Origin: a virus
Taxonomy: Duplodnaviria; Caudoviricetes
DNA: 31,245 bases
Reading direction: 5' to 3' (one strand)
IMG/VR virus record: IMGVR_UViG_3300037589_000202
Coordinates: 1-31,245 of that record
Notes under the pieces: model-generated
Told to the model about the DNA's origin: nothing
The model's database searches: none
Seen by the model: only the letters and a program-made list of their open reading frames with translations
In this document: one piece after another, positions 1 through 31,245 of the stretch
Position numbering within the stretch: position 1 is the first letter of the stretch
Layout of the letters: the number at the start of each line of letters is the position of its first letter
Program-made: the position numbers and the translations under genes

Positions 1-696
1 TTACGACACTCTCTGGTGTATCCAGCCGTGAATAAGCCAAATACTACGAACATCTTTTTTGCAAAACTCAAAGTCATCGTAACTATCCTGGTTTTCGCTT
101 TTAAAAATGAATCTTTCATCCTCTCGATCCGGGTGTCTACGTATATACTTGAGATATTTTCGCCCATCATTTGCTACTATGCCATATATCTGACCATATT
201 CTAAATGAGATTGCCAATCCATTACTTGTTTGGCAAACAGCATCATTCCGGATTGTATCAAAGGTTCCATTGAATCATTATACGAGAAGAAACTTACACA
301 ACCTTTAAATTGAGGCATATACATGTAGTACTCTGGAGCTGTAGTTTGATCGTTTATACTTTCTAAATTACCCCCTACAAAATCAACTGGATAAAAAGGA
401 ACGTAGTTTTTGTCGCCAGAGGGCACTTGCGATTCTGTTATATGACTATCATTTATATCTTGAGAGTATTGGTTGTTTTGATACTTTATCATCTCGCCAG
501 ATCCAGTGAGCAACCATTCAAGGTCAAGATTAGGGAAATTCTCTACTATTTTCTCTAATTTATTTATTCCAATGCTTTTAGAGATTGAATTAACATACCC
601 ATTTGATGCAGATATTGTTCGTTCAAAGTCCGAAATAGTCATTTCTTGATAATTTAGATATTCCTTAAGTCTTTTTTTTACACTCATAATCAACAT
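1..696 (-). CDS. CI/LexA-like phage repressor (N-terminal HTH, C-terminal S24 peptidase-like domain)
   Basis: HTH region (SDFERTISASNGYVN; NFPNLDLEWLLTGSGEM) and S24-like motifs (NDSMEPLI; YLKYI); divergent from ner/A/B. Alternative ATG at 687. Confidence 0.88.
   Translation of the reverse strand: MLIMSVKKRLKEYLNYQEMTISDFERTISASNGYVNSISKSIGINKLEKIVENFPNLDLEWLLTGSGEMIKYQNNQYSQDINDSHITESQVPSGDKNYVPFYPVDFVGGNLESINDQTTAPEYYMYMPQFKGCVSFFSYNDSMEPLIQSGMMLFAKQVMDWQSHLEYGQIYGIVANDGRKYLKYIRRHPDREDERFIFKSENQDSYDDFEFCKKDVRSIWLIHGWIHQRVS
531..545. promoter_or_regulatory. Putative auxiliary operator TAGGGAAATTCTCTA inside the repressor gene
   Basis: Matches the TAGAG-N5-CTCTA dyad at 710 and 741 with one arm mismatch. 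Confidence 0.45.
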
Positions 697-709
697 TTTA
701 TAAATTAAT

Positions 710-724
710 TAGAGTTTTTCTCTA
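710..724. promoter_or_regulatory. Putative operator TAGAGTTTTTCTCTA
   Basis: TAGAG-N5-CTCTA dyad in the repressor/ner intergenic region. Confidence 0.7.
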
Positions 725-731
725 GTTACGC

Positions 732-763
732 TTGGCTAGTTAGAGAATTTCTCTATATATTTG
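732..763 (+). promoter_or_regulatory. Early promoter (Bacteroidota primary-sigma type)
   Basis: TTG at 732-734 and TATATTTG (TAnnTTTG consensus) at 756-763, upstream of the ner-like ATG at 791. Confidence 0.7.
741..755. promoter_or_regulatory. Putative operator TAGAGAATTTCTCTA (perfect palindrome)
   Basis: 7-bp arms around a central T; directly abuts the -7 box of the early promoter. Confidence 0.75.
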
Positions 764-790
764 TTCAACAAAAAGGAACAAACAAAGTCA

Positions 791-1000
791 ATGAGCAAAT
801 CTAACGATAAAAAAACAAAACGAAAGAACGGCGCTATCATAAACAAGGTAGCAGATCTATTTAATGTATCAACTAGATATGTGCGGATGTGCTTAGATAA
901 TGATAGGCACGGAAAGACTGCTGAGCTAATTGTTAAACAGTACAATGTGTTGAACAAAGAGCTACAAGAAATTATGAAAATCAATAAGCCCACTGTATAA
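791..1000 (+). CDS. Ner/Cro-like small HTH regulator
   Basis: HTH-like IINKVADLFNVSTRYVRMCL; between repressor and transposase; ATG 791 preferred over TTG 761, which lies within the promoter box. Confidence 0.75.
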   Translation: MSKSNDKKTKRKNGAIINKVADLFNVSTRYVRMCLDNDRHGKTAELIVKQYNVLNKELQEIMKINKPTV

Positions 1001-3037
1001 ATGTTTACATATTACGAAAATACATTCTGCATCCAAGCCACTGCTCTTTATGGGGAGTTAAAAGTAATGACAGAAAATAACTACCAGGCCTTGGTGCGAA
1101 GAAAGAAGATGTTTAAGTCGAGAAAGGGAGGTGCTTATCACAAGGCTTTAGTTTCTTTTGACAGCATTCCAGAACGTTTCAGAAAAAAGATAATTGAGCA
1201 AGTAGGAGATCCTTACAGTGCATTCAAGTTTTTGGAGTTTCAGCAGTTTATTATATCAGATCAAGAGGCTGAGATATTCTTTAGGCAATATGAAATGAAT
1301 GATGGATCTCCATTGCCAATCGAAAAGCAGCAGGAATACACAATGAATGCCTCAATTCTTCAAGCTTGTCATACTATAAGAACTAATGTGTCTGCCAGAA
1401 GAAAAGCGATGGGAGGTTCGAAGATTCGAGGAATATGGGAAAAGTTTTCTGAAATAATATCTCAACTACCACAAGATCAATATAGTCATTCCTTGCCAAC
1501 AGCTACTAGATCTATCCAGGATCTATACAACGCTACGATTTTAAACAAACCAAACAAAAGATACAAGCAGAAGGTTGGTTACGAAACTTTGATTCACGGA
1601 AACTATTTGAACACTAACTCATCAAAGCTTACAGAGGAATCTAAGTTATGGATTATTTCAAGATGGGCGGCACCAGTAAATAGATGTGCAACTGTCTCAC
1701 AGCTTCATAGGGAATACAACCAAAAAGCAAATATTGAGGGTTGGAAAGAGCTTAAAGAGGAAAAGACTATTTACAATTTTATAAATCAGGAAGATATTAA
1801 GCCAATGTGGTGGGCGCAAAGATATGGTGAGCTCGCTTACAAAGAGAAATATGTGTATCAGTTCAGCACCAAGTTACCAACTATGAGAGACAGTCTGTGG
1901 TATTCTGACGGAACGAAGATGAACTACTATTACCAGGAAGATGGTAAGATGAAAACTTGTCAAGTATATGAAGTTATGGATGCCTACAGCGAAGTTCTTT
2001 TGGGTTACCACATTTCACCGACAGAAAATTACGAAGCTCAATTCAATGCTTTCAAAATGGCAGCCCAAGTTGCAGGCCATAAGCCGTTTCAAATAGGAAT
2101 TGATAACCAGGGTGGGCATAAGAAACTTGATACCGGTGGGTTTCTAAGTAAAATAGCTAGACTTAAAATAGCCGCTCAGCCCTACAACGGTAAGTCAAAA
2201 ACTATCGAAAATGTATTTTACAGATTGCAAAACCAATTTTTAAAACAAGACTGGTTTTTTACAGGCCAAAATATCACAACAAATAAAACGGAAAGTAAAG
2301 CCAACATGGAAATGATCCTGGCTAATGCTAAAAACCTACCTACCCTTAAAGAAGTAAAGGCTGTTTATTCGCAAAGAAGAAAAGAGTGGAACTCTGCTCC
2401 TCATGGTAAAACAGGGGTGGCAAGACTAGAAATGTACCTGAACTCAGTAAATGAGCAAACTCCTGAAATAAAGTTGGTTGATATGATTGATTTGTTCTGG
2501 ATTAAAAGACCAGAAAAAGTTAAGCTTTCGGCTTACGGGCTAACATTTAAAGAAAACAAAGTGAAGCACACCTATATGAAGTATAGAGAAGATGGACTTC
2601 CTGATTTAAGATGGCTTGAATTGCACATTGATAAATCATTTGTTATTAAATATGATCCTTCCGACTTAAGCCTGATTCATATTTATGAAGAGACTAAACT
2701 GGGCTTAAAGCATGTAACAGAAATGACTCCAAAAACTGAGATTCATAGAGGCAAACAAGAGCAAGAAGAATGGGAATCATCTTTTATCAAAAAAGTACAA
2801 GAAGAACAAAACAAGCAAAGATTCGACAGAAGAGATTCTACAGAGAAACTGCTTGAACAACACAACGAACTTCCTGAACAGCACGGATTGGTTTCTCCTA
2901 ATATTAAAGGTCTCGAGGGAAGAAAGAAAAACAAGGCTGTCAAGAAGAAAGTTTTCTGCGAGACTCAGGATATAGCTCAGCTTCAGAAAGACATTAGCAA
3001 TCAAAATGAAGAGGTAAGCATTTACGACAATTATTAA
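1001..3037 (+). CDS. MuA-like DDE transposase
   Basis: 678 aa; DDE-like motifs WYSDGT, IDNQGGH, KTIENVF; followed by a MuB-like ATPase. Confidence 0.92.
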   Translation: MFTYYENTFCIQATALYGELKVMTENNYQALVRRKKMFKSRKGGAYHKALVSFDSIPERFRKKIIEQVGDPYSAFKFLEFQQFIISDQEAEIFFRQYEMNDGSPLPIEKQQEYTMNASILQACHTIRTNVSARRKAMGGSKIRGIWEKFSEIISQLPQDQYSHSLPTATRSIQDLYNATILNKPNKRYKQKVGYETLIHGNYLNTNSSKLTEESKLWIISRWAAPVNRCATVSQLHREYNQKANIEGWKELKEEKTIYNFINQEDIKPMWWAQRYGELAYKEKYVYQFSTKLPTMRDSLWYSDGTKMNYYYQEDGKMKTCQVYEVMDAYSEVLLGYHISPTENYEAQFNAFKMAAQVAGHKPFQIGIDNQGGHKKLDTGGFLSKIARLKIAAQPYNGKSKTIENVFYRLQNQFLKQDWFFTGQNITTNKTESKANMEMILANAKNLPTLKEVKAVYSQRRKEWNSAPHGKTGVARLEMYLNSVNEQTPEIKLVDMIDLFWIKRPEKVKLSAYGLTFKENKVKHTYMKYREDGLPDLRWLELHIDKSFVIKYDPSDLSLIHIYEETKLGLKHVTEMTPKTEIHRGKQEQEEWESSFIKKVQEEQNKQRFDRRDSTEKLLEQHNELPEQHGLVSPNIKGLEGRKKNKAVKKKVFCETQDIAQLQKDISNQNEEVSIYDNY

Positions 3038-3057
3038 TCAACATAAACTACCCAAAT
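3033..3057 (+). repeat. Intergenic direct repeat, copy 1 (ATTAATCAACATAAACTACCCAAAT)
   Basis: 24/25 identical to 7051-7075. Confidence 0.85.
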
Positions 3058-3918
3058 ATGAAAACGCAAGAGCAAAAACACGCAATTAAACACAGATTAG
3101 AAGATTATGTAAACCACATTGGCTCACAAAACAAAGTAGCTAATTCCTGGGAAGGAGTTTCGGCAGCGACACTTTCACAAATTAGGAATGACAATTGGGA
3201 GCTAATTAACGACAGTATGTGGCTTAAGATTGAGAAATATCTAGGAATAAGCAGTAAGTCTTGGAACTTTTCTGAAACATCTGTTTCTCAAAAACTAACA
3301 CATGTGTATAGAGATTCAAAAGAACATTCATTAGTGATGGCTGTTTGTGGAAGCGCTGGAACTGGAAAGACCGGAACTACTGAGGAGCACGTGAAGAACA
3401 ATAAAAATGTATTTCACCTCCATTGCAACGAGTACTGGGACAGACGTTGGTTTTTAAAAGAGCTTCTTAAAACAATGGGAACTGACCCTAATGGAATGGT
3501 GATGGCTGAGATGATGGAAGAGGTTGTTGTTCGGTTGAAAGGAATGGATAAGCCACAAATAATTTTAGACGAGGCTGATAAATTGAGAGATCAGGTGTTT
3601 TATTTTTTCATCACTCTTTACAACCGTTTGGAGGATCAATGTTCGATAGTTCTTATTGCTACGGCATATTTAAAAAAGAGAATTAATAGGGGCTTGTCTC
3701 TTAATAAAAAGGGATACAGAGAAATTCACTCAAGAATAGGAAAGAGATTTATCGAGCTTGGAAGCATTACGCTAAAAGATGTGATTTTAATTTGCTCAGC
3801 AAATGGAATCACTGACAAAAATCAAATTAAAGAGATTTACGAGGATTGCGACCAAGACATTAGAAGAGTTAAGAGATTGGTTCATGCTTATAAAATGAAA
3901 GCTAAAACTGCTGCATAA
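3058..3918 (+). CDS. MuB-like AAA+ transposition ATPase
   Basis: N-terminal HTH (GVSAATLSQI), Walker A GSAGTGKT, Walker B IILDEAD, HSRIG arginine-finger region. Confidence 0.92.
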   Translation: MKTQEQKHAIKHRLEDYVNHIGSQNKVANSWEGVSAATLSQIRNDNWELINDSMWLKIEKYLGISSKSWNFSETSVSQKLTHVYRDSKEHSLVMAVCGSAGTGKTGTTEEHVKNNKNVFHLHCNEYWDRRWFLKELLKTMGTDPNGMVMAEMMEEVVVRLKGMDKPQIILDEADKLRDQVFYFFITLYNRLEDQCSIVLIATAYLKKRINRGLSLNKKGYREIHSRIGKRFIELGSITLKDVILICSANGITDKNQIKEIYEDCDQDIRRVKRLVHAYKMKAKTAA

Positions 3919-4353
3919 ATGACTGGAAAATATCAATATCATCCAGTGTTTGAGAACCTTAAAATTAACGAGGACGGATCCAAGTGCTACTATAGGAATA
4001 AGCTTTTAAGACCTTCTGTGGGGAAAGACAAAAAAATCAAGTACAATTTCTTAAACAGGAGTGTTTCGGCAGCAAAACTTGTAATTGAAGCTTGGCACGG
4101 AATGAGAATAGACCTTTCTTACACGCTTAAAAGACGTGATTTCGACACGTCTAATTCACACTGGAAGAATTTATACTGGGGTAAAAAGGGTGGTAACTAT
4201 GTCAAGAAAGGAGCAAACCTATCCAGAACTACGCAAAAAGCTATTGAAATGCTCAAGAAGGGAAAGCCAAACAAGGATATACAAGTAGAGCTAGAAATGG
4301 ACCGAAGAAGATTACATACAATAAAAAATAAATACATAAATGACCAAGCTTAA
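3919..4353 (+). CDS. Degenerate NUMOD4/HNH-like protein with C-terminal HTH
   Basis: AAKLVIEAWHG...KRRDFDTSNSHWKNLYW resembles the HNH_3 pattern but lacks the catalytic His; C-terminal LKKGKPNKDIQVELEMDRRRLHTIK is HTH-like. Confidence 0.55.
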   Translation: MTGKYQYHPVFENLKINEDGSKCYYRNKLLRPSVGKDKKIKYNFLNRSVSAAKLVIEAWHGMRIDLSYTLKRRDFDTSNSHWKNLYWGKKGGNYVKKGANLSRTTQKAIEMLKKGKPNKDIQVELEMDRRRLHTIKNKYINDQA

Positions 4354-4966
4354 TAGAGCCTACTCTCCTTCAAATATTATTCAAAAAAAATTTAAGGTAC
4401 TGGAGTTTGATGGTAAATGGGAACAATTAATTGGAAAGCCAGAACTAAACGGACACTGGATAGTATGGGGTAACTCAGGGAACGGTAAAACAGACTTTAT
4501 TGTCAAGCTAGCTAAGTATCTGTGTAATTTCTCAAAAGTTGTATTTAACCCTCTTGAAGAAGGCGTGAGTGAATCCATTAAGCAGGCTTTAATAAGAAAT
4601 CATATGGAGCAAGAAGAAGGGAAGTTTATGGTGTTAAACAAAGAGCCGTTCGAAATCTTAAAAGAGCGCTTGAAAAGAAGAAAGGCACCGAAGGTAGCAA
4701 TAATAGATAGCTTCCAGTATACCGAGCTATCCAAAAAGGAATTTAGAAAACTAGACGATGAATTTCCTCAAACATTATTTGTGTGGGTAAGCCATGCAGA
4801 AGGAAAGAATCCTGAAGGACGACCAGCTAAAGCACTTCGGTATCATGCAAACGTCAAGATTTATGTAGAAGGGTTTAAAGCAAGCTGCCAAAGCAGGTAC
4901 GGAGGTGGAGATCCTCTAATAATATGGCGCGAAAGAGCCGCAGAATATCACGGAGAACTAGATTAA
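4340..4966 (+). CDS. RecA/RadA/KaiC-like P-loop ATPase
   Basis: Walker A WGNSGNGKT, Walker B IIDSFQ, WVSH motif, C-terminal SRYG. Confidence 0.8.
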   Translation: MTKLNRAYSPSNIIQKKFKVLEFDGKWEQLIGKPELNGHWIVWGNSGNGKTDFIVKLAKYLCNFSKVVFNPLEEGVSESIKQALIRNHMEQEEGKFMVLNKEPFEILKERLKRRKAPKVAIIDSFQYTELSKKEFRKLDDEFPQTLFVWVSHAEGKNPEGRPAKALRYHANVKIYVEGFKASCQSRYGGGDPLIIWRERAAEYHGELD

Positions 4967-5002
4967 TAAAAATGAATTATATAAAAAATTTGAATTGCCC
5001 TT

Positions 5003-5401
5003 ATGAGAACGAAAACTACAACAAAAATCAACCATACACAAGGTATACGGGACAAATACGAATCCAATCGTCAGTGGATATTAAAAGAAACAGGTATTTC
5101 CGAAAGCGAACTTTTTCTAATGAAAACGGAAATAGGTTGCCAACTGCTTGAGGAAATATACCCTAGAGGAGGAGAATATGAGCGTCACTACCAAATTCAT
5201 AGTAAGCTTGAGGAGTATTGGAATTGGTTTCGATTGATATGGGCTAAATGGGACCAGTGTTATATTGTGTACAAAAAAGGAATGATAATAACTGCCCATG
5301 ATTATAAATCAGACATGCAACAAATAGTTCTTGATGAACAAGTTCATATTCATTACAGCATTACATATTTAAAAACACTATACAATGGGATACAAATATA
5401 G
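5003..5401 (+). CDS. Hypothetical phage protein
   Basis: 132-aa ORF in the tightly packed early operon. Confidence 0.7.
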   Translation: MRTKTTTKINHTQGIRDKYESNRQWILKETGISESELFLMKTEIGCQLLEEIYPRGGEYERHYQIHSKLEEYWNWFRLIWAKWDQCYIVYKKGMIITAHDYKSDMQQIVLDEQVHIHYSITYLKTLYNGIQI

Positions 5402-5636
5402 AAACTCACTTCTCAGAAGGCTAAAAGAAGCAAAGAAACGATACAAAAACACATTATTTAATTACGAAAGAAGCTCGATAAAAGACCCTAACTGGGAAGA
5501 GATAAGAATGGCAAAGAATCTTGCTGGTATTGATTTACAAACAATACAAAGCAGATTGAGAAATCTCGACAGACCATCATCGATGGAAGAGTACAACACG
5601 CAATCATCAGACAACAATAAAAACAATAAATCATGA
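5385..5636 (+). CDS. Hypothetical protein
   Basis: 83-aa ORF overlapping neighbours (ATGA coupling to 5633). Confidence 0.6.
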   Translation: MGYKYRNSLLRRLKEAKKRYKNTLFNYERSSIKDPNWEEIRMAKNLAGIDLQTIQSRLRNLDRPSSMEEYNTQSSDNNKNNKS

Positions 5637-6253
5637 ATCAAAAAACAAGCCAACCGTATTGGACGGACGAAAAAGGACACAAGGTAGAAGTTAAAAGACT
5701 TACCAAGGTAGAGAAACTGCAAGAAAGAAGCGCAGCGTCTATTTGCAAGAAAGCATTAAAAATCAACTCAGACTTACTCAGTTTTAAAACAAGTGTCATT
5801 GAATTGTGCGACAAAGTATATGAACAATACATGGAGGAAAATAACAACTCGGGCAAAGTAAGAAAAGGAGGTTTTACGTGGTACAACTTTGATAAAACGA
5901 TCAAGATTGAGGTCTCCATAAATGAACCAATAAAATTTGACGATTTAGCAATCACTGCTTGCAAAGACAAGCTAGACGAGTTTTTGGACAACAACATTGA
6001 TTCAAAAAACGAGATCATAAAGGAAATGATAACGGATGCTTTTGAAACTTCCCGTGGAAAGCTCGACACTAAAAAGGTGATGAGCTTATTAAGTTACAAG
6101 CATCGTGTTTCAGACGCAGTTTTTTTGGAGGCAATGGATCTGCTAGAAAAAGGAATTACAAGGCCGGAAAGCAAGAAATACTTCAGGATTTGGCAAAAAG
6201 ACAACCAGGGGGAATATCAAAACATCGATTTAAACTTTAGCTCAGTAAAGTGA
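5633..6253 (+). CDS. DUF3164 family Mu-like phage protein
   Basis: KGGFTWYNFD, IKFDD...KDKLDE, AF...GKLDTKKVMSL, SKKYFRIWQK...YQNIDLNFS. Confidence 0.85.
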   Translation: MNQKTSQPYWTDEKGHKVEVKRLTKVEKLQERSAASICKKALKINSDLLSFKTSVIELCDKVYEQYMEENNNSGKVRKGGFTWYNFDKTIKIEVSINEPIKFDDLAITACKDKLDEFLDNNIDSKNEIIKEMITDAFETSRGKLDTKKVMSLLSYKHRVSDAVFLEAMDLLEKGITRPESKKYFRIWQKDNQGEYQNIDLNFSSVK

Positions 6254-6507
6254 CATTTACTGGGTACTATATCGAAATCAAGACGGTTCTAAAGCAACAC
6301 AACCTTTCCATCATTGATAGTGTTGCTTGGGACTTCTTCCAAAGGGGTTATTCTACTGATTTAGTAATTCGAGAGTTTCTTAAAATTCAAAATCATGACG
6401 ACCTACCCACTATAAAAGATTTCTTGGAGAACAGTTCAAATAAAAAAAACAGGATTCATTCATATAGTAACACTAGGATATGGCGGTCAGAAAATACACT
6501 AAAATAA
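6250..6507 (+). CDS. Hypothetical protein
   Basis: GTGA overlap with the upstream stop; 85 aa. Confidence 0.55.
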   Translation: MTFTGYYIEIKTVLKQHNLSIIDSVAWDFFQRGYSTDLVIREFLKIQNHDDLPTIKDFLENSSNKKNRIHSYSNTRIWRSENTLK

Positions 6508-7055
6508 CAGCTAAACAGGTCTCTTTTATTCTCAAAAACTTTGAGAAAATGAACAACAAAGATCTTGCTTCCTCATTAGGGTTAAAAGCATCTCAAGTAA
6601 GATCAGTATACAGAAGAAATGGACTAAAAAGAATTGCTGGAAACGGGAGATTTGAAAAGGGACATGTTCCAGCAAACAAAGGAGTAAAAATGAGTAAATC
6701 TCAATATGATGCTTGCAAAAAAACAATGTTCAAAAAGGGTTCGACTCCTGTAAACCACAAACCTGTAGGCTCTGAAAGAGTAGATAAAGATGGGTATACA
6801 GTTATAAAAACAAAAGAGCCTTCTACCTGGGAACTTAAACACAGAGTAGTTTGGCTAAAGCATAACCCTCCATTAAAAAACGGTGAGATTGTAACTTTTA
6901 AAAACGGTGACAAATCAGATATAAGCCTATCTAATTTACAGATAAAATGTAGAATCCAAAATATGCATGAGAATTCTAAGCACATAAACCCAAAAGAGAT
7001 CATACCGTCATTGGTCTACCTTACCAAAATTAAAAAGCATTTAAATAATCATTAA
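6480..7055 (+). CDS. HTH plus HNH_3-like protein (probably nuclease-dead)
   Basis: Repeated FxKGxxPxN motifs, DGYTVIK...WELKHRVVW, VTFKNGDKSDISLSNL. Confidence 0.75.
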   Translation: MAVRKYTKITAKQVSFILKNFEKMNNKDLASSLGLKASQVRSVYRRNGLKRIAGNGRFEKGHVPANKGVKMSKSQYDACKKTMFKKGSTPVNHKPVGSERVDKDGYTVIKTKEPSTWELKHRVVWLKHNPPLKNGEIVTFKNGDKSDISLSNLQIKCRIQNMHENSKHINPKEIIPSLVYLTKIKKHLNNH

Positions 7056-7075
7056 TCAACATAAACTATCCAAAT
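7051..7075 (+). repeat. Intergenic direct repeat, copy 2 (ATTAATCAACATAAACTATCCAAAT)
   Basis: 24/25 identical to 3033-3057. Confidence 0.85.
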
Positions 7076-7340
7076 GGCAAAAAACACACTCGACACACTG
7101 AACAACCATCTATTTCTTACGCTGGAAAACCTAACGAATCCAGATATAGATGAATCTGGAAATGTAATTAACGAAATGACACCGGAAAAAGCTAAAGCTG
7201 TTGTTGCTGTATCCAATCAAGTCATACAAGGCAAAAGACTCCAGTTAGAAGCTTTAAAACTTGTTTCTAGCGGTGATTTAGGAACAGAACAATCTGAGAA
7301 CATAAAACAAAACTACTTAACGATATCTGATCATGAATAA
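7074..7340 (+). CDS. Conserved hypothetical phage protein
   Basis: N-terminal KNTLDTLNNHLFLTLENL...KAKAVVAVSNQVI pattern, which I recall adjacent to this HNH-like family. Confidence 0.75.
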   Translation: MAKNTLDTLNNHLFLTLENLTNPDIDESGNVINEMTPEKAKAVVAVSNQVIQGKRLQLEALKLVSSGDLGTEQSENIKQNYLTISDHE

Positions 7341-7770
7341 ATACGCGAAATACTTCTTGATAGAAAACAAGATAAAAAATCAAGGATGTCAAATAGATAG
7401 ATCCGAACTGATAATCTCGTTTAGTGAGGGCACAAAATCTAGCCTTAAGGAGCTGTCTGAATTTGAGTATAGAGAGTTCTTGACCTGGCTTACGCAATCA
7501 TTTATTCCAGAAAACAGAGACTCTTGGATCAAATCTCCTGAAAACTTAATGAGAAGAAAAATTATTGGAATTTTCAAAGAAATGGAATACACATTGCCAG
7601 ATGGCTCGGCTGACATGAAGGCAATCAATGCCTGGTGCTTAAAATATAGTGCTAAAAAGAAACTTTTAAATGATCATTCAAAAACAGAACTAGCAAAGCT
7701 TGTACTTCAAGCAGAATTAGTAAAAAAATCATTCATAAACTCAGTAACAAAAACCCCAAAAACAACATGA
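7333..7770 (+). CDS. GemA/gp16 (DUF1018)-like protein
   Basis: SSLKELSEFEYREFL; RRKIIGIF; KLLNDHSKTELAKLV; position in a Mu-like semi-essential region. Confidence 0.6.
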   Translation: MNKYAKYFLIENKIKNQGCQIDRSELIISFSEGTKSSLKELSEFEYREFLTWLTQSFIPENRDSWIKSPENLMRRKIIGIFKEMEYTLPDGSADMKAINAWCLKYSAKKKLLNDHSKTELAKLVLQAELVKKSFINSVTKTPKTT

Positions 7771-8186
7771 AAAAATTAGTTTACATCACAGCAATCGCAG
7801 TCATTTTATCAAACTGCAAAAAAGAGACAGAGCAATTAGAGTGTAAAGGTACCCCCTATAATCAAACGGTTTGGGTGCTTGAAAAAGCGGAGCATGTCCG
7901 CAGACTATCTTCCAATGACTCAATAGTGAACAGATCAAATGTAGTGTCGCATCTGTATAGTTATGACCACAAATTCCATTCGGGAATTTATTATCAATCT
8001 CCCGCAGACTCTAATCACTTTACTGTGGCGGGTTCATACTCCAATGACCAGGTGTATTTAAATATTGGAGGAGGCTTAATTTACGTAAAATCGAGCGAAG
8101 GAAATAGACTTATTTTGGAAAGGATATTGGTCTCCCTGTCTCTTCAGGAATACCTTACAGAAAGAAACACATTTAAAAAGAAATAA
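7767..8186 (+). CDS. Putative lipoprotein
   Basis: Signal peptide II MKKLVYITAIAVILSN-C followed by KKETE. Confidence 0.75.
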   Translation: MKKLVYITAIAVILSNCKKETEQLECKGTPYNQTVWVLEKAEHVRRLSSNDSIVNRSNVVSHLYSYDHKFHSGIYYQSPADSNHFTVAGSYSNDQVYLNIGGGLIYVKSSEGNRLILERILVSLSLQEYLTERNTFKKK

Positions 8187-8216
8187 CGGCTTCAACCTGA
8201 AAAAGAATAATAAATT

Positions 8217-8516
8217 ATGGAAAACAAAATTTTAGAAATTGCTGAAAAACATCAGGGCAAAATGGCTTCGGTTCATCCTGAGGTAATTGTGTCAACTATA
8301 AAAGATGCTATAATTGAAGCGCTAACATATTCTGAGTTGTCAAAAAAAACAGAAAACAACAGAGAGTTTTTGCAAAAAGCCTATGACATAACAGCTTTAA
8401 AAAATGAAGCAGGAGGTCTTGAAACATATGTAAATTGGCTGGAAAGGAATTTGTTAGTGAAAATTGAAAAAGTTAATGAATTAATAATTCAATTTGGTAA
8501 AACCCAAAAAGCATGA
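8217..8516 (+). CDS. Hypothetical protein
   Basis: 99-aa ORF with A-rich start, coupled to the next gene. Confidence 0.65.
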   Translation: MENKILEIAEKHQGKMASVHPEVIVSTIKDAIIEALTYSELSKKTENNREFLQKAYDITALKNEAGGLETYVNWLERNLLVKIEKVNELIIQFGKTQKA

Positions 8517-8794
8517 AAAAATACGCAATTTACCACCATTACAGCACCACGCTAAAAAATCAGCTTCACGAAGCGTTCGAAGATTACATTCTATCAATTA
8601 ATAGAATGCTACATCATGATTTGCCTGACCTAAAGCGACAAATCAAGAGAAAAATAGAAGAACTAAACTCACAGCATCCAAGATGTAAGAAGATAGAACT
8701 TTATTTTACGGACTTATCTCAAAATAAAAAAACTATAGAAATTAGCACCAACACGGGTGTAAAATCTGAAATAATTGAACTAATTCTACCATGA
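8513..8794 (+). CDS. Hypothetical protein
   Basis: 93-aa ORF with ATGA overlaps at both ends. Confidence 0.7.
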   Translation: MKKYAIYHHYSTTLKNQLHEAFEDYILSINRMLHHDLPDLKRQIKRKIEELNSQHPRCKKIELYFTDLSQNKKTIEISTNTGVKSEIIELILP

Positions 8795-9372
8795 AAAAGA
8801 TATACATAGCAGGGAAGATTACAGGCATGGAAACAAAAGCTTTTAAGCTGTTTCAGGATACCGAAAAGAAATGCATATATGAAGGTTACGAGGTTGTAAA
8901 CCCCATGAAGCTCAATCACGACCACGACAAGAAATGGATTAGCTACATGCGAGAATGCTACAAAGAAATGTCTACTTGTACTCACATTTATCTCTTGCCA
9001 AACTGGAAGGATAGCAAGGGCGCAACAGACGAAGTAATTCACGCTATCCAATTGGGTCTTACGTTTGTGAATGTAGATTCTAATTGCTTTCAGTATTGGT
9101 ACAAGGAACTAAAAACAAAAATGGTTGATAAGATTAATAAACTAGATAGAGCTGTATTTGTATATGGGCCAACCTACCCAATATCTAAACTCGAGCAAAT
9201 ACAGGACGGAGTGAACTCTTTCTGCAACTACCAATCAGTTTATGTAAAGCGTGAACTACGTCATCAATTTTCTTTTGCAATTCACAACGAAATGCTTTCT
9301 AGAAAAATAACTACTTGGGAAGTAAAAACAGCAGGAAAACTAAGAACGATTAAATACCAAAGGGTAAAGTAA
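8791..9372 (+). CDS. DUF4406 (nucleoside deoxyribosyltransferase-like fold) protein with C-terminal extension
   Basis: KIYIAGKITG, VVNP, YMRECYKEMSTCTHIYLLPNWKDSKGATDE. Confidence 0.8.
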   Translation: MKKIYIAGKITGMETKAFKLFQDTEKKCIYEGYEVVNPMKLNHDHDKKWISYMRECYKEMSTCTHIYLLPNWKDSKGATDEVIHAIQLGLTFVNVDSNCFQYWYKELKTKMVDKINKLDRAVFVYGPTYPISKLEQIQDGVNSFCNYQSVYVKRELRHQFSFAIHNEMLSRKITTWEVKTAGKLRTIKYQRVK

Positions 9373-9373
9373 C

Positions 9374-9946
9374 ATGACAAAAATCACTAGAAAATACGAG
9401 GTTACGTTCTCAAAACACAAAGCCAGGCTGGTAGTGACTTATTACAACAATAATTTTAAGAAGCTTGAGTATGTAAAGGGCGGTTACCCAAGAGGTCTTC
9501 ATTTGGCTATTGGTAAAGCGATCCCTCTATATGAGAGTGAAATAAAAGCCCACTTAGAAAAGTTTTCAAATGCTATCAGAATGGATCTAATACAGGACAA
9601 ATCAAAAAGTCTTTATTCTCAGTTTATAGAAGAGTATTTTGGGTTCTATGAAGGCTTAAGCGATGGTGTAAAACCAAAAATGGATGGAGCCCAAGGCAAA
9701 GCCATGAATACAATCATATCTTATTTACAGAGTCAGTCGATAGATGACGAAGAAGCTCTTTTGGCTTGGCAACAGATTTTATCTGGATGGAACCAGCTCG
9801 ATGATTTTTATCAAAACCAAATCAAACTTACCCAGATTAATTCGAATATTAATAACATTATTTTACAAATTAAAAATGGCAAATCAACTAATCAAGCACG
9901 AAAAAAGGCCCAGCGTAATGGGGATGATTTTAGACAAAGCCTCTAA
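9374..9946 (+). CDS. Hypothetical phage protein
   Basis: 190-aa ORF in operon. Confidence 0.75.
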   Translation: MTKITRKYEVTFSKHKARLVVTYYNNNFKKLEYVKGGYPRGLHLAIGKAIPLYESEIKAHLEKFSNAIRMDLIQDKSKSLYSQFIEEYFGFYEGLSDGVKPKMDGAQGKAMNTIISYLQSQSIDDEEALLAWQQILSGWNQLDDFYQNQIKLTQINSNINNIILQIKNGKSTNQARKKAQRNGDDFRQSL

Positions 9947-10430
9947 CATTGCTCTTATCAGAGAGTTTGGATCTCTAACGACAAAAAAAATTTTAGAAAG
10001 CAATCCTCCTGCAGTTGCTAAGCTTAAGAGACAATATGGTATAAAAAAAACAGAATCTGTAATCGGAGCTCTGTTGTCAGACTTGTCTCAGTCTTTTGAT
10101 GGAAGTCTCGAGAGAGAAGAGATAGAAGAGATTGCTGCAGAAATAACATCAAGCAGACTTTCAAACCTATCTATGGAAGAGGTATACATGGCTTGCCGGA
10201 GGATTAAAATGGCCGACAACAATTTTAGTAAACTGAATGTGAACAAAGTCTTAAAGGTGATGGAACGTCAGTTGCGTGATAGGATAGAGGCTTTTGGTCT
10301 GTACAATCAAAACAGGCACTTAAGCTCCAAAAGGTCTGACCCCAATAGGACAAACGGACTAGAGGAAACAAAAAAGAAATTTAAAGAAGCACAAATTCAC
10401 TACATTAATCAAAGAAATTCAGAATCATGA
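9876..10430 (+). CDS. Hypothetical phage protein (possibly helicase loader/inhibitor-like)
   Basis: ATG at 9876 (MANQLIK) with A-rich upstream is more plausible than 9744; functional guess is weak. Confidence 0.65.
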   Translation: MANQLIKHEKRPSVMGMILDKASNIALIREFGSLTTKKILESNPPAVAKLKRQYGIKKTESVIGALLSDLSQSFDGSLEREEIEEIAAEITSSRLSNLSMEEVYMACRRIKMADNNFSKLNVNKVLKVMERQLRDRIEAFGLYNQNRHLSSKRSDPNRTNGLEETKKKFKEAQIHYINQRNSES

Positions 10431-10618
10431 GTAAACAAGAAAGAGACATCCGTTTAGATAAGCGCAACAAAAAAATAAAAGAGCGATACATAGCGTTGAG
10501 CGACAAGAAATACAACAGCAAAAAACTTTATACTAACGATGCTATATTTAGTATGTTGGAAGACGAGTTCTTTCTGGCGCCAATTACAATCGAAAAAATA
10601 GTTTTCAGTAAGGACTAA
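10427..10618 (+). CDS. Mor/C-like transcription activator (short HTH)
   Basis: RNKKIKERY...LEDEFFLAPITIEKIV fits the Mor-family C-terminal pattern; at the end of the early/middle operon. Confidence 0.6.
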   Translation: MSKQERDIRLDKRNKKIKERYIALSDKKYNSKKLYTNDAIFSMLEDEFFLAPITIEKIVFSKD

Positions 10619-10656
10619 AATGTATAAATTTACAAAAACCGAAAAACCCAAATAAC

Positions 10657-10965
10657 ATGTTAAAATCTAAAAAATCAAAAATAATTGCAGGCCTATTGGT
10701 CGCATTAGTTCTTATTATAGGAATTGGAGGCTCAATAAACACAAGAAAAACAAAATTCACCTTGGAGCAGTTCGAGTCAATTAGTACAGGAATGACCTAC
10801 CAAGACTGTAAAGAAATTTTTGGGGAGGGCGAACTATTAAGTGAAAGTGAAATAGCCGGAGCCTCTGCAAAAGTGTACATGTGGCAGAACAAACTTGGCT
10901 CAAATTTGAACATCACATTTCAGGATGGAAAGGTAGTGTCAAAAGCTCAAGCGGGTCTTAAATGA
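10657..10965 (+). CDS. Membrane-anchored DUF3862/BLIP-like (SmpA/OmlA-type fold) protein
   Basis: N-terminal TM helix, then TLEQFESISTGMTYQDCKEIFGEG...YMW...NITFQDGKVVSKAQAGL. Confidence 0.75.
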   Translation: MLKSKKSKIIAGLLVALVLIIGIGGSINTRKTKFTLEQFESISTGMTYQDCKEIFGEGELLSESEIAGASAKVYMWQNKLGSNLNITFQDGKVVSKAQAGLK

Positions 10966-11051
10966 AGTTCATAGAGTTTATAAAGAAAACTTGGCTTTAT
11001 GACCTGTATCTTATAGCTTTTCCAATAACAGACGAAGAAGAAAACCGATAG
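10962..11051 (+). CDS. Possible 29-aa peptide MKFIEFIKKTWLYDLYLIAFPITDEEENR
   Basis: ATG overlaps the upstream TGA (ATGA); fills the gap up to the terminator. Confidence 0.35.
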   Translation: MKFIEFIKKTWLYDLYLIAFPITDEEENR

Positions 11052-11072
11052 AAAAGACTATCGGTTTTTTTT
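11041..11072. terminator. Intrinsic terminator (probably bidirectional) between convergent operons
   Basis: AAAACCGATAG-AAAAGA-CTATCGGTTTT plus a T run; A-rich on the other side. Confidence 0.85.
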
Positions 11073-11079
11073 ATGAAAG

Positions 11080-11550
11080 CTACTTTTGGCTTAAATCTAG
11101 CGTTACCGTGGTATTTGTTCCTGATTCCTCGAAACTGTAATCGGCCAAAGATGTTACAAAAGAGATTACAACCACTTTAAGTTGGTCGTATTCTGTTTCT
11201 AGCGATGTTTCAGACCTGCAAAGCTCAGTACTTAGTTGTTTTGTATCGCTTAAGGAGTGGAGATGAAAAAGTTTGCTTAAATCACTAGCCAGGCCCAAAG
11301 CTGCCGCTGGAGAATCAGCAATATCTTTTACAACCATGTGTAGCTTTATAACGGTGTCTGCTGTTTGTAATCCGTTCCCTTGGGTCTTCCAGGTTATAGG
11401 GTTGTCAAACTCAACGTACACCGCAGGAAATGAGTTTGCTTTAAGTTCCTGGTAACGCTGATACTGGGCGTTGTAAAAATCTACAGTTTTAACACTGTTC
11501 AAACCCTGTTTAATTCTGCTTTCAATAGCGTTGTAGTATTCTGTGTACAT
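11080..11550 (-). CDS. Tail terminator/completion protein (Mu gp37-like)
   Basis: KTVDFYNAQY...FPAVYVEF; last gene of the head-completion operon. Confidence 0.65.
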   Translation of the reverse strand: MYTEYYNAIESRIKQGLNSVKTVDFYNAQYQRYQELKANSFPAVYVEFDNPITWKTQGNGLQTADTVIKLHMVVKDIADSPAAALGLASDLSKLFHLHSLSDTKQLSTELCRSETSLETEYDQLKVVVISFVTSLADYSFEESGTNTTVTLDLSQK

Positions 11551-11551
11551 G

Positions 11552-12097
11552 TTATTTTTTTGCGAGCTTTCGCTCTATTTTTTTTATAATCTTTTTTTTG
11601 AGCGCCTCACTCTTTCCTATGAACTGTCTTTGTGGTATGGTTGCAGAAGCTTTTCCAAACACTGTTGTTTTGCCACCTTCATTATGAATCGATGCGTAAG
11701 GCTTGTCTGTAAAAACTCTGATTTTGTTTCCTTTCTTTACGTATTGGATGCTGTTTTCTAGCTCACTTCTCTTGCTGCTCAATATAGGAGTGTTTCTTGC
11801 TGTGGGGCTGTAGTTTGTTATTGGATTGCTTTTTCTTGCCTTATAATTCCTTTTAGCTCCCTTTCTTTTTGGGTGGTTATTTGGAGTTCTTGACTTGGCT
11901 CCATATTCAAAACCTGACCAAACCGATGAGGAGTCTCTTCTCTTTACGTCTTCCCATTTCTTTCCATCAAAACCTTGTTTTTCGAAGTTCTCTGTAAAAT
12001 GATTCACAGCTTCTGTACCAATGATATCGAGCATTTCTATCTTCACAAACCTTCCTATTCTGTTCAATTCCTTGTTTATCTCGTTAAAATCAGCCAT
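11552..12097 (-). CDS. Virion morphogenesis protein (Mu gpG / P2 S-like)
   Basis: ENFEKQG...KKW; LENSI; PYASIHNEGG; IPQRQFIG. Confidence 0.88.
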   Translation of the reverse strand: MADFNEINKELNRIGRFVKIEMLDIIGTEAVNHFTENFEKQGFDGKKWEDVKRRDSSSVWSGFEYGAKSRTPNNHPKRKGAKRNYKARKSNPITNYSPTARNTPILSSKRSELENSIQYVKKGNKIRVFTDKPYASIHNEGGKTTVFGKASATIPQRQFIGKSEALKKKIIKKIERKLAKK

Positions 12098-12114
12098 TTT
12101 TTATTTATTTGTAC

Positions 12115-12122
12115 TATATTTG
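12115..12122 (+). promoter_or_regulatory. Consensus -7 box TATATTTG(C), antisense to the late head operon
   Basis: Exact TAnnTTTG match in the intergenic gap with an AT-rich upstream; no clear -33 TTG. Confidence 0.6.
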
Positions 12123-12126
12123 CAAC

Positions 12127-12193
12127 GGATTCAGCTCTTAGGGAGCAGAACCAACCTCTTTCGGGATTGAGCGGTAATTCAATCCCTTTTTTT
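12127..12193 (+). ncRNA. Candidate ~65-nt structured small RNA (possible MuF-toxin antitoxin)
   Basis: Bounded by the -7 box and an intrinsic terminator; 5' hairpin GGATTCAGCTC-TTAGG-GAGCAGAACC; no ATG-initiated ORF. Confidence 0.5.
12163..12193 (+). terminator. Intrinsic terminator on the + strand, overlapping the MuF stop codon
   Basis: GGGATTGA-GCGGTAAT-TCAATCCC followed by T7; U-tract only in the + direction. Confidence 0.75.
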
Positions 12194-13372
12194 ATACTCT
12201 GCAATTTCAGAACCTTTTATTATAAATATTCTTTCAAAAGGATTCTTACCACTTTTTTTAATCTTTCCATTCAACTGTTCTTGTATTCTTTGAATTGAAA
12301 CTTCGGTATCAATTCTAAAAACTACAACTTTGCAATGCTGCTTGTTTTTTGCAGAATTATATCCATTATAACAAGAGTTTCCTTCAATTTTCTTTAGATC
12401 GCCTACCCGGCCATTTATTAAATATTCAGGATTTCTCCTTCCTGTATCTCCAAAACCTGTCTCAACATTTTCTGCGTGAGGTCTTATTTTTATCTCTACA
12501 TCGTCAAAATTATCAGCAATGAGTTTTGCTGCTTCAAAATTTTCTTGCAATGAATTTTGTTTGTTTGTCTTTTTGGTTTTATTCTGGTCTGCAAACGTAT
12601 GCACACTAATGCTGCTAGAACCTTTTTTGTAATCAACTCCAGGGTATGGTAAGTTTAAACTAAGCCTGTTCATTTCTCTCAAAGCAGTTTTTTTACCTTC
12701 CACACTCAAATTAGCTTCATAAGAGTTGTTGCTACCAAACAATCTTTCGCTCTTCCCAGCGTTGCCAATAATTCCATCTGGAAGCGGAGTTGTTTCTACT
12801 TCTCCTGAAGTAGGAACTTCGTCACTCTTTCGGACACGGCATTTACAGTTCCATCCATTTGGAGGCAAATGAGTGTCCCAAAAAGGATCGTTCATTGGTT
12901 TTATAATTCCATAGAACTGTTTATGTTCTGCTCTTTGTTCCGCACTTCGGCTTGGCAGGTATTCCAAGTTTGGGTAATCGGCCTGGCTCTGTTTAAAAGA
13001 GTTCCATTGCTTGGCACTTCTTGCTGTTCTGCTCGCAAAGTTGGATTCAGTTGCCAAGTGCCTTTCGTACAATGCTATTATCGCACTACGTTCTTCTTCG
13101 GTTTTTCCTTTTAGGTTTGCAGTATACTGGGCAGTTCTATATGCCGAAAACTTGGCAGCATCTTTTCGCAACTTATTTACTAGATTCCAATCCTTATCTC
13201 CGTATTTTGTCTTGTCAAATACCTGGTCTACCTTCTTGGTGATTGAGTTAAGCGAGTGGTTAAATAATTTACTACTAAGCTCGGTGTCTTCTAAAGAATC
13301 TATTTCGTCATATACTTTTTTAGGATCTTTAATATTGTTGGCCGATAGTCCAACAAAGTTACTCCATCTCAA
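12179..13372 (-). CDS. MuF (gpF/SPP1 gp7-like) minor head protein with C-terminal CdiA-like PD-(D/E)xK nuclease domain; frame open upstream to the portal slippery site
   Basis: MuF motif YPNLEY...RAEH...DPFWDTHLPPNGWNCKCRV; C-terminal NPEYLINGRVGDLK...AKNKQHCKVVVF; only a TTG start. Confidence 0.85.
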   Translation of the reverse strand: MRWSNFVGLSANNIKDPKKVYDEIDSLEDTELSSKLFNHSLNSITKKVDQVFDKTKYGDKDWNLVNKLRKDAAKFSAYRTAQYTANLKGKTEEERSAIIALYERHLATESNFASRTARSAKQWNSFKQSQADYPNLEYLPSRSAEQRAEHKQFYGIIKPMNDPFWDTHLPPNGWNCKCRVRKSDEVPTSGEVETTPLPDGIIGNAGKSERLFGSNNSYEANLSVEGKKTALREMNRLSLNLPYPGVDYKKGSSSISVHTFADQNKTKKTNKQNSLQENFEAAKLIADNFDDVEIKIRPHAENVETGFGDTGRRNPEYLINGRVGDLKKIEGNSCYNGYNSAKNKQHCKVVVFRIDTEVSIQRIQEQLNGKIKKSGKNPFERIFIIKGSEIAEYKKRD

Positions 13373-13436
13373 TTTCAGTTTGTCCCATGCTGTAGCATGA
13401 TTGTGGCCACAACCGTGGTATTTTTTGTCTATTATT

Positions 13437-13468
13437 GCCCCGAGATTTTCGGGGCGAGTTAAAAAAAA
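13437..13468 (-). other. Putative -1 programmed ribosomal frameshift signal (portal to MuF)
   Basis: T TTT TTT (13468-13462), spacer TAACTC, hairpin GCCCCGA-AAATC-TCGGGGC (13455-13437); -1 frame has no stop and is the MuF frame. Confidence 0.75.
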
Positions 13469-14622
13469 CCTTTACCAGCTTTAAGGTTTTGTGACGTATC
13501 TTGTGTCTCTTTTTTGGCAACAGGAATGCCAAAAGTATTTGTGATATATTCTTCTTCAATATAATAATGAGGTAACAATCCTTGAGTGATTGTCCAGAGC
13601 TGATTTACATCCACCGCCTCTTCAAATCTAAATTCATACCCCTGAAATGGATAACCCAGAGTTATTAATCTTGGAATTAAAACGGTGTTTAAATACCCTT
13701 CGATCCATTGTTTGTCACTTTTTGTTACTTTCACTCCTGTTCGCTCACCTACTTCTTCTTTGCTTCTGCTTCCACCAGAGCTTGAATCTCCTATTACGGC
13801 TCCGTTTATGATAAAGCTGACCTCTTGGTTACAAAGATTAATGAGATTGCTGTATACTTCGCCATTGCTTTTGGCGGATTCTACAAAGTTCAATTCTTCT
13901 TCATTGTCGACAACCGCATAAGAAGCAACGCCCATATTGATCATCATGTTTTCCATTCGATTAAGGCTCTCTTCGTCTTTCACGTTAGTTTTACCATATC
14001 TCAATGGCATGCCAAATATTTCGCAAAACTCGGACCAGGCGCTTTGAGCAAACCTTTTGTATAAAATGTGGGGTGCGGCCTTATTCAGAAGACCTAAATC
14101 TTTTTTCTCGCCCACTTCGAGCAACCAGGTGCTGTATTGCTTGTTTTCTCTGTAATAGATTCCTTTCTCGTCTCCTTGTCGCACGGTAAACATTCCCGTT
14201 TCTGGGACAACATGTTTGCGGTTCACTAGCATTATCTCGCTTATTTCTCCGTTTTCGTCTAGGTCTCCTATTTGTATAAGGGAGTGTCCTAAGAGCTTGG
14301 AGTCCATTGCATGCCCCAGGAACTCGAAGAACCAGGGTTTCTGAAGTAGCTTCGTCTTTTCGTTGTCAGCAATTCCATCTTGCGGGTTATAAATTGAAAA
14401 TTCGCTGCCCTGTACAGCCAGCTTGCGTTTGTCAAATTCAGCTGACAGCCGTGCGTCCAAAACTAGCTCATCGTACAAGTTGTAGAGCAACGTTCTTTTT
14501 GGTTGTTCTGGTTTCTCGGCCTGTTGCAAAGCGCTTCTCCACTGTTTTATATCCTTTCTGCTCCTCGCTGTGCTGGAAGCAATAATCTTGTCTAATATTT
14601 TATTTGGTCTTTTACCTGCCAT
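13459..14622 (-). CDS. Portal protein (Mu gp29/DUF935 family)
   Basis: WSEFCEIFGMPLRYGKT; CNQEVSFIING; GGSRSKEEVGE; between gp36-like and MuF. Confidence 0.9.
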   Translation of the reverse strand: MAGKRPNKILDKIIASSTARSRKDIKQWRSALQQAEKPEQPKRTLLYNLYDELVLDARLSAEFDKRKLAVQGSEFSIYNPQDGIADNEKTKLLQKPWFFEFLGHAMDSKLLGHSLIQIGDLDENGEISEIMLVNRKHVVPETGMFTVRQGDEKGIYYRENKQYSTWLLEVGEKKDLGLLNKAAPHILYKRFAQSAWSEFCEIFGMPLRYGKTNVKDEESLNRMENMMINMGVASYAVVDNEEELNFVESAKSNGEVYSNLINLCNQEVSFIINGAVIGDSSSGGSRSKEEVGERTGVKVTKSDKQWIEGYLNTVLIPRLITLGYPFQGYEFRFEEAVDVNQLWTITQGLLPHYYIEEEYITNTFGIPVAKKETQDTSQNLKAGKGFF

Positions 14623-14632
14623 TTTTTAGTAT

Positions 14633-15040
14633 TTAATAATAGTGATCTGTTTTTTGTATGCTACTTCCGTATCTAAGAGGTAATTGCTTGCCGTTCTCTT
14701 TCTTTGGCAATATGGGGTTAGTAAATCCATCCGCGATTTTTTCAAGCTCATTCATGACTTTGTTATAGCGGTCAACTCGCAATTGAGGAATGTTGTCAGG
14801 AGATACTTTTGCGTGCAGGTGATAGATCATAATGTCTCTCACAAATCCCAAAATCAAAACACTTTTGGTGGTTGCTGTAAGAATTGCGTTCATATCATAC
14901 CTAACATTTAAATATCCTGTTATTTCAGAAATCGCATCATTTTCCACTGAGTTCAAATTTAGGTCGTTTCCTTCAGTAATAACGCTCAAGGTTTCGTTAT
15001 CAATCATTTGTCGGATATAGTCTTTCGTAATAAAATTCAT
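14633..15040 (-). CDS. Head-tail adaptor (Mu gp36/DUF1320-like)
   Basis: AISEITGYLNVRYD; DIMIYHL; RYNKVMNELEKIADG. Confidence 0.88.
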   Translation of the reverse strand: MNFITKDYIRQMIDNETLSVITEGNDLNLNSVENDAISEITGYLNVRYDMNAILTATTKSVLILGFVRDIMIYHLHAKVSPDNIPQLRVDRYNKVMNELEKIADGFTNPILPKKENGKQLPLRYGSSIQKTDHYY

Positions 15041-15043
15041 AGT

Positions 15044-16555
15044 TTAATATTTTCGGCTTTCTCTTAAGCCTATTCTGTATGTGTGTTGTGAGCTTCTTGT
15101 AAATCTATCTAAATAGTCGAACGCTTCTTTGTCTGCATCTGGTGAATCATCAGGCCCCTTATAACCCGGCTCTAATCCTTTTAGCTGCGCAATCCCTTCT
15201 TTGGTGTCGTTGTGATTCTTCAGCTTCTGGCTATAGTAAATTCTTCCATTTTGGTACTGCGGAAGCATTTCCAACATTCGGTCATACTTCTTTTTGCGTG
15301 ACCTCTCGCTTTTTACAAGATTGAGCTTTATATCAAACTTTTTCTCAGTCTCATTTATCACTCTGTATATTTCATCGTTCCAGAACTGAGCCTCGAACCT
15401 AAAAGGAACACTAACGCTTGCTGGAAGATTCTTTTGGTAATCTGCAATCCATTCCAGGGCAACTCTTATTTTGCACCTTTTGACCAAACAGTCTAGCTGT
15501 ATTTTTCTGCCATCTTTGGTAAGCCCCCATACTTTTATAGCGTTAAAGTCACTTGTTTTAGATCCTGCATAAGCAACGTCCCATGTCCCAACTATTGCGA
15601 CAAAAGAGTCTAATCTTGGTGATTTGTCCCACTGAATCATTTCGTCAGTAAACACCTTACCTTCTACATGCGGGTCGTTATTGTATTCCGCATTAGCCTC
15701 TAGGCTTCCCATTATCTCAATTCTTTTGTGATAATAGTCTTTATCGTATTTTTCCTTCCATACCGGTTCTAAGGTTTCTGGATCAAAAGCGTTTTGACTT
15801 TGAACCTTCCATCCTTTGTTGTTGTCAACAATTAAATTAAAAATCATTTCTGGGGCAAATCCATTTTGAGCTAAAACAACTCTTTGTCGGGCTCCGTCCA
15901 TTGTTGGGATTACTCCTGACAAGAGCCATTTTGCATATTCTCGTTGTCTTTTTTGGTTTTTGATGGTCTCCTTTGTTTCCCAATCATCGCAAGCGATATA
16001 ATCTGGCCTACTGCCTCCAACTCTCAATCCTCTCGGGTCTTGTCCCATTCCCATAGATTTGGCAATAAACCCATTTTTGGTAATAAAAAATCCGTTTTCC
16101 CAGTGTCCGCTATTACGTTGGTCTCCAAAATCATGGATTAACCTGTCGTTGCCTTCAAATTGCAATTTCAAATCATCCAAGAGGATAGATGCTTTGTCTT
16201 CGTTTTGGCCAATTAACAACATGAACTCAATGTCATTGTTGATCCAAAGCCACAAAGGTATCGTAACATCCGCCACAACAGATTTAGCTAAACCACGACC
16301 CCACTTCAGCCAAATAGCAAGCTCCTTGTTCTTTTTTATCCTTTTGGCTGCTTTTGTGTGAAATGCAGGCGTCTTGGTGGTAGCAAAGTTTGGAAGGTAG
16401 TGACTGACGAAGAACTCATAATCTAAACGAGCCTTGTCAATTCTAGCCTGTTTGTCGCTTTTACTTTCATTAAAATTGACAACGGTTTGAGACCTCAAAA
16501 GCTTAACCCTTTGAGCCCATTCCTTTTTGGCGTTTCTATCTTTTACTGTTGCCAT
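15044..16555 (-). CDS. terL: Terminase large subunit
   Basis: Walker A-like WGRGLAKS, RGLRVGGSRPDYIACDD, RNase H-like WDVA...SDF, C-terminal DDSPDA. Confidence 0.92.
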   Translation of the reverse strand: MATVKDRNAKKEWAQRVKLLRSQTVVNFNESKSDKQARIDKARLDYEFFVSHYLPNFATTKTPAFHTKAAKRIKKNKELAIWLKWGRGLAKSVVADVTIPLWLWINNDIEFMLLIGQNEDKASILLDDLKLQFEGNDRLIHDFGDQRNSGHWENGFFITKNGFIAKSMGMGQDPRGLRVGGSRPDYIACDDWETKETIKNQKRQREYAKWLLSGVIPTMDGARQRVVLAQNGFAPEMIFNLIVDNNKGWKVQSQNAFDPETLEPVWKEKYDKDYYHKRIEIMGSLEANAEYNNDPHVEGKVFTDEMIQWDKSPRLDSFVAIVGTWDVAYAGSKTSDFNAIKVWGLTKDGRKIQLDCLVKRCKIRVALEWIADYQKNLPASVSVPFRFEAQFWNDEIYRVINETEKKFDIKLNLVKSERSRKKKYDRMLEMLPQYQNGRIYYSQKLKNHNDTKEGIAQLKGLEPGYKGPDDSPDADKEAFDYLDRFTRSSQHTYRIGLRESRKY

Positions 16556-16558
16556 AAT

Positions 16559-16999
16559 TTACACGTCTTTCTCGTTTGCTAAGTGATTAATAAATTCATC
16601 TGACAGCTCTAATAGGTCCATCATTGCGCTACCGTGGTTCTGTTGCACGTAGTCCATAAATTCAGTAAACACTTCGACATACACGTGCAAAGGGTTATTA
16701 GATAAAGCCTCTATCTCTTTTCTAATTGTTGATTTAGCATCACTGAGAGCCTTGTTTGGTACTCCGTTGTGATTCTCTACAATTTCCTCATTTATTGCTT
16801 TAAGCTGGGCGTATGAATCTTTTAACAAACTAGCCCTGGTGATGCTTTGTGTTTCCTTTTCTACATCCCATCCATATTTGGTTATCCATGCCGATAATGT
16901 TTTAGCAGTGCATGGAACTTTTTCTGCAATTTCCTTCCTGTTGAAGTTGGACTTCAAGTAGTAGCTTTTGGCTTTTTTTTGGCGTGCTGTATAATTCAT
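16559..16999 (-). CDS. terS: Terminase small subunit (HTH, DUF1804-like)
   Basis: RKEIAEKVPCTAKTLSAWITKYGW HTH, directly upstream of terL. Confidence 0.8.
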   Translation of the reverse strand: MNYTARQKKAKSYYLKSNFNRKEIAEKVPCTAKTLSAWITKYGWDVEKETQSITRASLLKDSYAQLKAINEEIVENHNGVPNKALSDAKSTIRKEIEALSNNPLHVYVEVFTEFMDYVQQNHGSAMMDLLELSDEFINHLANEKDV

Positions 17000-17161
17000 A
17001 TTGATACAAATTTGCGTAACAATTATGCGGAATAAAAAAACACTATCCTAGCTTGTAAAAATATGACACAATGTCAGTATAAAAATTATACAATCAAGGT
17101 TTTTCAGTTTTTATTTAAAATATTTCTGTCCCAAATTCGCAGTGTAGAAAGATACAAACAA
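17000..17161. promoter_or_regulatory. Divergent late promoter region
   Basis: CAAATTTG (17007-17014) and CAAATTCG (17132-17139) -7-like boxes flank a central dyad TGACA-CAA-TGTCA (17064-17076). Confidence 0.55.
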
Positions 17162-18049
17162 ATGAAAACATTCCTTTTATCAGACGGCTCAACAAATTCT
17201 TACGGGTTTAGATTAGATATGACAAAACTGCAGTTAGAGAGATTTAAATCTAATCCAGTTATGCTCTATAATCATGGTGAATTAATAGGTAAATGGGACA
17301 ATATAAAAGTAGAGGATGGTAAACTTATGGCTGAGCCTGTGTTTATGGAATCAGAAAACGAGAAGCTTTCACGCCAGACTAAAGAAAGAGTTGAAAACGA
17401 CTTTTTAAAAGGTGCTTCCTTGGGCCTTAACTTAATAAGTGTTTTGCATGTTGAGGGAGAGCCTCCTATAGTTGAGGCAGAGGTGTATGAATGTTCCATT
17501 GTAGATATCCCTTCGAATAAAAATGCTATTGTGCTTTACAACGATGAAGGACAAAGATTAGAGGGAGAAGCCTTGAATCTTGCTTTGAAACCAATCAAGA
17601 AAAACAAACCAAAAAATAAAACAGAGATGAAATTGAATGCTGACAACATCAAAGGCTTAGGCTTAAGTGCCGGAGCAAACGAAACAGAGACCAACCAAGC
17701 TATTGCTGATCTTATTTCGAAAAATGCGGAATTAACCGCTAAAGTTGATACCGCCCAAAAAGAAAAGATTACTGATTTAATCAATTTAGGTATCAGAGAA
17801 GGTAGAATTACTGCTGAAAAAAAGGAAACTTACGAAAAATTGGCTGCTACGGATTATGACTTAGCTAAGTCTGCAATCATGAGCTTTCCAAAGAAGAAAA
17901 CTTTGGCTGGAAAAGAAGAAGAAAAAGGAGGAGGATCAGATGATAGATCTAATTGGACATTCAAAGAGTGGCGAGAAAAAGACACAGTAGGATTGCTTTC
18001 AATCAAAAGTTCGGACCCGGATAGATATGCGGAAATCTTGAAGAAATAA
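17162..18049 (+). CDS. Prohead protease with C-terminal scaffold domain
   Basis: NSYGFR...FKSNPVMLYNH...IGKW; LKGASLG; ECSIVDIPSNKNA; ATG at 17162 preferred over 17063. Confidence 0.88.
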   Translation: MKTFLLSDGSTNSYGFRLDMTKLQLERFKSNPVMLYNHGELIGKWDNIKVEDGKLMAEPVFMESENEKLSRQTKERVENDFLKGASLGLNLISVLHVEGEPPIVEAEVYECSIVDIPSNKNAIVLYNDEGQRLEGEALNLALKPIKKNKPKNKTEMKLNADNIKGLGLSAGANETETNQAIADLISKNAELTAKVDTAQKEKITDLINLGIREGRITAEKKETYEKLAATDYDLAKSAIMSFPKKKTLAGKEEEKGGGSDDRSNWTFKEWREKDTVGLLSIKSSDPDRYAEILKK

Positions 18050-18078
18050 ATTAAAAAAACCACAAATAAACTAGAAAA

Positions 18079-18954
18079 ATGGCAGGATTAAATAAAGAAA
18101 TTTGGTTACCAGAGTTGATGGAAGGCTTTTATGCAGAAGACAACTTTCTTAATGAGGCAAGAGATATGAGTGCTTTTGTTGAGAATGATAAAATCAATTT
18201 AGCAGATGCGGGTGTTAACCCAGATGTGTTGGTAAACAATTCAACGTACCCTATTGGAATATCAGAGAGATCAGATGTGCCTTTGGCTCTTGAGTTAGAT
18301 ATGTACGACACAAAGAACACTCTTTTGCGTAATGCTGAGGCGGCAGAATTAGCATACGACAAAAGATCAAGTGTATTGTACGGACACAGGCAAGCCCTGA
18401 AAATGAAGTTTTTGGAGAAAGCGGCACACCAGTTTGCTCCTTCAACAAATAGTGCAAACACTCCAGTTTTGGAAACTACTGGTTCCGACAATGGATTAGG
18501 TTTTAAAAGCATCACTTTCGAAGACATATTGACTTTGGAAGGGAAGTTTGATGAAGCTGAAATTCCAAGCGAAGGAAGGGTTTTGGTTTTGAGCGCTACA
18601 CATAAAGCAGAACTGAGAAAGGCAGATTTAAAACTTTACACCTCTGTGTTTTCAAGCGAGAATACTTATGGTGGGTTTAAGATTTATACTCTGGCTTCAA
18701 AGAGAATGCCGGTGTACAACAAAACAACGAAGACAAAGGTGGCTTATGGAGCGGCTGCAGCACCTTCAACTGACACTACTTGTTCATTTGCGTTTCATAA
18801 GGATGAAGTGATGAGAGCAAAAGGATCGCTTGACATGTTCGAGAGATTAAAAGATCCAGAATCAAGAGGAGATGTAATTGGATTCCAAATGAGAGGTTTG
18901 GCAATGCCAATAAGAGGCATCGGCTGCGGTGCGATTGTAGCGGTAAGCGCATAA
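18079..18954 (+). CDS. Major capsid protein
   Basis: 291 aa directly after protease/scaffold; MAGLNKEIW start; FDEAEIPSEGRVLVL motif. Confidence 0.85.
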   Translation: MAGLNKEIWLPELMEGFYAEDNFLNEARDMSAFVENDKINLADAGVNPDVLVNNSTYPIGISERSDVPLALELDMYDTKNTLLRNAEAAELAYDKRSSVLYGHRQALKMKFLEKAAHQFAPSTNSANTPVLETTGSDNGLGFKSITFEDILTLEGKFDEAEIPSEGRVLVLSATHKAELRKADLKLYTSVFSSENTYGGFKIYTLASKRMPVYNKTTKTKVAYGAAAAPSTDTTCSFAFHKDEVMRAKGSLDMFERLKDPESRGDVIGFQMRGLAMPIRGIGCGAIVAVSA

Positions 18955-18971
18955 TATTTGGGTAGATCCCT

Positions 18972-19002
18972 GAAAGCCCTCGCAATACCAGCGAGGGCTT
19001 TC
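18972..19002 (+). other. Strong stem-loop after the capsid gene (stabiliser or partial terminator)
   Basis: GAAAGCCCTCGC-AATACCA-GCGAGGGCTTTC, 12-bp stem, no long U-tract. Confidence 0.7.
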
Positions 19003-19051
19003 GGTGGCAAAAGACGTGCCGAACGTATTTTCGGAAATTTTAAAGAAAACT

Positions 19052-19840
19052 ATGAAAAATTTACTTGTATTAATTATGGCGTTTGCTTTCAGTTTTACTG
19101 GAATCTCTTGCTTAACACCACCACGTATGGAAATAGAAACTTTTGCTCCATTTATAAAATCAATTGAACAGTTGGAGTTTCCGTCCCAGGAATACTTCAA
19201 AGAAGTAACAAATAAAACTCAGGTTTGTTTGCATCATACAGCATCTGGAAAAGGCGTAAAAGGAGACTATAATCAGTTTTTAAAACCAGGGCACATAGCC
19301 ACGCCAATCATTGTGGGACACGATAAGGTTTATCAGCTTTTTAGCTCCAAGTATTGGGGTTATCATTTAGGGGTTGATGAAGACACATTTTATTCTAAAG
19401 GTTTAAAGTACCAGAGGCTTGATAAATTAGCGATTGGATTAGAGATTGATAATTGGGGGCCTCTTAGAGTTATAGATGATGAATACAGAGCTTGGCCGAA
19501 TAAGTTCGGCACAGGGAGTAAAAGAGATAAAGCCGGCAAAAGAATTAAAGTAGTAATTGATCCTAATGAAGTAGTTACTTATGCTCACGAGTTTAGAGGT
19601 TATGAACACTATCAAAAATACACAAAGTTTCAAATTGATAGCACAGCAACCTTGTTGCGATACTGGAACCAAGTCTACGGCATTCCTTTAAACTATTCAG
19701 ATGATATATGGGATGTGAGCAGCAGGGCTTTAAAAGGAGATCCAGGAGTTTATACTCATGTAAGTTATAGATCAGATAAAAGTGATTGCCATCCTCAACC
19801 CGAGCTTATTGAAATGCTAACGGGGCTAACCGGGTGCTGA
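19052..19840 (+). CDS. Endolysin, N-acetylmuramoyl-L-alanine amidase (Amidase_2) with N-terminal signal-like sequence
   Basis: CLHHTAS, IGLEIDN, YTKFQIDS, YTHVSYRSDKSD zinc-amidase motifs; ATG at 19052. Confidence 0.85.
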   Translation: MKNLLVLIMAFAFSFTGISCLTPPRMEIETFAPFIKSIEQLEFPSQEYFKEVTNKTQVCLHHTASGKGVKGDYNQFLKPGHIATPIIVGHDKVYQLFSSKYWGYHLGVDEDTFYSKGLKYQRLDKLAIGLEIDNWGPLRVIDDEYRAWPNKFGTGSKRDKAGKRIKVVIDPNEVVTYAHEFRGYEHYQKYTKFQIDSTATLLRYWNQVYGIPLNYSDDIWDVSSRALKGDPGVYTHVSYRSDKSDCHPQPELIEMLTGLTGC

Positions 19841-19866
19841 TTAAACAGGGATTAAATAGGTATTAA

Positions 19867-20247
19867 ATGGGAATTTGGGAAATAATTATATCCACTAGTG
19901 TCCTTGGTTTATTTGGCAAGGAGCTGGTAAATGTAATTTTCAATAAGCGCAGAAAAACTGCGGACGTAGATTCTATTGAGATTCAAAATGAATCGGCAGA
20001 ACTCCGCAACGCTTTTGATGCAGCTAAAATGTGGCGAGAGAATGCTGAGGCCTTTCAAAAACAATTGACACTGAGCATAGAGGCTGATGCTCAAAAGAGC
20101 AAAGAGATGTCAGAGTTAATTAAAGAGGTGGCTGAGTTAAAGCGAATCACTGAAGATCAAACAAAAGAGATTGTCAAGCTTGAAACGAAAATGCAAAACC
20201 TGTCAAGAGAGAACAAAAAGTTAATTCAAAAGCTAAATGAATCGTGA
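19867..20247 (+). CDS. Putative holin-like lysis protein (N-terminal hydrophobic segment plus coiled coil)
   Basis: Follows the endolysin; IWEIIISTSVLGLFG, basic KRRK, long coiled coil. Confidence 0.5.
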   Translation: MGIWEIIISTSVLGLFGKELVNVIFNKRRKTADVDSIEIQNESAELRNAFDAAKMWRENAEAFQKQLTLSIEADAQKSKEMSELIKEVAELKRITEDQTKEIVKLETKMQNLSRENKKLIQKLNES

Positions 20248-20579
20248 GAAATACTATTGAAAATATCATCATAGCGCTTGTTGTATTTATAGTAGGCGCC
20301 ACAACTGGAGGAGTTATCGGTTATTATGCCTCACTTAATACTACAAAAGCTGTAGTTGAGCTTCAAAAAGAAACGATTGAGAAAGCTATTGCTAAAGAGA
20401 CCAACAGTATTAAGAATGTAATAACAAACACATTTGAAAAAAAAGCATTTAAAAAAGGCGAAAATGTAACTCTCAACATAGACTCGGATGCTTCAGGATC
20501 CTTTCAAATAGATTCAGTAGATAATCCGGTCGAGAAAAAAAGAAAAAGATTTTTTAACAGACTACTAAAAAACAAATAA
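20244..20579 (+). CDS. Single-TM lysis-cassette protein (spanin-like?)
   Basis: TM helix IIIALVVFIVGATTGGVIGYY; basic C-terminus; GTGA coupling. Confidence 0.45.
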   Translation: MRNTIENIIIALVVFIVGATTGGVIGYYASLNTTKAVVELQKETIEKAIAKETNSIKNVITNTFEKKAFKKGENVTLNIDSDASGSFQIDSVDNPVEKKRKRFFNRLLKNK

Positions 20580-20580
20580 C

Positions 20581-20937
20581 ATGTCAAACGAAAGTTTAAT
20601 AAAAGCGGCTAAAGAAGTATTTAAAGCGCATCCATCCGAAGACTCAATCCTTGCAACTACAGACGGCAACTATTTTTTAATTGGTGCCCGTTGCTTAGCA
20701 AATGATCATGCTCGAAAAGTGGGTGCTGAAGTTATCACAATTATGAAAAATGGCAGTTTAGCAACTGAAGAGGATACCAGTTCCTCTGAAGAGGCTTTTG
20801 ATGCTTACACAGTAAAGGAGCTTAAAGCTTACGCTGAATCAAACGAGATTACTCTTACAAAGACCAAAAAGTCTGAAATTATTGAGGAAATCATGTTTGC
20901 GAAAAAAGAAACTGCTGGAGTAAACGAAGAAGAATAA
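20581..20937 (+). CDS. Hypothetical protein with C-terminal HeH/Rho-N-like motif
   Basis: YTVKELKAYAESNEITLTKTKKSEIIEEI. Confidence 0.6.
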   Translation: MSNESLIKAAKEVFKAHPSEDSILATTDGNYFLIGARCLANDHARKVGAEVITIMKNGSLATEEDTSSSEEAFDAYTVKELKAYAESNEITLTKTKKSEIIEEIMFAKKETAGVNEEE

Positions 20938-20958
20938 AAATCATTTTAAATATTTCAA

Positions 20959-22152
20959 ATGAACGATATTGTAATAAATAAAGTAAATGGCGGCCTAGGC
21001 CGTAGAGAAGAGTCTCAAGACGGAGTCAGCGGGCTTTTAGCAAATGGAGTAGCTGTTGTTGGTGGTGTTCAATTGGACACTGTCTACAGGCTTAGTTCAA
21101 TAGCAGATGCGGTCGCATTATTAATCACACAAGCTTATGATGAGTCCAATAAAGTATTGGTTTATGAGCATATTAACGAGTTTTTTAGAGTAAATCCGAA
21201 CGGAGATTTATATTTGATGCTTGTTGCACAATCTGTCTCATTTAAGGATATGCTTGATAAGTCAAATCAAAACGCAAAAAAGCTTTTGATGGAAGGACAG
21301 GGAAAAATTAAGCAGTTGGCGGTAGCATATAATCCTGTTACAGCTGTTACAAATTTCACTCCGGCTTCTGATGCTATTTCTAAGGCTCAAGAATTAGCTA
21401 ACGAAGAATACTCAGAGCACAGACCTGTGCAGATTTTGCTGGAAGGAAAAGGTTTCGACATTGCTTCGCCAGTCGATTTTAGGACTTTAAACTCTAAAAA
21501 CGTTAGCGTAATGATAGGCCAAGCACTTTCGATTAGAAACAAAGTAGTGAGCTCAACCTCTCCTTTCGAAACTTATGCAGCAGTAGGAACTCTTTTGGGA
21601 GCAGTTTCAATAGCTGCTGTCAATCAAAATATAGGTTGGATAAACAACTTTAATGTTTTGGGAGGTTCATTAGCTTCTCCAGGTATTTCAGGTAAAGTGT
21701 TTACACAGATTGCCAACGGAACTGTTGAAACTTTGAATGACAACGGATCTATATTCTTTAGAACCCATACTGGTATTGCCGGAATTTATTTTAATGATAG
21801 CCATACCTGTACAAGTGTAACGGAGGATTTTGCTTACATCGAAAATAACAGGACTATTGACAAAGCCATAGCTTTAATTAGAACCGCCTTATTACCAAAA
21901 TTAAATTCACCAATTTCAGTGGATTCTAGCACAGGAAAATTGTCGCCAGAAGTAATAAAAAGCTATGAGGTAGATGGAGTTAAGGCTTTGGAGACAATGC
22001 TGAGTGCAAATGAAATTTCTGATTTTGATGTGTATGTAGATCCAAATCAGAATATACTTTCTTCTTCTGAATTGAAAGTTAAGTTCCAAATAGTTCCTAC
22101 TGGAACAGCCAGAAAAATTAATGTAACAATTGGATTTACAAATCCATTTTAA
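20959..22152 (+). CDS. Contractile tail sheath protein (DUF2586-like)
   Basis: GGLGRR; GIYFNDSHT...DFAYIENNRTIDKA; VDPNQNIL...VPTGTARKINVTIGF. Confidence 0.88.
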   Translation: MNDIVINKVNGGLGRREESQDGVSGLLANGVAVVGGVQLDTVYRLSSIADAVALLITQAYDESNKVLVYEHINEFFRVNPNGDLYLMLVAQSVSFKDMLDKSNQNAKKLLMEGQGKIKQLAVAYNPVTAVTNFTPASDAISKAQELANEEYSEHRPVQILLEGKGFDIASPVDFRTLNSKNVSVMIGQALSIRNKVVSSTSPFETYAAVGTLLGAVSIAAVNQNIGWINNFNVLGGSLASPGISGKVFTQIANGTVETLNDNGSIFFRTHTGIAGIYFNDSHTCTSVTEDFAYIENNRTIDKAIALIRTALLPKLNSPISVDSSTGKLSPEVIKSYEVDGVKALETMLSANEISDFDVYVDPNQNILSSSELKVKFQIVPTGTARKINVTIGFTNPF

Positions 22153-22168
22153 AAAAAAATAGATTAAA

Positions 22169-22603
22169 ATGAGCAAACCATTGATTAACGGAACCCGACA
22201 CAGTTGGGGAAGTATAAAGACTAACCTGTTGGGGAGAACAGTTTCAGGAATTAGCGCTGTTTCTTATGAAGACAAGCAGGAAAAGGTGAACAACTATGGA
22301 GCTGGCAACATGCCTACTTCCAGAGGCAGAGGTAAGTATGAGGCAACTGCTAAAATGACCCTAGATGCTTATGAAGTAGATGCAATTACCAGGTCTGTTG
22401 TTGCAAGCGGACAAGGTACAAGGATTCAGGACATCGCTCCTTTTGACGTGATTGTATCTTATTTACCGGAAGGAAGTGATGGATTGGTTACTCATGTATT
22501 GAGGAACTGCGAGTTTACTTCCAACAAAAGAGACCTAAAGCAAGGTGACACCAGGATTGAATCAGAGTACGAATTAATACTTTCCCACATCGATTGGGCA
22601 TAA
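22169..22603 (+). CDS. Tail tube protein
   Basis: LINGTRHSWGSI; YGAGNMPTSRGRGKYEA; LRNCEF; directly after the sheath. Confidence 0.85.
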   Translation: MSKPLINGTRHSWGSIKTNLLGRTVSGISAVSYEDKQEKVNNYGAGNMPTSRGRGKYEATAKMTLDAYEVDAITRSVVASGQGTRIQDIAPFDVIVSYLPEGSDGLVTHVLRNCEFTSNKRDLKQGDTRIESEYELILSHIDWA

Positions 22604-22612
22604 ATAAAAAAC

Positions 22613-22924
22613 ATGAAAAAACCTACCCAAACACAAATTAAGCAATGGAAAGCCGAGCACGGTGAAATTCATCAAATTGATATACCACTCGATGATAAAG
22701 GCACAATTGCTACAGCTTACGTAAAGAAACCAGATCTTACAATAATAGCAGCGTCAGCAAAATATGCGGAAACCGACCCTATTAAATCGGGTTTGATAAT
22801 GCTTAACTCCTGTTGGATTGATGGAGATAAAGCCATTATGGAGAATGACGAAGCAAAACTTAGCGCCATTCGTGAGTTGGGGAAACTCTTTAAGGTGAGG
22901 GTTTCTACCATAAAAAAGCTGTAA
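22613..22924 (+). CDS. Tail assembly chaperone (G)
   Basis: QIKQWKAEHG; CWIDGD; between tube and tape measure; ends in the slippery A AAA AAG. Confidence 0.85.
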   Translation: MKKPTQTQIKQWKAEHGEIHQIDIPLDDKGTIATAYVKKPDLTIIAASAKYAETDPIKSGLIMLNSCWIDGDKAIMENDEAKLSAIRELGKLFKVRVSTIKKL

Positions 22925-23139
22925 GCTCTGGACTGATAGACACCGAAGACGGAGCCGATGATATACAAAAAGGTGCAGCCTTAATTCGTAGTGAGTTTTC
23001 AGTTGATCCCTACAAATTAAATGACAATGAATTTACTAAACTTTTGTGCGAAGCTTTATGGATAAAGCAATTTGAGCAAAAACAAATGGAGCAAGCGGTG
23101 CTTAAGGCACTAAGTGTAGCTTTTGGAAACAAAGAATAA
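22912..23139 (+). CDS. Tail assembly chaperone -1 frameshift extension (GT product, about 175 aa from 22613)
   Basis: A AAA AAG at 22912-22918; -1 frame open for 73 codons (AVSSGLIDTEDG...ALSVAFGNKE) to TAA 23137-23139, just before the tape measure ATG. Confidence 0.85.
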   Translation, partial: KKAVSSGLIDTEDGADDIQKGAALIRSEFSVDPYKLNDNEFTKLLCEALWIKQFEQKQMEQAVLKALSVAFGNKE

Positions 23140-23142
23140 GCA

Positions 23143-25149
23143 ATGGCGGGAGCAGCAATAGACATAGAAATTACTGGAGATGCACTCAAAGTTTTAAAAG
23201 AGCTCCAGGCACAATTTGGAAACCTCAATAAAAAAGTTGATGATATTGAGAAAGAAACGAAAGCTTCGTTTGCTGGAATCAAGAAATCAATTGCGTCAGT
23301 ATCTTTGGTTAGTATTACTCAGGGATTTGAAAATTTTAAAAATACATTAGCCTCAGTAAACGCTCCAGGACTCGAGTTCGAATCTCAGATGGCGGAGCTA
23401 GAGGCTATTACTGGAATCACAGGTGACGCATTAGAACACCTCGGAGATAAAGCCCGAAAGAATGCAAAAGAATTTGGAGGAGATGCAGGTAAATCTGTAG
23501 AAACATACAAACTTTTATTATCTCAATTAAATCCAGAATTAGCAAAATCCCCGGACATACTAAGCGGTATGGCAGACAGTGTTTCTGTTCTTTCAAAAAC
23601 TATGGGCGGAGACACTACTGGGGCGGTTGAAGTATTGACAACTGCAATGAATCAGTATGGGGTGTCATTAGATAATCCAATCGCTGCTCAACAGGAGCTA
23701 AACAGAATGATGAATGCAATGAGTGCTGGAGCCAAAGAGGGATCTGCTGAATTGCCAGCATTGAAAGCCGCGATACAAAATGTAGGTGGAGATGCAAAAA
23801 GCTCTGGAGTTCAGTTTGAAGGAATGGTAAGTGCTATTGAGTTATTGGATAAGGCCGGTAAAAAAGGAGCTGAAGGTGGAATTGCATTAAGAAACACAAT
23901 TGCATCGCTTAACCAGGGGCGTTTCTTACCAAAGGAGGTTCAGTCAGAATTGCTTATAGCTGGAATTAACATTGAGCAGTTAAGCGACAAATCTTTAAGC
24001 TTAACGGATAGACTGAGAGGATTGAATCCAATCGTGGATGATGCCGCTTTGCTTTCTAAATTATTTGGAAAGGAAAACAAATTGGCTGCTGAAGCTTTGA
24101 TAAGAAGTACAGACGAGCAGGATAAAATGACTGCCGCAATCACGAATACCAATACAGCGACAGAGCAAGCTAACATCATAATGGGCACAAGAGCTGAGGG
24201 ATTAGGCAGAATTAATGCTTGGTTCGATGATATTAAAATTAGCATTAGTGATGTTACTGGTTCATTCATTCCGTTTATGGAAATAGGTTTTGGTGCTTTA
24301 CAAGGATTAAGTACAATTGTCCCTGCAATTAGAGCTATAACAATTGCTGTTCAGTATTTAAGTGTAGCAGAGAACAGATTGTTAATGATTCAGAAATTGA
24401 GAGCTACTTGGACGGGAATATTGAGTGCTGCCACTCAAATTTGGACTGCTGTGCAATGGTCATTGAATATTGCAATGACTGCCAATCCAATAGGTTTAAT
24501 AATTGTCGCAATCGCTGGTCTTGTTTCCGCAGTTTTGTGGATTACAGACAGCTTTTCGGTTTTCGGTGAATTCTTTGTTGGGTTTTGGAATAACCTAAAA
24601 GAATGGTTTTGGGTGTTGGTTGATTTTTGGGCAACCTATCTAAATCCATTTGGCTGGTTGATTGAGTTGGTGGACTATGTTTTCCCTGGCATGAAAGATA
24701 AAATATTTGGTTTTTTTGGCGATTTATGGGACGGTATATATTCATTGTTCGTCCAACCATTTGTAGATGCTTGGAACTGGATTGCTGGAGCTCTAGGGTT
24801 TGGCGGAGAAGACCCTCCGGAGCTAAAAGCAAGTGTAGAACACACTGTGGAAAACAAACAAGAGGTAGCGAAAGATTTGAAAGCGTCAGGTTACGACAGC
24901 AACATGCCTTTAGTACAAGCTAGTGGAAATAATGGAAACAAGACTAGTGCGTCAGGGTCAGGTGGAAAAAAAGACAAAGGAGCGGGGTTTGCAAGTGCTG
25001 AGAAAAAAGAAGTAAATACCACCATCGAGTATTTGGTAAAAAACTTAACAATACAGACTTCTAATTTAAAGGAGTCTCCAGCCAAGATAAGACAATTGAT
25101 AAGCGAAGCCTTAATTGGTGGAGTTAGACAGTTTGAAGCAGCGATATAA
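23143..25149 (+). CDS. Tail tape measure protein (TP901-like core)
   Basis: FESQMAELEAITG; GAEGGIALRN; LFGKEN; ANPIGLII; Trp/Phe-periodic helices. Confidence 0.92.
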   Translation: MAGAAIDIEITGDALKVLKELQAQFGNLNKKVDDIEKETKASFAGIKKSIASVSLVSITQGFENFKNTLASVNAPGLEFESQMAELEAITGITGDALEHLGDKARKNAKEFGGDAGKSVETYKLLLSQLNPELAKSPDILSGMADSVSVLSKTMGGDTTGAVEVLTTAMNQYGVSLDNPIAAQQELNRMMNAMSAGAKEGSAELPALKAAIQNVGGDAKSSGVQFEGMVSAIELLDKAGKKGAEGGIALRNTIASLNQGRFLPKEVQSELLIAGINIEQLSDKSLSLTDRLRGLNPIVDDAALLSKLFGKENKLAAEALIRSTDEQDKMTAAITNTNTATEQANIIMGTRAEGLGRINAWFDDIKISISDVTGSFIPFMEIGFGALQGLSTIVPAIRAITIAVQYLSVAENRLLMIQKLRATWTGILSAATQIWTAVQWSLNIAMTANPIGLIIVAIAGLVSAVLWITDSFSVFGEFFVGFWNNLKEWFWVLVDFWATYLNPFGWLIELVDYVFPGMKDKIFGFFGDLWDGIYSLFVQPFVDAWNWIAGALGFGGEDPPELKASVEHTVENKQEVAKDLKASGYDSNMPLVQASGNNGNKTSASGSGGKKDKGAGFASAEKKEVNTTIEYLVKNLTIQTSNLKESPAKIRQLISEALIGGVRQFEAAI

Positions 25150-25796
25150 TGAATAAAAAATTTACTATACCAGAGTTATTAAGTGTAGCGGGGATTAGAG
25201 GATATTCTCCTCGTCTTTCTGATGCAATTAACTCCTTGGCTACCACTGATAGCCAATTGGAGTATACGAAAGCGTTAGAGGTTGCTACTGCTGAAATAAG
25301 CGGTTATACAAATGTAGAGTCATACAGCCCCGAGTCCGCGAATTTAGGTTACAACTCTCAAAATCATTTTGAGGGCTTGCCCATATACCTGCCTCTCGTA
25401 CTAGAGCCATTGAAACCGAATGGAAATGAATTGGTTTTGGAAAGTGCGATTGTAGAAATAAATAGGACTAAAAACATTGTTTCAACTGTCGTTCAAGGAA
25501 GGGATACTTCTGTAAAGGAATTTATTAATAATGGCGACTTTAACATCACTGTAAGCGGGTTGATTTGCAATAAAGGCGCAGGTTATCCCAAGCAAAAAGT
25601 AAAGCAGCTGGAAGGTTATTTGTCAGCAAAAACAAGTATTAAAATCACTCATGAATTAATGAATTTACTGGGAGTTGGTGAAATTGTGATTACAGATTAT
25701 AGCTTACCGTACACGCCTTTTATGAATATGCAAGCTTATAGTTTTAATGCTATGAGCGATGACCCTATAGAATTAACTATAAGCGAAACATTGTGA
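25149..25796 (+). CDS. Tube initiator/baseplate protein (DUF6046-like)
   Basis: KNIVSTVVQGRDTSVKEFINNGDFNITVSG; C-terminal AMSD. Confidence 0.75.
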   Translation: MNKKFTIPELLSVAGIRGYSPRLSDAINSLATTDSQLEYTKALEVATAEISGYTNVESYSPESANLGYNSQNHFEGLPIYLPLVLEPLKPNGNELVLESAIVEINRTKNIVSTVVQGRDTSVKEFINNGDFNITVSGLICNKGAGYPKQKVKQLEGYLSAKTSIKITHELMNLLGVGEIVITDYSLPYTPFMNMQAYSFNAMSDDPIELTISETL

Positions 25797-26722
25797 AAGT
25801 TTTAAACTCGAAAATATCGATAGGTAAATTTAGTTTTTCTTTTGTCAATTCAATAGAAAGCGAAACAAGCTGGGAACTATTAACGGATACAGCCAAAATT
25901 GTGATTCCAAATAATGTTTTTGTGGGTCAGGAGAGGTACTACGAAAACATTTACAGTGGTGACAAAGTAATTGTAGAGGCTGGATATGATAATTTGGTGA
26001 CTTTGTTCAAGGGGTATGTAACCTATGTTAAACCTAGAGTTCCTGTTGAAATTACTTGCGAAGATGAAATGTGGAAGCTAAAGCAGAATACAATTAGCGA
26101 CAGCGGCAGGGATATGAATGTTGAAAAACTATTGAAGAAACACTTCTCTTCTTACGGCACATCACATTTAAATGTGACCTTAGGAAATTATTACATAGAC
26201 AATGTGAGTGGAGCAAAGTTACTAGAGCAATTGAAGAGCGATTTTGGTTTATTTTCTTTTTTTAGAGGTGACACTTTGGTAGTTGGGAAAAGATATGATT
26301 TAGAGACTGCAAACAGGCACAAATTCAAACAAAATTATAATGTGATAGAGGATGAATTGGAATTTAAAAGAAAGGACCAGGTTAAACTAAAAGTTAAAGC
26401 GATAAGCAATAATGCTGATGGAAGTAAAACAGAAGTGGAGCTGGGAGAACCTGATGGAGAAAGCAGAACTTTGAATTTTTACAACCTATCTCAGAAGGAT
26501 TTGAAAGAGGCTGCCGAAAGAGAAATGGAAAGATTGGTTTATGATGGTTGGCGTGGAAGTTTCACGGCATTTGGAGAGCCTTTTGTAAGACAAGGTGATA
26601 TCGTGGAGTTATTGATGGATGAAGAATCCAATAAAACAGGAAGTTATTGGGTAGACGAAGTTAAATATAAGTTTGGGGTGGAAGGATTTCGACAGGAAAT
26701 AAAATTAGGAGCACACACATGA
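25793..26722 (+). CDS. Baseplate hub (Mu gp44 / P2 D-like)
   Basis: LTDTAKIVIP; AGYD...FKGYV; CEDEMWKLK; GSFTAFGEP; GFRQEIKLG. Confidence 0.82.
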   Translation: MKVLNSKISIGKFSFSFVNSIESETSWELLTDTAKIVIPNNVFVGQERYYENIYSGDKVIVEAGYDNLVTLFKGYVTYVKPRVPVEITCEDEMWKLKQNTISDSGRDMNVEKLLKKHFSSYGTSHLNVTLGNYYIDNVSGAKLLEQLKSDFGLFSFFRGDTLVVGKRYDLETANRHKFKQNYNVIEDELEFKRKDQVKLKVKAISNNADGSKTEVELGEPDGESRTLNFYNLSQKDLKEAAEREMERLVYDGWRGSFTAFGEPFVRQGDIVELLMDEESNKTGSYWVDEVKYKFGVEGFRQEIKLGAHT

Positions 26723-27255
26723 CTATAAAAGAGGCATTAGAAAGACTGCTTGCAGAGAAGTTGCCCGTACAAGTAGTTGTAGGAAAAGTAATATCGGTAG
26801 ATAAGTCTAGTATGACTTGTGACATCGATCTACAAACTGCGCCAAATATGATTGGGGTAAGACTACGCTCGGTAATTGACGGAAAGGAACAAGGGATCCT
26901 AGTAGTACCTAAAATCGGAAGCAATGTTTTGGTAGGATTAATTGATAACCGAAAGCAGAGCGCTTTTGTTATAGGATTCGGAGAAGTAGAGAATGTTAGA
27001 GTGCTGTGTGATGATATTGAATTGGCAGGAAATAGTTTTGGAGGTCTCGTAAAAGTAGAAGAATTGAAATCGCAACTAAACAAAACCAACCAGTTGCTAC
27101 AGTCTATCCTGGGGATCTTTAACGGAGCGCCAATTCCTGAACCTGGTAATGGTTCTCCTTCTGCGCTTCAGGCAGCTTTAAAGGGAGCTGTGACAGGAAA
27201 GGTTTTGGGTGATTTTAATAATTTGGAAAATAAAAAAGTGAAACATGGCGGTTGA
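26719..27255 (+). CDS. Baseplate central spike (Mu gp45 / P2 V-like)
   Basis: OB-fold-like GKVISVD...VRL...PKIGSNVLV; follows the hub. Confidence 0.75.
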   Translation: MTIKEALERLLAEKLPVQVVVGKVISVDKSSMTCDIDLQTAPNMIGVRLRSVIDGKEQGILVVPKIGSNVLVGLIDNRKQSAFVIGFGEVENVRVLCDDIELAGNSFGGLVKVEELKSQLNKTNQLLQSILGIFNGAPIPEPGNGSPSALQAALKGAVTGKVLGDFNNLENKKVKHGG

Positions 27256-27541
27256 TTTTATAACAGACGACAAGAGAAACCTACTCATAGAGGATGGTGA
27301 TTTTGTATTAAATAATAGCGATTCACAGCACGTTGAGGATTTAATGATTTCTGATAAAGGAACATTTTATCAATCGCCAATAAGCGGGATTGGAATTATT
27401 CGGCAATTGAAATCTCCAAAGCATTTAATAAATAAAATCAGAGTTGAAAATGAAATTAGTATCCAGCTTTTATTAGATGGAGCGACAAATATTGATATAG
27501 ATTATAACGAACAGATAGAAGTATCCGCTACCTATGAGTAA
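27245..27541 (+). CDS. Baseplate wedge / sheath initiator (gp25/gp46-like)
   Basis: LLIEDGDFV...SDSQH...KGTFYQSPISGIGI. Confidence 0.7.
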   Translation: MAVDFITDDKRNLLIEDGDFVLNNSDSQHVEDLMISDKGTFYQSPISGIGIIRQLKSPKHLINKIRVENEISIQLLLDGATNIDIDYNEQIEVSATYE

Positions 27542-29105
27542 AGAAGTAAAAGTACAAAATGGTCAAAGCATGTTTGACTTAGCTATTCAGCATTATGGAT
27601 CTGTGGAGGGTTTGTTTCTTCTTATGGAAGACAACGCTATAAACTCCGTAAATCATAATTTTGTTGATGGGGAACTAATTCAGATAAAGTCAGATCCTAT
27701 CAATCAAACAGTGGTTAATTACTATTTAAACACAGGTTTGATAGTGAACTCTACTTTTGAACCTAATTCTATCCCTTTAGTAGCTCCTACTATTGTTAGT
27801 ATCGCGTTTGCACCCTTGACAGAGAATCAAACCAAAAACATTACCATAACTGGAACGAATTTTACATCTGGGAGCACTGTTTCGATATCCAAAGGAACTA
27901 ATTCTATTACAGTAAATTCTGTGACAGTAAATAGTTCGACTCAAATAATCGCAAACATCACGACTGGAACGGTAACAGGAGGGTTTGATGTAACAGTAAA
28001 CAATGGGTTGAGTGTAACGAGTTTGAATGGTATATCCGTTTCGGCAGCAATTGTAGCTCCAACTATCACCAGTATCGCGTTTGCACCCTTGACAGAGAAT
28101 CAAACCAAAAACATTACCATAACTGGAACGAATTTTACATCTGGGAGCACTGTTTCGATATCCAAAGGAACTAATTCTATAGCAGTAAATTCTGTAACAG
28201 TAAATAGTTCGACTCAAATATCCGCAAACATCACAACTGGAACAGTAACAGGAGCATTTGATGTAACAGTAAACAATGGATTAAGCATTACTGAGGTGGA
28301 TGGAATCAGTGTGAGTGCTGCTGTAGTTGTACCAACTATTACAAATATTTCTTTTGCTCCGCTTTTAAGAAATCAAACCAAAGACATAACTATTACAGGA
28401 ACAAATTTTGGTTTAGGATCTGCGGTAACAATATTTAAAGGTTCAAACTCTATAACGGTAAACACAGTAACCAGAAATAGTTCTACACAATTAACGGTAA
28501 ATGTAACGACAACTTCAAATATTGGTTCTTATGATGTTACCATAACAAGTTCAGGTCAATCGGCTACAGAAGTGGATGGAATTGATGTGATTGTAGTAAC
28601 GACAATTCCGGGTGTTGGTTCAGTTGGTTGGACAAATGTTTCTACTGGCATGGTAACTACCCCAGGTAGAATTGAATGGTCTAGTTCAGCACCGTTGCAA
28701 TGGGAAAACACAGGTTCTTTTTTAGCATTACCAGCGAACATTGCGGGCTACCTCGAATTTAAAATTGACAATTCAGCTGGTTATAGTTCTGGTGGTTTTT
28801 TTATTGGAGGATTAAGTTTGACTCCTGGAGGAACACATTATACAAGTGTAGAATATCCGTTTTATTACGAACAGCCTTCTGCAAGTAGAATAAGTGTTTT
28901 AAGGAATGGAGGTCGAGAGAATCCTACCTCTGGCCATAATTTAAATCACGTTCTACGTATTGAAAGAAATCTTTCTGGAGTAGTCAGCTTTTATATAAAC
29001 GGGGTTATTTTTTATACGCATCCAGATACAACACTTGCTGCATTGTATTTCAACTGTAGAATTAACCGGTATTTAGCAGCGGATGAATTAGTTTCAAAAT
29101 ATTAA
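27534..29105 (+). CDS. LysM-type baseplate protein extended by three IPT/TIG Ig-like repeats and a C-terminal beta-sandwich domain
   Basis: N-terminal VQNGQSMFDLAIQHYGSVEG; three ~91-aa repeats PTIxSI...ITITGTNF...NSSTQ...DVT; C-terminal lectin-like segment (LRIERN...VSFYING). Confidence 0.8.
   Translation: MSKEVKVQNGQSMFDLAIQHYGSVEGLFLLMEDNAINSVNHNFVDGELIQIKSDPINQTVVNYYLNTGLIVNSTFEPNSIPLVAPTIVSIAFAPLTENQTKNITITGTNFTSGSTVSISKGTNSITVNSVTVNSSTQIIANITTGTVTGGFDVTVNNGLSVTSLNGISVSAAIVAPTITSIAFAPLTENQTKNITITGTNFTSGSTVSISKGTNSIAVNSVTVNSSTQISANITTGTVTGAFDVTVNNGLSITEVDGISVSAAVVVPTITNISFAPLLRNQTKDITITGTNFGLGSAVTIFKGSNSITVNTVTRNSSTQLTVNVTTTSNIGSYDVTITSSGQSATEVDGIDVIVVTTIPGVGSVGWTNVSTGMVTTPGRIEWSSSAPLQWENTGSFLALPANIAGYLEFKIDNSAGYSSGGFFIGGLSLTPGGTHYTSVEYPFYYEQPSASRISVLRNGGRENPTSGHNLNHVLRIERNLSGVVSFYINGVIFYTHPDTTLAALYFNCRINRYLAADELVSKY
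27780..28600 (+). repeat. Tandem 273-nt intragenic repeats (3 units)
   Basis: 27798-27907 is identical to 28071-28180 (110 nt); third unit diverged; outer boundaries approximate. Confidence 0.9.
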
Positions 29106-29111
29106 TAAAAC

Positions 29112-29972
29112 ATGGCAAGAACAATAAAGGAAATATATAACTCGATGGTGACAGAAAAGAACACTATGAGTTCATTAAATGGGCTACAGCCCGCAACAGA
29201 TACAGCGACAAAGCTACTAAGTGACTTAACAAGCGAGAGCAAGGTTGCCAGGTGGCGATTAAAGTTCTGGGTGTTCGCTGTTGCTTTGTGGGTTCACGAA
29301 AAACTTTTTGATGCTCACAAAGCTCAGATAGAAAAGAGAGCCTCAGAGCTTTATGTTGGTTCTGTTATTTGGTATCATGCAGAGTGCTTTAAGTTTCAAT
29401 TTGGCGACACTTTGTCTTGGAATGGTAAGAAGTACATCTACGACCCAATAGATGCTGCAAAGCAAATAATTAAACGCGCATCTGTAACAGAGGTGTCTGG
29501 CCAATTAGTTATAAAGATTGCAAAGCTTGCCTCAGGAGTTCCTGCAAAACTCTCGACTACCGAGATGGCTGCTTTCACTTCTTATATAGACTTAATAAAG
29601 TTTGCAGGTACCAACACACGAATTGTGAGCCAAGATGCTGATCTGCTAAAGATAAGTTATTCGATTAAATATGACCCGCTTGCGATATCTGCAACAGGTG
29701 AGTTGTTGAGTGCTCCTGGAACTTATCCTGTTGAGGATGCTATCACGAAATATATACAGAATCTTCCTTTTGATGGAAAGTTAAGTTTGACAAAACTAAC
29801 AGATGAAATTCAGAAAGTACCTGGTGTTTTAGATCCGGTGTTGGGAGTGGCAGAGGCGAAATATGGAACCCTGCCTTATTCACCTATAATAAATGAATAC
29901 AATGCTGATGCCGGGCACATGACTATAGACTCAGTTTACCCCTTAAGAAATTCAATCTCATACCATGTATAG
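29112..29972 (+). CDS. Baseplate J-like wedge protein
   Basis: MARTIKEI...SKVARWRL; WYHAECFKFQFGD; IKFAGT; YIQNLPFDG...DEIQKVPGV. Confidence 0.78.
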   Translation: MARTIKEIYNSMVTEKNTMSSLNGLQPATDTATKLLSDLTSESKVARWRLKFWVFAVALWVHEKLFDAHKAQIEKRASELYVGSVIWYHAECFKFQFGDTLSWNGKKYIYDPIDAAKQIIKRASVTEVSGQLVIKIAKLASGVPAKLSTTEMAAFTSYIDLIKFAGTNTRIVSQDADLLKISYSIKYDPLAISATGELLSAPGTYPVEDAITKYIQNLPFDGKLSLTKLTDEIQKVPGVLDPVLGVAEAKYGTLPYSPIINEYNADAGHMTIDSVYPLRNSISYHV

Positions 29973-30447
29973 CATTAATTTTAGCGATATAATTAAAAAA
30001 CTACTCCCTTTCTTTTATCGGGAAACCAATTTCTACGACTTTATGCTTGCAGCATTTAAGCCTATAAAGGAATTGAATGTGGAGTTTAAGCTTTGGAAAG
30101 ACAGATTGGATTATGATTTGAGGTTTAACGGCCAAACAATTAACTTGGAGCATGTTTTAAACGATCTTTTCGACAATTCAAGCCGCAGAATCTATATCCA
30201 GGACACAAGCATTGTAAATTACGTGTACGTGTCAAATAAAATTGAAGGCTCAGGTAGGCTTTATTTGTCAAACAAATCAGAAACAACAGCGCCGGACGTT
30301 TATTTTGAGAACAGAACAGAACAAACGAATCAGATCCATTTTAAAGTAATGGTGCCAAGCTCATTAGGTTTCTCGGTCATTCAAATGAAGGCTCTTGTGG
30401 ATAAGTATAAAATAGCAGGTGTAAAATATCAAATAGAATCAATTTAA
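29965..30447 (+). CDS. Baseplate wedge protein (P2 I / Mu gp48-like position)
   Basis: NGQTINLEHVLNDLFD...RIYI; FKVMVP; VDKYKIAGVKY. Confidence 0.72.
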   Translation: MYSINFSDIIKKLLPFFYRETNFYDFMLAAFKPIKELNVEFKLWKDRLDYDLRFNGQTINLEHVLNDLFDNSSRRIYIQDTSIVNYVYVSNKIEGSGRLYLSNKSETTAPDVYFENRTEQTNQIHFKVMVPSSLGFSVIQMKALVDKYKIAGVKYQIESI

Positions 30448-30450
30448 AAT

Positions 30451-31245
30451 ATGAATAATTTAAAAACTACAGATTTAGGAAGAATGCCGATCGTTTTGGA
30501 CGATTTAAGATTTATTAATGACTCATTGAAGGAGGTGATTAATGGCATAGTTGCTCATGACACATCAAGCGTTGTGATTTTGAGCGGCTGTGAAATAGAT
30601 TACACATCTCTATCTGCAGGAACTCTAAACATGACAGCGGGAGCGGTTTATTATAATGGTGAAATATACTCGGTCAATGCGGTTACATCAATGACATACG
30701 ATCTTACTGTGAGATGGGAGATTGAGGAGACGAATGATCCTGCGGGCCTTAAAACTTTTGCTAGCGGTACCTCGCACAACACATATAAAATAAGAAAAGC
30801 CGTAGTAAAACAAGGTGGTACAGTTCCTTCTGGAGCGCTTTATTTTGCTTTAACCAGATCTATATTCGATATATATCGAAATGGCATGGGTAAATACACT
30901 GAGCTCGTAAAGGTTGATCCTTTTATATCAGTTGATTCGCCTTATTCAAAGAGTGCCAACAATCCTTTAAGGGCTTGGAAAAATGTAAACGGCTCCATTT
31001 CTTTTACCGGAGAGTTAATTACATCTGGAGGTAATGGAAGTACAATAGGATTGCTAGATCCTGAGTTCAGACCTACTAAGACAAGAAACATTGTATTTGA
31101 TGTATTTGAGCCATCAGGGGTGTATATTGAAACATTGGGTTGCTCAATTAGCGCTTCAGGGTCTATAGGTTTTTTAGGCACTTCGCCTATTTCGGCTTAT
31201 CCAGCAAACTCAGTGCTTAGGTTTAACGAGCAGTATGAGGTCTAG
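30451..31245 (+). CDS. Tail fibre/baseplate-attached protein
   Basis: N-terminal P...DDLRFI...ILSGC...GAVYYNGEI; C-terminal fibre-like IGLLDPEFRP. Confidence 0.65.
   Translation: MNNLKTTDLGRMPIVLDDLRFINDSLKEVINGIVAHDTSSVVILSGCEIDYTSLSAGTLNMTAGAVYYNGEIYSVNAVTSMTYDLTVRWEIEETNDPAGLKTFASGTSHNTYKIRKAVVKQGGTVPSGALYFALTRSIFDIYRNGMGKYTELVKVDPFISVDSPYSKSANNPLRAWKNVNGSISFTGELITSGGNGSTIGLLDPEFRPTKTRNIVFDVFEPSGVYIETLGCSISASGSIGFLGTSPISAYPANSVLRFNEQYEV

Follow-up and report, generated by a model that had tools for sequence, protein, structure and literature searches.

A conserved backward RNA unit behind RNase-type MuF toxins of Bacteroidota phages, most likely an RNA immunity factor

The MuF toxins of temperate phages have been described together with protein immunity (PMC5576092; PMC11699363). 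In these polymorphic toxin-immunity systems, including Bxa/Bsi/BAH of Bacteroides stercoris (PMC11699363), a MuF protein with a variable C-terminal toxin domain is encoded in the packaging module and a dedicated partner lies directly after the toxin gene. The locus described here shares these traits. However, the slot behind its toxin gene is non-coding and occupied on the opposite strand, and the accessible text of those accounts describes no RNA partner. The closest characterised relative of the toxin domain itself is CdiA-CT of B. pseudomallei 1026b (PDB 4G6V), a PD-(D/E)xK tRNase that cuts the acceptor stem of tRNA-Ala and whose active site the protein CdiI blocks, according to the accessible text of PMC9086364. 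Fold and PD-(D/E)xK motif (PF18451) are common to both, but the domain described here is only 18% identical, has a predicted target, is fused to a phage head protein instead of a two-partner secretion carrier, and is not followed by a CdiI-like gene.

RNA partners are known from other toxin-antitoxin systems. As outlined in the accessible part of PMC5086642, classical type III systems (ToxIN, CptIN, TenpIN) combine a same-strand array of short repeats, which the toxin processes, and a pseudoknotted antitoxin with a ToxN-type toxin. As at our locus, where the RNA is a predicted inhibitor, an RNase-type toxin is thus accompanied by a dedicated small non-coding RNA. In contrast to the same-strand bicistron with the RNA upstream, the RNA found here lies downstream on the opposite strand, it is a single 67-nt unit without a repeat array in its sequence, and its toxin is part of a structural protein that matches CdiA_C only (Pfam, Foldseek) and not ToxN, CptN or TenpN. 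Because repeat array, layout and toxin family all differ, we do not file the unit as classical type III. By analogy, it would nevertheless work like a type III antitoxin, as AbiF/RCd22 from a Clostridioides difficile prophage does. RCd22 is reported to neutralise AbiF by direct RNA-protein contact, in cis as well as in trans (bioRxiv 10.1101/2025.04.15.648962, accessible text). Together with AvcID (PMC10511110, likewise in part), this system resembles ours in its non-classical RNA antitoxin, which at our locus is a predicted one, but both involve other toxin families (Abi_2/AbiD/F and cytidine deaminase) that act as stand-alone defence toxins, and neither has an Rfam or motif match to the present unit. 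Type I systems, finally, share the antisense RNA on the opposite strand, which here overlaps 15 nt of the ORF and also the intergenic mRNA. Type I RNAs block translation of the toxin mRNA or destabilise it. Their toxin is typically a small hydrophobic peptide (PMC6563280, accessible text), whereas the toxin in question is a 397-residue head protein with a nuclease fold.

In the accessible literature, polymorphic toxins are neutralised by proteins, while RNA antitoxins belong to stand-alone defence modules. The literature searched, with subscription papers lying mostly outside the search, held no report of an RNA partner for MuF, CdiA_C, LPD3 or PBECR domains. Likewise, the accessible text of the PBECR, LPD3 and BECR surveys mentions none (PMC5512222; bioRxiv 10.64898/2026.08.28.747851), nor does the main text of a 2026 survey of non-coding elements mention such an RNA (10.64898/2026.10.21.760802), although its supplements might list them. 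RNA immunity for a phage head toxin is therefore of a kind not found in the literature searched and apparently undescribed.

The window, i.e. the whole stretch of DNA that was analysed, comprises the 31,245 nt of IMG/VR virus record IMGVR_UViG_3300037589_000202. Gene order and Pfam matches identified it as a Mu-like phage with its head module on the minus strand, in the order small-terminase-like gene, large ORF, gp36-like gene, portal, MuF and Phage_tail_S/gpG. The terminase-sized large ORF had no Pfam match. The placement in a head and packaging module that is expected for a temperate phage was evident from the portal, gp36-like and tail_S neighbours, together with weak transposase and repressor-like Pfam matches. 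The relevant features are the following:

11552..12097, minus strand: Phage_tail_S (gpG-like) virion morphogenesis gene, next in the late operon (Pfam)
12115..12122, plus strand: TATATTTG as -7 box, the small RNA's predicted promoter; Bacteroidota housekeeping-sigma consensus, present in 47/50 clusters
12127..12193, plus strand: predicted 67-nt small RNA, candidate antitoxin; without ATG or GTG, one TTG in the terminator
12127..12152, plus strand: hairpin 1, predicted toxin-binding element, fully outside coding sequence
12163..12193, plus-strand polarity: intrinsic terminator, covering the stop of the toxin gene and the four codons before it (sequence, terminator listing)
12179..13372, minus strand: MuF head protein with C-terminal CdiA_C domain (Pfam, model, Foldseek)
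13459..16999, minus strand: portal, gp36-like gene, terminase-sized large ORF and small-terminase-like gene of the Mu-like head module

The MuF protein matched PF04233 (MuF) at residues 106-180 and PF18451 (CdiA_C, PD-(D/E)xK) at residues 313-387, both above the Pfam cut-off. The PD-(D/E)xK motif is present, with E316, D325 and K327 as the predicted catalytic residues. A structure model of the last 173 residues reached a pLDDT of 85, and with this model Foldseek returned 4g6v_A as the single match at E<=0.001. The domain is predicted to be a tRNA-cutting RNase. A word-index protein search returned only the window's own protein, a PDB sequence search gave no return, and searches of annotated phage and plasmid records returned 1, 0 and 0 records.

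A preliminary description of this DNA had claimed that only 81 nt separate the MuF stop from the next structural gene, leaving no room for an immunity protein. Indeed, the gap between the stop (12179-12181, minus strand) and the gpG start (12097) spans 12098-12178 and contains no start codon except one TTG in the terminator, so that a small immunity protein gene directly after the window toxin is absent. The elements it had placed on the opposite strand were also recovered: the -7 box at 12115 is TATATTTG on the plus strand (12115-12122), and the 5′ hairpin at 12127-12152 is present on the same strand with the loop TTAGG. The terminator, said to work in the plus direction only and to overlap the last toxin codons, consists of a stem (12163-12186) and a T7 run (12187-12193), is listed on the plus strand only, and shares 15 nt with the toxin ORF. 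Two Pfam scans of window ORFs (22 ORFs in one, 29 in the other) gave no match to an immunity family. As many of these ORFs have no family at all, a distant protein immunity gene may exist in the phage.

The accessible literature gives the -7 element of the Bacteroidota housekeeping sigma factor as a TAnnTTTG-type box (PMC7366714, PMC9723704) at -12 to -5 relative to +1 (PMC9723704). We therefore predict that transcription would start at G12127, the first base of hairpin 1. A -33 TTTG element was not evident upstream of the 12115 box. The TAnnTTTG box alone occurs at chance level in the window (40 matches versus 41 expected), and it is the position and recurrence of the 12115 box, found in 47/50 related toxin clusters versus 112/1396 background windows, that lift it above chance. 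The only other intergenic plus-strand copy of TATATTTG near a gene start, at 756-763, is likely an early promoter. Within MuF, a TAnnTTTG box at 12592-12599 (minus strand) was considered and set aside as probably a codon accident, since a same-strand internal box was found in only 2/47 relatives; it is directly followed, upstream of the nuclease motif, by a 9-residue insertion peculiar to the window toxin.

The 67-nt unit folded at -22.1 kcal/mol (z -2.9), and 2/200 shuffled sequences folded equally well. Its predicted folds were two plain hairpins, as obtained with a program that cannot predict pseudoknots. In hairpin 1, an A-A mismatch separates two stems, which show covariation among the toxin's four closest relatives. 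Rfam 15 gave no match at gathering score in the window, only sub-threshold chance matches, and none over the unit in 20 related loci; ARAGORN called no tRNA in the window.

To place the unit among its relatives, we collected loci from viral, metagenome and genome collections (designated by L numbers), most of which were found through toxin patterns. In 230 MuF genes the frame was closed and the DNA downstream was long enough, and these formed 96 clusters at 70% identity. The C-terminal extensions are exchanged among these relatives and comprised CdiA_C, LPD3, PBECR2, LPD1, GNAT-like and unassigned types as well as short forms. A box on the opposite strand, 30-135 nt past the stop, was present in 47/51 CdiA_C-like clusters, 18/27 clusters with other extensions and 2/18 clusters of short MuF; on the same strand it followed the stop in 1/51 CdiA_C-like clusters. 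When the split ORF of L187 and the 7/18 short clusters without an adjoining gpG were left out, the comparison stood at 47/50 CdiA_C-like clusters versus 2/11 clusters of short MuF followed by gpG (Fisher p 6e-7), with one doubtful box among the 47 (L152) and the two short MuF counted as positive on the box alone. Opposite-strand boxes were found at a background rate of 112/1396 windows. The gap between short MuF and gpG was <=8 nt in 9/11 cases.

Because most loci had come from toxin patterns, we drew a second sample with the Pfam model of MuF itself from 301 genomes, which gave 18 matches, 16 of them parsed (all but L296 and L304). Among the RNase-like extensions the exact box was present in 8/11 (7/10 without the seed genome), a one-letter variant in two and none in one, while none of the four short MuF had a box. 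This second sample agrees with the 47/50 versus 2/11 of the first, and the co-occurrence with toxin-bearing but not toxin-less MuF, which the preliminary description had named as a way to check its proposal, was thus borne out. The backward unit behind RNase-type MuF toxins is a widespread pattern in Bacteroidota phages, with dozens of relatives.

The 65 units had a median length of 77 nt and a median overlap of 17 nt with the toxin end. They showed a polarity: a terminator pattern was present on the antisense strand of 47 units versus 10 with one on the other strand, and the antisense strand folded better in 57/65. The z value was below -2 in 58/65 units, to which the terminator contributes, and the RNA was almost wholly paired in the predicted folds. 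The predicted +1 was a purine in 54/64 units, and a closed ORF of at least 15 codons fits inside only 5/65. Four RNA-seq contig sets from one study were compared with a gut-phage relative (L004). They covered it at a depth of 2-7, scattered and mostly in 151-nt pieces. The unit was covered in 4/4 runs, but its depth did not differ from background and the pieces exceeded the RNA in length. In three loci (L123, L151, L023) the unit was longer (95-135 nt) and had an additional hairpin 5′ of its conserved part. Six others (L165, L181, L191, L209, L236, L250) had early-ending or split toxin frames and no box at the usual distance, and several of them look like decayed prophage copies. L305 had no box just past the toxin stop; we take its downstream DNA to resemble the end of an IS30-type transposase, and it looks as if an insertion had displaced the unit. 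At L025:3014-3161 and L089:2475-2616, RT-3 RNA (RF03068) was present downstream of the toxin gene, a few hundred bases away.

Since MAFFT left the five closest hairpins out of register, a motif search was used and no covariance model. A helix-[GC/AA]-short helix-loop motif was found in 26/46 CdiA_C units (L152 left out), versus a shuffle mean of 2.8 (maximum 8). It was absent from all reverse complements and present in 1/18 units beside other toxins. The pairs flanking it changed on both sides in 35/138 cells, a count that is partly circular as rows were picked for pairing. The GC/AA motif is absent from the window RNA. The clade of the window toxin (support 100/97; window, L001, L083, L085 and L237) has a variant instead, in which 5/5 RNAs start with a stem that a purine-A mismatch separates from an inner stem, and the letters of the inner stem differ while its pairing stays. 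This variant was defined after looking and is loose, occurring about 0.2 times per shuffled sequence and in 12/59 other units. A TC/YT loop class was tried and rejected, being no commoner (8/46) than in shuffles (9.6).

Furthermore, the RNA is co-inherited with the toxin domain and not with the flanking genes. When scored on the non-coding, pre-terminator part of the RNA (L152 and L038 left out), RNA likeness followed the toxin domain with a partial rho of 0.25 (Mantel, p 0.001, n=45 clusters), a modest effect among relatives that share traits. The corresponding values were -0.04 for the MuF domain and -0.03 for gpG (n=31), although gpG is equally close.

Natural losses provided additional evidence. 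L020 and L050, the only CdiA_C-like clusters with neither gap nor unit, have both lost catalytic motif residues; they belong to separate clades beside RNA-bearing relatives, and both lie on long branches. By comparison, the unit was kept with 45/45 intact catalytic domains (p 0.005; L187 and L038 left out of tree and catalytic table, and L100, with a variant box and the motif present, counted by hand as unit-bearing). L001 and L023 have an altered catalytic position yet kept the unit. Taken together, the unit is real, conserved, apparently undescribed and linked, in Bacteroidota phages, to those RNase-type MuF toxins that are predicted to be active.

Behind a non-RNase-like extension (L031-type), the same box in the same slot precedes a conserved gene for a 76-78-residue protein that ends at the toxin stop, as seen in the 6/6 loci examined of 9 fetched. 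A GNAT-like extension, assigned by a weak Pfam match, has a 64-residue ORF in the backward slot, and the PBECR2 locus L065 has an ambiguous 42-codon ORF there. In addition, two CdiA_C proteins without a MuF match, at another type of locus, are overlapped by small same-strand ORFs with 30% mutual identity and no box. These small ORFs are:

L031:2481-2708 and L306-L314; L270:2247-2438; L065:2429-2554, backward: small ORFs with the same box in the slot, no Pfam family
L286:1212-1454, L287:1218-1475, same strand: small ORFs overlapping the CdiA_C ends, candidate new immunity family

From their position, the small proteins in the slot and on the same strand would be immunity factors. The backward ORF of the L031 type has a conserved CxxC-H motif, and a complex prediction of its 76-residue product with the L031-type extension scored 0.56 versus 0.51 for the control. 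The position behind the toxin gene thus resembles a slot for immunity factors that has a host promoter of its own and takes up either an RNA or a protein.

Judged from its sequence context, the unit is most likely an RNA immunity factor. The 67-nt RNA probably binds the predicted tRNA-cutting MuF domain and blocks it, replacing the usual immunity protein. Made from a promoter of the host housekeeping sigma factor, it would be independent of the late operon and present both in the lysogen and during lytic growth, and its backward orientation would serve this independent expression rather than base-pairing. The RNA-binding cleft of this PD-(D/E)xK domain would be the docking site for hairpin 1 and its conserved mismatch. 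With the toxin blocked, MuF could be made for head assembly in the producing cell, and lysogens would be shielded from MuF brought in with the virions of a sibling phage, while cells lacking the RNA would be vulnerable. This reading is limited by the fact that the domain is 18% identical to the characterised tRNase, and by the full complementarity of the RNA to the late mRNA.

The latter point leads to the main rival reading, a type I-like cis-antisense regulator at the MuF/gpG junction, which we consider unlikely. Either by pairing with the late mRNA or through a collision of its transcription with it, such an RNA would lower leaky toxin synthesis in the lysogen. The convergent layout, the full complementarity to the intergenic mRNA and the median 17-nt overlap with the toxin end are what such a regulator would show, and both the joint loss with catalysis and the co-occurrence with the toxin would fit it equally. 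However, we favour binding because the hairpin motif is specific to strand and toxin, whereas an RNA that pairs with its own mRNA should have no need of an internal-loop motif that is conserved, confined to one strand and linked to the toxin subfamily. Moreover, only the terminator overlaps coding sequence, and the RNA is almost wholly paired with itself. Silencing of the mRNA would also not protect during lytic growth, because MuF must be translated for head assembly, and the slot can carry a protein gene instead.

Motif conservation, co-inheritance and joint loss with catalysis speak for a partnership but not for its sign. The RNA might thus bind the nuclease as a cofactor, scaffold or packaging tag. 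A ribonucleoprotein would then be the active or packaged form, and the RNA would be no inhibitor. We regard this as quite improbable, as the RNAs showed no variable segment resembling a guide, the Pfam scans revealed no other factor that would shield the producer, and the related CDI tRNase is active with no RNA of this kind and has its active site blocked by CdiI (PMC9086364, accessible text). Even less credible is an empty slot for accessory genes, consisting of promoter and terminator, or a terminator for plus-strand read-through, with a hairpin that by itself does nothing. Taken alone, the box is frequent, the slot can hold ORFs and the RNA sequences vary widely from one toxin type to another, all of which would suit an empty slot. 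Nevertheless, short MuF phages mostly lack the gap, hairpin 1 covaries, and a hairpin with a T-run (11041-11072) already sits between the early genes and the unit.

If the RNA is indeed an inhibitor, toxin-specific RNA inhibitors would join polymorphic toxins with RNA antitoxins, and MuF toxins without an immunity gene would be explained. There would be many natural RNA inhibitors of tRNases, and LPD3 would gain a testable function. The role of the MuF toxin itself becomes testable, since losing 26 non-coding bases should unmask the toxin with all proteins untouched.

The preliminary description had proposed that the RNA acts either as a bound decoy or substrate mimic, or by antisense action. 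Our data favour a bound RNA, while the idea of a substrate mimic was not supported in detail for the CdiA_C class. No anticodon-type 7-nt loop was found in the 47 CdiA_C units, and a CCA end was not enriched in the linker (8/40 versus 5.5 expected). Mimicry of a Leu anticodon by the TTAGG loop of the window RNA was discarded, as this loop is shared by L001 only, while the loops of the remaining three closest relatives measure 13-14 nt. Beside other extensions, anticodon-type 7-nt loops were present in 2/5 LPD3 units and 3/13 others, with 0.14 and 0.29, respectively, in shuffles:

L061, L064 (LPD3); L051, L072, L078, opposite strand, just past the MuF stop: units with an anticodon-type loop

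By codon rules, the loop of L061 would presumably correspond to Tyr and that of L064 to Arg; L048 has a loop that appears Cys-like by eye. This suggests that LPD3 and its related extensions act as anticodon nucleases, with their RNAs as decoys. More broadly, we regard as evenly balanced the proposal that unrelated RNase folds (CdiA_C, LPD3, PBECR2) are swapped onto MuF, each with a cognate 55-130-nt RNA inhibitor, some of which would copy tRNA anticodon arms, that non-RNase toxins have a protein in the same slot, and that lysogens and producers would thereby gain kin-specific immunity.

Some further observations concern single genes and loci. In the window, an HNH endonuclease gene (6480-7055, plus strand) lies within the early genes. 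A DUF3862 gene with a hydrophobic N-terminus (10657-10965, plus strand), possibly an exclusion or accessory gene, lies at their end and is followed by the hairpin with a T-run at 11041-11072, ahead of the antisense unit. At L053, where the MuF extension has no Pfam family, a unit of ~100 nt on the opposite strand, about 90 nt past the MuF stop, has a multi-branched, tRNA-like fold with a hairpin that we take, from its motif, to be T-arm-like.

Follow-up and report, generated by a model that had tools for sequence, protein, structure and literature searches.

The window analysed here, a stretch of 31,245 nt, is a Mu-like transposable provirus of Bacteroidota. According to our analysis, its head operon contains a junction between the portal gene and the MuF gene at which a slippery heptamer, a short spacer and a GC-rich hairpin follow one another (Table 1).

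Table 1. Features of the portal–MuF region in the window
Feature	Position	Strand	Remarks
Head operon, transposable Mu-like prophage	11080..16999	-	TerS, TerL, adaptor (Mu gp36), portal, MuF, neck (Mu gpG/S), tail completion
Portal gene (Mu gp29/DUF935 type), 387 aa	13459..14622	-	PF06074 E 9e-71; phrog_113 portal; C-terminus ...GFF-stop
Slippery heptamer U UUU UUU, X XXY YYZ phase	13462..13468	-	Abuts portal stop codon; in phase in relatives
Spacer, 6 nt	13456..13461	-	Includes portal UAA (13461-13459)
GC-rich hairpin, 7-bp stem and 5-nt loop	13437..13455	-	Fold and covariation; predicted 3' frameshift stimulator
-1 frame after slip, 427 codons	12179..13461	-	Linker with His/Cys motif, MuF domain, nuclease-fold tail
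TTG, first near-cognate start of MuF frame	13370..13372	-	Sole independent-start candidate found before MuF core
MuF domain	12833..13054	-	PF04233 E 1.8e-9; residues 140-213 of the 430-codon frame
CdiA_C restriction-endonuclease-fold domain	12212..12436	-	PF18451 E 3.9e-10; PE..D-x-K motif
Gap, 81 nt, MuF stop to neck gene	12098..12178	-	Too small for an immunity ORF

The 3' end of the portal gene reads GGT TTT TTT TAA on the minus strand, with eight T at 13468-13461, and the letters of this strand from 13468 to 13437 agree with the heptamer, 6-nt spacer and 7-bp hairpin that the original prediction had placed at the portal end. The structure thus lies within the 5-9 nt downstream of the heptamer that are characteristic of programmed -1 ribosomal frameshifting (-1 PRF). 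The hairpin gave a fold z-score of -3.6 over 62 nt and -4.6 over 42 nt, and none of 200 shuffles was equally stable in both cases. A search pattern derived from the site matched only this hairpin on both strands of the window and nothing in 100 shuffles. Ranked by energy among all 495 strict heptamers on both strands of the window, the junction was surpassed by its own mirror image and by two unrelated sites; in-window rarity by energy alone is unconvincing, and the case for a frameshift rests on conservation. The length of the T run was checked in contigs, rather than raw reads, of two sequencing runs (mean word depth 945 and 193), both possibly the source of this DNA: they match positions 12100-14700 with no indel and give T8, not T9. 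The sequencing runs listed included no RNA data.

From stop to stop, the -1 frame extends from 13471 to 12179 (430 codons), and its upstream stop lies 10 nt before the portal stop. Counted from the slip site, the first TTG is codon 30 (13372), the MuF core starts at codon 126 and the first ATG is codon 189; the MuF frame therefore has no ATG ahead of the MuF core. Both the stop-free -1 reading into MuF and the TTG-only start of the MuF gene had been claimed before, and both hold: the frame is open to 12179, which with the 387 aa of the portal makes a predicted fusion of 387 + 427 = 814 aa (93 kDa, against 44 kDa for the portal), and the first ATG lies inside the MuF core.

Comparison with related portals indicated that the junction is conserved well beyond this provirus. 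The residues FF occur within the last 30 positions in 107 of the 120 listed portal homologues (38-100% identity), after an otherwise unalignable linker. In the 167 loci with DNA, MuF was found at -1 relative to the portal in 153, at +1 in five, in frame 0 in one, fused in one and out of reach in seven. An initial viral scan with the single portal had given five loci, two of them (L004 and L005) without an adjacent MuF; L004 was left out of the ATG count, and two loci in which the portal exceeds the locus (L036 and L111) were set aside together with the seven without MuF in reach. After dereplication at 80% identity, MuF is at -1 in 88 of 98 representatives, and a strict in-phase heptamer open in -1 is present in 85 of these 88, in counts that are uncorrected for kinship, the loci not being phylogenetically independent on the tree. 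The alignment of portal 3' ends proposed with the original prediction can thus be answered: heptamer and hairpin (cut-off of <= -8 kcal/mol) occur together, in phase, at 89 of 97 dereplicated portal ends, as compared with 11/97 and 4/97 out of phase, 6/582 internal windows and 7/521 ends of other genes, and the stem covaries. In three further loci (L037, L090 and L198) a site-like sequence and a hairpin are present, and the downstream frame is broken or offset, which is probably decay or error.

The codons themselves are constrained. Among the terminal FF pairs, 73 of 74 are written as T TTT TTY, though TTC accounts for 541 of the 1475 Phe codons (37%) in the portal bodies. As judged from these sequences, selection at the FF site is on the codons and not on the residues alone. 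The heptamer also turns over among canonical types, and these types are scattered on the portal tree.

The stem is held at a constant place. A G-C pair opens it 7 nt past the heptamer in 75 of 85 relatives, and several relatives keep the distance between heptamer and stem even where the stem overlaps the portal stop or lies before it. In some lineages the whole arms are swapped (GCCCC..GGGGC versus GGGGC..GCCCC). In an alignment-free test, the 5' arm found a Watson-Crick partner in its own locus in 60 of 85 cases, as compared with 208 of 6582 swaps (3%). For 31 hand-picked junctions the covariation score was 0.44 versus 0.15, was reached by none of 500 shuffles and topped all slid controls; measures based on pair counts and on type counts for the same 31 junctions were not significant (77/500 and 65/500 shuffles). 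The RNAalifold consensus from a MAFFT alignment is weak (-0.8 kcal/mol, four pairs, all covarying) because the loop lengths vary.

A second set, anchored on the MuF motif, provided 55 new representatives with 26-38% identity to this portal where measured; six loci without a portal were set aside. Forty of the 55 have MuF at -1, nine are fused and six fall into other categories. A strict heptamer is present in 38 of the 40 -1 members, with types that include A AAA AAG, A AAA AAA, G GGA AAG, A AAT TTT and C CCT TTT, and the two -1 members lacking it have an ATG at the junction. By the energy cut-off, the hairpin is weak or missing in nine of the 40. Among 401 evenly drawn Bacteroidota genomes, an in-phase heptamer with an open -1 frame was present in all six that have a close portal, the already known centre genome being one of them. 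The site was also found in the cultured phages hankyphage p00, Elizabethkingia phage TCUEAP3, Peternella_1 and fF4, the last two of which (both Winoviridae) have A-rich heptamers and weak stems. The signal is absent from the distant Bacteroidota portals L265-L273, mostly without MuF in the locus, and from the Alteromonadaceae phage B23, whose own MuF ATG overlaps the portal stop; it is therefore not universal among Mu-type portals. The cultured phages pippi8-1, FPSV-S1 and B23 have portal and MuF as separate genes, so that some lineages do without a fusion. In the 139 non-fused representatives, MuF has an ATG of its own close to the portal stop at nine of 124 loci with a heptamer, as compared with 11 of 15 without one (p 3e-8, uncorrected for kinship). 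In the sequences compared, the heptamer is almost mutually exclusive with a separate MuF ATG at this place.

The junction combines an in-phase X XXY YYZ heptamer, a -1 frame open into a conserved coding region and selection beyond the need of the protein. The programmed -1 frameshift put forward by the original prediction thus gains strong comparative support from conservation, covariation, codon selection and the exclusion of ATG starts, and such a frameshift very probably fuses the portal to MuF. At the heptamer, two Phe-tRNAs would in all likelihood slip back by one base as the hairpin and perhaps the adjacent stop hold the ribosome in place, and one mRNA would give both the portal and the portal-MuF-nuclease fusion. 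The portal is a dodecamer. We consider it likely that the fusion subunits would co-assemble in this ring and bring MuF inside the head without a separate portal binding of the SPP1 gp7 type, and the shift rate would set the number of MuF copies per ring. The variable tail may be delivered with the DNA as an early effector, a step to which we give slightly less than an even chance. In the available part of a report on hankyphage particle proteomics (PMC12135933), the portal was represented by 20 peptides and MuF by three, both in the band of 250-85 kDa. The hankyphage fusion would have 108 kDa and fall within this band, in which the small Gam and adaptor proteins are also found, so that the band does not tell a fusion from a free MuF.

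The family-wide signal, the covariation of the stem, the turnover of the heptamer and the exclusion of ATG starts favour -1 frameshifting over the other readings. The most serious of these is a separate translation of MuF, with re-initiation or coupling at the TTG or at some other start codon, the hairpin acting on initiation or mRNA stability. The TTG at codon 30 does have A-rich bases upstream, some heptamer loci have a nearby ATG, and relatives with separate genes exist. However, this reading leaves the in-phase heptamer with its codon selection, the turnover between slippery types and the fixed distance of the stem unexplained. The position of the first ATG of the MuF frame is moreover scattered among the relatives (10th-90th percentile, codons 13-162); in 15 of 85 it is absent or lies beyond the start of the MuF core, and a loosely defined Cys/His motif stands upstream of it in 45 of the 53 loci having the motif. 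We therefore regard a separate start as improbable. Slippage of the polymerase on the T run, adding one U to some mRNAs, would give the same fusion, and the T8 of this provirus is longer than the runs of most relatives. As a mechanism for the family it is unlikely because an A/T run of at least eight is found at only two of 85 sites, whereas 63 have six and 15 have four or fewer, and non-homopolymeric heptamers are common. A strict codon phase with a stem at ribosome distance is expected of ribosomal rather than polymerase slippage, and overall we find transcriptional slippage quite improbable.

A GC-rich stem that lies just past a stop codon in an AT-rich genome could be suspected of being an intrinsic terminator or a site of RNA processing downstream of the portal gene. 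The orientation excludes the terminator, as on the coding strand the U run precedes the stem and no U tract lies 3' of it; the site is also missing from a terminator scan of both strands, and the stem of several relatives reaches into or before the stop codon while keeping to the heptamer. No Rfam match was obtained at E <= 1, and together the two possibilities are very hard to credit. Least credible of all is that sequencing or assembly went wrong here or that an in-frame fusion gene has decayed: homopolymers are error-prone and genuine in-frame fusions exist, but the same -1 offset recurs in the great majority of loci (153/167) from unrelated assemblies, including those of cultured phages, both frames are intact here, and the two contig sets, though possibly the source, agree.

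The in-frame fusions bear on -1 frameshifting in another way. Nine single-frame portal-MuF proteins were found among the longer proteins (P0121-P0129, assessed at the protein level alone), most of them with an FF, KKK or GK junction by eye; P0127 aligns to the present frame through the tail region. DNA was not found for P0128 and P0125 (viral) or for P0127 (metagenome). In the dereplicated set, all nine fused representatives with DNA carry a strict heptamer, in phase, within the linker, and a shift into -1 at this point would lead to a stop within about 20 codons; a tenth fused case, L255, fits with an in-phase heptamer and a nearby -1 stop. The fused Porphyromonas prophages have kept the full T TTT TTC with spacer and hairpin, L217 has G GGA AAG ahead of a stem of -26 kcal/mol, and the remaining fused representatives have A AAA AAG, mostly with weak stems. 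Overall, three of the ten (L165, L217 and L255) have a strong stem, and seven have a weak one of -5 to -10 kcal/mol. The heptamer A AAA AAG occurs seven times in 1312 linker codons and four times in 5444 codons elsewhere (p 0.0017; among KK pairs p 0.03). The product of the per-gene chance probabilities is 8e-5, with two of the nine fused genes being individually uninformative. Fused forms occupy about seven separate places on the portal tree.

The heptamers of the fused genes are somewhat more likely than not to be active, as far as can be judged from sequence; alternatively, they may be remnants or lysine-rich linkers. The presence of such sites suggests that the fused relatives are an inverted, dnaX-like version of the system, in which a -1 shift yields the short portal. 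Because in-frame fusions keep a heptamer with a nearby -1 stop, selection is likely to be on making both a short and a long portal, and the fusion need not be a rare product. If the sites in the fused genes are active, two portal lengths are what is selected, and shifting may occur at a substantial rate and not just at a few percent. We put forward, as a proposal with even chances, a deliberately mixed portal ring of short and MuF-effector subunits, produced by a two-way recoding switch with which the ribosome would set the number of effector copies packaged and ejected. The directions of this switch, a -1 shift to the long form in most lineages and to the short form in several independent fused lineages, are put forward on equally balanced terms.

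The nature of the C-terminal tail is relevant to what such a ring would carry. The model of the tail has a pLDDT of 89, and its Foldseek matches are confined to a CdiA-CT structure (4g6v_A, E 1.4e-4, prob 1.0). A PDB sequence search with the -1 frame gave a match to ChlH only, which we rejected as spurious. Two features of MuF polymorphic toxins are present, a MuF gene right after the portal in a temperate phage and a variable, toxin-like C-terminal domain; the third, a small immunity ORF immediately downstream, is absent from this locus, where the neck gene follows after the gap. At 24 loci checked, the next ORF was mostly neck-like or another long ORF, and a small one in a few. According to the parts of two papers on MuF toxins covered here, a small ORF lies downstream of 89% of MuF toxin genes (PMC5576092; PMC11699363). 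The predicted protein thus resembles a carrier of the MuF-effector kind, yet one feature that marks MuF toxin-immunity pairs is missing. Among 68 relatives, the tail was recognised as CdiA_C, LPD3, PBECR2, ART, glutamine deamidase or peptidase, or was not recognised as anything, and many relatives with the signal have another tail or none. The idea that the frameshift sets the copy number of a toxin at the DNA exit channel is therefore supported only in part: the tail has the CdiA-CT nuclease fold, but it is followed by no immunity ORF here and differs between relatives. Since the tail varies while the fusions keep the site, the frameshift looks like a means to obtain two portal forms and a MuF tether, whatever the tail.

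A -1 frameshift in a phage morphogenesis gene is of a known kind, and the portal is a new target. In the tail-assembly-chaperone gene of lambda (G/GT) and in capsid and tail genes of A2 and PSA, a slippery site likewise lies near the end of a morphogenesis gene and gives, in a fixed proportion, a short product and one that is extended at its C-terminus (Atkins 2016, PMC5009743, in the part covered here). The present locus differs in that the portal would be extended, that the extension comprises an entire adjacent gene, MuF with its variable enzyme tail, and that a strong, covarying hairpin has been retained. The word "portal" is absent from the first two-thirds of that review (300,000 of 449,034 characters). 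The same part of the review states for dnaX that, given a high efficiency, a minor change is enough for the frames to exchange their roles (PMC5009743). The tau and gamma subunits, a long and a short one from a single gene, resemble the two predicted portal forms, and this reversal parallels the fused portal-MuF genes with a slippery site; dnaX, however, is a host replication gene, whereas here a virion ring is concerned and both directions recur across one phage family.

For MuF itself, the nearest comparison is with SPP1 gp7, which binds the portal and is present in one or two copies per capsid (Jamet 2017, PMC5576092, as far as covered). SPP1 gp7, Mu gpF and the MuF toxins share with the present system a muf gene right after the portal gene, an association with the portal and variable C-terminal enzymes (PMC5576092, PMC11699363). 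They are separately translated and bind the portal non-covalently, whereas a covalent fusion is predicted here; "frameshift" does not occur in the main texts of these two papers. Single-chain fusions of effector, MuF and portal, proposed to be packaged and injected, have been described as portal/MuF-PBECR polyvalent proteins (Iyer 2017, PMC5512222). They are treated as fixed fusions in the text covered, with no match to "frameshift", whereas the fusion predicted here is conditional. The covered text of PMC5576092, PMC11699363, PMC8008677, PMC10367356, PMC5512222, PMC12135933, PMC8776804, PMC10627814, PMC5009743, PMC3711429 and PMC10885494 contained no link between frameshifting and the portal, nor was there a match in the supplements of PMC3711429 (two of three files) and PMC10885494 (one file). 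In the part of the PRFect report covered, MuF-like genes appear among the predicted shifts solely with regard to VIP2 fusions. No description of a portal-MuF frameshift was found in the full-text literature, a search whose scope was literature outside subscription journals.

If the prediction is true, a widespread phage group makes a portal of two lengths and loads MuF with an interchangeable enzyme tail covalently; the group with the signal includes hankyphage p00, Winoviridae such as Peternella_1 and fF4, Elizabethkingia phage TCUEAP3 and the Porphyromonas prophages. In the usual view, a single gene encodes a homo-dodecameric portal, and MuF is a minor protein made separately from it. The frameshift would provide a concrete answer to how MuF effectors enter the head, and in what copy number. 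It would also imply that MuF has probably been annotated with a wrong start codon in these records and that some of the "fixed" portal-MuF fusions make a short portal as well. For studies on translation in Bacteroidota, these junctions would constitute a natural series of bacterial -1 signals of both polarities. In the same phage, the likely tail-chaperone gene also has a site of this kind, A AAA AAG.

In the Porphyromonas gingivalis prophages L165 and L170-L172, a single frame of 853-854 codons spans the portal and MuF, the head protein encoded directly after it. Despite this fusion, the junction retains all three elements, namely T TTT TTC, the 6-nt distance and the GC hairpin, and the -1 frame at this point ends in a stop after 19 codons. 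A different arrangement was found in the relatives with separate genes (L168/L248, L169, L202, L229, L211, L220, and L115), in which the portal C-terminus is a short "LY...H-stop" tail and is followed by a MuF gene with its own ATG. These tails are similar to the sequence with which the -1 frame begins in the relatives with the predicted frameshift, and most of them contain Cys/His residues, a motif that may bind metal.

Candidate slip sites occur in other relatives. The 3' end of L088:3001-4152 carries the near-canonical A GTT TTT ahead of the stop, with the hairpin retained at 6 nt, and this sequence would possibly allow single-tRNA slippage. L282 and L283 belong to a distant lineage whose portal similarity is very weak; here, too, a run of A AAA AAG immediately precedes the upstream stop, and the MuF frame is open in -1. 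The MuF frame of the relative L053 (4131-5168) includes a Hint/intein-like domain, which suggests that its MuF tail is auto-cleaving.

Within the window (see the table), a head-packaging operon on the - strand diverges from a protease/capsid/tail operon on the + strand; this layout is common to the window, the cultured phages hankyphage and fF4, and the Porphyromonas prophages. The 8-bp stem predicted near the portal end could pair with the slippery T run. Profile searches gave no name for the 103-aa gene ahead of the tape-measure gene. The A AAA AAG heptamer lies at its 3' end, and the -1 frame entered there reaches a stop shortly before the tape-measure ATG; this region is likely a classic G/GT tail-chaperone frameshift.

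Additional features of the window
Feature	Position	Strand	Basis or remark
Divergence point of two operons	16999-17063	- / +	Gene layout of the window
Terminator-like stem with T tail	12163-12186	+	Antisense to the MuF stop; terminator scan
Predicted 8-bp stem, just upstream of the slippery T run	13480-13500	-	121-nt fold
Gene region before the tape-measure gene, with -1 frame	22613-23139	+	In-phase A AAA AAG heptamer at 22912-22918
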